IMG/VR virus record: IMGVR_UViG_2711768009_000014
Strand: one strand, 5' to 3'
Origin: a virus
Taxonomy: Duplodnaviria > Heunggongvirae > Uroviricota > Caudoviricetes
Length of the DNA: 6,532 nt
In this document: one piece after another, positions 1 to 6,532 of the stretch
How the letters are laid out: the number at the start of each line of letters is the position of its first letter
Numbering within the stretch: position 1 is the first letter of the stretch
Position numbers and translations under genes: made by a program
The notes under the pieces: generated by a model
What the model saw: the letters and a program-made list of their open reading frames with translations, nothing else
Databases searched by the model: none
Told to the model about the DNA's origin: nothing

Positions 1-140
1 CATTGAGATTTTCTACAATCGTCAGCGTCGTCACTCTCGTCTGGGGAATATCTCCCCGGCAGCCTTCAGGGAAAAATATCATCAGATGGCTGCTTAAAAA
101 AAGAACAAATGGTAGTGTCCGCTATTGCCAGTACACCTCA
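1..140 (+). mobile_element. IS3-family insertion sequence, right end only (orfB 3' end plus terminal inverted repeat ending ...CA at 140); the rest of the element lies outside the window
   Basis: Bases 1-140 are the exact reverse complement of 6393-6532; identity stops abruptly at 140/141 and 6393/6392. Contains the C-terminal coding end of a transposase with the IS3-family OrfB signature ...FYNRQRRHSRLG..SP..F... The specific IS name cannot be assigned from memory. Confidence 0.8.
2..97 (+). CDS. IS3-family transposase OrfB, C-terminal 31 codons (5'-partial, runs off window start)
   Basis: Frame 2 translation IEIFYNRQRRHSRLGNISPAAFREKYHQMAA* with stop TAA at 95-97; the YNRQRRHS motif is typical of the C-terminus of IS3-family integrase-domain transposases. 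Confidence 0.75.
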   Translation: MEIFYNRQRRHSRLGNISPAAFREKYHQMAA

Positions 141-325
141 GGATAGCGGTCATGTGATGCCGGTTTCCCGGTAACTCAGCACCGGTATCTGAGTCAACGT
201 TTTCTCTACTGGGTCATTTCCGATACGCCCTGCCTGCTGACAGGCTTTCATCACATCTGAAAATATAGCACCCTGACTGATACTGTAGTACCTAAGGTTC
301 CAGAAACTGTGATGTATCCGGCACA

Positions 326-347
326 GAAAAGCCCCTCCGGAGAGGGC
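326..347 (-). terminator. Possible rho-independent terminator downstream of the tRNA cluster
   Basis: Minus strand reads CCCTC-tccg-GAGGG (5-bp stem) followed by GCTTTTCTGTG; short stem, imperfect U-run. Confidence 0.3.
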
Positions 348-584
348 TGGAGAGTGGCGCTATGTGCCATTGCATGATGCCGGGTGCCTCCCGGTGAATT
401 CAGTACCAGCACCTGAATCCGCGATTATCCCATATACCTACTCGCTGATTGCCCCTCCGCACAGGGGGATTCACCATGCCAGTTTCTTTTAACAAACTCC
501 CCGCAAAACAGACAACTGTCAACCGTCTGAATTGTGAGACATTTAAAAAAAAGGCCCGCAAAAGCGAGCCAGGGAAAATAAGTG

Positions 585-661
585 TGGCGCGTTGTACTGG
601 ATTCGAACCAGTGACCGATTGCTTAGAAGGCAATTGCTCTGTCCGGCTGAGCTAACAACGC
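585..661 (-). tRNA. tRNA-Arg (anticodon UCU)
   Basis: Minus-strand sequence GCGTTGT-TA-GCTC-AGCCGGACA-GAGC-A-ATTGC-CTTCTAA-GCAAT-CGGTC-ACTGG-TTCGAAT-CCAGT-ACAACGC-G-CCA folds as a canonical cloverleaf with perfect 7-bp acceptor stem, GTTCGAATC T-loop, encoded CCA; anticodon loop CT-TCT-AA. Confidence 0.85.
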
Positions 662-674
662 ATGATGCAGATAA

Positions 675-751
675 TGGACCGCCATCGGGGACTTGAACCC
701 CGCGCAGCCAGCTTCGAAGGCTGGCGCTCTTTCCTGATGAGCTAATGGCGG
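675..751 (-). tRNA. tRNA-Arg (anticodon UCG)
   Basis: Minus-strand CCGCCAT-TA-GCTC-ATCAGGAAA-GAGC-G-CCAGC-CTTCGAA-GCTGG-CTGCG-CGGGG-TTCAAGT-CCCCG-ATGGCGG-T-CCA; perfect acceptor, anticodon and T stems; anticodon loop CT-TCG-AA. The 5' nucleotide is C (C1-G72), unusual but tolerated. Confidence 0.8.
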
Positions 752-758
752 TATGTGA

Positions 759-834
759 TGGTGGCCCTTGCTGGATTTGAACCAGCGACCTGGCGATTAT
801 GAGTCGCTCGCTCTCACCACTGAGCTAAAGGGCC
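759..834 (-). tRNA. tRNA with CAU anticodon (tRNA-Ile2 lysidine-type or tRNA-Met; cannot be distinguished from sequence alone)
   Basis: Minus-strand GGCCCTT-TA-GCTC-AGTGGTGA-GAGC-G-AGCGA-CTCATAA-TCGCC-AGGTC-GCTGG-TTCAAAT-CCAGC-AAGGGCC-A-CCA; perfect 7-bp acceptor stem, encoded CCA. A CAU/Arg/Arg tRNA trio in this order matches the ileZ-argN-argO arrangement recalled from Stx-converting lambdoid phages. Confidence 0.85.
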
Positions 835-874
835 GGGAGCCGCATAATAACGACGCGTAATTAATTCTTCAATA

Positions 875-1828
875 TCATCCGTTCTGGCTGACTAAATCCT
901 GTACTTCCCGAACCGTCTGCTCAAAACGTTCAGTCTCCAGCTCAACGCCAATTGCACGACGCCCGAGCGCCAGTGCCGCTTTCACTGTCGAACCCAACCC
1001 CATGAAAAAATCTGCAATCAGGTCACCCGGACGACTGCTAGCGCTGATTATCTGCTGCAGCATTTCTGCCGGTTTTTCGCACGGATGTTTCCCGGGATAG
1101 AACTGCACCGGTTTATGCGTCCACACATCGGTATACGGCACCTGCACCGTCACGCCAAAATACCGCCGCAGATGTTTATATTCACTCAGCAGCTCCGCAT
1201 ACTGCCGGTTCAGTGAGGTATACGTATCCACCAGCTGGTGGTGGAGCTTTTCCAGTTCACCACGCCGATGCTTCTCTTCTGCCACCCGGGCAAACAGCGC
1301 CTGTAATTTCAGATAATCGCTTTCATTCGGCAACTGCCACTGACCGGCACTGAACCAGTGCGACACCATGTTTTTCTTTCCTGTGGCATCTGCAATCTGT
1401 TTTGCCGTTATCCCCAGGGCAGCTCGCGCATCACGAAAGTAAGAAATCAGCGGGGCCATCACATGCTGTTTCAGTGCACTGCCCTTCGCCGCATACCCGG
1501 CATCTTTCGGACGATACGGCCCCTGATAATGTTCCGCGAACAGAATGCGCTCTGTGGCGGGGAAATACGCCCGCAGGCTTTCCTTGTTGCATCCGTTCCA
1601 GCGTCCGGACGGCTTCGCCCAGATAATATGGTTCAGCACACTGAAGCGTTCACGCATCATGATTTCGATATCAGATGCCAGGCGATGACCACAGAACAGG
1701 TAAAGACTTCCGGCAGGTTTCAGCACCCGCCAGAACTGCGCCAGACACTGGTCCAGCCACTTCAGGTAATCATCGTCGCCCTTCCACTGGTTATCCCAGC
1801 CCTCAGGCTTCACTTTAAAGTACGGCGG
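875..1828 (-). CDS. DNA methyltransferase, beta-class (N6-adenine or N4-cytosine), 5'-partial because the N-terminus is interrupted by the N gap
   Basis: ORF 875..1813 extends in frame to the gap edge, where the codons read PPYFK (catalytic motif IV, DPPY; base 1829 is consistent with a GAC Asp codon). Near the C-terminus the AdoMet-binding motif I appears as DFFMGLGST. Motif IV before motif I defines the beta permutation. No restriction endonuclease candidate is adjacent. Confidence 0.85.
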   Translation of the reverse strand, partial: PPYFKVKPEGWDNQWKGDDDYLKWLDQCLAQFWRVLKPAGSLYLFCGHRLASDIEIMMRERFSVLNHIIWAKPSGRWNGCNKESLRAYFPATERILFAEHYQGPYRPKDAGYAAKGSALKQHVMAPLISYFRDARAALGITAKQIADATGKKNMVSHWFSAGQWQLPNESDYLKLQALFARVAEEKHRRGELEKLHHQLVDTYTSLNRQYAELLSEYKHLRRYFGVTVQVPYTDVWTHKPVQFYPGKHPCEKPAEMLQQIISASSRPGDLIADFFMGLGSTVKAALALGRRAIGVELETERFEQTVREVQDLVSQNG

Positions 1829-1829
1829 G

Positions 1830-1860
1830 NNNNNNNNNNNNNNNNNNNNNNNNNNNNNNN
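1830..1860. other. Run of 31 N (assembly gap or masked bases)
   Basis: Literal n characters at 1830-1860; true length and sequence unknown, so reading frame across the gap is not defined. Confidence 0.99.
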
Positions 1861-1952
1861 GCGCAAAGCAGTGGGCCTGAGGTTTGCTTGTGAACCCAAC
1901 GCATGAGCAGATGGCTGGTGGGTGCCCCTAACACCCACCAGCCGCCCATTTA

Positions 1953-1984
1953 CCACAAATAAAAAAGCCTTCACTGCGGAAGGC
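1953..1984 (-). terminator. Rho-independent terminator overlapping the stop codon of the 65-aa ORF
   Basis: Minus strand: GCCTTC-cgcagt-GAAGGC (6-bp perfect stem) followed by TTTTTTATTTGTGG. Confidence 0.55.
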
Positions 1985-2168
1985 GTCTGTAACAACCGAA
2001 CTGATAGTCTGCCAGACCCGCCATAACCAGCTGGGTCAGTATTAACTGGCAGCGTTCGCGTGAAAGGTAAGTATTCTGCGCTATCTCCCCGACTGTCGCC
2101 GGTTCGGTAACGCTTAATTCATTAAACACCACTCTGGCGGTTTCTGTCATATCCTGCTGTTTTAGCAT
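1971..2168 (-). CDS. Hypothetical small protein (65 aa), possible helix-turn-helix DNA-binding fold; first ORF downstream of pR'/tR'
   Basis: ATG at 2168-2166 preceded by AAAGGAAAAGAC; protein MLKQQDMTETARVVFNELSVTEPATVGEIAQNTYLSRERCQLILTQLVMAGLADYQFGCYRRLPQ. The segment TVGEIAQNTYLSRERCQLILTQL resembles an HTH recognition helix; no family assigned. Confidence 0.45.
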   Translation of the reverse strand: MLKQQDMTETARVVFNELSVTEPATVGEIAQNTYLSRERCQLILTQLVMAGLADYQFGCYRRLPQ

Positions 2169-2288
2169 GTCTTTTCCTTTTCCGGTTAACGTGACACACC
2201 AATAACTCTTGTCGAAAAAGCCAGCAAGCTGAAAGACAGGTATTCACCGCCACCAGCGCGTTTACTGTACTGACGCGATTTCAGTCAT

Positions 2289-2310
2289 AAAAAACCCGCT
2301 CGGCGGCGGG
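2289..2310 (-). terminator. tR'-like rho-independent terminator of the late promoter leader
   Basis: Minus strand CCCGC-cgccga-GCGGG followed by TTTTTTATG; lies about 45-65 nt downstream of the predicted pR' start. Confidence 0.6.
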
Positions 2311-2351
2311 TTGTAGAAACTCTTCTAACGTCAGGCATAAAACGCCCATCG

Positions 2352-2387
2352 TTATAACGAATTTACCACAGATTCCGGAAAAATCAA
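2352..2387 (-). promoter_or_regulatory. Late promoter pR'-like (Q-dependent), with lambda-type -10 TAAATT and downstream AACGATGGG sigma70 pause element
   Basis: Minus strand, immediately after the Q stop codon: TTGATT (2387-2382) - 16 nt - TAAATT (2365-2360) - cgttata - ACGATGGG. Lambda pR' as I recall it has TTGACT, TAAATT and AACGATGGG at matching spacing. Confidence 0.6.
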
Positions 2388-2392
2388 CCTTG

Positions 2393-3214
2393 TTACCTAG
2401 TTACCTTTTTTAACTGCCGCTCAGCCCATGCTTCTTCAATATCAAACCGGGTCACCAGCGCATCATAAAATTTCTTAACTGTTTTTTCCCATGACGCGCG
2501 TGTTATCTGGTTTGTCACCTCGCATATAGCATTAAATGCCTCCGTTGATGGTAGTCTTTCATAGCCACGACCACCACAACGCTGGCAGTCTCTGATAACA
2601 GGCATACCACGTTTTACCGACTCTTCACGATGAATGGCGACACCACGCCCACGGCAATCCTTACAGGCGGTGGAAACCTCACCCTTTCCGCCACACTCCG
2701 GACAGGCAACTTTTACCACCTCCCTGACTTTTTTCCATTCTTCCCAGTAAGACGGATACACACCTTTCGTACACTTTGCCCATACCGGCGGCTTACCATC
2801 CGGATACTGGATCTTGTTTGTAAAAACCTCGCTTTCAATAAATTTTTTTCCGTGACAGCAGGGGCACTGTTTTTTGCTCGCCGCGCTACGGGCATAATCT
2901 TCAAACGCATACGAAGCCATAATACGCATCACTGCCGGTTTTATTTCTGCCGGGAGTTTTCTTAACGCCGCCACGCGATCACACCGACTGAGTGCATATT
3001 CTGTCAGCAATTCTGTTGCCCGCTCTCTGTCATTCATACTAATGCCCATTTTCCCAAGGAACGCAGAAACCCCCATCTCAGCCCGATTCTGTGTCATGCC
3101 CTGCGCGGCCATCACATCAGTGATACTCAGCGCATCTTTCGACGTTGAGGCCGATGCATCAGTCAGGCCGGGGGATTTTGGGGAGTAGTATTTCGGTAAA
3201 TCTTCCAGTTTCAT
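2393..3214 (-). CDS. Q: Late-gene antitermination protein Q (lambda Q family) with an expanded cysteine-rich zinc-finger region
   Basis: 273 aa; recognisable blocks shared with lambda Q as recalled: N-terminal M-[KR]-LE...K-[FY]-x-SPKSP, TDVMAAxGM, AxYAFxDYxRSAA, C-terminal WxxTVKxxYDALV. The central region carries CPCCHGKK, CPECGGKG, CKDCRGRG and CQRCGGRG (CxxCxGxG repeats). Start ATG overlaps the rusA stop (ATGA); followed directly by the pR'-like promoter. Confidence 0.8.
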   Translation of the reverse strand: MKLEDLPKYYSPKSPGLTDASASTSKDALSITDVMAAQGMTQNRAEMGVSAFLGKMGISMNDRERATELLTEYALSRCDRVAALRKLPAEIKPAVMRIMASYAFEDYARSAASKKQCPCCHGKKFIESEVFTNKIQYPDGKPPVWAKCTKGVYPSYWEEWKKVREVVKVACPECGGKGEVSTACKDCRGRGVAIHREESVKRGMPVIRDCQRCGGRGYERLPSTEAFNAICEVTNQITRASWEKTVKKFYDALVTRFDIEEAWAERQLKKVTR

Positions 3215-3591
3215 TTTTTGACCTGCCCTTCAAGCATTATGGGATAAATCTTCACCCCCAGACGTCCACCAGATACTGGCTGAGCACGAACGATATTGAT
3301 TTCATCAAACTGCTCATCGTCCATTAGCAACCCCGCATGCGTCAGCGCATCCAGCGGCGCTTTCAGAATATTGTCCAGGTCACGGCGGCGCTTATCCGGT
3401 GGTTCTGCAATAATTTTTATTGCCAACCTTCCGGACAGGCTTAATTTCAGCCGCTGCTGGCGAACAATAAGCGCCACTGCCCGGCGATAACGCTCCCCGG
3501 CTTTTGATACAAAATATGTGCTGCCACGACGACGCCAGTAAGTGTTCACCGTCGGCGGGTAAGGTAAAACAAATTCTATGCGCTCGGTCAT
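3211..3591 (-). CDS. rusA: RusA-family Holliday junction resolvase (crossover junction endodeoxyribonuclease)
   Basis: 126 aa; motifs LPYPPTVN, PDKRRRDLDN, KAPLDALTHAGLLMDDEQF and SGGRLGVKI align with E. coli RusA (LPWPPSNN, PDRRRRDLDN, KAAFDALTKAGFWLDDAQV, KGGRLELTI). ATG abuts the upstream stop (TAAATG). Confidence 0.9.
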   Translation of the reverse strand: MTERIEFVLPYPPTVNTYWRRRGSTYFVSKAGERYRRAVALIVRQQRLKLSLSGRLAIKIIAEPPDKRRRDLDNILKAPLDALTHAGLLMDDEQFDEINIVRAQPVSGGRLGVKIYPIMLEGQVKK

Positions 3592-4650
3592 TTATGCTTT
3601 CCACTTCAGAACACCCGAATTTCTCGCGTGCATTAAAAAACGAATCAGCAACAACAGCTGACTGCCGTGTTTCTCTTCAAAATCTTTTACTCCGGCATGT
3701 AGTTCGTTACGGCATTTACGGCATAACGGAATAACAAACAAATCATCAGCCTTTGTTCCCATCCCTCCCAGTCCATGACCAATGATGTGATGCGGATCAT
3801 CTGCCTGATTGCCACACGTCATGCATTTCTGCGTTTTTACCCAGCGCGTGTATACAGGCATCTCTTCCCGTTGTGATTTCTGGCGCTGGAGATACTGAGC
3901 CGGTGACTCCGGATCAACGGCAATGCTGACCACCGTCTTTTCCTGTGGTGGGTTCTGTTGCTGGTGGACGTGAGGCAGTAACGCAATATTTTTTGTGCGC
4001 TGCTTCAGTATGCTGGTGGCTGTCTGCTCTCCCGGTATGATGTCGCTTTCACTGTACACAGAGCGAATTTTTTCCGCACGCAACCCCAGCGAACGACGTA
4101 ATACCGCTTCCGGTAGCGCGTCCGCCACCTGATTGCGGACCGCCCACCAGGATAATTCAGCCAGAGATAATTCACGCTCCTGCGTACCGCTTATTGCGTG
4201 ACCGATGACGTCAATCATCCATGCTGACAGGTTTTGATGAGCAAGTTGCTCGAGTGATTCGGATGTCTGGTCACGCAGCTGGTTGTCGCAGTGCCAGCAC
4301 AACACCATTGCGCCGGTACCATAACGGTGAATGACGGTTTCGCTGTGATGATAATCGCCGTGTGGCCACTGGCAGGATTTAATATGGCGCAACAGCCAGT
4401 CAGACAATGCACCAGCACCACCAGCAGCACGAATCACCCGTGCGTTACTGAAAAACGGCAGCAATGTTTTGTCTTCCACCAGCGGCTGGCGAGCGGCAGG
4501 AACGACCCCGGACGGCAGATTACGCATGCTTTTTGGTTCCGGCTCCACCAGTATTCTGCCGTTATGGAATGCTGACATTGATTCACGGCCTGGCTTAACG
4601 ATAACCAGACCGAGTTCCGGTACCAGAACAGGTCGAAGTAATACCCGCAC
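3592..4650 (-). CDS. Prophage DUF968-like protein (YdfU-like) with C-terminal HNH-like Cys/His motif
   Basis: 352-aa ORF with GTG start preceded by a strong SD (tctGGAGGtaatGTG); C-terminal CMTCGNQADDPHHIIGHG...CRKCRNELH resembles an HNH/zinc-ribbon nuclease motif. Size and position (immediately upstream of rusA and Q) match the ydfU-type gene of Qin-like prophages; family assignment is from memory. Alternative ATG start at 4578. Confidence 0.6.
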   Translation of the reverse strand: MRVLLRPVLVPELGLVIVKPGRESMSAFHNGRILVEPEPKSMRNLPSGVVPAARQPLVEDKTLLPFFSNARVIRAAGGAGALSDWLLRHIKSCQWPHGDYHHSETVIHRYGTGAMVLCWHCDNQLRDQTSESLEQLAHQNLSAWMIDVIGHAISGTQERELSLAELSWWAVRNQVADALPEAVLRRSLGLRAEKIRSVYSESDIIPGEQTATSILKQRTKNIALLPHVHQQQNPPQEKTVVSIAVDPESPAQYLQRQKSQREEMPVYTRWVKTQKCMTCGNQADDPHHIIGHGLGGMGTKADDLFVIPLCRKCRNELHAGVKDFEEKHGSQLLLLIRFLMHARNSGVLKWKA

Positions 4651-4725
4651 ATTACCTCCAGATCCGTTGCTGGAATGTGCGGGACGGACGCGTTGGCCGT
4701 TCGGAGTAAGGGAGCCTGACGGAGA

Positions 4726-5007
4726 TTATCCAGTGACGGTAGTCGAGGCTAAGGGCTTTTTTAACCTCGCATCCGCGCCTGCGGTAACACTGAATGAGCC
4801 ATTCGGCCTGTTCTTCAGTGCATGGGGGATGCTGGTACCAATCAGATTTAAATGCGTGAGAGCGCCGCCCGTGCCTGCTGGCAAAGACGGCTGAATTATC
4901 AGAATTGTGTAGTCTGGAAGGCAGTGGCTGACAATAGCGCCATTCTCAACGCGCACAGTATAGAGGCCATCTTCACTAAAAATTTCACGTAATTCTTCGA
5001 TTTTCAT
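4726..5007 (-). CDS. Hypothetical protein (93 aa from ATG at 5007)
   Basis: ATG at 5007-5005 preceded by a good SD (ctGGAAGGAttctgttgATG). N-terminal 40 aa (MKIEELREIFSEDGLYTVRVENGAIVSHCLPDYTILIIQ) look protein-like; the C-terminal half is Pro/Gly/Thr/Ala-rich and unusual. Confidence 0.45.
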   Translation of the reverse strand: MKIEELREIFSEDGLYTVRVENGAIVSHCLPDYTILIIQPSLPAGTGGALTHLNLIGTSIPHALKNRPNGSFSVTAGADARLKKPLASTTVTG

Positions 5008-5089
5008 CAACAGAATCCTTCCAGATAAATAGCACTCCCCTGTTCGGGGTCCATCCCTCTTCTCCCTGCGCGCTACTTAAGTATTTTTG

Positions 5090-5119
5090 ATTCTATTCCG
5101 GCACCATCTAAAACTTCAA
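5090..5119 (-). promoter_or_regulatory. Candidate sigma70 promoter for the 93aa-DUF968-rusA-Q operon
   Basis: Minus strand TTGAAG - 18 nt - TAGAAT, directly downstream of the hok terminator and about 85 nt upstream of the 93-aa ORF start; spacer slightly long. Confidence 0.35.
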
Positions 5120-5126
5120 ACGCGTT

Positions 5127-5159
5127 GAAAATAAAAACAAAAACCCGCCGAAGCGGGTT
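5127..5159 (-). terminator. Rho-independent terminator at the 3' end of the hok mRNA
   Basis: Minus strand AACCCGC-ttcg-GCGGGTT followed by TTTTGTTTTTATTTT; about 70 nt downstream of the hok stop, as expected for a hok transcript with a 3' fold-back region. Confidence 0.7.
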
Positions 5160-5227
5160 AAGTGTGGGTGCATTGAGGATGCCTGCCCCATCAGAGGTGG
5201 CGAGGGATTTCTCCCCCGCCTGGTCTC

Positions 5228-5383
5228 TTACTCCTCAGGTTCGTAAGCTGTGAAGACAGCGACCTCCGTCTGGCCGGTTCGAATTCGTACCTCGCAGAGG
5301 TCTTTCCTCGTTACCAGTGCCGTCACTATGACGGTTAAACAGATGACGATCAGGGCGATTAACATCGCCTTTTGCTGCTTCAT
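5228..5383 (-). CDS. hok: Hok/Gef-family membrane toxin (type I toxin), HokD/RelF-like, 51 aa
   Basis: MKQQKAMLIALIVICLTVIVTALVTRKDLCEVRIRTGQTEVAVFTAYEPEE: single transmembrane helix plus the conserved C-terminal ...RKxLCEVRIR..G.xEVAAF.AYE block of Hok proteins; SD GGAG 9 nt upstream. The leader (GCTTGAGGCT ... TAGCCTCTTAC ... GCAAGGAGAAG.AGGC.ATGAA) parallels the plasmid R1 hok mRNA leader as recalled. Confidence 0.9.
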   Translation of the reverse strand: MKQQKAMLIALIVICLTVIVTALVTRKDLCEVRIRTGQTEVAVFTAYEPEE

Positions 5384-5431
5384 AGCCTGCTTCTCCTTGC
5401 CTTTCGGCACGTAAGAGGCTAACCTAGATTT

Positions 5432-5505
5432 GCCGTTCATAGATTGAGCCTCAGATTAATGTTAAGCGTCTTGCCGGACGCGTAATGTTAACTGGGGCTT
5501 TTCTC
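5432..5505 (+). ncRNA. Putative Sok-like antisense RNA (antitoxin of the hok locus)
   Basis: On the plus strand inside the hok leader: TTGCCT (5397-5402) - 17 nt - TAACCT (5420-5425), with a transcript complementary to the mok-like SD/start region and ending near GGGGCTTTTCTCT (about 5495-5505), which resembles the 3' end of R1 Sok (GGGGCUAUCUUCUUU). Ends are approximate; no clean terminator hairpin identified. Confidence 0.4.
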
Positions 5506-5559
5506 TATCTGCCTTTTGGTGTTCATGCCTGAGACAGATAGCCTCAAGCACCCGCTGCA

Positions 5560-5588
5560 ATTCTACTTAACTCTCCTTTTCCCGCAAA
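5560..5588 (-). promoter_or_regulatory. Candidate hok mRNA promoter
   Basis: Minus strand TTTGCG - 17 nt - TAGAAT, with predicted start about 7 nt downstream at ..GGGTGCTTGAGGCT, corresponding to the conserved 5' end of hok mRNAs. Confidence 0.5.
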
Positions 5589-5674
5589 CCGTTTTTATCC
5601 CCAGCGGCAAATCGAATACACCACCAGCGCCACCGCCATCGCAATTCCTACCGTTGTTAATGCTTCAGGCCAGG

Positions 5675-6019
5675 TCATCGTAAAATATCCTCCACGCTTA
5701 TCAGTCCGTTCCGCTCCAGATAACTCATCGCCTTATCCGGTAATTTGCAGTCTGGCTTCGCTTTCCTCAGTTGCCAGGTTAACTGCTTTACCAGCATGGT
5801 TAACTCATCGACCAGACGCTGATATCCCACTGGTTTGTATTCATGCAATTTACCGGCTGGCTCTGCTGCCAGCGATACCAGTGCGATTTCCAGAACAGCA
5901 ATATCCATCTTATATGTGCGGATGATGTCATGGTCGATTGTGCCCGGTATGCACAGTCTCTGTGCTTCAATAGTCTCCTCTGCGTGAGCTATTAACTGCT
6001 CTCTGGTAAAAGTCGTCAT
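5675..6019 (-). CDS. Hypothetical protein (114 aa), longer member of a paralogous pair
   Basis: ATG overlaps the stop of the upstream 55-aa ORF (ATGA). Shares N-terminal MTTFTRE (vs MTTITKE) and the block [11 protein letters not shown] (vs [11 protein letters not shown]) with the 55-aa ORF. No family recognised. Confidence 0.55.
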
Positions 6020-6183
6020 GCCGTAGCCCCTTCTTGATATTTTTCAAACCAGAACACAACCGGCTCTGCTTCCAGCGATGCCAGCGCAATCCGTGCCAGT
6101 TCCATTTGTTCACCACGGGTAAGCCCGTTTTCAAGCGGGTTTTTAATGAACAATTCAATACGTTCTTTGGTAATAGTGGTCAT
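6016..6183 (-). CDS. Hypothetical small protein (55 aa), shorter member of the paralogous pair; below the 60-aa cutoff of the ORF track
   Basis: ATG at 6183-6181 preceded by a strong SD (taaGGAGtaacacATG); translation [55 protein letters not shown]; stop overlaps the start of the 114-aa ORF. Confidence 0.5.
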
Positions 6184-6193
6184 GTGTTACTCC

Positions 6194-6392
6194 TTAACCC
6201 GCAGTGCTTTCAACTGATGAGGGGAACAAAATCTTTTCATCAAACCCTGCATTCATATCATGAACAGCAACACACCAATCCATCGACGAACGATTATCAA
6301 GAGCCTCCATGATTTCATCCATGCGGCGTAGGTCATACAGGTAAATGCTTTTATCGCCAATGGTGTAAAAGCCAATTTTTTTCGGTGATGGA
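6194..6392 (-). pseudogene. 3' fragment (about 65 codons) of a gene truncated by the IS insertion
   Basis: Open frame runs from inside the IS end (6424) across the junction at 6393/6392 to the stop at 6194; the first 10 codons are IS-derived, so only ...PSPKKIGFYTIGDKSIYLYDLRRMDEIMEALDNRSSMDWCVAVHDMNAGFDEKILFPSSVESTAG* is native. Product not recognised. Confidence 0.5.
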
Positions 6393-6532
6393 TGAGGTGT
6401 ACTGGCAATAGCGGACACTACCATTTGTTCTTTTTTTAAGCAGCCATCTGATGATATTTTTCCCTGAAGGCTGCCGGGGAGATATTCCCCAGACGAGAGT
6501 GACGACGCTGACGATTGTAGAAAATCTCAATG
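6393..6532 (-). mobile_element. Second copy of the same IS3-family element end, inverted orientation; the rest of the element lies outside the window
   Basis: Exact reverse complement of 1-140. Confidence 0.8.
6436..6531 (-). CDS. IS3-family transposase OrfB C-terminal fragment (5'-partial, runs off window end)
   Basis: Mirror image of 2..97; same translation ...IEIFYNRQRRHSRLGNISPAAFREKYHQMAA*. Confidence 0.75.
   Translation of the reverse strand: MEIFYNRQRRHSRLGNISPAAFREKYHQMAA

Follow-up and report, generated by a model that had tools for sequence, protein, structure and literature searches.

Two inverted IS600 copies, probably of independent arrival, around the nin-Q region of a defective lambdoid prophage in Shigella sonnei

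The window, that is, the whole 6,532-nt stretch of viral DNA analysed here (IMG/VR record IMGVR_UViG_2711768009_000014), was compared with complete bacterial chromosomes. Its bases 1-1829 were 100% and its bases 1861-6532 were 99.96% identical to CP000038.1 and to about 20-25 other complete chromosomes (CP000038.1 is S. sonnei Ss046; CP060117 is S. sonnei UKMCC1015). The window carries the following features, in which IS-A and IS-B denote the two IS600 copies at its ends:

1-140, plus strand: IS-B, IRR-proximal 140 nt of IS600, with the last 31 orfB codons at 2-94 and the stop at 95-97
141-143, no strand: GGA, inner copy of the IS-B target-site duplication, from comparison of occupied and empty sites
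319-508, minus strand: STnc100-like sRNA element (RF02076, 123.6 bits against a gathering score of 47), within the 444 bp that separate the tRNAs from IS-B
585-834, minus strand: phage tRNA cluster, three predicted tRNAs
585-661, minus strand: tRNA-Arg (TCT), last of the cluster
675-751, minus strand: tRNA-Arg (TCG)
759-834, minus strand: tRNA-Met/Ile2 (CAT); RefSeq annotates the homologous CAT tRNA as tRNA-Ile
875-1860, minus strand: N6/N4 DNA methyltransferase (PF01555, 1.3e-35), 352 aa in complete genomes
1971-2168, minus strand: 65-aa ORF between Q and the methylase, hypothetical in relatives
2393-3214, minus strand: late-gene antiterminator Q (PF03589, 1.6e-53)
3211-3591, minus strand: RusA Holliday-junction resolvase (PF05866, 1.5e-16)
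3592-4650, minus strand: DUF968/YdfU-family protein with an HNH-like C-terminal part (PF06147, 2.6e-62)
4726-5010, minus strand: fusion ORF from a 250-bp deletion with its junction at 4919/4920, from comparison with complete genomes
5228-5553, minus strand: hok/sok type I toxin-antitoxin locus (PF01848, 3e-23; RF01794, 112.4 bits)
5675-6183, minus strand: two small overlapping nin-region ORFs, from gene calls in complete genomes
6194-6392, minus strand: nin-region gene remnant, the 3' 199 bp of an 87-codon gene cut by IS-A, from comparison with an intact homologue
6393-6532, minus strand: IS-A, IRR-proximal 140 nt of IS600, from the repeat finder and comparison with complete genomes

The cargo is thus ordinary nin/Q-region content, comprising hok/sok, DUF968, RusA, Q, a DNA methylase and three tRNAs. 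The start and first codons of the methyltransferase are masked by a run of N at 1830-1860, in which 31 N stand for 144 real bases. The 65-aa ORF gave a weak TrmB-like HTH match below the cutoff and is followed by a terminator-like hairpin (1984-1967); a similar hairpin downstream of Q (2312-2293) is a candidate tR', and a third lies in the region of the STnc100-like element (348-330). The DUF968/YdfU protein occurred as an exact copy in 3132 blocks of the assembly collection. Hok has 51 aa (5228-5383), with a longer 70-aa ORF reaching 5440 and a hokD annotation in a relative, and the leader region at 5378-5553 matched the Rfam sok model. The two small ORFs (114 aa, 5675-6019; 55 aa, 6016-6183) received no family assignment. 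As geometry, the proposed read-through from IS-A toward these two ORFs and hok is correct. A promoter scan of the window yielded no excess over shuffled sequence (5 found, 6.4 expected), so nothing can be said on IS-driven transcription.

We then considered the window's arms. The repeat finder returned positions 1-140 and 6393-6532 as a 140-nt inverted repeat, 100% complementary, with 6252 nt between the arms, and a perfect match of this length within 6.5 kb cannot have arisen by chance. Bases 2-97 translated in reading frame 2 to IEIFYNRQRRHSRLGNISPAAFREKYHQMAA and a stop, which is the C-terminus of IS600 orfB by comparison with a full copy. In 2900 E. coli genomes, bases 1-140 had 100% matches whose annotation was 'IS3-like element IS600 family transposase'. 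From the translation and the annotated matches, each arm is the orfB-proximal (IRR) end and reads into the segment. These results agreed with an earlier note made from the sequence alone, which had described a prophage segment between inverted IS3-family copies, with perfectly reverse-complementary ends, each the orfB-proximal end of the same IS, and with both transposases pointing inward. Its placement of the left copy 444 bp past the last tRNA also matched the distance between tRNA-Arg (TCT) and the IS end at position 140.

The window itself holds just 140 nt of each IS600 copy. This value has no biological meaning as a length, since the repeat reaches the window's end on either side and stops where the window stops; the real repeat is 1264 bp. 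In Ss046 and about 20-25 other complete chromosomes, IS-A and IS-B were both full-length 1264-bp IS600 elements, inverted and inward-reading, at the following positions of the complete-genome locus L021:

L021:6995-8258: full IS-A
L021:14624-15887, minus strand: full IS-B

The two copies differed by 2 mismatches over 1264 bp (99.8% identity), giving near-identical inverted homology, and together with a further copy, IS-C, the three IS600 copies differed at 1-2 positions, all with ends TGAGGT...ACCTCA. The true spacing between IS-A and IS-B in complete genomes was 6365 bp rather than 6252, which is explained by the masked bases in the N run. The element showed the expected IS3-family features: a length of 1264 bp, inside the 1.2-1.5 kb range; imperfect terminal inverted repeats of the 5'-TG...CA-3' type (TGAGGTAGCC... 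and ...GTACACCTCA, the latter ending at position 140 in IS-B); a 100-aa orfA, an A7G frameshift motif (AAAAAAAG) at position 316 and orfB in the -1 frame; and HTH and DDE (rve) transposase domains in precomputed Pfam assignments of its products (PF01527 (HTH_Tnp_1), PF13276, PF00665 (rve) and PF13683). Gene calls gave products of 100 aa and 272 aa, or a 385-aa fusion. A 3-bp target-site duplication was found for IS-B and for IS-A, and the identity of the element as IS600 followed from the 100% annotated matches of bases 1-140. In length, orfA/orfB organization with the A7G frameshift, and 3-bp duplication, it is the same element as IS600 in Shigella genomes. Given the near-identical complete genomes, the window's own copies are probably full length as well.

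The window is most likely a short-read contig that stops 140 nt inside the repeat at each side. Blocks with the 76-aa ORF that spans the left junction were commonest in contigs of 5-10 kb (n=325), followed by 2-5 kb (n=274), a size distribution that is expected if short-read assemblies break at IS600. A repeat that meets both window ends exactly, as is typical of graph-based short-read contigs, would also fit arms that are two sides of one IS copy, or a hairpin or chimeric contig. We consider such an assembly artefact extremely improbable. Two full copies with distinct outer flanks lie 6365 bp apart in more than 20 independently assembled chromosomes, and a single IS copy could not supply the IRR end twice, as the two arms do. 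This excludes the single permuted or misassembled IS that the earlier note had named as its refutation, and the wider context that it had proposed to check, taken from complete chromosomes, returned two 1264-bp copies.

To trace how the pair was formed, the target sites were compared. IS-B is flanked on both sides by its own 3-bp target duplication (TCC/GGA): the occupied site reads ...gctatcc[IS]tccttccagg..., and the empty site in L003 reads ...gctatccttccagg.... The exact empty site was present in 3 genomes (L003, L008 and L018), all carrying IS-A, one of the three being documented S. sonnei. IS-B would therefore have arrived after IS-A, 444 bp past the tRNAs, by simple transposition, duplicating GGA on its own account. 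Absence of IS-B co-occurred with retention of the 250-bp stretch whose deletion took the 3' end of rem together with the beginning of the ORF that follows; with it intact, the same three loci encode Rem (PF27490) and a 92-aa ORF.

The immediate flanks of IS-A today are TTT/TCC, without a duplication. The intact homologue of the truncated gene in E. coli TUM10008 has 264 bp, of which the window keeps the 3' 199 bp up to ...GGTGATGGA, where the IS begins, as expected from the truncation that had been read from the window. The GGA at 6390-6392 belongs to the target duplication that IS-A originally made; uninterrupted in L001, the gene reads ...GATGGA followed directly by CAGCGATC.... The 5' piece missing from the window begins with the second GGA and is found in inverted orientation at L021:5189-5260, about 1.8 kb past IS-A, where it abuts a tyrosine-integrase C-terminal remnant beside ompW. 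Each half of the divided target gene therefore retains a GGA, and DUF977 is inverted relative to the TUM10008 layout. The left end of IS-A has thus been rearranged. IS-A had inserted into the 87-codon nin gene, making the GGA duplication, and the later rearrangement inverted the upstream block from DUF977 to the gene's 5' piece and took away the immunity, replication and integration region; its outcome is seen in the sequences, and its mechanism is inferred. No IS600 copy or end was found in any locus examined where the integrase remnant meets the GGA piece, indicating that a plain homologous inversion between two IS does not fully explain the left side of IS-A. A single mutual IS-A/IS-C inversion as the source of the missing duplications of both copies was also considered and rejected, as TTT/TCC and AAC/ATT are not reverse-complement pairs. 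On the duplications that the earlier note had proposed to look for, IS-B has its own, none surrounds the pair, and that of IS-A is split.

We conclude, with a probability of about 0.9, that the window derives from the S. sonnei chromosome and represents the nin-Q-late-regulatory region of a defective lambdoid prophage beside ompW, bracketed by two inverted IS600 copies that arrived independently. The pair would not be a mobile unit but a side effect of the spread of IS600 in S. sonnei. Such a structure, a decayed lambda-like prophage piece between separately inserted IS600 copies, is of a well-known kind.

The earlier note had also recognized the geometry of a composite transposon. The same intact, near-identical IS does stand inverted on both sides of cargo, so the geometry fits a unit of two IS600 and 6.25 kb (tRNAs, methylase, Q, hok/sok) that has moved or can move. 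Its history or activity as a unit is very improbable. The outer flanks, ...aatttt before IS-A and tccttcc... after IS-B, form no single duplication around the whole, and every complete S. sonnei chromosome read had the unit at the same single locus. No unit with these junctions was found among 5426 complete E. coli genomes or 72,556 plasmids; the sole plasmid matches were relatives free of the IS, with about 94% identity. The left junction, searched exactly, gave no match in a species-representative genome collection, in which S. sonnei probably has no separate representative. Genomes with altered outer flanks were changed on one side only (L010, L017 and L020 at IS-A, L018 at IS-C). Transposition in the IS3 family proceeds by copy-out-paste-in; the outer ends of the unit would both be IRL, and we know of no documented IS600 product in the form of an 8.9-kb circle made from two like ends. 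Given the IS-B duplication and empty site in genomes already carrying IS-A, the lack of a flanking duplication and the single locus, the composite reading is one of geometry only. Like Tn10, Tn5 and Tn9, the locus has one IS twice around cargo, inverted as in Tn10 and Tn5; unlike them, it lacks a unit duplication, was apparently assembled stepwise in place, stays at a single locus and involves a copy-out-paste-in IS3-family element.

Inversion by recombination between the copies had likewise been proposed. Direct IS600 repeats reportedly drive stx amplification and deletion. The 1264-bp inverted homology with 2 mismatches could serve as a substrate for RecA-mediated inversion, and in L015, one isolate, the 13.6-kb interval between IS-A and IS-C was inverted, with the outer flanks swapped and reverse-complemented. 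IS600-mediated inversion at the locus was thereby borne out, but for IS-A and IS-C; no isomer of the 6.25-kb IS-A/IS-B segment occurred among about 25 complete chromosomes. In all of these, IS-A adjoined DUF977 or another flank, and the SASA gene in none. A short-flank lookup for hidden isomers returned the same ten places, again none with SASA beside IS-A; this lookup groups similar places, so a rare isomer could escape it. That the segment flips in populations, so that Q/pR' is uncoupled from nanS-p and the holin gene downstream, is thus unlikely, even though IS-flanked inversions are reported in S. sonnei (PMC12795559) and S. dysenteriae 1 (PMC7819885). Beyond IS-C, the prophage has no lysozyme or structural genes, so flipping would have no obvious regulatory output. 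It is also highly doubtful that the module (rare-codon tRNAs, hok/sok, methylase, Q) is kept as a useful cassette, invertible or mobilisable at low frequency; if it were, its orientation would alter expression of nanS-p and holin, or of the cargo through IS read-through.

IS-mediated decay and rearrangement of Shigella prophages are described in PMC7819885 (citing Yang et al. 2005), and IS600 has the same consequences here (gene truncation, deletions, inversions between inverted copies); without difference of substance, the present locus is one case of a general phenomenon. The 13.6-kb inversion lies above the 7-kb cut-off of the S. sonnei structural variation survey and was not found in its accessible part (PMC12795559). 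S. dysenteriae type 1 has a defective Stx prophage with IS600 upstream of stx, according to PMC7819885 (McDonough and Butterton 1999 cited there). Both prophages are lambdoid remnants without structural genes, with many IS and with IS600 in the Q-tRNA-toxin-lysis region; here there is no stx, the site is ompW rather than sapC-ychK, and the copies are inverted, so inversion is possible where direct repeats would give amplification or deletion. The ompW lambdoid prophages of E. coli (PPompW) and Stx2a phages (Stx2_EH1910) were 90-93% identical to the segment and shared the order ydfU/DUF968, rusA, Q, 65-aa ORF, methylase, three tRNAs, (stx), nanS-p/yjhS and holin. They are complete phages without the IS600 pair, whereas the S. 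sonnei copy lacks the immunity, replication, lysis (lysozyme onward) and morphogenesis genes. IS-B lies ~400 bp from the stx2AB position of the related Stx2a phage.

Beyond bookkeeping, the significance of the locus is small. Where a short contig ends on both sides in a perfect inverted repeat, the repeat should be taken to mean that the assembly broke inside a multicopy IS, and its length depends on the assembler or the window. The locus also illustrates on a small scale how two independent IS hits can be told from a composite transposon by their target-site duplications and empty sites. Three features are recorded for S. sonnei genomics: an IS-B insertion that varies by lineage, with a co-occurring 250-bp rem deletion; a split GGA duplication that bears witness to an old rearrangement beside IS-A; and, in one isolate, an inversion of 13.6 kb mediated by IS600.

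The repeat finder showed that bases 1-140 and 6393-6532 of the window are 140-nt arms, 100% complementary and separated by 6252 nt. Since this repeat spans both the first and the last base, its length is set by the window limits, and what is really repeated is the entire IS, not 140 nt. Bases 2-97 translate in frame 2 to IEIFYNRQRRHSRLGNISPAAFREKYHQMAA followed by a stop, the arm terminates in ...GTACACCTCA, and 100% matches to the arm (2900 complete E. coli genomes) carry an IS600 (IS3 family) transposase annotation. Translation and annotated matches therefore agree with the earlier note that each arm is the orfB-proximal end of an IS, here the orfB/IRR end of IS600, and that both copies read inward, as the arms point into the enclosed DNA. 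In complete chromosomes, each arm is part of an IS600 with termini TGAGGTAGCC... and ...GTACACCTCA, encoding orfA (100 aa), a frameshift motif (AAAAAAAG, position 316) and orfB; both copies are full length at 1264 bp. In S. sonnei Ss046, the right copy (IS-A), the left copy (IS-B) and a third one (IS-C), 3.5 kb beyond IS-B and oriented like it, mutually differ at 1-2 positions. The true spacing from IS-A to IS-B is 6365 bp; it appears as 6252 because a run of 31 N (1830-1860) replaces 144 bases present in all complete genomes, so that coordinates to its right understate the true distance by 113 bases. Separate 1264-bp copies 6365 bp apart exclude a single permuted or misassembled IS, and complete chromosomes confirmed the description of inverted IS3-family copies around a prophage segment. 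The enclosed cargo genes all lie on the minus strand and are listed in phage order:

6194-6392, minus: nin gene truncated by IS-A
6016-6183 and 5675-6019, minus: two small ORFs (55 and 114 aa), no Pfam family
5228-5553, minus: hok with sok/leader region (PF01848, RF01794)
4726-5010, minus: rem fusion ORF (94 aa), 250-bp deletion at 4919/4920
3592-4650, minus: DUF968/YdfU
3211-3591, minus: RusA
2393-3214, minus: antiterminator Q, with a terminator-like hairpin at 2312-2293
1971-2168, minus: 65-aa ORF
875 to the N-run, minus: N6/N4 DNA methylase
585-834, minus: tRNA-Met/Ile2(CAT), tRNA-Arg(TCG), tRNA-Arg(TCT)
319-508, minus: STnc100-like sRNA element in the spacer that separates the tRNAs from IS-B (strong Rfam match, 123.6 bits)

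The N-run hides the methylase start and first codons (ATGCTTAATACTG...). The 114-aa and 55-aa ORFs share the start MTT.T.E and a motif ...SL.AEP..., which suggests that they are diverged paralogues; they also contain the two copies of a 29-nt direct repeat with 86% identity (5859-5887 and 6062-6090). The Rfam sok match (5378-5553) falls on the hok strand (minus), with the antisense RNA expected on the opposite strand; this same-strand match is probably an artefact of model construction and not a feature of the locus.

The window matched S. sonnei chromosomes, including CP000038.1 (Ss046, lineage III; PMC5447701), with 100% identity over 1-1829 and 99.96% over 1861-6532. For exact matching, the probe was a 76-aa ORF (6194-6424) that begins within the right IS arm and crosses the junction. 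The assembly collection has it in 795 blocks, of which 83 include contigs >1 Mb, and the DUF968 protein as a second probe added further loci, CP000038.1 among them. The commonest contig classes for the junction ORF were 5-10 kb (325 blocks) and 2-5 kb (274 blocks), the pattern that breakage of short-read assemblies at IS600 would produce, and we infer that the window itself is such a contig. The junctions were absent from complete E. coli genomes (5426), where the best matches span 327-6392 only; the left junction had no exact match among species-representative genomes, and no copy with the segment's IS600 junctions was found in 72,556 plasmids. In every complete S. sonnei chromosome read, the segment lies at the ompW locus, which has been public in complete genomes since the Ss046 sequence.

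IS-A now lacks a duplication, with TTT outside and TCC inside. Its target gene is intact in the IS-free E. coli TUM10008 (87 codons, ...CGGTGATGGA followed by CAGCGATC...) and stops at the IS in the window (...CGGTGATGGA, then IS), which bears out the proposed truncation of 6194-6392 by the right copy. The missing piece, GGA followed by CAGCGATC..., was found inverted in Ss046 (L021:5189-5260), 1.8 kb past the outer end of IS-A, indicating that the original GGA duplication survives, split. The block between this piece and IS-A, which carries a DUF977 gene short by ~11 codons, an IS1 and small ORFs, has the opposite orientation to its E. coli counterpart. At its far end it adjoins a tyrosine-integrase C-terminal remnant (...EQGVDTKILLGHSNQKMTDIYNDVRGKEW) beside ompW; the remnant runs without a break into the inverted 5' gene piece (Ss046, L021:4838-5260, outside the window), and no IS is present at this junction (...ACACCACA joined to GGACAGCG). 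Because one breakpoint is exactly the IS-A terminus, the sequence points to an IS-end-associated event of some kind beside IS-A; the other junction has no IS today.

IS-B is flanked on either side by TCC (GGA in window orientation, 141-143). It is missing from three chromosomes, L003, L008 (CP060117, S. sonnei UKMCC1015) and L018, in which the empty site is unbroken (...gctatccttccagg...) and all of which carry IS-A. Its own duplication and the empty site in IS-A carriers mean that IS-B arrived after IS-A by simple insertion. Compared with these three chromosomes, the 250-bp deletion took the 3' portion of rem (PF27490) together with the beginning of the ORF that follows. Among the examined loci it coincides with IS-B presence, which makes the two look like markers of one S. 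sonnei sublineage. In L003, a second, diverged copy of the STnc100 region lies on the far side of the IS-B insertion point, ~70-300 bp past the IS-B outer end (bases 304-533 of the empty-site fragment; insertion point 603).

The geometry had been read as that of a composite transposon. The triplets outside the pair, TTT and TCC, do not form a duplication: IS-B has its own TCC, IS-A its split GGA, and none surrounds the pair. Nor was the unit found elsewhere in the chromosomes and plasmids searched, and the composite-transposon implication failed on these two defining tests. Independent events built the IS-A/IS-B structure in place; it was not brought in as a composite transposon.

Inversion of the segment between the copies had also been suggested. 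L015 (JBEAAF010000002.1), with IS600 at 6997-8259 and 19349-20612, differs from all other chromosomes in that the sequences outside IS-A and IS-C are swapped and reverse-complemented, the signature of inversion of the 13.6-kb IS-A/IS-C interval by recombination between inverted copies. The suggested process is therefore at work at this locus. The 6.25-kb IS-A/IS-B isomer was found in none of ~25 chromosomes, and a second lookup that used a short flank gave none either; places whose neighbours are similar are collapsed in these lookups, which might hide a rare isomer. Inversion of the IS-A/IS-B segment is thus plausible, and recorded solely for the neighbouring IS pair. IS-flanked inversions have been reported for genomes of S. 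sonnei (PMC12795559) and S. dysenteriae 1 (PMC7819885). Other flank differences are one-sided, lying outside IS-A in L010, L017 and L020 and outside IS-C in L018. In the former three (CP045932.1, LR213449.1), unrelated phage-like DNA (Dam, resolvase) replaces the IS-A outer flank, and in L007/L016 (CP179977.1) the Mu-like genes Com and Mom adjoin DUF977, so the locus shows additional rearrangements associated with IS elements or phages. L019 (CP022672.1) has two further insertions within the segment: a 1250-bp IS3-family element that interrupts the truncated gene and is flanked by a 3-bp duplication (matching window 6305-6307), and an insert of ~1.34 kb in tRNA-Arg(TCG), where 13 bp of target are duplicated (matching window 688-700).

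The orfB of IS-A reads in the same direction as the truncated gene, the small ORFs and hok. From the orfB stop to 6183 the sequence showed no terminator-like site, and a promoter scan gave no excess over shuffled sequence. Read-through from IS-A into these genes would follow from geometry only.

The S. sonnei segment shares its gene order with its closest phages, which are E. coli prophages integrated at ompW and Stx2a-converting phages. Phage Stx2_EH1910 carries stx2AB at the point matching window position ~542, ~400 bp from the IS-B site, with the STnc100 element directly downstream of stx2B. Past IS-B, the S. sonnei prophage has nanS-p (SASA esterase), holin and DUF1327. Next comes IS-C, which abuts tail-fibre-assembly genes, and this leaves the prophage without lysozyme and without most of its morphogenesis genes; the regions for immunity and replication have also been lost. 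The S. sonnei prophage is a remnant, and the locus is an ordinary case of IS600 expansion within a decaying Shigella prophage.

Follow-up and report, generated by a model that had tools for sequence, protein, structure and literature searches.

An unoccupied moron site, an STnc100-family sRNA array and a simple IS600 insertion in the probable late-operon leader of a defective Shigella sonnei prophage

Layout of the prophage segment

The stretch of DNA analysed here (the window, 6,532 bp) is very probably the leader of the late operon in a defective lambda-like Shigella sonnei prophage, with an empty moron site, an array of small RNA (sRNA) genes and a simple IS600 insertion. Read on the late strand, its order is Q, pR'/tR', a 65-aa ORF, a DNA methylase, ileZ(CAU)-argN(UCG)-argO(UCU) with a terminator, the empty moron site and the STnc100-family array. 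All of these components have been described before, each in the place where it is found here, and the locus as a whole is already known. The window matches S. sonnei Ss046 (CP000038) at 100% identity over positions 1-1829 and at 99.96% over 1861-6532, with both IS junctions covered by the alignment. The identical DUF968 protein is also encoded on several complete chromosomes, CP000038 among them. The overall layout is as follows.

Entire window (6,532 bp), minus strand: nin/late-regulatory part of a lambdoid prophage
6393..6532, minus strand: right end of a second IS600 at the other contig end, an inverted 140-bp copy (matches the IS600 at L015 6995-8258, L015 being the Ss046 locus)
After the IS end 6532..6393 in the late direction, minus strand: three small ORFs, then a hok/sok module, then a Rem-like ORF
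4650..3592, minus strand: DUF968 protein (Pfam on an identical protein)
3591..3211, minus strand: RusA (Pfam on an identical protein)
2393..3214, minus strand: late antiterminator Q, 273 aa (PF03589 Antiterm on an identical protein; annotated in relatives as antitermination protein)
2293..2387, minus strand: putative pR' and tR', with hexamers TTGATT (2387..2382) and TAAATT (2365..2360) and a 16-nt spacer (read by eye)
2312..2293, minus strand: tR'-like terminator hairpin (terminator scan)
Between Q/tR' and the methylase, minus strand: 65-aa ORF
875..1860, minus strand: N6/N4 DNA methyltransferase (PF01555; 5' end masked by an N-run at 1830-1860)
Downstream of the methylase, minus strand: tRNA trio, then 444 bp without an ORF, then the IS end 140..1

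Positions 1-140 and 6393..6532 form a perfect 140-bp inverted repeat, and the sok RNA of the hok/sok module scores 112 bits with Rfam. The pR'-like promoter scores under the threshold of the promoter scan, and its call rests on reading of the sequence.

The tRNA trio

Downstream of the methylase we found the following tRNA genes and flanking signals.

844..872, minus strand: sigma-70 promoter-like TTGAAG-17-TATTAT just upstream of the trio (consensus match only)
759..834, minus strand: tRNA with anticodon CAU, ileZ type (tRNA-Ile2), CCA encoded (ARAGORN; Rfam 72.5 bits)
675..751, minus strand: tRNA-Arg (UCG), argN type (ARAGORN; Rfam 58 bits)
585..661, minus strand: tRNA-Arg (UCU), argO type (ARAGORN; Rfam 70.1 bits)
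545..570, minus strand: intrinsic-terminator-like hairpin GGCTCGCTTTTGCGGGCC with a T8 tract, directly after argO

ARAGORN and Rfam agree with the preliminary description of this DNA on the order of the trio in the late direction (CAU, Arg-UCG, Arg-UCU), and all three genes have perfect cloverleaf scores. As had also been described, the trio lies downstream of Q and pR', though the 65-aa ORF and the DNA methylase intervene. ARAGORN labels the CAU tRNA as Met from the anticodon alone while PGAP calls an identical gene tRNA-Ile; going by this annotation, the gene is predicted to encode the lysidine-modified isoleucine acceptor Ile2.

The earlier comparison with the ileZ-argN-argO layout of Stx2 phages was correct. 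The window has the same anticodons, order, late strand and position downstream of Q as Stx2-converting and other lambdoid phages (933W/Sp5-type, Stx2a_WGPS6). Its ileZ equals the ileZ annotated in Stx2a_WGPS6 at 76/76 positions, argO is 1 nt off (76/77) and argN 8 nt off (69/77). The terminator after argO is identical as well, and in Stx2a_WGPS6 it lies upstream of stx2A. The window differs from the Stx2-phage arrangement in having the 65-aa ORF and the methylase between Q/tR' and the tRNAs, and in having no stxAB after them. Compared with prophage copies in E. coli, argN is 73/77 identical to that of O121, while argO is 77/77 identical to those of both O121 and UTI89. An IS186-type insertion was seen within argN in one strain.

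The label of a Stx-phage type, which the trio had been given, does not hold: the trio occurs in 2,578 of the 5,426 complete E. coli genomes, in up to 13 copies per genome, and the carriers include ExPEC/UPEC and EAEC strains (UTI89, S88, 55989). The copy in E. coli 55989 is 100% identical to that of the window. Phage records spanning at least 80% of the trio number 279 and are mostly Stx2-converting phages, with 95-99% identity in 235 of them. ileZ-argN-argO is a marker of lambdoid late regions generally, not of Shiga-toxin phages.

Since the promoter-like site at 872..844 and the terminator at 570..553 bracket the trio, the tRNAs may be expressed independently of Q. The evidence for this promoter-like site is weak, since the total of sigma-70-like sites in the scanned region is not above shuffle expectation.

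Judging from their families, the three tRNAs would decode AUA, CGA/CGG and AGA/AGG, which the host uses rarely and in which phage and cargo genes are enriched. Supply of tRNAs for rare codons is the long-standing explanation for ileZ-argN-argO in the 933W literature. Of the codons that the preliminary description had proposed to check, ATA and AGA exceed their levels in the four flanking core genes; the genes counted were those of the window. In small samples throughout, the window genes have 12.3 ATA, 6.5 AGA and 5.2 AGG codons per thousand, the core genes 3.9, 1.3 and 0, and stx2AB 36.6, 14.6 and 4.9. These counts fit the rare-codon-supply explanation.

The moron site

541..544, no strand: empty moron site (alignment with Stx2a_WGPS6)

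Stx2a_WGPS6 carries 1,333 bp, which include the stx2 promoter and stx2AB, between its homologues of window 584..544 and 541..508. The proposed comparison of the interval after argO with the tRNA-stx region thus yielded homology on either side of the stx2 cassette. The window has the two flanks 2 nt apart, and its cargo site is therefore unoccupied. The position is the same as that of the pR' moron site (Tree et al. 2014), between the late promoter and tRNAs on one side and the sRNA genes on the other, where stx2AB is found in Stx2a_WGPS6. In contrast to the pR' moron site of Stx phages, which is occupied, the window also lacks the convergent antisense anti-sRNA (AsxR/AgvB type). Rfam scans gave no match to AgvB, AsxR or Esr41 in the window or the related locus L003, and none to AgvB or AsxR in the relatives.

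That no stx-like sequence is present had been stated before and stands. Using tblastn and blastn with a working positive control, we obtained nothing better than E=0.2 for stx2A and stx2B in the window or the 21-kb Ss046 locus, and no stxA or stxB lies between the tRNAs and the sRNA/nanS-p genes as it does in a Stx-converting prophage. Moreover, more than 300 complete E. coli genomes of non-STEC strains share the uninterrupted junction between argO and the first sRNA gene (unit 1), at 97-98% identity. The preliminary description had offered two explanations, a lineage that never carried cargo here or a later removal. We favour the former over loss: with the cassette flanks 2 nt apart, as in hundreds of non-Stx prophages, this lineage probably carried no Shiga toxin at the moron site. 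In the window, the stx (moron) site can be seen cleanly in its unoccupied state, the flanks on either side being mapped to within 2 nt.

sRNA genes in the 444 bp after argO

319..508, minus strand: unit 1, STnc100-family sRNA gene, full length (Rfam RF02076)
325..348, minus strand: terminator hairpin and U-tract of unit 1 (hairpin 348..330, then TTTCTGT)
141..328, minus strand: unit 2, degenerate STnc100-like paralogue (Rfam 21.8 bits for the truncated copy)

Positions 141-584 had been regarded as a non-coding stub. The interval does end at the IS and has no credible ORF (77 aa at most), but it is not featureless, as it holds an STnc100 sRNA locus. Unit 1 matches RF02076 with 123.6 bits (gathering score 47, E=1.3e-27) over model positions 1-206 of 206. 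Orthologues in E. coli O121, UTI89 and phage Nil3 reach 136-138 bits in Rfam, and the window copy scores 13 bits below those of E. coli. In the terminator stem, unit 1 differs from the E. coli orthologues by a change of G-C to G-U and by the loss of 1 nt from the 5' arm, leaving 6 pairs and a 7-nt loop compared with 7 pairs and a 4-nt loop. By its predicted pairing, the terminator of unit 1 is weakened in this lineage by the 1-nt deletion.

IS600 cuts unit 2 just 5 nt ahead of the terminator of this unit. The terminator, GGCCCATCCGCTCCGGTGGGCC followed by T5, is missing from the window and present in the loci L003, L004 and L012. Intact unit 2 in L003 scores 30.1 bits (E=1.7e-4, Rfam). Relatives without the interruption (E. 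coli O121, 98.4% identical; UTI89) have an unannotated gap of about 975 bp after argO, which contains three tandem units, scoring 136.9 (unit 1), 30.1 (unit 2) and 161 bits (unit 3). These are followed by a nanS-p esterase or DUF1737 gene, holin, ydfR, lysozyme and Rz. Unit 2 is found in 673 of the 5,426 complete E. coli genomes as two alleles, both with the terminator, and is never annotated.

The position of unit 1 agrees with what is known of this family. The Hfq-bound sRNAs mapped to the pR' moron site in Sp5 and a further seven Sakai prophages include EcOnc27 (sense strand) and AsxR, which is antisense to it (Tree et al. 2014, PMC4104026). EcOnc27/sRNA103 overlaps an STnc100 prediction downstream of stx2B (PMC12711010), STnc100 lies 75 nt after stx2B (PMC12370729), and STnc100 is related to the EPEC sRNAs PasD1/PasD2 (bioRxiv 10.64898/2026.05.13.724894; PMC8550237). 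Our analysis of Stx2a_WGPS6 reproduces the published layout, with a single STnc100 unit (154 bits) that starts 75 nt after stx2B. Unit 1 shares with STnc100 (RF02076; EcOnc27/sRNA103 of EHEC) its strand and its place relative to the moron site and the nanS-p/lysis genes. Unlike the single unit of Stx2a_WGPS6, unit 1 of S. sonnei is part of a three-unit tandem array.

In single-sequence folding, the minimum free energy z-scores of unit 1 (-0.54) and intact unit 2 (-1.50) are unremarkable; the evidence for these RNAs is therefore homology to a curated family and not thermodynamic stability. The promoter scan returned no consensus sigma-70 promoter directly upstream of unit 1, where a conserved TTGACA is found without an acceptable -10 element at 16-18 nt. 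As members of their family, the STnc100/EcOnc27-type RNAs would act as Hfq-associated base-pairing sRNAs. Candidate sources are their own (non-consensus) promoter, processing from the tRNA transcript or Q-antiterminated read-through from pR'. Q-dependent late transcription may never occur, the prophage being defective.

Other candidates in this region were discarded. Plastid-ycf2 (antisense to tRNA), isrK, rsmX, P26, Trp_leader, sR55 and others scored below gathering in Rfam; we took these hits for chance matches or for sequences that resemble terminators. The ORFs of 34-77 aa in 141-584, which overlap and occur on both strands, are unsupported and were rejected as genes; the sole PGAP call in this interval is an incomplete pseudogene. 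Before an ORF-free region after phage tRNAs is called a remnant, it should be searched for sRNA families.

The IS600 insertion

1..140, plus strand: right end of IS600, comprising the transposase gene 3' end and the terminal inverted repeat, ending ...CACCTCA at 140
141..143, no strand: one copy of the 3-bp IS600 target duplication, GGA on the plus strand and TCC on the late strand (L015 compared with L012)

Positions 1..140 agree in 140/140 bases with elements that carry the annotation 'IS3-like element IS600 family transposase'. Only these terminal 140 bp lie in the window, and compared with the IS600 (IS3 family) of Shigella they show nothing unusual. The full element in Ss046 (L015 14624-15887) is 1,264 bp long, carries the orfA/orfB transposase with rve, as expected of IS600, and has the ends TGAGGTG...CTACCTCA with TCC on both sides. 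The otherwise identical CP064376 (L012) keeps the empty site ...GCTATCCTTCCAGG..., so that the occupied junction, CCGCTATCCTGAGGTGTACTGG, can be set against the empty one, CCGCTATCCTTCCAGGCCCATC. The exact phage/IS600 junction has no match in the species-representative genome collection, as expected if S. sonnei has no separate representative there.

On the far side of IS600, Ss046 carries the terminator of unit 2, then unit 3 (161 bits), the nanS-p esterase, holin and ydfR, and as far as ydfR it is colinear with the E. coli O121 prophage at 99.3% identity. Given this colinearity of the far side, IS600 displaced the downstream genes without deletion. The comparison indicates that IS600 is a simple insertion: the downstream genes are shifted by 1,267 bp and nothing is deleted.

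A lysis cassette, which the preliminary description had proposed to seek elsewhere in the genome, was located in part. Holin and ydfR are present beyond IS600, but the Ss046 lysozyme is cut to 18 codons about 4.4 kb downstream of the junction, and there is no Rz before the next IS600 in Ss046. This third IS600 follows the lysozyme remnant ORF by roughly 150 bp, with tail-fibre assembly genes next to it. Ss046 thus does not have the complete set of holin, endolysin and spanin, and by gene content the lysis cassette is broken further downstream and not at the IS600 junction. The prophage has at least three IS600 copies plus IS1, an upstream DUF977 segment beside the first IS600 is inverted compared with the E. 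coli relative, and the structural genes are largely missing.

Alternative explanations

The absence of a toxin gene could be read as the precise loss of a Shiga-toxin cassette once present between argO and unit 1. In Stx2a phages, the stx2 cassette has flanks homologous to those of the site in the window, which would be in line with this, as would the infection of S. sonnei by Stx phages (phage 75/02 Stx is among the matches). However, the junction has no scar, the more than 300 complete genomes that share it uninterrupted belong to E. coli of non-STEC pathotypes, and the window backbone (273-aa Q, methylase) is unlike that of the Stx2a phage examined. We consider precise loss very unlikely and prefer the reading in which no Shiga toxin was carried here. 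The removal that the preliminary description had ascribed to the IS, by deletion or rearrangement at the junction, would have taken both the cargo gene and the lysis cassette. An IS at both ends of the window suggests such an event, and IS-driven decay has taken place elsewhere in the prophage, as evidenced by the IS600 and IS1 copies, the lysozyme of 18 codons and the inverted DUF977 segment. At the junction itself the proposal fails: the 1,264-bp IS600 is enclosed by a direct 3-bp TCC duplication, the exact empty site is kept in the sister genome L012, and the far side runs on at 99.3% into unit 3, nanS-p, holin and ydfR. Also, the position that stx occupies in Stx2a phages is intact, 400 bp upstream of the IS. 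Deletion by the IS is already refuted for Ss046-type genomes, and we regard it as extremely unlikely overall.

It could further be argued that the genes for tRNAs and sRNAs are inert relics of a dead prophage, neither expressed nor selected in S. sonnei. The truncated lysis cassette and the largely missing structural genes agree with this, and so do the weakened terminator of unit 1, the severed unit 2 and the strain with the IS186-type insertion inside argN. Yet the trio matches the E. coli 55989 copy at 100% identity with perfect cloverleaf scores and is preceded by a promoter-like site, and homologous sRNAs are abundant and Hfq-bound in uninduced EHEC and EPEC lysogens (PMC4104026, PMC8550237). 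We therefore judge inert relics to be unlikely. More speculative still are two possibilities to which we give little credence: unit 2 may be a distinct, unnamed STnc100/PasD-like sRNA, or the trio may have been kept for translation of the virulence plasmid. If unit 2 is transcribed, the severed transcript would read into the transposase gene of IS600 in antisense, and it could then influence transposition or give rise to a new regulatory RNA. If the trio was retained in this way, the intact tRNAs would help to translate the AT-rich, rare-codon-rich virulence plasmid genes.

Finally, most records with the DUF968 protein are contigs of 2-10 kb. Both ends of the window lie within IS600 because repeated IS copies interrupt short-read assembly. 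Nothing about loss can therefore be read from an IS at the edge of a contig, as this is where short-read contigs of IS-rich genomes such as those of Shigella stop.

The degenerate middle unit of the STnc100 array

Between units 1 and 3 of the tandem STnc100-family (Rfam RF02076) sRNA array downstream of argO lies a degenerate copy, unit 2, which IS600 interrupts in the window and which is uninterrupted in the related locus L003. Its positions in the window and in two compared loci are as follows.

Window, 141-328: degenerate middle STnc100-like unit
L003, 7584-7800: the same unit
L016, 1501-1740: the same unit

Among 5,426 complete E. coli genomes, 673 contain this unit, which occurs in two allelic forms (identity at least 99% for one, about 86% for the other) and carries no annotation in any genome containing the sequence. 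Between the alleles, an internal hairpin shows base changes that preserve pairing, and the terminator has a 4-nt indel but still forms in both. The 3′ 100 nt are near-invariant, even where the rest of the backbones share about 78% identity.

Unit 1 of S. sonnei has lost one nucleotide from the 5′ arm of the terminator stem, and a C-to-T substitution has replaced a G-C pair with G-U (window 330-348 and 379). Together the two changes bring its Rfam score down to 124 bits, from 137, and may represent early decay.

Directly after unit 3, at L003 8071-8160, we found a strong opposite-strand terminator (GCCCGCGTCTCCCAGCGCGGGC followed by T7), located where one would expect a convergent AsxR/AgvB-class anti-sRNA. 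Neither AgvB nor AsxR was matched by Rfam in this interval, the sole match being a weak OmrA-B look-alike (25 bits). The interval falls past the IS of the window.

IS600 copies and assembly effects

The two ends of the window, 1-140 and 6393-6532, are identical, mutually inverted IS600 right ends that each overlap the element by exactly 140 bp. They resemble those of a unitig that a collapsed repeat delimits in an assembly graph, with a k-1 overlap. In the S. sonnei genome Ss046 (CP000038) the unique 6.25-kb segment has an inverted IS600 copy on each side, an arrangement that is composite-transposon-like or inversion-prone.

A run of 31 N (window 1830-1860) replaces 144 bp present in Ss046 and is therefore a gap or mask whose length is not preserved. 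The hidden sequence takes in the methylase start codon and the stretch as far as the DPPY motif. Because the run covers its start region, the methylase is under-called in the ORF list, as 312 aa from a GTG, its true length being 352 aa.

Further insertions and decay in the S. sonnei prophage

One S. sonnei genome (CP022672.1, locus L013, 14077-15412) carries an extra 1.3-kb insertion within the T-arm of argN, with roughly 13 bp duplicated (GGGTTCAAGTCCC). The insertion codes for a 428-aa transposase, which we take to be IS186-type. In Ss046 the lysozyme matches over 18 N-terminal codons, beyond which the sequence consists of degenerate, roughly 20-nt repeats (GATC...TTTGGCAT; L015 19016-19200), after which follows a further element.

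L015, 19351-20614: third IS600

The hok/sok module

The window also contains a complete hok/sok type I toxin-antitoxin module (5228-5553, minus strand).

5553-5378, minus: sok/hok-mRNA element (Rfam RF01794, 112 bits)
5440-5228, minus: Hok ORF, called at 70 aa, with a 51-aa HokD-type core inside
5219-5138, minus: weak isrK-like Rfam match (25.8 bits against a gathering score of 50)

In the Rfam scan of the window the isrK-like match overlaps the terminator downstream of hok. Its score is under the gathering threshold, and it probably reflects nothing more than the terminator hairpin.

What the first reader, a model, noticed from the sequence alone, without database searches (positions are those of the whole stretch)
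875..2168. Q-controlled late-operon cargo: small HTH-like protein plus orphan beta-class DNA methyltransferase, in the slot where Stx phages carry toxin genes
Between tR' and the tRNA cluster lie a 65-aa ORF closed by its own terminator and a DPPY...FxGxG (beta-permuted) methyltransferase with no restriction-enzyme partner visible. Because Q-modified RNA polymerase is terminator-resistant, both would be expressed only on prophage induction, which fits a role in modifying progeny phage DNA to evade host restriction. The methyltransferase target and the role of the 65-aa protein are unknown.
Basis: partly seen in the sequence, partly recalled or inferred. Interest (0 to 1): 0.6.

Follow-up and report, generated by a model that had tools for sequence, protein, structure and literature searches.

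The report
Known phage M.EcoGII-type methylase cassette
The two genes are a common, already characterised prophage cassette, a small winged-helix protein plus a close relative of the non-specific adenine methylase M.EcoGII, so the finding is ordinary; the one thing that may be new is a conserved folded RNA leader between the two genes that looks like an on/off switch for making the toxic enzyme.

Summary
On the minus strand the order is Q, pR'/tR', a 65-aa ORF (2168..1971) with a terminator-like hairpin, a 31-N gap, a beta-class N6/N4 methyltransferase (1829..875), then three tRNAs. The interpretation needs three corrections.

1. The methylase target is not unknown. The visible 314 aa are 92% identical to M.EcoGII, the characterised non-specific adenine methyltransferase. 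[quoted passage not shown]
2. The pair is not in the toxin slot. In about 300 Stx2 phages the same pair sits upstream of the tRNAs and stx2AB. The empty stx slot here is at window 541-544. At least 80% of the region occurs in 1114 of 5426 complete E. coli genomes.
3. The gap stands for about 145 nt in relatives. It hides the start codon, 35 residues and the D of DPPY.

The 65-aa protein is a winged helix (AF2 pLDDT 92.5) of unknown role.

Possibly new: the ~140-nt spacer before the methylase is a conserved structured RNA with strong covariation and no Rfam match. It has two conserved alternative folds, one of which pairs the start region. It also precedes Mom, C5-methylase and ParB+glycosyltransferase genes in other phages.

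The parts
2393..3214 (-). Late antiterminator Q (273 aa, phage-82/QuuQ type with a DnaJ-like zinc motif)
   Evidence: PF03589 E 1.6e-53 and PF00684 E 5.9e-07. Annotated quuQ / antitermination protein in relatives.
2348..2387 (-). Candidate late promoter pR' (TTGATT, 16 nt spacer, TGG-TAAATT), followed by AACGATGGG
   Evidence: Read directly from the sequence. The resemblance to lambda pR' (TAAATT ... AACGATGGG pause element) is from my own knowledge. The consensus scan did not list it.
2286..2312 (-). tR'-like intrinsic terminator (AACCCGCCGCCGAGCGGGTT + TTTTAT)
   Evidence: Terminator scan. Annotated as a rho-independent terminator at the same place in SfV.
1971..2168 (-). 65-aa winged-helix protein (phrog_331; NCBI names it 'TrmB family transcriptional regulator' or 'DprA-like winged helix')
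   Evidence: ORF. phrog_331 E 1.4e-37. PF01978 is only weak: E 0.0026, 18 bits against a cutoff of 25.6. Source names. AF2 pLDDT 92.5, topology H1-S1-H2-H3-wing. Foldseek.
1958..1984 (-). Terminator-like hairpin that contains the stop codon of the 65-aa ORF, followed by a T run
   Evidence: Terminator scan. A hairpin of different sequence sits at the same position in other genera (alignment A3).
1861..1956 (-). Visible 5' two-thirds of a conserved structured RNA leader (P1, P2, P3 and the start of P4). The rest, including the methylase start codon, is in the gap.
   Evidence: CM R1 hit at window 1956..1813, 65 bits, E 6e-15. Covariation. No Rfam family.
1830..1860 (.). Scaffold gap: 31 N standing for about 145 nt
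   Evidence: Alignment with E. coli O121 and Stx2a phage EH1910. The missing stretch holds P4/P5 of the leader, the ATG and residues 1-35 (MLNTVKISSCELINADCLEFIRSLPENSVDLIVTD).
875..1829 (-). Orphan beta-class adenine DNA methyltransferase, M.EcoGII family (residues 36-352 plus stop)
   Evidence: PF01555 E 2.5e-37. 289/314 identical to M.EcoGII (sequence taken from PMC11551740 supplement). 10 aa differences from the intact O121 copy, including S313L in motif I.
585..834 (-). tRNA cluster: tRNA(CAT) (called Met by ARAGORN, Ile in RefSeq), tRNA-Arg(TCG), tRNA-Arg(TCT)
   Evidence: ARAGORN. Rfam tRNA. Annotation in relatives.
541..570 (-). Terminator-like hairpin (570..553) and the empty stx slot (541-544)
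   Evidence: Terminator scan. Window 544-1829 aligns to L001 3924-5210 and window 451-541 to L001 2501-2591, so stx2AB lies in between in the Stx2a phage.

Best explanation
This is the late-regulatory segment of an stx-negative lambdoid prophage, bounded here by IS600 copies. It carries the widespread cassette 'small winged-helix protein, hairpin/terminator, structured leader, M.EcoGII-family methyltransferase'.

Shown: the methylase is a close homologue (92% identity) of M.EcoGII, a beta-class enzyme shown by others to methylate adenine N6 in any sequence context in dsDNA and ssDNA, and to act on RNA as well.

Inferred: in the lysogen the gene is silent because transcription from pR' stops at tR' and at the second hairpin. 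After induction, Q-modified RNA polymerase reads through, the enzyme is made late, and it hypermethylates replicating phage DNA. Progeny are then protected from the many restriction systems that adenine methylation blocks.

Inferred from comparative data obtained here: a second safety layer acts on translation. The ~140-nt leader can adopt two conserved folds. Fold A is a three-way junction (P1-P2-P3) that leaves the start region free. In fold B the 3' strand of P3 pairs with the start region instead.

The 65-aa winged-helix protein is a frequent but dispensable companion, and its role is unknown.
For: Identity:
- PF01555 E 2.5e-37.
- 289/314 identical to M.EcoGII.
- Phage 1720a-02, named by the M.EcoGII authors as carrying 'a very similar MTase', is our hit H16 at 94.5% nt identity.

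Biochemistry and silence in lysogens: PMC5778455 and PMC12707154.

Late-operon position:
- Q, tR', ORF, hairpin, methylase and tRNAs are all on one strand.
- The same order, followed by stx2AB or by nanS-p and lysis genes, is seen in relatives.
- The same order follows other Q types in SfV, cdtI, mEp460 and Morganella and Providencia phages.

Orphan status.

Prevalence: 1114 of 5426 complete E. coli genomes hold at least 80% of window 100-2400.

Leader:
- Present in 58 of 80 species-level loci by nhmmer, always abutting the ATG, and in 63 loci by the covariance model.
- On a MAFFT alignment 84.6% of cells are paired against 33-43% when partners are slid, with 0/500 shuffles reaching the covariation score.
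- With divergent members, 34 of 41 pairs show compensatory changes against 13-17 when slid.
- The alternative fold is also conserved.
- The P3 3' strand is complementary to the start region, with z below -2 in 46 of 73 leaders. In several divergent leaders shown (e.g. L245, L182, L161, L139) the duplex covers the AUG itself.
Against: - No expression or methylation data exist for this locus. The literature read shows silence in lysogens but not induction-dependent activity.
- This particular copy may be dead. Its start codon and 35 residues are in the gap. The prophage segment is bounded by IS600 copies. It also carries S313L inside motif I (FMGLG instead of FMGSG), seen in only 2 of 171 family copies.
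- The hairpin after the 65-aa ORF is not obvious in the Providencia and Proteus leaders, so a second terminator is not universal.
- The leader mechanism rests on comparative analysis only. Both folds leave few unpaired bases before the AUG in the E. coli type. The structure-fitted alignments lean towards the model.
- The M.EcoGII sequence used was machine-read from a PDF supplement, so a few of the 25 differences may be reading errors.
Confidence: 0.8

Rival explanations
1. The cassette in this window is an inactive remnant. It sits in a cryptic, IS600-bounded prophage fragment, and its methylase is damaged and does nothing.
For: IS600 ends in inverted orientation occupy 1-141 and 6392-6532. 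The lysis and nanS-p genes that follow in relatives are replaced by the IS. The S313L change in motif I is rare in the family, 2 of 171 copies. The start codon is unreadable.
Against: The 317 readable codons are uninterrupted and 97.5% nt identical to an intact O121 gene. Only 10 aa differences exist. The x positions of FxGxG tolerate variation in other methylases (own knowledge). The IS copies may simply mark contig ends of a short-read assembly.
Confidence: 0.25
2. The biologically relevant substrate is RNA (rRNA or mRNA) rather than phage DNA. The 65-aa protein would be a specificity subunit, and the pair would tune prophage induction, as reported for another Stx-phage methyltransferase.
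For: M.EcoGII methylates RNA and DNA:RNA hybrids in vitro. In phiPA8 an MT-A70 methylase (M.EcoPA8orf6770P) plus a second protein, PNB-2, prefers 16S rRNA and raises spontaneous induction (PMC10810198). SelB-type winged helices bind RNA (Foldseek hits).
Against: The phiPA8 enzyme belongs to a different family (DPPW, MT-A70) and sits in a different part of the phage. The 65-aa ORF is absent from 36 of 109 viral and about 17 of 58 genomic methylase loci that keep the leader. The DNA activity of M.EcoGII is far stronger than its RNA activity: ~90% against ~30% of adenines.
Confidence: 0.08
3. The 65-aa winged-helix protein is the dedicated controller of the methylase. It would act either as a C-protein-like transcription factor or as a Com-like factor that binds the leader RNA and flips it to the translatable fold.
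For: It sits immediately upstream with a fixed ~140-155 nt spacing across genera. Its winged-helix fold is confident. Mu com-mom offers a precedent of a small ORF plus a toxic modification gene (own knowledge; Mu annotation 'translational regulator of Mom'). Vibrio loci have a Com-like zinc-ribbon ORF at the leader's AUG.
Against: Leader plus methylase occurs without it in a third of loci, and none of the Mom, C5-methylase or TAGT loci has it. No operator or binding site was identified. The TrmB Pfam match is below the curated cutoff. It lies upstream of a terminator-like hairpin and is therefore not obviously co-regulated.
Confidence: 0.2
4. The conserved spacer is not a translational switch. 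It would instead be a DNA-level element (its own promoter or operator, with 'TGTGAAAAT' as an extended -10) or an independent small RNA.
For: The motif TGTG(A/G)AAAT just 5' of P1 is nearly invariant in Enterobacterales and resembles TGnTATAAT. P1 itself hardly varies, with only 2 compensatory events.
Against: G-U pairs are frequent in the stems on this strand, for example 45 G-U at one P5 pair and 22 U-G in P2. These would be A-C mismatches on the other strand or in DNA. In divergent members the 5' flank (TAGAAAT, GAGAAT, TGAAAT) loses the TG and often the -11 A. The element always ends at a start codon. Compensatory changes link the P3 3' strand to the start region.
Confidence: 0.15

Closest known systems
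M.EcoGII / M.EcoGI, non-specific adenine DNA methyltransferases of cryptic prophages in E. coli O104:H4 C227-11 (Murray et al. 2018, PMC5778455)
   Same: 92% identity over the 314 readable residues. Same length class (352 aa in intact relatives, 349 aa for M.EcoGII). Same beta-class order DPPY - TRD - FxGxG. The TRD (ITAKQIADATGKKNMV.HWFSA.QWQLPNE) is nearly identical between the two; a four-helix TRD containing a helix-turn-helix was described from an AlphaFold2 model (PMC11551740). Prophage location and orphan status also match.
   Different: 25 substitutions or indels relative to the machine-read M.EcoGII sequence. FMGLG replaces FMGSG in motif I. The N-terminus is unreadable here. Activity and specificity of this copy are untested.
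Q - hypothetical protein - DNA methylase - tRNA(Ile/Met)-Arg-Arg - stx2AB region of Stx2-converting phages (e.g. Stx2a_EH1910, Stx2a_WGPS2, 1720a-02, phiP27)
   Same: Same genes in the same order at 87-94% nt identity. The 65-aa protein is 97-100% identical.
   Different: No stx genes. The Stx2a phage has about 1.3 kb (stx2A, stx2B and flanks) between window positions 541 and 544. Downstream DNA is cut by IS600.
Phage Mu com-mom: late, toxic DNA-modification gene under translational control by a small protein that opens an inhibitory mRNA hairpin
   Same: Works alike in outline: a toxic DNA-modifying enzyme silent in lysogens, a small ORF directly upstream, and an mRNA structure that can occlude the start site. 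The same leader precedes genuine Mom-family genes (PF25680, E 7e-71) in other phages. In Vibrio a Com-like zinc-ribbon ORF starts at the leader's AUG.
   Different: Not a member. The 65-aa protein is a winged helix, not a Com zinc ribbon. The covariance model finds nothing in Mu com-mom (best 4.7 bits with filters off). The Mu mechanism is recalled from my own knowledge and was not tested here.
M.EcoPA8orf6770P + PNB-2, the Stx-phage MT-A70 methyltransferase holoenzyme acting on 16S rRNA (Gong et al. 2023, PMC10810198)
   Same: An Stx-type prophage methyltransferase annotated as an adenine DNA methylase, which works with a second small protein.
   Different: Different fold family (MT-A70, DPPW), a different genome position (gp5) and a different partner. 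No sequence relation to the window's genes was found.
Controller (C) proteins of restriction-modification systems
   Same: A small DNA-binding-type protein encoded just upstream of a gene whose premature expression is harmful.
   Different: C proteins are Xre-type HTH proteins with C-boxes and belong to complete R-M systems (own knowledge). Here the fold is a winged helix, there is no nuclease, and no C-box was looked for.

Membership tests
Beta-class N6/N4 amino DNA methyltransferase (Pfam PF01555) | Catalytic motif IV (D/S)PP(Y/F) lies N-terminal to AdoMet motif I FxGxG | tested here: met
   PPYFKVK sits at the first readable residues and DFFMGLGST at residues 307-315 of the full-length numbering. 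PF01555 scores 129 bits against a cutoff of 26.7. The D of DPPY is in the gap and is inferred from relatives.
M.EcoGII family (non-specific adenine methyltransferases) | Close sequence relationship to M.EcoGII across the catalytic core and the TRD | tested here: met
   289/314 identical and 299/314 similar, with 2 gaps. Reference sequence from PMC11551740 supplement.
M.EcoGII family (non-specific adenine methyltransferases) | Methylates adenine in any sequence context | not testable with these tools
   Needs expression plus SMRT, nanopore or LC-MS. Shown for M.EcoGII by others.
Orphan methyltransferase | No cognate restriction endonuclease gene adjacent | tested here: met
   The neighbours are the 65-aa wH ORF and tRNAs. 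In complete relatives the region continues with stx2AB or with nanS-p and lysis genes.
Lambdoid Q-dependent late operon | Q gene followed on the same strand by a promoter-proximal terminator and then the cargo | tested here: met
   PF03589 Q. Terminator-like site 2312..2293. All cargo is on the minus strand. Q-dependent read-through itself is not testable here.
Stx-converting phage | stxA/stxB genes downstream of the tRNA cluster | tested here: not met
   Window 451-541 and 544-1829 flank the position where stx2AB lies in LC567834.1. No stx sequence is in the window.
TrmB family transcriptional regulator (Pfam PF01978), the name NCBI gives the 65-aa protein | Score above the curated Pfam threshold | tested here: not met
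   18.0 bits against a cutoff of 25.6, E 0.0026. No NCBIfam hit.
Winged-helix (wHTH) fold | H1-S1-H2-H3-S2-wing-S3 topology | tested here: met
   AF2 model pLDDT 92.5, pTM 0.79, with helices 9-16, 26-33 and 37-49 and strands 53-56 and 59-62. Foldseek TM 0.77-0.81 to OhrR/MarR and IclR wH domains, though no hit reaches E 0.001.
Mu Com / com-mom translational control | Com-type zinc ribbon (four Cys) encoded upstream of and overlapping the modification gene | tested here: not met
   The 65-aa protein has two Cys and a wH fold and is separated from the methylase by ~150 nt. The R1 model finds nothing in Mu. A Com-like ORF appears only in Vibrio relatives, and weakly (PF10122 18.3 bits against a cutoff of 22.9).
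Any Rfam 15 RNA family (for the leader) | Match at or near the gathering score | tested here: not met
   Gathering scan of the window. E<=10 scan of the intact O121 leader: best is P26 on the opposite strand, 24 bits against 36. E<=1 scan of four divergent leaders found nothing at the motif.
Structured cis-regulatory RNA (for the leader) | Base pairs maintained by compensatory changes beyond controls | tested here: met
   MAFFT alignment A4: 70 compensatory cells against 8-35 when slid, 0/500 shuffles. A8: 280 against 40-64, and 34 of 41 pairs. The model-fitted alignment leans towards the structure.
Riboswitch or protein-operated translational switch (for the leader) | Ligand- or protein-dependent change between the two folds | not testable with these tools
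   Two mutually exclusive conserved folds were found. No effector is known.

The most novel reading that the evidence does not exclude
The ~140-nt spacer between the winged-helix ORF and the methylase (window 1956..1861, continuing into the gap) is an undescribed family of bistable leader RNAs. It would gate translation of toxic DNA-modification enzymes in temperate phages of Gammaproteobacteria.

The three-way-junction fold (P1-P2-P3) locks away an anti-start sequence. The alternative fold pairs that sequence with the start region, and in several divergent members with the AUG itself.

The same leader is fused at the start codon to four unrelated cargo types: M.EcoGII-type m6A methylase, Mom, C5-cytosine methylase, and ParB-like protein plus TET-associated glycosyltransferase. 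It would therefore be a portable 'safety catch' module, operated by an unknown effector. Candidates are a late phage protein such as the winged-helix or Com-like protein, a metabolite such as SAM or SAH, or co-transcriptional kinetics under Q-modified polymerase.
Probability: 0.4. Interest if true: 0.7.

Novelty: already known. Interest (0 to 1): 0.35.

Why it matters
The gene pair adds nothing new. It is annotated in more than a thousand complete E. coli genomes and in hundreds of Stx phages, and its enzyme family is a commercial reagent used for chromatin footprinting.

What could matter is control. The M.EcoGII authors noted that the enzyme is silent in lysogens and harmful when expressed, but they did not explain how it is held off or switched on. 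The conserved two-state leader found here gives a concrete, testable mechanism. Its reuse in front of Mom, C5-methylase and glycosyltransferase genes suggests a general phage solution for expressing self-toxic anti-restriction enzymes only at the right moment.

That would be of interest for phage-host arms-race biology, for RNA-switch discovery, and for tightly controlled expression of M.EcoGII-type tools.

Tried and rejected
1. The NAR 2023 'prophage rRNA methyltransferase' (PMC10810198) looked like it might be this gene. It is an MT-A70 DPPW enzyme (gp5) elsewhere in the phage, so it was rejected.

2. The first DNA-pattern scan of viral contigs used too long a second spacer and returned mostly irrelevant hits. 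It was repeated with correct spacing.

3. A pseudoknot between the 5' flank GUGA and UCAC in P3 is supported by a single event (Vibrio AUGA:UCAU) and is absent from the Mom, C5 and TAGT leaders. It was not adopted.

4. A hairpin ATCAG/CTGAT (P5b) next to the ATG shows uncompensated changes (inspection) and was dropped.

5. Pairing of CAUAG with the CUAUG start shows no covariation and was dropped.

6. Mu com-mom as a member of the leader family gave no CM hit.

7. The Vibrio 98-aa upstream ORF was tested as a distant homologue of the 65-aa protein. hhalign gave probability 3%, E 0.013, so this is unsupported.

8. Literature searches found nothing relevant. They covered the gene order with 'DNA methylase / stx2 / ileZ', the P2 stem sequence and 'RNA motif + DNA methyltransferase + mom + prophage + covariation'. 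This is absence from an open-access library only.

9. NCBIfam gave only sub-threshold relatives for the methylase (YhdJ-type, 115 bits against 292) and nothing for the small protein.

10. All 80 viral loci fetched with the 65-aa protein were 98-100% identical and therefore uninformative.
Full report
**What is in the window**

The window is one strand-coherent piece of a lambdoid prophage, read on the minus strand. Its parts, in minus-strand order, are:

- a DUF968/HNH protein (4650..3592), RusA (3591..3211) and a 273-aa Q antiterminator (3214..2393; PF03589, E 1.6e-53);
- a terminator-like hairpin at 2312..2293;
- a 65-aa ORF (2168..1971), whose stop codon lies inside a second terminator-like hairpin at 1984..1967;
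- a run of 31 N (1830..1860);
- an open frame readable from 1828 to 875 that matches Pfam N6_N4_Mtase at E 2.5e-37;
- three tRNA genes at 834..759, 751..675 and 661..585;
- another terminator-like hairpin at 570..553.

Both ends of the window (1-141 and 6392-6532) are inverted copies of the end of IS600.

**The gap**

Aligned with an E. coli O121 chromosome and with Stx2a phage EH1910, the 31 Ns replace 145 nt. That stretch holds the last third of the intergenic region, the methylase ATG and residues 1-35 (MLNTVKISSCELINADCLEFIRSLPENSVDLIVTD). Only 'PPY' of DPPY is actually readable. The full gene is 352 codons in relatives.

**What the methylase is**

A literature trail ran from an O111 STEC methylome paper to Murray et al. 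2018 (PMC5778455) and identified the family.

- M.EcoGI and M.EcoGII are beta-class enzymes on cryptic prophages of E. coli O104:H4.
- M.EcoGII methylates adenine in any context in dsDNA and ssDNA, and also acts on DNA:RNA hybrids and RNA.
- It is not expressed in the lysogen and is harmful when expressed constitutively.
- Its authors proposed that it is switched on as the prophage excises, to defeat restriction.
- A 2025 review repeats that M.EcoGII, like Mu Mom, is silent in lysogens and toxic.

The M.EcoGII sequence was recovered from the supplement of the SUPREM paper. It is 289/314 identical to the window's protein. The authors name phage 1720a-02 as carrying 'a very similar MTase'. That phage matches the window region at 94.5% nt identity.

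A different Stx-phage methylase that acts on rRNA with a partner protein (PMC10810198) is an MT-A70 DPPW enzyme elsewhere in the phage. It is not this gene.

**Context and prevalence**

- In the phage collection 315 records match, mostly Stx2 phages. There the order is Q, hypothetical protein, DNA methylase, tRNA-tRNA-tRNA, stx2A, stx2B.
- The window aligns to Stx2a phage EH1910 on both sides of stx2AB. The break lies between window 541 and 544.
- The two genes are therefore upstream neighbours of the toxin slot, not occupants of it. The window is an stx-negative counterpart.
- In complete E. coli genomes, 1114 of 5426 hold at least 80% of window 100-2400. Examples are UTI89, S88 and ATCC 11775, annotated 'DNA-methyltransferase' and 'hypothetical protein'.
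- In the O121 relative the tRNAs are followed by nanS-p and lysis genes. Here IS600 cuts that off.
- No nuclease gene is adjacent anywhere, so the methylase is an orphan.

**The 65-aa protein**

- It belongs to phrog_331, of unknown function (E 1.4e-37).
- NCBI calls it 'TrmB family transcriptional regulator' or 'DprA-like winged helix'.
- The Pfam TrmB match is below the curated cutoff (18 bits against 25.6).
- AlphaFold2 on 23 homologues gives a confident winged helix (pLDDT 92.5).
- Foldseek finds only generic wH domains: MarR/OhrR, IclR, the N-terminal domains of O-methyltransferases and SelB.
- In five diverse phages (SfV, cdtI, mEp460, Morganella IME1369_02, Providencia PSTRCR_117lys) it sits directly before the methylase. 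Protein identity falls to about 48%.
- It is not obligatory. Only 38 of 80 species-level methylase loci have it. Among 109 viral loci, 68 have it, 36 do not, and 5 lack enough upstream sequence to tell. Where it is missing, unrelated genes lie upstream.

**The unexpected part: the spacer**

The ~140-155 nt between the small ORF and the methylase ATG is more conserved than the coding DNA. Mean nt identity is 75.6% against 69.6%, and the spacer is the higher of the two in 109 of 120 pairs.

- nhmmer finds it in 58 of 80 loci, always ending at the ATG. This includes loci without the small ORF.
- On a plain MAFFT alignment of 55 distinct sequences I proposed five helices (P1-P5). 84.6% of cells are paired against 33-43% when partners are slid. 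70 cells have compensatory double changes against 8-35. 0 of 500 shuffles reach the covariation score.
- A covariance model built from this alignment finds the element in the window itself (1956..1813, 65 bits, cut by the gap). It also finds it in Vibrio and Gilliamella loci with very different stem sequences.
- On the enlarged alignment, 34 of 41 pairs show compensatory changes (13-17 when slid) and 280 cells do so (40-64 when slid). That alignment is fitted to the model, which favours the structure.
- G-U pairs are common on this strand, which argues for RNA rather than a DNA cruciform.
- No Rfam 15 family matches. Text searches found no description.

**Two folds**

Single-sequence folding gave a different structure (z -3.5 to -4.1). 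Counted on the MAFFT alignment, that structure is also conserved.

- The 5' strand of P1 (AUGGGC) can pair with GCUCAU in the 5' strand of P3. This is almost 100% paired, and the only changes are wobble-compatible.
- The 3' strand of P3 (GAUCACAAGCG) can pair with CGCUUACUGAUC, which ends just before the AUG (alignment column 144; the A of AUG is column 149). This is 82% paired, and five pairs show compensatory changes.
- The 3' strand of P1 can pair with UGAGCC.
- This dual constraint would explain the conserved C-A/A-C mismatches inside P3.
- A duplex test gives z below -2 in 46 of 73 leaders.
- In several divergent leaders shown (for example L245 Mom, L182 C5-methylase, L161 Gilliamella and L139 Vibrio) the duplex, GGUCAU/AGUCAU with AUGACC/AUGACA, covers the start codon itself.

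The simplest reading is a translational switch. In fold A (three-way junction) the start is free. In fold B it is sequestered. This is inference, and no effector is known.

**The leader is portable**

A pattern scan of viral contigs gave 128 matches. Of these, 109 are followed by the M.EcoGII-type methylase. Ten further loci have real CM hits (31-63 bits) but other genes starting at the leader's start codon:

- Mom family (PF25680, E 7e-71), in one case directly behind an Ogr/Delta late activator;
- a C5-cytosine methylase (PF00145, E 1.5e-41);
- a ParB_N-like protein followed by a TET-associated glycosyltransferase (PF20691, E 5e-35);
- in one locus, lysis genes.

In Vibrio the ORF at the leader's AUG is a 41-aa zinc ribbon. 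Its best Pfam match is Mu Com (E 0.0016, below cutoff; BLASTP to Mu Com E 0.001), and it overlaps the methylase start. Mu com-mom itself lacks the motif. The system thus works like com-mom in outline but is not a member of it.

**Is this copy functional?**

This cannot be decided.

- For: 317 uninterrupted codons and 97.5% nt identity to an intact gene.
- Against: an unreadable start, IS600 on both sides, and S313L within FxGxG, seen in 2 of 171 family copies.

**Verdict**

The finding is a correct description of an already known, very common cassette. Its proposed function matches what the literature already proposes, and one of its 'unknowns' (the target) is known. Interest in the finding as stated is low. 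It is well supported as a structured RNA, plausibly a two-state translational gate, and it deserves an experimental test.

Noticed in passing
window 1861-1956 (-), continuing into the gap 1830-1860; intact copy at L002 6290-6431 (-): The spacer before the methylase ATG is a conserved structured RNA (P1-P5) with strong covariation, no Rfam match, and a second conserved alternative fold that pairs the start region.
   Followed up: yes
L245 7549-8405; L177 11515-12009; L295; L182 3303-4461; L209 7679-9450; L277; L217; L238: The same leader RNA precedes unrelated DNA-modification genes in other viral contigs: Mom family, a C5-cytosine methylase, and a ParB_N-like protein plus TET-associated glycosyltransferase. 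In one locus it precedes holin and endolysin genes directly.
   Followed up: partly
L135 1341-1466 (Vibrio plasmid); similar arrangement in L139, L146 and L163: In Vibrio the leader's AUG starts a 41-aa CxxC...CxxC zinc-ribbon ORF whose best Pfam match is Mu Com (below cutoff). It overlaps the start of the M.EcoGII-type methylase, an arrangement like Mu com-mom.
   Followed up: partly
window 875-1829 (-), codon for residue 313 of the full-length protein: Motif I reads FMGLG instead of the family's FMGSG (S313L). Only 2 of 171 family copies in the fetched loci have this, so the change might impair AdoMet binding.
   Followed up: partly
window 541-544: This is the exact empty position where stx2A-stx2B (about 1.3 kb) sits in Stx2a phage EH1910, so the window is an stx-negative counterpart of that phage region.
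   Followed up: yes
window 319-508 (-): A full-length match to Rfam STnc100 (RF02076, 123.6 bits, E 1.3e-27) lies downstream of the tRNAs and the stx slot. A terminator-like hairpin is at 348..330.
   Followed up: no
window 5228-5553 (-): A hok/sok-type toxin-antitoxin locus: an Rfam sok match at 5553..5378 (112 bits) and a 70-aa ORF whose C-terminal part looks Hok-like. The relative is annotated hokD.
   Followed up: no
window 1-141 and 6392-6532: Both window ends are the same IS600 (IS3 family) terminus in inverted orientation. Either the prophage piece is bracketed by two IS600 copies, or the contig simply ends in a collapsed repeat.
   Followed up: partly
window 2348-2387 (-): A lambda-like late promoter is readable by eye (TTGATT, 16 nt spacer, TGG-TAAATT, then AACGATGGG). 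With tR' it would give a short RNA of about 66 nt, like lambda 6S or StxS. The consensus scan did not list it.
   Followed up: no
window 759-834 (-): ARAGORN calls the CAT-anticodon tRNA 'Met', while RefSeq annotates the same gene in relatives as tRNA-Ile (the ileZ type, presumably lysidine-modified).
   Followed up: no
leader alignment A4, columns 141-144 (in the window this falls in the gap): A GATC (Dam site) immediately before the methylase ATG is almost invariant in Enterobacterales leaders. It is part of the alternative helix but could also matter at the DNA level.
   Followed up: no
window 1949 (-) and homologous leaders: The invariant AUGGGCG at the start of P1 is preceded by a purine-rich stretch (GUGA/GGAG/GAGA). 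It could be a start codon of a very short, non-conserved upstream ORF (for example MGGWWVL*). Ribosome entry there could influence the switch.
   Followed up: no
L245 7427-7492: A tRNA match (36 bits, above the gathering score of 29) lies about 55 nt upstream of the leader in a Mom-carrying viral contig.
   Followed up: no

Follow-up and report, generated by a model that had tools for sequence, protein, structure and literature searches.

A probable Q-lambda-family late-gene regulatory cassette with a predicted leader of about 65 nt in a lambdoid prophage

Gene content and context of the locus

The window analysed, i.e. the whole stretch of 6,532 nucleotides taken from the IMG/VR virus record IMGVR_UViG_2711768009_000014 (Caudoviricetes), carries on its minus strand a Q antiterminator gene, followed by a compact set of promoter, pause and terminator sequences and by a short open reading frame (ORF). 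The gene-sized features considered here, with their coordinates in the window, were the following:

2393–3214, minus strand: Q antiterminator gene, 273 aa, Q-lambda family (Pfam PF03589, E=1.6e-53)
1971–2168, minus strand: first ORF downstream of the terminator tR', 65 aa, with a weak TrmB-like winged-helix match
319–508, minus strand: STnc100 (Rfam, 123.6 bits, above threshold)
5378–5553, minus strand: sok, the antitoxin RNA of the hok/sok module (Rfam, 112.4 bits, above threshold)
5138–5219, minus strand: isrK-like match (Rfam, 25.8 bits, sub-threshold)

A second terminator-like hairpin (1984-1967) follows the 65-aa ORF, which in phiP27 is labelled a TrmB family regulator. Positions 1829-1859, immediately upstream of the DNA methylase ORF, are 31 consecutive N (masked sequence or an assembly gap), which is probably the reason why that ORF appears as one of 312 aa starting with GTG (the homologue in phage Stx2_EH1910 has 1059 nt). 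Moreover, a Hok-like ORF of 70 aa lies beside the sok match (5228-5440), and the two ends of the window (1-140 and 6393-6532) form a perfect inverted repeat of 140 nt, which may reflect a genuine repeat common to different prophage regions or an error in the assembly of the source contig.

Phage Stx2_EH1910 was 92.6% identical across Q and the sequences that follow it, with stx2A located about 2 kb further downstream. In particular, the TrmB-like ORF, the DNA methylase and three tRNA genes come next in that phage, followed by stx2A, and the window has the same gene order down to the tRNA genes, after which the STnc100 match appears instead of stx. Homology of the mEp460_ev081 type ends at position 2287, while homology to many Stx2a phages and to phiP27 begins at position 2312, these phages having other genes upstream; the late terminator is thus a mosaic joint. 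The cassette of about 105 bp is bounded by such joints, and in close relatives two alternative sequences were found after the T-run, leading either to the TrmB-like ORF or to tRNA genes. Furthermore, the 131 bp around the element had a match of at least 80% identity in 2461 of the 5426 complete E. coli genomes, and a related module of the SfV type follows ydfT in the Qin prophage of K-12.

The Q protein and its family

Pfam PF03589 is the Q-lambda family, the families of Q21 and Q82 being PF06530 and PF06323, respectively (PMC9388147). The assignment of PF03589 to the phage 82 or 21 type of Q was rejected on the basis of that source and of the match to Q-lambda in PDB 7UBM (phmmer, E=3.5e-41), which comprised two blocks (residues 1-113 and 182-273) and took in the nozzle-forming N-terminal region as well as the body and the arm. 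As Q belongs to the Q-lambda family, a promoter and a pause element of the lambda type are expected beside its gene. The Q ORF is intact in the window, and the zinc-ligand cysteines (C184, C187, C210 and C213) were kept in the alignment with the Q proteins of lambda and SfV. The N-terminal segment, which forms the nozzle in lambda Q (PMC9388147), was among the most conserved stretches of the same alignment.

An insertion of about 68 aa (residues 114-181; window 2672-2875, minus strand) was found at the base of the zinc-ribbon arm, and it distinguishes the protein from lambda Q. It adds two CxxCxGxG motifs, making four in all, as in the DnaJ zinc domain, and a sub-threshold DnaJ_CXXCXGXG match was obtained in Q. 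The enlarged DNA-binding arm could be a difference from lambda that matters. A shorter version of this zinc-motif insertion was observed in the Q proteins of SfV and K-12 Qin.

A further annotation concerns ydfU, which occupies positions 3592-4650 of the window and encodes a DUF968 protein with an HNH domain. Its homologue in one relative (LR597641.1, positions 1154-2203) is annotated as 'Phage antitermination protein Q'; since no PF03589 match was found in it, the label is probably a mis-annotation.

Anatomy of the predicted late promoter and pause element

The sequence between the end of Q and the first downstream ORF was resolved into the following elements, in the order of transcription:

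2395–2393, minus strand: Q stop codon TAA, 5 nt before the -35 hexamer
2382–2387, minus strand: -35 hexamer TTGATT, 4 of 6 consensus positions
2366–2381, minus strand: promoter spacer TTTCCGGAATCTGTGG, 16 nt, candidate Q-binding element, last three bases TGG
2360–2365, minus strand: -10 hexamer TAAATT, identical in lambda and P22
2345–2353, minus strand: predicted start (2353) and sigma-dependent pause element, with AACGAT at +1 to +6 (2353-2348) and GGG at +7 to +9 (2347-2345)
2327–2353, minus strand: predicted 5'-terminal stem-loop of the leader RNA, +1 to +4 (AACG) with +24 to +27 (CGUU)
2336–2337, minus strand: predicted pause position, with T +17 as the RNA 3' end, G +18 next and G +8 at the consensus -10
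2289–2312, minus strand: intrinsic terminator tR', stem AACCCGC/GCGGGTT, loop CGCCGA, six-T run

A preliminary description of this DNA had read the minus strand after the Q stop codon as TTGATT, 16 nt, TAAATT, AACGATGGG, a GC hairpin and a T-run, an order that was confirmed base for base; the six bases cgttat (2359-2354, minus strand) separate the -10 hexamer from AACGATGGG (2353-2345). The resemblance to lambda pR' and its pause site that it had proposed was also confirmed, spacing included, as lambda presents TTGACT-17-TAAATT-tgactc-AACGATGGG, and the alignment with lambda and P22 agreed position for position with the proposed equivalence of AACGATGGG to the lambda pause element. When six sequences were aligned (the window, lambda, P22, SfV, K-12 Qin and PHB10), the TTG of the -35 hexamer, the TAAnnT of the -10 hexamer, AACGATGG and a downstream CGTT shared columns, the TTGATT of the window being aligned with TTGACT (lambda and P22) and TTGCAT (SfV and K-12 Qin). 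Moreover, the TGG at the end of the spacer is a TGn extended -10 motif. The alignment supports a putative sigma-70 promoter positionally equivalent to PR' of lambda and P22.

The combination TAAATT-N6-AACGATGGG had a single exact occurrence in the window, and an average of 0.01 matches with up to 2 mismatches was obtained in shuffled sequences. A generic promoter scan gave no call between positions 1900 and 3300; however, it should be noted that the scan requires 9 of 12 consensus positions and the pR' site reaches 8, so the miss does not speak against a promoter, and lambda pR' itself barely attains 9 matches in the same scoring.

With regard to the start of transcription, lambda pR' has AACGAT at +1 to +6 followed by a discriminator-like GGG (PMC4005639), and in the P22-pbi record the late RNA has its 5' nucleotide marked at the first A of this hexamer, with the qut site over AACGAT. 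As both sources place the start at this base, the RNA would start at position 2353 of the window. [quoted passage not shown] A script applying this rule recovered the known C16/G17 of lambda and found T17/G18 with G8 in the window, a sequence match that points to a pause at about +17.

The pause hexamer was then compared among the best 80 IMG/VR matches, whose Q proteins were 92-100% identical to that of the window and which all share the same promoter-leader-terminator block; these were aligned by their flanks, so that the hexamer count was independent of the motif search. The forms AACGAT, AATGAT, AATAAT, AACTAT, AACAAT, AAAGAT and, once, GACAAT were found in these 80 matches, with A2 and T6 invariant and changes only at bases 1, 3 and 4, and several of the variants were closer to TATAAT than AACGAT is. 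The two invariant bases together with the drift towards TATAAT are what recognition of the hexamer by sigma-70 region 2 would be expected to produce.

Just upstream of the lambda pause element, a -35-like TTGACT has reportedly been described by Nickels et al. in 2002. This element has been lost in the window, where TCGTTA stands at -7 to -2 (2 of 6 positions), while sister variants present TTGCTC there (3 of 6 vs. TTGACT). The promoter spacer differs as well, having 17 nt in lambda and 16 nt of other sequence in the window, and the loss of one base brings TGG next to the -10 hexamer. Both the spacer length and the loss of the TTGACT-like element could be differences from lambda that matter. 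In lambda, sigma region 4 is repositioned to the segment upstream of the pause element (PMC9388147). Prophage late promoters were not mentioned in the genome-wide sigma-70 pause paper.

The spacer was conserved as TTTCC(C/G)GAA(A/T)CTGTG(G/T) in loci where Q was only 50-60% identical and the leaders had diverged, these relatives coming from Klebsiella, Enterobacter, Erwinia, Dryocola, Kalamiella and Chimaeribacter. We only infer from the arrangement in lambda that the conserved spacer is a candidate Q-binding element, because the spacer sequence of lambda itself is not conserved in the window.

In addition, two relatives (L007 and L022) have lost the Q stop codon through an 8-bp deletion (TAACAAGG) directly behind the Q gene. 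Their Q gains 11 codons, which run across the late promoter from the -35 to the -10 hexamer, spacer included, and their pause hexamer is AACTAT instead of AACGAT.

Terminator and leader length

If +1 is position 2353, the hairpin (2312-2293) corresponds to +42 to +61 and the T-run (2294-2289) to +60 to +65. The hairpin was found by the terminator scan (7 pairs, 5 of them GC), which detected four terminator-like sites in 1.4 kb vs. 1.5 expected from shuffles. Among the best 80 IMG/VR matches, relatives kept the stem core CCCGC/GCGGG with a variable loop, and the records of SfV and Ayreon mark the homologous hairpin as a terminator. The whole leader folded at -21.4 kcal/mol (z = -2.47 vs. shuffles), and a terminated leader RNA of about 62-67 nt is predicted.

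In lambda, the termination site at tR' lies at +193 (PMC4914094). The preliminary description had presented the leader of the window as very short: its length stood (about 65 nt vs. 193-194 nt in lambda), but the implied surprise did not, the short leader being the common state in the family and annotated as such for P22. The long leader of the lambda 6S type (about 193 nt, with an internal segment) was not found in the window, whose leader of about 65 nt lacks the lambda interior (about +40 to +135), while a terminator ending within about 55-70 nt of the start, as in the P22 type, was found.

Leader length was surveyed in 301 loci of the Q-lambda family, obtained from three IMG/VR scans, a scan of species-representative genomes and GenBank phages, with the best 80 matches per query, which collapsed to 169 distinct promoter-leader sequences. 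The pause element and the first hairpin-plus-T-run were located by a script with an RNAfold-based terminator finder, except for the pause elements of four loci (L100, L102, L103 and L132), which were assigned by eye. Among the matches listed, the first terminator ended at +50 to +70 in 109 of the 169 distinct sequences, at +70 to +80 in 7, at +80 to +120 in 3, at +120 to +170 in 16, at +170 to +200 (lambda type) in 30 and beyond +200 in 4, figures that are counts and not frequencies because sampling was uneven and confined to the best 80 matches per query. As judged from these predicted terminators, a leader of about 65 nt is the usual design of the Q-lambda family, and the 194-nt 6S RNA of lambda is the outlier. 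The survey also corrects a textbook bias, the 6S leader of lambda being atypical. Moreover, the usual distance from pause to terminator was about 25-50 nt among the matches listed, so Q must render the polymerase resistant to terminators before it has moved more than about 45 nt from the pause, and P22 is a case in which the Q-lambda family manages this over a short distance.

Q proteins with 100% identity in the C-terminal block matched to lambda Q were found beside leaders of two kinds, the P22 type (about 58 nt) and the lambda type (about 193 nt). The interior of the lambda 6S leader (GAGGCGG...CCGCCTAGTTGG...GAGAGGTCTGC) was also observed in a Dryocola prophage (L097, Dryocola sp. BD626), about 95-175 nt past the Q stop codon, where both the Q clade and the terminator differ from those of lambda. 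Its recurrence in this unrelated prophage indicates that it behaves as an inserted module, and the long leader of lambda looks like a short leader plus such a conserved insertion.

Comparison with known systems

Beyond the differences already given, the window shares with lambda a Q of the same family, the identical -10 hexamer TAAATT, the same 6-nt gap to AACGATGGG, an elemental pause consensus at +16 or +17 and an intrinsic terminator ahead of the late genes. The closest known case for leader length was P22 (gene 23 protein), which also has a Q-lambda-family antiterminator, the same layout of promoter and pause and a short leader, with the terminator annotated at +31 to +59. However, the P22 antiterminator is a short form of 207 aa that shares 97% identity with lambda Q. 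Neither the terminator nor the leader of P22 is related in sequence to its counterpart in the window, and the hexamer is followed by GGA rather than GGG.

The module of SfV, Ayreon and K-12 Qin (ydfT/quuQ) resembled the window in AACGATGGGC, in a leader of 63-65 nt and in a homologous terminator, with about 80% identity over +1 to +65 for the SfV type. In contrast, its Q has 250 aa, is 38% identical to that of the window and bears the shorter insertion, while the spacer is TTTTCAAAAAATATGGA and the -10 hexamer TAAGAT or TAAAAT.

On the RNA side, short late-promoter RNAs are known in phages 21, phi80, 82 and P22, and StxS is a regulatory RNA that arises in lysogens from termination at tR' of the always-active pR' (PMC7547250). 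The window would resemble the Stx1 and Stx2a phages of E. coli O157 Sakai in producing such a short constitutive late-promoter RNA ended at tR' (PMC7547250), but StxS has 258 nt and is processed by RNase E to 74 nt, whereas the primary terminated RNA of the window is predicted at about 65 nt.

As a minor observation, six distant relatives with a long Q (L088, L089, L097, L098, L100 and L102) have an inverted repeat, TAGCTCA...TGAGCTA, abutting a -35 hexamer TTTACT. It lies 10-35 nt upstream of the -35 and has no counterpart in the window, in which 5 nt separate the end of Q from this hexamer.

Proposed mechanism and alternative explanations

Taken together, the region is very probably the late-gene regulatory cassette of a lambdoid prophage with an antiterminator of the Q-lambda family. 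It is an ordinary late-promoter cassette of this family, which leaves the known mechanism unchanged, and promoter activity, the pause site, the identity of the Q-binding element and Q-dependent read-through would all follow the lambda scheme. Sigma-70 RNA polymerase would start at A2353 from the promoter formed by TTGATT, the 16-nt spacer, TGn and TAAATT. Sigma region 2 would then re-bind AACGAT plus GGG on the non-template strand (+1 to +9), and the complex would scrunch and pause at about +17 (T17/G18). Without Q, the polymerase would escape the pause and terminate at the hairpin and U-run (+42 to +65), a lysogen thus producing a constitutive RNA of about 65 nt. With Q, the protein would bind the promoter spacer and load onto the paused complex, and the Q-loaded polymerase would read past tR' and later terminators into the TrmB-like gene, the DNA methylase, the tRNA genes and the late genes, which in sister phages include stx2.

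Against this reading, many copies of the cassette sit in cryptic prophages, and some carry uncompensated changes in the pause element. In a first alternative reading, the main product could be a trans-acting prophage small RNA of about 65 nt, like StxS, for which the cassette would be kept in cryptic prophages; this would add to the antitermination role and not exclude it. We consider it rather unlikely, albeit with some arguments in its favour. Precedent is given by StxS itself, a regulatory RNA terminated at tR' (PMC7547250), and the leader has a GC hairpin and a U-tail at its 3' end and folds more stably than shuffled sequences; moreover, the 131-bp region was found in nearly half of the complete E. 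coli genomes, frequently within defective prophages (e.g. K-12 Qin). Against it, no Rfam family was found at threshold over the leader, and the sequence from the pause element to the terminator diverges freely between clades, which argues against a conserved seed region. The second reading, in which the cassette of the window is an inert relic of a defective prophage and regulates nothing, appears improbable. Uncompensated changes of the pause hexamer in close relatives, the 8-bp deletion that lets Q read into the promoter in L007 and L022, and a genomic context made unclear by the masked gap and the inverted repeat at the window ends would fit such decay, but the window itself has an intact Q ORF, the canonical AACGAT plus GGG and a perfect terminator stem, and the 92.6% identical phage is recorded as a Stx2a-converting phage genome with the same gene order.

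It is far less probable still that the hairpin and T-run merely end an early operon after Q, the promoter-like hexamers having arisen by chance, or that they belong to a leader-peptide attenuator. The terminator does lie about 80 nt past the Q stop codon, a 17-codon ORF with an ATG starts at +16, and a weak Rfam Trp_leader match spans positions 2286-2392. However, the exact TAAATT-N6-AACGATGGG match has a chance expectation of about 0.01, and the whole arrangement is conserved in Q-lambda-family loci of many genera; the comparative data contradict this reading. The leader peptide was rejected, the small ORF not being conserved between clades (7 codons in SfV, absent in PHB10 and lambda), and so was the Trp_leader match, the only one over the leader at the permissive threshold, with 21.8 bits, far below the gathering score of 41 (E=0.67).

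On the preferred reading, that of a Q-lambda late-gene cassette, the late-gene switch of a very common type of E. coli prophage would be located here, and in phages of the Stx2_EH1910 type the promoter, pause and terminator would be the control point for the toxin and lysis genes.

A predicted 5'-terminal helix in the leader RNA

The 5'-terminal stem-loop predicted for the leader of the window folds at -9.3 kcal/mol (z = -2.96) and includes an inner helix of +7 to +12 with +16 to +21. In nearly all lineages, the first 4-5 bases of the leader were complementary to a segment ending at +20 to +29, and the same pairing was found in lambda (L001, 788-810) and P22 (L093, 1402-1424). Counted as distinct sequences from +1 to +40, the pairing was AACGA:UCGUU in 26 of them, AAUGA:UCAUU in 14 (on at least 2 leader backbones), AACAG:UUGUU in 4, AAGAAUG:CAUUCUU in 2 and AACAA:UUGUU in 1, with G-U intermediates also present. 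The helix folded well in the window, lambda and SfV, and weakly in the AAUGA and AACAG types.

As the loop lengths differ, the MAFFT alignment of +1 to +34 misregistered the CGTT partners, so the formal pair count was made on the ungapped class, in which the partner ends at +23. In this class, 97.4% of the cells pair, vs. 19-54% when the partner is slid by 1-3 columns, and pair 3-21 was C-G in 23 sequences and U-A in 8, with no mismatches. Uncompensated changes in the helix occurred in rare variants only. The helix itself is probably real. As a more tentative proposal, which we rate somewhat below even, compensatory changes would have maintained this pairing of +1 to +5 with about +19 to +27 throughout the Q-lambda family. 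A limited literature search returned no description of a 5' helix in Q-dependent late leaders, nor of a 5' stem in lambda 6S RNA, and this side finding may be new. [quoted passage not shown]

What the first reader, a model, noticed from the sequence alone, without database searches (positions are those of the whole stretch)
2393..3214. Lambda-Q-family antiterminator with an inserted array of CxxCxGxG zinc-finger repeats
The protein ends and begins like lambda Q, but its central region is expanded to 273 aa and carries CPCCHGKK, CPECGGKG, CKDCRGRG and CQRCGGRG. Lambda Q as I recall it has a single Cys4 zinc finger, and CxxCxGxG is the repeat unit of the DnaJ cysteine-rich domain. An enlarged zinc-binding module in the region that contacts RNA polymerase or DNA could change engagement with the paused complex at pR'.
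Basis: partly seen in the sequence, partly recalled or inferred. Interest (0 to 1): 0.6.

Follow-up and report, generated by a model that had tools for sequence, protein, structure and literature searches.

The report
Prophage Q antiterminator with two zinc ribbons
This is an ordinary, very common prophage late-gene antiterminator of the lambda Q family; its "extra" zinc-finger segment is the usual state of the family, and lambda's own Q is the stripped-down exception.

Summary
ORF 2393-3214 (-) encodes a 273-aa lambda-Q-family protein (Pfam PF03589, E 1.6e-53). Residues 1-113 and 182-273 align with lambda Q 1-113 and 116-207. A 68-aa segment (114-181) sits at lambda's body/arm hinge.

The interpretation needs correcting in three ways.
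- Only two of the four CxxCxGxG motifs (C117, C171) lie in the extra segment. The other two (C184, C210) are lambda's own Cys4 ribbon.
- The long form is the rule. About 35 of about 40 full-length 50%-identity clusters have it, as do phi80, ES18, Fels-1 and mEp460. Close copies are in 2495 of 5426 complete E. coli genomes. Short forms never group together in bootstrapped trees, so lambda Q looks like a loss product.

A lambda-type pR' lies directly downstream: -35, spacer with a candidate Q-binding element, -10, the pause element AACGATGGG, then a terminator. The gene is already annotated and its architecture catalogued. What the second ribbon does is unstudied. Low to moderate interest.

The parts
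2393..3214 (-). Q antiterminator gene, 273 codons plus stop
   Evidence: ORF list. Pfam PF03589 E 1.6e-53. PDB phmmer hit to lambda Q E 3.5e-41. RefSeq relatives are annotated 'antitermination protein'.
3035..3214 (-). Residues 1-60: N-terminal segment that in lambda Q refolds into the RNA-exit-channel nozzle (torus 1-44, helix 45-60)
   Evidence: 23 of 44 residues are identical to lambda Q 1-44, making this the part best conserved with lambda. AF2 predicts helices 3-10 and 31-44 with a low-confidence loop between them. The best Foldseek match is the engaged form 7ubn_Q. The role of this segment in lambda is taken from PMC9388147.
2876..3034 (-). Residues 61-113: first half of the helical body
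   Evidence: Aligns to lambda Q 61-113. AF2 helices 60-80, 82-85 and 92-108 have pLDDT around 95.
2672..2875 (-). Residues 114-181: extra zinc ribbon absent from lambda Q. Knuckle 1 is CPCCHGKK (nt 2843-2866). A beta-hairpin spans residues 125-136 and 159-170, with a variable tip at 137-158. Knuckle 2 is CPECGGKG (nt 2681-2704).
   Evidence: It is the gap in the alignment to lambda Q. AF2 secondary structure has pLDDT 78-87, and the same elements appear in the sub-model. C117, C120, C171, C174, F131 and K134 are invariant. pN/pS is 0.085.
2561..2671 (-). Residues 182-218: lambda-type arm (zinc ribbon). CKDCRGRG is at nt 2642-2665 and CQRCGGRG at nt 2564-2587.
   Evidence: Aligns to lambda Q 116-152, with C184, C187, C210 and C213 matching lambda C118, C121, C144 and C147. 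The arm is defined in PMC9388147.
2396..2560 (-). Residues 219-273: second half of the body, including the helix-turn-helix
   Evidence: Aligns to lambda Q 153-207. AF2 helices 223-233 and 239-272 have pLDDT above 90.
2360..2387 (-). Late promoter pR': -35 TTGATT (2382-2387), a 16-nt spacer holding the candidate Q-binding element TTCCGGA (2374-2380), and -10 TAAATT (2360-2365) preceded by TGG
   Evidence: Read directly from the sequence. The layout matches lambda, phi80, mEp460, SP-016, YeP1 and RCIP0098. The phi80 record annotates TCGCGGA at the equivalent place as the Q-binding site. The generic promoter scan did not call this promoter.
2345..2353 (-). Sigma-dependent pause element AACGAT followed by GGG, 6 nt after the -10
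   Evidence: Identical to lambda pR' (TAAATT-TGACTC-AACGAT-GGG) in both sequence and spacing.
2283..2312 (-). Intrinsic terminator tR' (stem-loop 2293-2312 followed by TTTTTAT)
   Evidence: Terminator scan finds 7 pairs, 5 of them G-C, followed by a T run.

Best explanation
The gene encodes the late-gene antiterminator Q of a lambdoid prophage. It belongs to the lambda-Q family (PF03589), in the family's majority form with two zinc ribbons.

Inferred mechanism, by homology to lambda Q:
- The helix-turn-helix body and the lambda-type zinc-ribbon arm bind a Q-binding element in the spacer of the pR' promoter, which lies 5 nt past the stop codon.
- Q engages RNA polymerase held by sigma70 at the pause element AACGATGGG.
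- The conserved N-terminal 44-60 residues refold into a nozzle on the RNA-exit channel.
- The modified polymerase reads through the terminator at 2293-2312 and later terminators into the methyltransferase gene, the tRNA genes and the lysis genes.

The 68 extra residues (114-181) form a second Cys4 zinc ribbon. Knuckles C117/C120 and C171/C174 clamp the base of a long beta-hairpin. The ribbon sits exactly at the body/arm hinge, next to the residues that in lambda Q touch the beta' zinc-binding domain.

The most likely role of this ribbon is as an accessory second arm that adds a contact to a host component of the loading complex (RNA polymerase or NusA). It is not a chaperone-like DnaJ domain. 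Evolutionarily it is an ancestral feature that lambda, P22 and HK97 lost, not an insertion.
For: Shown here:
- All 8 Cys are invariant in 120 homologues.
- AF2 (pLDDT 85.9) gives strands 125-136 and 159-170 between motifs 1 and 2, and keeps the strand-helix-strand arm of lambda between motifs 3 and 4.
- pR' has the same geometry and the same AACGATGGG as lambda, followed by a terminator.
- Gene order is RusA-Q-methylase-tRNAs-esterase-holin-lysozyme in complete genomes.
- The insert is under purifying selection, with pN/pS 0.085 overall and 0.022 for the tip.
- The long form is present in about 35 of about 40 full-length representative clusters, with insert lengths of 30-79 aa.
- Short forms were never monophyletic in 100 bootstraps. 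Short P0162 is sister to long P0131 in 100 of 100.
- Working phages phi80, ES18, Fels-1 and mEp460 carry the four-motif form.

From the literature (PMC9388147):
- The lambda Q body is residues 61-113 plus 153-207, and the arm is 114-152.
- The arm swings about 75 degrees about this junction.
- Residues 110-112, 117 and 122-126 touch the beta' zinc-binding domain.
- Residues 1-44 form the torus.

Inferred:
- The host-contact role of the hairpin. One tip cassette, YPDGKPPxWAKxTKGVxPSYWEEWK, stays 68-86% identical in Qs that are only 35-44% identical elsewhere. This fits a conserved host partner better than a phage-specific DNA site.
Against: - No activity was measured, and I had no model coordinates. 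The motif 1+2 and 3+4 zinc pairing is therefore deduced from predicted secondary structure, from the lambda crystal structure and from natural deletion variants. It was not read from Cys-Cys distances.
- Across the whole family the tip is the most variable part of the protein (mean majority fraction 0.47, several cassette types). That argues against one universal partner.
- The trees are neighbour-joining, midpoint-rooted and lack an outgroup. AlpA and, per PMC9371919, 82Q lack any zinc module, so 'two ribbons ancestral' is the parsimonious reading within PF03589 but is not proven.
- This prophage fragment is bracketed by IS600 ends, so this particular copy may sit in a defective prophage.
Confidence: 0.8

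Rival explanations
1. The four motifs form a true DnaJ-type cysteine-rich domain with nested zinc centres (motif 1 with 4, motif 2 with 3). This would be a V-shaped two-zinc module borrowed from a chaperone, with DnaJ-like properties.
Confidence: 0.06
2. One reading: a lineage-specific insertion into a lambda-like Q that creates a new enlarged module and changes engagement with the paused complex.
For: Relative to lambda Q the segment is a clean 66-68-aa addition at the hinge, next to the residues that contact the beta' zinc-binding domain. The Q-binding-element candidate differs from lambda's.
Against: The segment is present across nearly the whole family, including distant clusters 30-40% identical to the query, with homologous flanking sequence (C.CC.G.GF.E.EVFT.K). 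Two-motif forms are scattered in the tree and were never monophyletic in 100 bootstraps. The gene is in 46% of complete E. coli genomes.
Confidence: 0.08
3. The second ribbon is an additional DNA-binding arm. It would contact the middle of the Q-binding element (positions 5-10, untouched by lambda Q) or DNA upstream of -35, giving higher affinity or a different specificity.
For: In lambda the homologous zinc ribbon does bind DNA through residues near the zinc ligands. The insert has a net charge of +5 (13 K/R against 8 D/E) and eight aromatic residues. It lies between the two DNA-contacting parts of the protein.
Against: The promoter spacer that holds the Q-binding element is the same length (16-17 nt) for long and short forms, and no extra conserved DNA element was seen. 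In the window the Q stop codon is 5 nt from the -35, so upstream DNA is coding sequence. One tip cassette is shared by Qs with very different bodies and helix-turn-helix regions.
Confidence: 0.2
4. The second ribbon has a purely structural role. It would stiffen or pre-set the body/arm hinge, so that the arm does not need lambda's 75-degree swing, and would have no partner of its own.
For: It sits exactly at the hinge. The base of the hairpin and both knuckles are as conserved as the lambda-type arm (0.64-0.70 against 0.70), while the tip varies and can shrink to a 30-aa minimal ribbon.
Against: Within this lineage the tip is the most strongly constrained segment (pN/pS 0.022). One tip cassette is conserved or exchanged across clades, which suggests the tip itself is used.
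Confidence: 0.2

Closest known systems
Bacteriophage lambda Q (PDB 4MO1, 7UBJ-7UBN; Pfam PF03589)
   Same: It shares the N-terminal nozzle-forming segment, the helical body with helix-turn-helix, and a Cys4 zinc-ribbon arm made of two CxxCxGxG knuckles. It also has the same gene position and the same pR' layout, with AACGATGGG and a nearby terminator.
   Different: Lambda Q lacks residues 114-181, so it has one zinc ribbon instead of two. Identity is only about 31% in the structural alignments. The sigma region 4-contacting arm tip (1 of 5 identical) and the Q-binding-element candidate also differ.
Phage phi80 Q (gp17, 269 aa), the experimentally studied long-form member (Guo & Roberts 2004, cited in PMC9388147; paper not held)
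   Same: It has the same four-motif, two-ribbon architecture with a 70-aa segment at the same place. Its pR' is annotated with the Q site TCGCGGA immediately after the -35, where the window has TTCCGGA.
   Different: It is about 40% identical. Motif 3 is CxCxGxG rather than CxxCxGxG, and the hairpin tip is a different variant (46% identical in the near-identical relative P0271).
E. coli K-12 Qin prophage QuuQ type / phage mEp460 Q (250 aa)
   Same: It is a lambda-family Q with four Cys motifs. A Stx2a-converting phage record (LC567834) labels its close copy of the window's gene (93.9% nucleotide identity) 'quuQ'.
   Different: It is 38% identical and has a shorter hairpin, with 35 residues between motifs 1 and 2.
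DnaJ cysteine-rich domain (PF00684) and its single-zinc relatives anti-TRAP and BSD2
   Different: The Pfam score is below threshold. The predicted topology is tandem rather than nested. There is no J domain or client-binding domain. The setting is a transcription factor.
Pseudomonas AlpA antiterminator (7XYB)
   Different: AlpA has no zinc module at all and shows no detectable sequence similarity.

Membership tests
Lambda-Q family antiterminators (Pfam PF03589) | Profile match above the curated threshold | tested here: met
   PF03589 at 179.2 bits against a cut-off of 26.7, E 1.6e-53.
Lambda-Q family antiterminators (Pfam PF03589) | Helical body with helix-turn-helix, superposable on solved lambda Q | tested here: met
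   [not shown]
Lambda-Q family antiterminators (Pfam PF03589) | Cys4 zinc-ribbon arm (lambda C118, C121, C144, C147) | tested here: met
   C184, C187, C210 and C213 align to the lambda ligands and are invariant in 120 homologues.
Lambda-Q family antiterminators (Pfam PF03589) | N-terminal segment homologous to the nozzle-forming residues 1-44 | tested here: met
   23 of 44 residues are identical to lambda, and helices are predicted at 3-10 and 31-44.
Lambda-Q family antiterminators (Pfam PF03589) | Gene followed by a late promoter with a Q-binding element in the spacer, a sigma-dependent pause element and a terminator | tested here: met
   The sequence reads TTGATT, 16 nt, TAAATT, 6 nt, AACGATGGG, then a terminator at 2293-2312. 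The Q-binding element itself is inferred only by position and by similarity to the phi80 annotation.
Lambda-Q family antiterminators (Pfam PF03589) | Antitermination and antipausing activity on RNA polymerase | not testable with these tools
   This needs a reporter assay or in vitro transcription.
DnaJ cysteine-rich domain (Pfam PF00684) | Four CxxCxGxG repeats | tested here: met
   The motifs are at residues 117, 171, 184 and 210. The first ends in KK rather than xG.
DnaJ cysteine-rich domain (Pfam PF00684) | Profile match above the curated threshold | tested here: not met
   30.1 bits against a cut-off of 32.7. The best stretch, 171-218, covers only motifs 2-4.
DnaJ cysteine-rich domain (Pfam PF00684) | Nested zinc centres (motifs 1+4 and 2+3) in a V-shaped hairpin fold | tested here: inconclusive
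   [not shown]
DnaJ cysteine-rich domain (Pfam PF00684) | Occurs with a J domain and DnaJ C-terminal domains | tested here: not met
   Only PF03589 and PF00684 were reported for the protein.
Q21 (PF06530) and Q82 (PF06323) antiterminator families | Profile match | tested here: not met
   Neither family appears in the Pfam scan at E up to 0.01.

The most novel reading that the evidence does not exclude
The second zinc-ribbon hairpin, present in most lambda-family Q proteins but absent from the only structurally studied member, makes its own contact in the loading complex. From its position, likely partners are the beta' zinc-binding domain, the flap or NusA. If so, typical family members would load differently from lambda Q, for instance with a pre-set arm, a different NusA requirement or a different pause-escape behaviour. 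The exchangeable hairpin-tip cassettes would tune that contact. Lambda Q would then be an atypical, reduced model for its own family.
Probability: 0.3. Interest if true: 0.5.

Novelty: already known. Interest (0 to 1): 0.3.

Why it matters
Q proteins are the textbook antiterminators, and in EHEC-type prophages they gate the late operon, which in Stx phages includes the toxin genes.

All atomic-level knowledge of this family comes from lambda Q. This work indicates that lambda Q lacks a zinc-binding hairpin that most relatives keep under purifying selection, including phi80 Q and a gene carried by nearly half of complete E. coli genomes.

That is a useful caution for transferring the lambda mechanism to prophage Qs, and a cheap target for a structure or mutagenesis study. 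It is not a new kind of system. The gene, its family and its domain architecture are already in the databases.

Tried and rejected
- Literature searches for a description of the extra finger found nothing specific (antitermination protein Q + DnaJ + zinc; phi80 + Q protein; QuuQ). Guo & Roberts 2004 and Vorobiev 2014 are not held, so I cannot say whether they discuss the phi80 segment.
- A viral-contig scan with the alignment returned only close relatives (93-100% identity). It was useful for the selection analysis but not for diversity, so I fetched annotated phage records one by one instead.
- The generic sigma70 promoter scan found no promoter in 1900-2500. pR' was identified by direct comparison with lambda and phi80.
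- I could not obtain model coordinates, so Cys-Cys distances and docking onto 7UBN were not possible.
- I rejected the overlapping antisense ORFs (2630-2965 +, 2713-2910 -) as frame artefacts within a conserved coding gene.

Full report
**1. What is in the sequence**

The minus-strand ORF 2393..3214 encodes 273 aa. It carries CPCCHGKK (residue 117), CPECGGKG (171), CKDCRGRG (184) and CQRCGGRG (210).

Pfam gives PF03589 'Antitermination protein Q' at 179 bits (E 1.6e-53). It also gives a sub-threshold PF00684 DnaJ_CXXCXGXG hit at 30.1 bits against a cut-off of 32.7. NCBIfam gives only weak DnaJ and anti-TRAP zinc-knuckle hits.

A search of PDB sequences aligns residues 1-113 with lambda Q 1-113 and residues 182-273 with lambda Q 116-207 (7ubm_Q, E 3.5e-41). 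The protein is lambda Q at both ends, with 68 extra residues (114-181) in the middle.

**2. Where the extra residues sit**

Lambda Q's own finger is CRDCHGTG...CGRCKGVG. These align with the query's third and fourth motifs. Only motifs 1 and 2 are additional.

According to the lambda Q structures (PMC9388147):
- The body is residues 61-113 plus 153-207.
- The 'arm' (residues 114-152) is a zinc ribbon that swings about 75 degrees to reach positions 11-13 of the Q-binding element.
- The arm tip touches sigma region 4.
- Residues 110-112, 117 and 122-126 touch the beta' zinc-binding domain.

The extra segment is therefore inserted exactly at the body/arm hinge, amid the residues that contact the beta' zinc-binding domain.

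**3. Structure**

AlphaFold2 was run on an alignment of 120 homologues (A1). All eight Cys are invariant in that alignment, as are F131 and K134. The model has mean pLDDT 85.9 and pTM 0.70.

The extra segment is predicted as strand 125-136, a tip at 137-158 with a short helix, and strand 159-170. Motif 1 lies just before the first strand and motif 2 just after the second. The region between motifs 3 and 4 keeps lambda's strand-helix-strand arm.

A hairpin returns to its origin, so motifs 1 and 2 should share one zinc, and motifs 3 and 4 the other, as in the lambda crystal structures. That makes two ribbons in tandem. I could not read coordinates, so this pairing is an inference. It is supported by natural variants, which lose motifs 1 and 2 together and keep 3 and 4.

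Fold comparisons:
- Foldseek's best hit is the NusA-engaged, full-length lambda Q 7ubn_Q (E 1.1e-14, target TM 0.77). DnaJA2 appears only at E 0.86.

The knuckles are thus of the DnaJ cysteine-rich type. The module is not a convincing copy of the DnaJ two-zinc domain.

**4. Context and mechanism**

The late-promoter region begins five bases after the stop codon. It reads TTGATT, 16 nt, TAAATT (preceded by TGG), CGTTAT, AACGAT, GGG. A strong intrinsic terminator follows at 2293-2312.

Lambda has TTGACT, 17 nt, TAAATT, TGACTC, AACGAT, GGG. The same layout is found downstream of the long-form Q genes of phi80, mEp460, SP-016, YeP1 and RCIP0098. The phi80 record annotates TCGCGGA, just after the -35, as the Q site. 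The window has TTCCGGA at the same position.

Gene order in complete genomes is hok, DUF968, RusA, Q, small ORF, DNA methyltransferase, tRNA-Ile/Arg/Arg, esterase, holin, lysozyme. The window holds the same genes as far as the tRNAs.

The N-terminal 44 residues, which in lambda form the nozzle, are the part best conserved with lambda (23 of 44). I therefore conclude, by homology, that the protein works as lambda Q does:
- It binds the Q-binding element.
- It captures the sigma-paused polymerase at AACGATGGG.
- It forms the exit-channel nozzle.
- It drives read-through of tR'.

None of these steps was tested here.

**5. How common it is, and which form came first**

Close copies (at least 80% nucleotide identity) occur in 2495 of 5426 complete E. 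coli genomes, annotated 'antitermination protein'.

In the phage collection, 131 of 249 matching records cover the protein in one piece. These include phi80, ES18, Fels-1, mEp460 and Stx2c phages. The lambda/P22/HK97 type matches in two pieces. Translations confirm four motifs in every one of the ten long-form phage proteins fetched. Motif 3 is sometimes CxCxGxG.

In a library of 50%-identity representatives the family is small (234 hits). Among full-length members, about 35 clusters have motifs 1 and 2, with an intervening segment of 30-79 aa. Only four are lambda-like (lambda, P0180, P0162, P0260).

I built a neighbour-joining tree on the shared N- and C-terminal blocks. It scatters the short forms. 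In 100 bootstraps they were never monophyletic, and short P0162 was sister to long P0131 every time.

The four-motif proteins share homologous sequence around the knuckles (C.CC.G.GF.E.EVFT.K ... V.V.C..C.GKG). Repeated loss is therefore far more parsimonious than repeated gain. 'Insertion' is a lambda-centred description. Lambda Q is the reduced form. The caveats are that the tree is distance-based, midpoint-rooted and without an outgroup.

Databases already record the architecture PF27659 + PF03589 + PF00684 for hundreds of clusters. One source names a homologue 'chaperone protein DnaJ'. The FSL SP-016 record tags its Q with COG0484.

**6. Is the extra ribbon used?**

Among 62 unique alleles 93-100% identical to the query, pN/pS is 0.085 for the insert against 0.158 for the rest. 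It is 0.022 for the tip and 0.015 for the second strand plus motif 2.

Family-wide, the knuckles and strands are as conserved as the lambda-type arm (0.64-0.70 against 0.70 majority fraction). The tip is the most variable segment (0.47) and comes in several cassette types.

One cassette, YPDGKPPxWAKxTKGVxPSYWEEWK, is 68-86% identical to the query in phi80-clade proteins that are only 35-44% identical elsewhere. P0272, which is 89% identical to phi80 Q overall, carries the query-type tip rather than phi80's.

This pattern, together with the position next to the beta' zinc-binding domain and NusA contact residues, makes a host-protein contact my preferred reading. An extra DNA contact or a purely structural hinge role remain open. 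The spacer holding the Q-binding element is the same length in long and short forms, and no extra conserved DNA element was seen. That weighs mildly against the DNA-arm idea.

**7. Verdict**

The feature is real and conserved. It is correctly recognised as a lambda-family Q with CxxCxGxG motifs. However, it is the ordinary state of the family rather than an oddity, it is probably not a DnaJ-like nested domain, and it is already annotated and catalogued.

I found no paper on the role of the second ribbon. The most relevant paper, Guo & Roberts 2004 on lambda and phi80 Q, was not available. The residual interest is that the only structurally characterised family member lacks a module that most members retain under selection.

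Noticed in passing
window 1-139 and 6394-6532: The two ends of the window are a perfect 139-bp inverted repeat, which matches the end of IS600 (IS3 family transposase C-terminus plus terminal repeat). Either two inverted IS600 copies bracket this 6.2-kb prophage fragment, or the contig ends in a collapsed repeat.
   Followed up: partly
window 1830-1860: A run of 31 N lies inside the 5' part of the DNA methyltransferase gene. The intact gene is 352 aa in a related complete genome (L094 5069-6127), whereas the ORF finder reports only 875-1813 here.
   Followed up: partly
window 585-834 (-): Three tRNA genes lie downstream of Q and the methylase: anticodon CAT (called Met by ARAGORN, annotated tRNA-Ile in RefSeq relatives), Arg-TCG and Arg-TCT. 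From memory, this looks like the ileZ-argN-argO set of EHEC-type lambdoid prophages that precedes stx in Stx phages. Here the IS600 end follows instead.
   Followed up: partly
window 5228-5440 (-): A Hok/Gef family toxin ORF (PF01848, E 3e-23) lies upstream in the same prophage early-right region. It is annotated hokD in relatives.
   Followed up: partly
window 3592-4650 (-); L004 68-1117: The DUF968 protein with an HNH-like motif, two genes upstream of Q, is labelled 'Phage antitermination protein Q' in record LR597641. This looks like a mis-annotation, since the true Q is the 273-aa gene.
   Followed up: no
window 1971-2168 (-), terminators at 2293-2312 and 1967-1984: A 65-aa ORF with a weak winged-helix (TrmB) hit (E 0.0026) sits between tR' and a second terminator-like hairpin. 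It is annotated as a hypothetical protein in relatives.
   Followed up: no
window 2741-2806 (residues 137-158 of Q); proteins P0272, P0276, P0284, P0290: The hairpin-tip cassette YPDGKPPxWAKxTKGVxPSYWEEWK is 68-86% identical to the query in phi80-clade Qs that are only 35-44% identical elsewhere. P0272 is 89% identical to phi80 Q yet carries the query-type tip. This suggests cassette exchange within the gene.
   Followed up: partly
L003 (phi80), L087 (ES18), L090 (Fels-1), L089, L091-L093: The third zinc knuckle exists in two spacings across the family. It is CxxCxGxG in lambda and the query, and CxCxGxG in phi80, ES18, Fels-1 and others.
   Followed up: no
[not shown]
   Followed up: partly

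Follow-up and report, generated by a model that had tools for sequence, protein, structure and literature searches.

The locus at positions 5588..5131 of a 6532-nucleotide stretch of DNA, taken from the Caudoviricetes record IMGVR_UViG_2711768009_000014 and here called the window, raises the question of whether it carries a hok/sok-type toxin-antitoxin module with all of its regulatory parts, what the ATG upstream of hok corresponds to, and whether an apparently intact copy in phage DNA is in any way out of the ordinary. The paradigm for such systems is the hok/sok locus of R1, which is plasmid-borne and has a proven role in post-segregational killing. By taking into account family signatures, a close homologue that has been studied experimentally, RNA structure and positional conservation, the interval was found to contain a complete hok/mok/sok type I toxin-antitoxin locus on the minus strand, with only Sok on the plus strand, and it is very probably a complete hok-mok-sok module of the hokD/hokW type that works by the R1 mechanism. 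Each of the regulatory parts listed for such a locus in a preliminary description of this DNA was recovered where it had been placed, and none of the elements of the locus was seen to carry an inactivating change. The set of elements is far more than would be expected by chance. The type of locus is already known: what is present is a complete and unremarkable copy of a familiar host-killing gene of prophages, together with its antisense RNA antidote.

Conservation was evaluated on a set of 51 homologous loci (alignment A2) from Escherichia, Photorhabdus, Pantoea, Erwinia, Kluyvera, Citrobacter and R1-type plasmids. The elements and the grounds for their assignment are the following.

5588..5583, minus strand: putative -35 box of the candidate hok promoter, TTTGCG, with a 17-nt spacer; 3/6 match to the consensus
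5565..5560, minus strand: -10 box of the hok promoter, TAGAAT, 6 nt upstream of the transcript start; positional conservation
5553..5137, minus strand: predicted full-length hok mRNA of approximately 417 nt; 5' end by homology with the R1 hok mRNA and from where the Rfam match begins, 3' end from the terminator U-run
5553..5542, minus strand: tac (translational activator), GGGUGCUUGAGG; pairs with fbi in the full-length minimum free energy (MFE) and centroid structures
5500..5494, minus strand: ucb/anti-SD box, AAGCCCC; complementary to tac and to the mok Shine-Dalgarno (SD) region, nearly invariant in A2
5452..5449, minus strand: mok SD, GAGG, 8 nt before the ATG; GAGG columns invariant in A2
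5440..5228, minus strand: mok frame of 70 codons, in frame with hok and with a common stop; from the list of open reading frames, aligned with annotated mokW and mokC
5397..5393, minus strand: hok SD, AGGAG; CAAGGAG nearly invariant in A2
5383..5228, minus strand: hok toxin gene, 51 aa, equal to K-12 HokD (RelF); Pfam HOK_GEF, 51/51 residues shared with HokD and 47/51 with HokW
5220..5199, minus strand: conserved 3' stem-loop, GGCGGGGGAG-AAAU-CCCUCGCC; covariation across the 51 loci
5178..5166, minus strand: fbi (fold-back inhibitory element), CCUCAAUGCACCC, with one bulged U at 5172; 12 bp with tac
5159..5131, minus strand: intrinsic terminator, formed by the stem-loop 5159..5142 and a U-run; terminator scan
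5397..5425, plus strand: Sok promoter, TTGCCT-17-TAACCT, with the -35 at 5397-5402 and the -10 at 5420-5425; identical to the sokW promoter region
5432..5502, plus strand: predicted Sok antisense RNA of approximately 71 nt; ends transferred from annotated sokW and sokC

The hok product matches Pfam HOK_GEF with E=3e-23 and 81.6 bits (cut-off 22). Both of the marks of the hokD/hokW subgroup, close sequence identity throughout the locus and lambdoid phage surroundings, were found, and the closest E. coli matches, at 97.5% DNA identity, are labelled hokD by RefSeq. The leader, which had been said to resemble closely that of the R1 hok mRNA, indeed scores 112.4 bits with Rfam RF01794 (gathering score 59) across 5553..5378, and nhmmer aligns the locus with R1 over the whole mRNA with E=3.6e-14. 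Since the RF01794 match is on the strand of the hok mRNA, beginning at the 5' end of the latter and stopping at the hok ATG, the model describes the hok leader and not Sok, so that the Rfam 'sok' match was ruled out as the Sok gene; in practice, a match of this name is to be read as the hok leader on the toxin strand and not as the antitoxin gene.

The experimentally studied homologue is the hokW locus of Stx2 phage 933W and Sakai prophage Sp5 (AF125520), with 92.7% DNA identity over 465 nt. In 933W, mokW, hokW and sokW are annotated, the order of the parts is that of the window and the carrier is a lambdoid phage in both cases; mokW, like mok of the window, is in frame and of 70 codons. The Sok promoter, hairpin and tail are identical in the two loci, the hok promoters are 1 nt apart and otherwise identical, and HokW differs from Hok of the window in 4 of 51 residues, all of them close to the C-terminus. 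Sok and sokW differ only in their first 10 nt, which correspond to mok codons 2-4 (MNGKS in the window, MLNTC in 933W), the 5' tail reading GCCGUUCAUA in the window and GUUCAGCAUG in sokW. The two loci part past fbi, where the 933W sequence diverges and lacks the GC hairpin terminator that the window has in common with most hokD-type loci of the alignment. HokW was found to be toxic and to be neutralised by sokW, alteration of the sokW -10 by Takada et al. 2021 (primer YO-421) led to loss of antitoxin activity, and both the hokW mRNA and sokW were detected on northern blots (PMC8621323). The hokW system depends only in part on RNase III and Hfq, and smaller RNA species were also observed (PMC8621323).

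R1 hok/mok/sok (parB) was compared through the 100%-matching copy on plasmid p1658/97 (NC_004998), and its architecture and element order are those of the window. The R1 Sok promoter, TTGCGC-17-TATCCT, has the same layout as TTGCCT-17-TAACCT here, and mok is of 70 codons in both, but relative to hok its frame is +1 in R1, whereas in the window the two are in frame; moreover, the leader of R1 is longer by a segment of approximately 16 nt, and the R1 Sok hairpin is approximately 18 nt shorter. According to Takada et al., Hok and HokW are 44% identical (PMC8621323). In the K-12 hokC (gef)/mokC/sokC locus tac and ucb are conserved, and sokC differs from Sok of the window by a shorter hairpin and a -10 that reads CACTCT instead of TAACCT; IS186 is found directly downstream, and the 3' region is no longer alignable with fbi. 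The hokD (relF) gene of the K-12 cryptic prophage Qin has the downstream neighbours of the window (rem, a DUF968/ydfU-type gene and Q) and an identical 3' UTR, at least through fbi. Its homology to the window, however, begins approximately 18 nt upstream of the hok ATG, with relB-relE in place of the hok promoter, tac, ucb, the mok start and the entire Sok gene. Presumably, the complete form found in the window is the ancestral one, and K-12 hokD, from which the gene has its name, is a 5'-truncated derivative of this arrangement.

The preliminary description had also reported a 3' terminator with a preceding fold-back region, and these correspond to the stem-loop 5159..5142 followed by a T-run and to the pairing of 5553..5542 with 5178..5166. 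Folding of the full transcript, which had been suggested as a check on the fbi/tac pairing, yielded this pairing in both the MFE and the centroid structures, with conservation and compensatory change across the 51 loci. The MFE of the 417-nt transcript is -169.2 kcal/mol (z = -7.05), and 0 of 100 shuffled sequences were as stable; over the 51 homologues 81% of the structure is paired, as compared with 38-46% when the partners are slid, and 52 pairs are changed on both sides. For the tac-fbi helix 89.4% of the cells are paired across the loci, versus 38-63% when slid, and pair 4 shows a compensatory switch, being U-A in 31 loci and C-G in 15. The conserved 3' stem-loop (helices 19-20) is 96% and 83% paired in the same set, with 5 of 9 pairs altered on both sides, and by analogy with R1, for which a protective role of the corresponding structure can be derived from PMC9841398, it is likely to form the protective 3' end of the processed hok mRNA.

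The assignment of ucb was modelled on R1 as described in PMC9841398. In the full-length MFE structure of the window RNA the mok SD is paired with a downstream box and not with ucb, and the partner of tac in the truncated RNA is either the neighbouring hairpin or ucb. With a cut at nt 365 the open tac/ucb stem is the MFE structure, whereas with cuts at nt 369 or 360 the 5' metastable hairpin takes its place, the open form being 5.1 kcal/mol worse at 369. With the same software the R1-type RNA gave a full-length MFE structure with the tac-fbi pairing and, on truncation, a difference of 0.2 kcal/mol between the metastable hairpin and the tac/ucb form. Because the MFE structure shifts with the cut point and the R1 control is equally ambiguous, the fold of the truncated RNA is no clear-cut test of the open form. 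A helix of the full-length MFE structure between GCCCCA (mRNA 56-61) and UGGGGC (5190..5185) is window-specific, with only 42% conservation among the homologues (helix 5), and was excluded from the mechanism.

As for the promoters, a generic sigma-70 scan flagged neither that of hok nor that of Sok; its sole call, at 5119..5090, is unrelated and lies downstream of the terminator. The two were missed because of their weak -35 boxes, and support was therefore taken from positional conservation and from identity with the experimentally mutated -10 of sokW. The candidate hok promoter put forward earlier gains from the finding that TAnnnT lies exactly 6 nt upstream of GGG(T/C)GCTTGAG in 48 of the 51 loci, the rest of the upstream DNA being divergent; its candidate -35 is identical in 933W hokW. 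The antisense promoter, also proposed in the preliminary description, has its motif kept in 48/51 loci as well, and the alignment by which its loss might have been detected showed it to be retained in the window and equal to that of sokW. Its -35 overlaps the hok SD (5393..5397, minus strand) on the opposite strand. The annotated 5' ends of sokW and sokC fall 9 nt within mok, which is equivalent to 5432 here. The predicted Sok has a single-stranded 5' tail above the mok start, a long hairpin at 5446-5500 and a U-tail, and its fold shows the tail free and a hairpin of -29.6 kcal/mol (z = -4.5). At the sequence level, a promoter in the interval between mok and the hok SD, a 5' tail and a terminator hairpin, as are to be expected of an antisense Sok gene, are all present; manual inspection of the target hairpin of the predicted Sok of this allele did not reveal a YUNR-type (U-turn) loop motif.

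The preliminary description had noted the ATG at 5440 with an SD of its own, in frame with hok and opening a 70-codon frame, and had left its equivalence to mok undecided. The open reading frame (5440..5228) and the GAGG 8 nt before it were confirmed, and the alignment settles the matter: as the ATG occupies the same aligned position as the annotated starts of mokW (933W) and mokC (K-12), as well as that of R1 mok, it is the mok start. The ATG column is kept in 49/51 loci. Both mokW and mokC have a stop codon in common with their hok, and hence are in frame as well, mokC being of 69 codons.

With these elements, a mechanism can be proposed along the lines of R1. The weak promoter with its -10 at 5565..5560 would, as suggested by its conserved position and by homology, give rise to a stable mRNA of approximately 417 nt. 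In the full-length RNA the tac-fbi pairing, for which folding and covariation speak, would close the molecule and sequester the mok SD, presumably preventing its translation. Slow 3' trimming back to the stem-loop 5220..5199 would then remove fbi, and tac could pair with the ucb/anti-SD box, a step that is thermodynamically feasible in silico and would free the mok SD. Ribosomes starting at the mok ATG (5440) would cross the hok SD and start, permitting translation of the 51-aa Hok, predicted to be a membrane-depolarising peptide. The unstable Sok of approximately 71 nt (5432..5502), whose predicted expression would depend on the same TTGCCT-17-TAACCT promoter as validated for sokW, would pair with the mok start region, thus blocking translation of mok and hence of hok, and the duplex would be marked for RNase III. 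If the element is lost, transcription is shut off or the prophage is induced, Sok would no longer be made, Hok would be translated from the stored mRNA, and the cell would be killed or lysed.

As chromosomal hok loci are often inactivated, the preliminary description had considered an apparently intact one inside a prophage worth testing for function. Evidence that an intact locus is unusual was looked for and the opposite was found, in that 3824 of 5426 complete E. coli genomes have a match spanning at least 80% of the locus, and full-length loci of this type occur in at least 595 IMG/VR stretches; intact hokD/hokW-type loci are the rule in natural E. coli, and the truncated hokD of K-12 is the exception. 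As intact loci are common and the 92.7%-identical hokW-sokW has already been assayed for killing, Sok rescue and RNAs on northern blots (PMC8621323), the reason first given for interest in the locus fails. Its importance is small beyond correct annotation, that is, the label of a hokD/hokW-type hok-mok-sok locus with Sok on the plus strand at approximately 5432..5502; automatic annotation mostly marks the 51-aa toxin gene alone.

The location of the locus was likewise only partly as first described. It had been placed inside a prophage, and the surrounding DNA is indeed lambdoid, but what is present is only a 6.25-kb fragment of the nin/Q region bracketed by inverted IS600 ends, with a rem-like ORF, DUF968, RusA, Q, a DNA methylase and phage tRNAs as neighbours. 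This context bears on the biological role of the module, for which a possible, tentatively held reading is that it is active and serves the phage, through faster lysis and phage release on induction or through abortive-infection defence, rather than post-segregational stabilisation. The hokW-sokW locus of Sp5 speeds host lysis and phage release on induction, its antitoxin signal is lost after mitomycin C while HokW is made in a RecA-dependent manner, and phage yield is halved when the locus is absent (PMC8621323). Furthermore, hok genes are approximately fourfold enriched in prophages (bioRxiv 10.1101/2025.08.07.668861), and the locus of the window lies between the replication/nin genes and Q, in a region of lambdoid elements that is transcribed early. 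However, lysis or morphogenesis genes were not found in the window and the fragment is bounded by IS600, which makes a role in progeny release doubtful unless the rest of the prophage is elsewhere; in addition, the 933W locus is found in a different part of its genome, near L0136-L0141 and not in the nin region, so that the position of the locus gives no functional clue. Such a phage-related role concerns the biological role only and leaves the molecular mechanism undisputed.

It is unlikely that the locus, though intact in sequence, is functionally silent, namely a passenger relic in an IS600-bounded prophage remnant with little or no transcription and no killing on loss of Sok. With only the 6.25-kb fragment left between the inverted IS600 ends, selection for a phage-related role may be relaxed, the -35 of hok is weak, and sequence intactness is no guarantee of activity since, by the account of earlier work cited in bioRxiv 10.1101/2025.08.07.668861, intact chromosomal hokA, hokB and hokC do not bring about post-segregational killing. 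Against this stand the lack of inactivating changes in all of the elements, a Hok identical to HokD, and two promoters that are identical to, or 1 nt from, those of the functional hokW-sokW. Moreover, the same 470 nt recur in two other IMG/VR contigs with 100% and 99.8% identity, and the 70-aa frame is encoded without any change by about 26 IMG/VR loci, a pattern that suggests maintenance and not decay. The complete hok-mok-sok module with the R1 mechanism is retained as the preferred reading.

That the 70-codon frame is instead the sole real toxin gene, with no separate internal hok start and with the concept of mok inapplicable, is extremely improbable: mok and hok do have one frame and one stop, and some phage records annotate just the long form as 'MokW protein', but the internal ATG is preceded by a strong SD, AGGAG, with hardly any variation in the family, K-12 hokD is entirely without the extension, R1 depends on the translation of mok and not on its product (PMC9841398), and in close relatives whose Hok is 93-95% identical the upstream ATG stands at +1 or +2, with 68 or 19 codons, as it stands at +1 in R1, so that the N-terminal extension is not conserved as a protein.

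Over the 51 loci mok is in frame with hok in about 35, at +1 in about 9 (R1 included) and at +2 in about 6. This variation among close relatives weakens the case for the in-frame extension as a conserved protein, and the conservation of the position of mok, but not of its frame, of which the comparison provides a clean illustration, agrees with the idea that what counts is translation of mok and not the Mok protein. With mok in frame, as in the window, initiation at 5440 would yield a 70-aa, N-terminally extended Hok with a basic 19-residue tail. In the manner of the dual-start holin/antiholin pairs known from lambdoid phages, this long form might be a functional second isoform that modulates or antagonises the 51-aa toxin, which we consider very unlikely; if true, it would tune the timing of membrane damage in prophage induction instead of being a mere by-product of translational coupling. 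For those handling such loci, clones of this fragment that lack the Sok promoter will probably be toxic.

Every cis element of a hok/mok/sok type I toxin-antitoxin module is present, undamaged and evolutionarily conserved at this locus, with the toxin mRNA on the minus strand and the antisense Sok RNA on the plus strand.

Features of the hok/mok/sok locus (window positions; identified from the sequence unless stated otherwise)
5588..5583, minus strand: candidate −35 element of the hok promoter, poor, TTTGCG
5565..5560, minus strand: −10-like hexamer of the hok promoter, TAGAAT
~5553, minus strand: transcript start, sequence GGGUGCUUGAGG...
from ~5553 to the mok ATG, minus strand: hok mRNA leader, 113 nt
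5452..5449, minus strand: mok Shine-Dalgarno (SD) sequence GAGG, 8 nt before ATG 5440
ATG 5440 to TAA 5230..5228, minus strand: mok frame, 70 codons (ORF list)
5397..5393, minus strand: hok SD sequence AGGAG
internal ATG 5383 to TAA 5230..5228, minus strand: hok frame, 51 codons (ORF list)
5220..5199, minus strand: GC-rich 3' stem-loop
5178..5166, minus strand: 3' fold-back inhibitory element (fbi), CCUCAAUGCACCC
5159..5142, minus strand: terminator hairpin, then U-run (terminator scan)
5397-5402 and 5420-5425, plus strand: Sok promoter, TTGCCT, 17-nt spacer, TAACCT (sequence and homology)
5432..5502, plus strand: Sok, 71 nt (ends transferred from annotated sokW and sokC)

The preliminary description had recognized a hok ORF, a leader similar to that of R1, a 3' terminator and a candidate hok promoter. 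The 70-aa product matches Pfam HOK_GEF (E=3e-23), the leader is matched by Rfam RF01794 (112.4 bits; gathering score, 59), and the terminator was found by the scan as a hairpin with its U-run. The hok promoter was not flagged by a generic promoter scan; it is nevertheless supported by an alignment of 51 distinct homologous hok loci (from Escherichia, Shigella, Kluyvera, Citrobacter, Pseudocitrobacter, Photorhabdus, Pantoea, Erwinia and R1-type plasmids), in 48 of which a TAnnnT hexamer precedes the GGG start by exactly 6 nt, the DNA upstream being otherwise unrelated. The corresponding region of the Stx2 phage 933W differs from the window by 1 nt. The RF01794 match spans, on the toxin strand, the region between the mRNA 5' end and the hok ATG (5553..5378, minus), so that this model, although named ‘sok antitoxin’, describes the toxin leader; taken as a Sok gene it has the wrong strand and the wrong length (176 nt versus ~71 nt), and it cannot supply the coordinates or strand of that gene.

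The 70-codon frame with its own SD sequence is in frame with hok, a single TAA closing both frames, and the question previously left undecided, whether its ATG is that of mok, can be answered: it is, 49 of the 51 loci having an ATG no more than 2 nt from the mok column. An in-frame arrangement is also found in mokW/hokW of 933W and in mokC/hokC, since each pair has a common stop codon. The R1-type copy on plasmid NC_004998, a 100% match to what we take to be the R1 sequence, differs in having a 70-codon mok in the +1 frame relative to hok. Across the alignment the mok frame varies, being in frame with a common stop in ~35 loci, at +1 in ~9 (55-70 codons) and at +2 in ~6 (19 codons, with the stop adjoining the hok start), and it differs even between loci whose Hok is 93-95% identical to that of the window. 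Such variation counts against conservation of the N-terminal extension as a protein and fits the view developed for R1, where the translation of mok, not the Mok product, is what counts (PMC9841398).

The proposal of an antisense Sok promoter also stands. Its motif, CTCCTTG(C/A)C...GTAAGAGGC-TAnnCT, is present in 48 of the 51 loci, R1 included, and in 933W the stretch from the Sok −10 to the hok ATG is entirely identical to the window. Replacement of the same −10 in sokW (primer YO-421) abolished protection against HokW, and both the hokW and sokW RNAs were detected by northern blots (Takada et al. 2021, PMC8621323). Both sokW and sokC are annotated as starting 9 nt inside mok. Sok is predicted to fold into a long hairpin (−29.6 kcal/mol, z = −4.5), followed by a U-tail and preceded by a free 5' tail of ~14-20 nt that covers the mok start; sokW differs from the window Sok in the first 10 nt only.

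In a set of 29 distinct hokD/hokW-type loci sharing at least 85% overall identity, no part of the transcript varies more than 5431-5440 (mok codons 1-4 and the first ~10 nt of Sok). The mean column entropy of this segment is 0.66, with values of at most 0.33 for any other 10-nt block between the transcript 5' end and fbi, and the mok N-terminal variants in the full alignment include MNGKS, MLNTC, MLDTC, MSHKC and MHDNI. As these nucleotides form the free 5' tail of Sok, their variability suggests that Sok-hok specificity is diversifying between co-resident copies.

Folding of the full transcript bore out the fold-back region proposed initially. The 417-nt RNA has a minimum free energy (MFE) of −169.2 kcal/mol (z = −7.05), and in both the MFE and centroid structures the 5' translational activator (tac, nt 1-12) pairs with fbi (nt 376-388) in a 12-bp helix with a single bulged U. 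Over the 51 loci, 89.4% of the cells in this helix are paired, and sliding the 3' partners by 1-3 columns lowers the value to 38-63%; pair 4 of the helix shows a compensatory switch (U-A in 31 loci, C-G in 15). The whole MFE structure is 81% paired (slid controls, 38-46%), with both-side changes at 52 pairs. The stem-loop at 5220..5199 is 96% and 83% paired over the same loci and, by analogy with the R1 stem-loop described in this role (PMC9841398), probably marks and protects the 3' end of the processed hok mRNA. The predicted MFE of 3'-cut RNAs changes with the cut point: a 5' metastable hairpin for cuts at nt 369 or 360, and an R1-type open form for a cut at nt 365, in which tac pairs with the anti-SD box (ucb, AAGCCCC, 5500..5494) and the mok SD with the downstream box. 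With the same software the R1-type RNA is equally ambiguous, the two forms lying 0.2 kcal/mol apart. According to these calculations, each of the three conformations in the R1 model appears accessible to the window RNA, the open form depending on where the 3' end lies, and a switch between the tac-fbi and open forms is thermodynamically plausible.

The R1 paradigm (summarized in PMC9841398) is the best-supported explanation of the locus, and from it we infer transcription, processing, coupling and killing in the present case. A stable hok mRNA would be made with its translation closed by tac-fbi pairing, and slow 3' trimming would open it; hok translation would require that of mok, and unstable Sok would block the mok start and trigger RNase III cleavage, so that loss of Sok would lead to Hok synthesis and membrane damage. 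As to the biological role, aiding lysis and release upon induction is a candidate with a precedent in the Sakai prophage Sp5 (PMC8621323); stabilization of the element and phage exclusion are the other candidates.

The TAC codon for Tyr47 of hok lies in a UACG context (5242-5245), within a UUACGAA motif, similar to the anticodon loop of tRNA-Arg, that hardly varies across the alignment. TadA A-to-I editing of hokC, hokD and hokE mRNAs, recoding a Tyr to the second Cys (‘cysteine 46’), has been described in a 2025-26 preprint, which also catalogued thousands of hok loci and their prophage enrichment (bioRxiv 10.1101/2025.08.07.668861).

The 51-aa Hok is identical over 51/51 residues to E. coli K-12 HokD (RelF) and over 47/51 to HokW. 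In K-12 Qin, homology to the window reaches only ~18 nt beyond the hok ATG on the 5' side, and relE and relB replace the promoter, leader, mok start and Sok; the window thus carries the complete form, of which K-12 hokD appears to be a 5'-truncated derivative. Accurate as the preliminary description was, the idea that an undamaged copy in a prophage is out of the ordinary proved wrong: of 5426 complete E. coli genomes, 4937 match a 521-nt query, and 3824 have a single place covering at least 80% of it (median 2 and maximum 10 matching places per genome; best matches 97.5% identical, labelled hokD in RefSeq). In a phage collection the locus is 92.7% identical to that of 933W, where mokW, hokW and antisense sokW are annotated. 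In IMG/VR, at least 595 stretches encode relatives, the identical 70-aa frame is encoded by 26 loci, and a 6236-bp contig is 100% identical over 5131..5600. Everything found at the locus is already known: the hok family has been on record since the 1980s, and the hokD/hokW subgroup has an annotated member in 933W, was put to experimental test in 2021 and is represented by identical sequence in public collections.

The neighbours of the locus, all on the minus strand, include small ORFs (6424..5675), a rem-like ORF (5010..4726), a DUF968/HNH gene, RusA, antiterminator Q, a further small ORF, a DNA methyltransferase, three tRNAs and an STnc100 sRNA match, in the same order as in Qin and many E. 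coli prophages. The sole sigma-70-like site from a scan of 4900-5800 (TTGAAG-18-TAGAAT, 5090-5119, minus) is located between the hok terminator, which it closely follows, and the rem-like ORF, of which it may be the promoter. In the closest whole-window relative (E. coli TUM10008), ~2 kb of extra DNA (6378-8344 there), encoding an HTH-domain protein and a hypothetical protein, separates hokD from the rem-like gene at the place that corresponds to window ~5010-5130, so that the intergenic DNA just 3' of hok seems to be an insertion hot spot in such prophages. A run of 31 N at 1830-1860, due either to masking or to a gap in the assembly, closely precedes the methyltransferase ORF (875..1813, minus), whose true 5' end may fall in or beyond this run, since the gene is annotated as longer (1050 nt) in a close relative.

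Positions 1-140 and 6393-6532 form a perfect 140-nt inverted repeat that matches the IS600 3' end at 100% identity (annotation: ‘IS3-like element IS600 family transposase’). The prophage DNA thus amounts to a 6.25-kb fragment (141..6392) between inverted IS600 copies or contig ends; it may represent a composite-transposon-like arrangement, or else a short-read contig ending in repeats. Downstream of Q and the methyltransferase lie the STnc100 match (123.6 bits) and the three tRNA genes (319-508 and 588-834, minus), the tRNAs being annotated as Ile, Arg and Arg in a close E. coli relative. Stx-converting phages carry stx at the tRNA position downstream of Q; in the window this region stops at the IS600 boundary.

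Follow-up and report, generated by a model that had tools for sequence, protein, structure and literature searches.

The DNA analysed here is a 6,532-nt stretch from a tailed phage (Caudoviricetes; IMG/VR record IMGVR_UViG_2711768009_000014), to which we refer as the window. The locus of interest holds two small genes, orfA and orfB, which encode proteins of 55 and 114 amino acids (Table 1). Both open reading frames had been predicted between positions 5675 and 6183, with no strand given; we found them there on the minus strand. The genes share the four nucleotides ATGA (6019..6016), so that the stop codon of orfA (TGA, 6018..6016) lies across the start codon of orfB (ATG, 6019..6017). A strong Shine-Dalgarno (SD) sequence precedes orfA, as had been noticed originally, and the SD of orfB (AGAAGGGG, 6034..6027), which sits within the last codons of orfA, is weaker. 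No RNA family was found within 5675-6183 using Rfam, and a scan of 5200-6532 for promoters and terminators returned nothing exceeding the shuffled expectation. Two further features were absent from the original prediction, namely, an ATGA-coupled frame (orfC) that follows orfB and the end of an insertion sequence (IS) element that lies 209 nt upstream of orfA.

Table 1. Features of the orfA-orfB locus and its surroundings (window coordinates).
Feature	Position	Strand	Basis or remarks
orfA, 55 aa	6016..6183	minus	ORF list, sequence, PHROG
SD of orfA, AAGGAG	6190..6195	minus	6 nt before the ATG; overlaps the stop codon of the 87-aa upstream gene
orfA N-module, aa 1-41	6061..6183	minus	Near-identical to the N terminus of P22 EaA
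orfA copy of the joint motif	6061-6090	minus	Direct-repeat partner of 5858..5887 in orfB
Junction tail, orfA aa 42-55 plus stop	6016..6060	minus	Holds the SD of orfB
orfB, 114 aa	5675..6019	minus	N-module subtype B, short linker, conserved C-terminal tail
orfB N-module, aa 1-54	5858..6019	minus	Predicted two-helix hairpin
orfB joint motif	5858..5887	minus	25/30-nt direct repeat; hybrid P0031 is joined within the motif
orfB C-terminal tail, aa 70-114 plus stop	5675..5812	minus	Contains CKLPD; near-invariant columns in alignment A1
orfC, 27 aa, hydrophobic ORF	5595..5678	minus	ATGA-coupled to orfB; SD GGAGGA
mok/hok/sok type I TA locus	5228..5553	minus	hok, PF01848, E 3e-23; sok, Rfam
87-aa upstream gene (phrog_1714), 3' part	6194..6392	minus	IS-truncated; 22 N-terminal codons lost
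IS3-type element end	6393..6532		Perfect inverted copy at window 1-140

The proteins encoded by orfA and orfB are related at their N termini. The opening residues MTT[IF]T[KR]E and a second block, IAL[AV]SL[EA]AEP, are common to both, and the resemblance is real by BLASTP (33% identity across the N-terminal 41/54 residues; E 1e-5), in agreement with what had been read from the two sequences by eye. The DNA that encodes the second block, which we refer to as the joint motif, forms a direct repeat of 29-30 nt with identity at 25/30 positions. In its codons, orfA and orfB differ at synonymous sites in 3 of 8 shared residues, which indicates that it is the protein sequence of this N-terminal module (N-module) that is conserved. 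The same four PHROG profiles (phrog_660, 60, 3323, and 5117) were matched by both proteins; the match of orfB to phrog_660 (8.2e-43) came in two stretches, and orfA matched phrog_3323 (1.3e-19) and phrog_60 (4.3e-18). Searches of Pfam, NCBIfam, and PADLOC returned no matches for orfA, orfB, or orfC, and the earlier statement that neither of the two proteins falls into a named family thus held for Pfam and NCBIfam. For the Pfam family Ead_Ea22 (PF13935), neither orfA nor orfB gave a match even at an E value of ≤1, and the gathering score was not reached. When the PDB was searched by sequence, neither orfB nor P0090, a 197-aa family member, matched anything below E 0.28, and no informative fold match was obtained.

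To describe orfB, it is convenient to start from its two ends. AlphaFold2 predicted helices at residues 6-26 and 30-51 of the N-module (pLDDT ~90), and residues 1-47 are also found at the head of P0066, a 198-aa DUF551 protein. The C-terminal part has its own sharp border: 36 of 63 C-terminal matches to orfB begin at residue 70. The 45-aa tail that starts there (C-tail) terminates proteins of 130-400 aa with unrelated middles, and the C-part of orfB occurs with no fewer than eight N-module subtypes. It also terminates N15 gp45 and two proteins with an Ead_Ea22 domain, ST64B Sb32 and FSL SP-016 gp280, in which the Pfam domain makes up the first 106-159 aa (3e-31 and 3e-33, respectively). Conservation of the alignment columns in the C-tail is strong across the family, and comparison of orfB with two diverged copies (~90-94% nucleotide identity) gave dN/dS values of 0.24 and 0.36. 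Thus, orfB is a real gene under purifying selection. Judged by its composition, it appears to be a minimal full member of the family, in which a linker of 15 aa connects N-module subtype B to the C-tail. The longer protein had originally been described as the shorter one plus a C-terminal extension, which is loosely right as to layout; however, the two N-modules are different subtypes (33% identity) and not copies of each other.

The N-module of orfA is known from a different set of proteins. Residues 1-40 are 92.5% identical over 40 aa to the N terminus of P22 EaA, and the same module stands at the head of HK620 HkaE (DUF551), of many DUF550/DUF551/Eaa proteins, and of numerous short forms. 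The point at which these relatives part from orfA is narrow and falls within residues 39-44 in 75 of 88 diverging homologs. What follows in orfA is a 14-aa stretch, the junction tail, that accompanies orfB and not the N-module of orfA. The nucleotide match to ArgO145, for example, extends from the stop codon of orfC (5594) to window position 6060, the codon right after the joint motif, and the last 14-15 residues of orfA are identical there to the C terminus of a 121-aa HNH endonuclease. The junction tail and the 4-nt overlap were constant in 79 of 79 scorable viral loci, while the body of the upstream gene varied, which places the tail in the DNA block that bears the ribosome-binding site of orfB. 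At least four N-module subtypes carry a junction tail of the orfA type, and additional stubs (P0230 and P0240) have other N-modules.

Because its N-module ends at the joint and its tail is owned by the block of orfB, orfA is most simply read as an EaA-type N-module that was severed just past the joint and attached to the upstream block of orfB, that is, as a stub made by recombination. Deposited annotations use related terms; the record of phage ON470583 labels orfA "EaA protein," and that of phage g341c labels a related stub "Truncated P22 EaA protein." All copies of orfA are ~96-100% identical to one another and therefore give no independent sign of selection on the 55-aa product. Stubs with the same tail recur and short N-module proteins are frequent, so the N-module-only stub could be kept for a function of its own instead of being a scar.

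Modules of this kind recur on a large scale. An exhaustive search with the family profile recovered 1,734 cluster representatives (50% identity) at an E value of ≤1e-3, of which 266 remained at ≤1e-10. Among 110 sampled representatives, Pfam domains were limited to DUF551 (8 proteins), Ead_Ea22 (2 proteins), and pyrophosphohydrolase (1 protein), so that nearly all of them had no Pfam domain; the long representatives are named only "hypothetical" or "DUF551" in their sources. With a conserved N-part, exchangeable C-modules, and a place in the early accessory region, the family has the architecture of Ead/Ea22-like genes. Modules are swapped at the very segments that its members share. Genes of the family also adjoin one another. 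In ST64B and SP-016, the gene that overlaps the stop codon of the tail is itself an N-module gene (MTTITKEW...), and since the stop of the tail thereby overlaps the start of another N-module gene, the family forms head-to-tail arrays. The order in these two phages (ST64B sb32-sb31, L088; FSL SP-016 gp280-gp275, L089) is an Ead_Ea22 domain with an orfB-type tail, ATGA, and then the N-module gene, and the junction of tail stop and MTT start is a conserved array boundary in both. The N-module gene that follows the tail in SP-016 additionally bears dATP/dGTP pyrophosphohydrolase and DUF551 domains.

We surveyed the pairing of orfA and orfB in 5,426 complete Escherichia coli genomes, in which orfB was counted at a coverage of at least 80%. 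By this measure, orfB was present in 563 genomes, full-length orfA in 318, and the intact pair in 324. The orfA gene was matched in ~1,340 genomes, mostly as N-module DNA on other genes, such as those for DUF551 and DUF550/dATP-dGTP pyrophosphohydrolase proteins. Of the genes that precede orfB in 79 viral loci, 57 were of the orfA type, 19 encoded an HNH endonuclease, and 3 were stubs of 61 aa that carry a different N-module. This HNH endonuclease (121 aa; L002 3423-3788 in ArgO145) runs into orfB through the same ATGA and is also found in many E. coli genomes; separately, it gave generic HNH matches to the Septu PtuB profiles of PADLOC (best E 3e-8). The diverged copies of orfB (~90-94% nucleotide identity) are preceded by either a DUF7167 gene or one of 95 aa, and both the overlap and the junction tail are missing there. 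A scan of genome contigs by peptide patterns yielded 2 loci, the patterns being too specific. Pairing is thus not obligate. The presence of the intact block in two operon contexts and in 324 genomes could nevertheless mean that the combination has been selected, instead of being inherited from a recent common ancestor.

By means of near-identical DNA from phages and complete E. coli genomes, we placed the locus in the early operon of a lambdoid prophage, which runs cI/cro, replication genes, arrayed ead/Ea22-like and hypothetical genes, the 87-aa gene, orfA, orfB, hokD, DUF968, rusA, Q, methylase, and tRNAs. The block lies in the PR operon in two related loci (L001 and L003), and in PhiR49_2 the 87-aa gene, orfA, orfB, and orfC lie in the exo-xis region beside xis and int. 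In L003, 5 of the operon's 16 gene junctions are start/stop overlaps of 4 nt. The hok gene adjoins the pair in the window, as had been predicted, and it does so in only part of the relatives: downstream of orfB-orfC in 79 viral loci, we found hok in ~54, a different toxin-antitoxin (TA) locus, encoded on the opposite strand, in ~16, and xis-int in 9, and phage 933W has hok but no orfB. Linkage of orfA/orfB to the hok module is accordingly not constant. Since hok is variable and ATGA overlaps are common in the operon, neither feature is specific to the orfA/orfB pair, and the hok locus is a neighboring, separate module outside the orfA/orfB unit.

In the genome that the window represents, the IS end cuts orfA and orfB off from the early promoter, and this upstream insertion probably reduces or abolishes their normal expression. 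The element has a counterpart at the other end of the window. Positions 1-140 and 6393-6532 form a perfect 140-nt inverted repeat that corresponds to the inward ends of two IS3-type copies (rve_2 C terminus), and the two copies flank a 6.25-kb prophage fragment in a layout like that of a composite transposon.

We also considered whether orfC is a selected gene. The frame is unbroken in 72 of the 79 viral loci and remains open and hydrophobic in the diverged orfB copies too; in 933W, it follows an unrelated gene, L0139, upstream of hokW. The orfC sequences of the window and of 933W differ at 12 nucleotides, 10 of them in amino acid-changing codons and 2 synonymous, and the adjacent noncoding DNA is 96% identical. 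This substitution pattern shows no purifying selection on orfC, which is therefore no more than a putative gene. Its ATG-ACC start may be a vestige of an array junction.

The closest studied analogue of orfA/orfB is Ea22 of phage lambda. Ea22 proteins of lambda and Stx phages are tetrameric, favor lysogeny, and are mosaics in which a common N-terminal and coiled-coil part is combined with exchangeable C-terminal domains, including DUF551 (PMC10834534, PMC7093339). The likeness to orfA/orfB is threefold: both groups are mosaic, nonessential accessory proteins of the early operons of lambdoid phages; the C-tail of orfB is the C-terminal module of true Ead_Ea22 proteins (ST64B Sb32 and SP-016 gp280); and the orfA/orfB block can occupy the exo-xis region (PhiR49_2). 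The N-module of orfA/orfB, however, is a short helical hairpin, whereas Ea22 has a short segment followed by a long coiled coil. As orfA and orfB also lack a match to PF13935, their link to Ea22 is architectural (a portable tail and an operon niche) and not one of whole-protein homology.

Other known proteins resemble parts of the pair. The 317-aa EaA protein of P22 is matched by the 55-aa orfA at residues 1-40 only and is thus not a full-length homolog; orfA lacks the ~275-aa body of EaA and ends in 14 residues derived from the junction that precedes orfB. N15 gp45, ST64B Sb32, phrog_660, and phrog_924 have an orfB-type C-tail (60-71% identity) with an ...EDILR end and an ATGA onto the next gene, and N15 gp45 has, in addition, an N-module of the same kind. 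These proteins are longer than orfB and have variable middles, and in ST64B and SP-016 the next gene after the tail is another N-module gene and not orfC. Literature searches on EaA, on hkaE, and on an anti-defence link yielded nothing relevant.

Taken together, these data make it probable, in our view with good confidence, that orfA and orfB are adjacent members of a mosaic EaA/Ead/Ea22-like early accessory family and not a dedicated pair. The family would consist of nonessential early ("ea") genes that lambdoid and P22-like prophages carry. Its proteins begin with an N-module of ~40-55 aa that starts with MTT(I/F)TKE, is predicted to fold into a hairpin of two helices, and has the joint IAL(A/V)SL(E/A)AEP as its end. 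The module is followed by nothing, by a variable middle (DUF551, dATP/dGTP pyrophosphohydrolase, or unknown sequence), and/or by the 45-aa helical C-tail. The similarity of orfA to orfB would then be the signature of the family, and their ATGA overlap would be the usual junction of dense early operons, with transcription normally occurring within the PR (post-replication) or PL (exo-xis) early operon. By analogy with Ea22 of lambda and Stx phages, the hairpin is probably an oligomerization or scaffold handle, and the C-tail is probably a small portable binding module whose target, in the host or in the phage, would be engaged early in infection.

An alternative in which orfA and orfB are functional partners cannot be given much weight, although it fares best among the rivals, and we consider it unlikely. 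Here, the orfA stub would hetero-oligomerize through the shared hairpin with orfB and other N-module proteins of the same prophage and would cap or modulate them as a dominant-negative or regulatory subunit. Such a role would be consistent with the presence of the same predicted hairpin module on orfA and orfB, with the recurrence of stubs composed of an N-module and the tail in at least four N-module subtypes, and with the oligomerization of lambda Ea22 through its non-CTD part. Arrays of two or three N-module genes are, moreover, common: counting within ±3 kb of orfB in viral loci, we found one N-module gene in 18, two in 49, and three in 13, all of them co-oriented. The same count argues against a required partner, because the 18 loci (of 80) with a single N-module gene have only the N-module of orfB itself, and in other loci the place upstream of orfB is taken by the HNH, DUF7167, or 95-aa gene. 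An AlphaFold2 model of P0001, a natural orfA-orfB fusion used in place of a complex, was of low confidence (pLDDT 59, pTM 0.42) and lends no support to packing; since MAFFT had placed all orfA homologs on the second module, the model is uninformative. A broader version, in which the hairpin is a common handle through which EaA-family proteins of one prophage or of co-resident prophages co-assemble, with stubs like orfA capping or regulating the display of effectors, is similarly improbable. If it were true, mixed oligomers would make the accessory proteins a combinatorial network instead of a set of independent genes, and stubs would tune which C-terminal modules are displayed (the tail module, DUF551, or dATP/dGTP pyrophosphohydrolase).

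The original prediction suggested a two-gene cassette forming an undescribed TA, superinfection exclusion, or anti-defence system, in which a 114-aa effector would be accompanied by a 55-aa partner. Like the genes of a type II TA system, orfA and orfB are small, overlapping, co-oriented, and located in a prophage accessory region, and TA loci are found nearby (hok here and other TA pairs in ArgO145 and L093). Unlike such genes, they encode proteins that are homologous to each other, they resemble no family of TA or defence proteins in Pfam, NCBIfam, or PADLOC, and they lack the conserved pairing that would be expected of a type II TA or of a two-gene defence or anti-defence system. The putative toxin, orfB, stands without orfA in hundreds of genomes (324 pairs against 563 genomes with orfB), and the neighborhood survey found an HNH gene, other stubs, a DUF7167 gene, or the 95-aa gene in the place of orfA. 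The original prediction itself had named a lack of pairing among homologs as evidence against a system of this kind. In addition, the translational overlap is generic to the operon, and a natural 101-aa hybrid, P0031, merges the two genes into one protein, with the N-module of orfA fused to the C-part of orfB inside the joint motif. We therefore regard a dedicated TA or defence pair as very improbable. Least probable of all is a local tandem duplication in which one gene gave rise in situ to orfA and orfB, which then diverged, with truncation of one copy: the genes are adjacent, lie on the same strand, and have N-terminal and joint motifs in common, but their N-modules are ≥90% identical to those of other genes (P22 EaA for orfA and P0066 for orfB) and only 33% identical to each other, and an unrelated HNH gene has the tail of orfA, all of which points to recombination between family members and not to duplication in place.

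If orfA and orfB are members of a mosaic early accessory family, as we favor, then paired small paralogs beside a TA locus are simply the normal look of EaA/Ea22-like arrays in lambdoid prophages, and similar findings elsewhere should be treated likewise. The family comprises >1,700 clusters at 50% identity and is almost wholly outside Pfam, and its intragenic module borders are sharply defined. Defining the N-hairpin and the C-tail in the manner of Pfam entries would help to annotate prophage genes now called "hypothetical," which number in the thousands. The family also offers a clean natural case of domain shuffling at a short conserved joint.

Two of the relatives that were recovered carry host labels that call for caution. 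L090 (JAJXBQ010000377.1) is a 1.8-kb contig that was binned in a Segatella copri metagenome-assembled genome, and its orfB is 100% identical to that of the window; it is most likely DNA of an E. coli prophage that was binned wrongly. The record of "Actinobacillus phage vB_Apl-pPE4" (PP818812.1; L005) contains a hok-orfC block with 97% nucleotide identity to E. coli prophages, as well as a 181-aa full-length member of phrog_660, and its attribution to an Actinobacillus host looks doubtful.

Elsewhere in the window, the segment between DUF968 and hok (4650-5228) holds only a 94-aa ORF on the minus strand (4726-5010) that has no Pfam match; the same segment of the reference prophage L003 contains ImmA/IrrE and helix-turn-helix genes instead. 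A run of 31 N (1830-1860), which represents an assembly gap or masked sequence, lies just upstream of the DNA methylase gene. Finally, minus-strand features at 319-508 and 585-834 comprise the sRNA STnc100 (Rfam, 123.6 bits) beside tRNAs Arg-tct, Arg-tcg, and Met-cat, and related phage loci (L001) have such a tRNA cluster in the interval from Q to the lysis genes.
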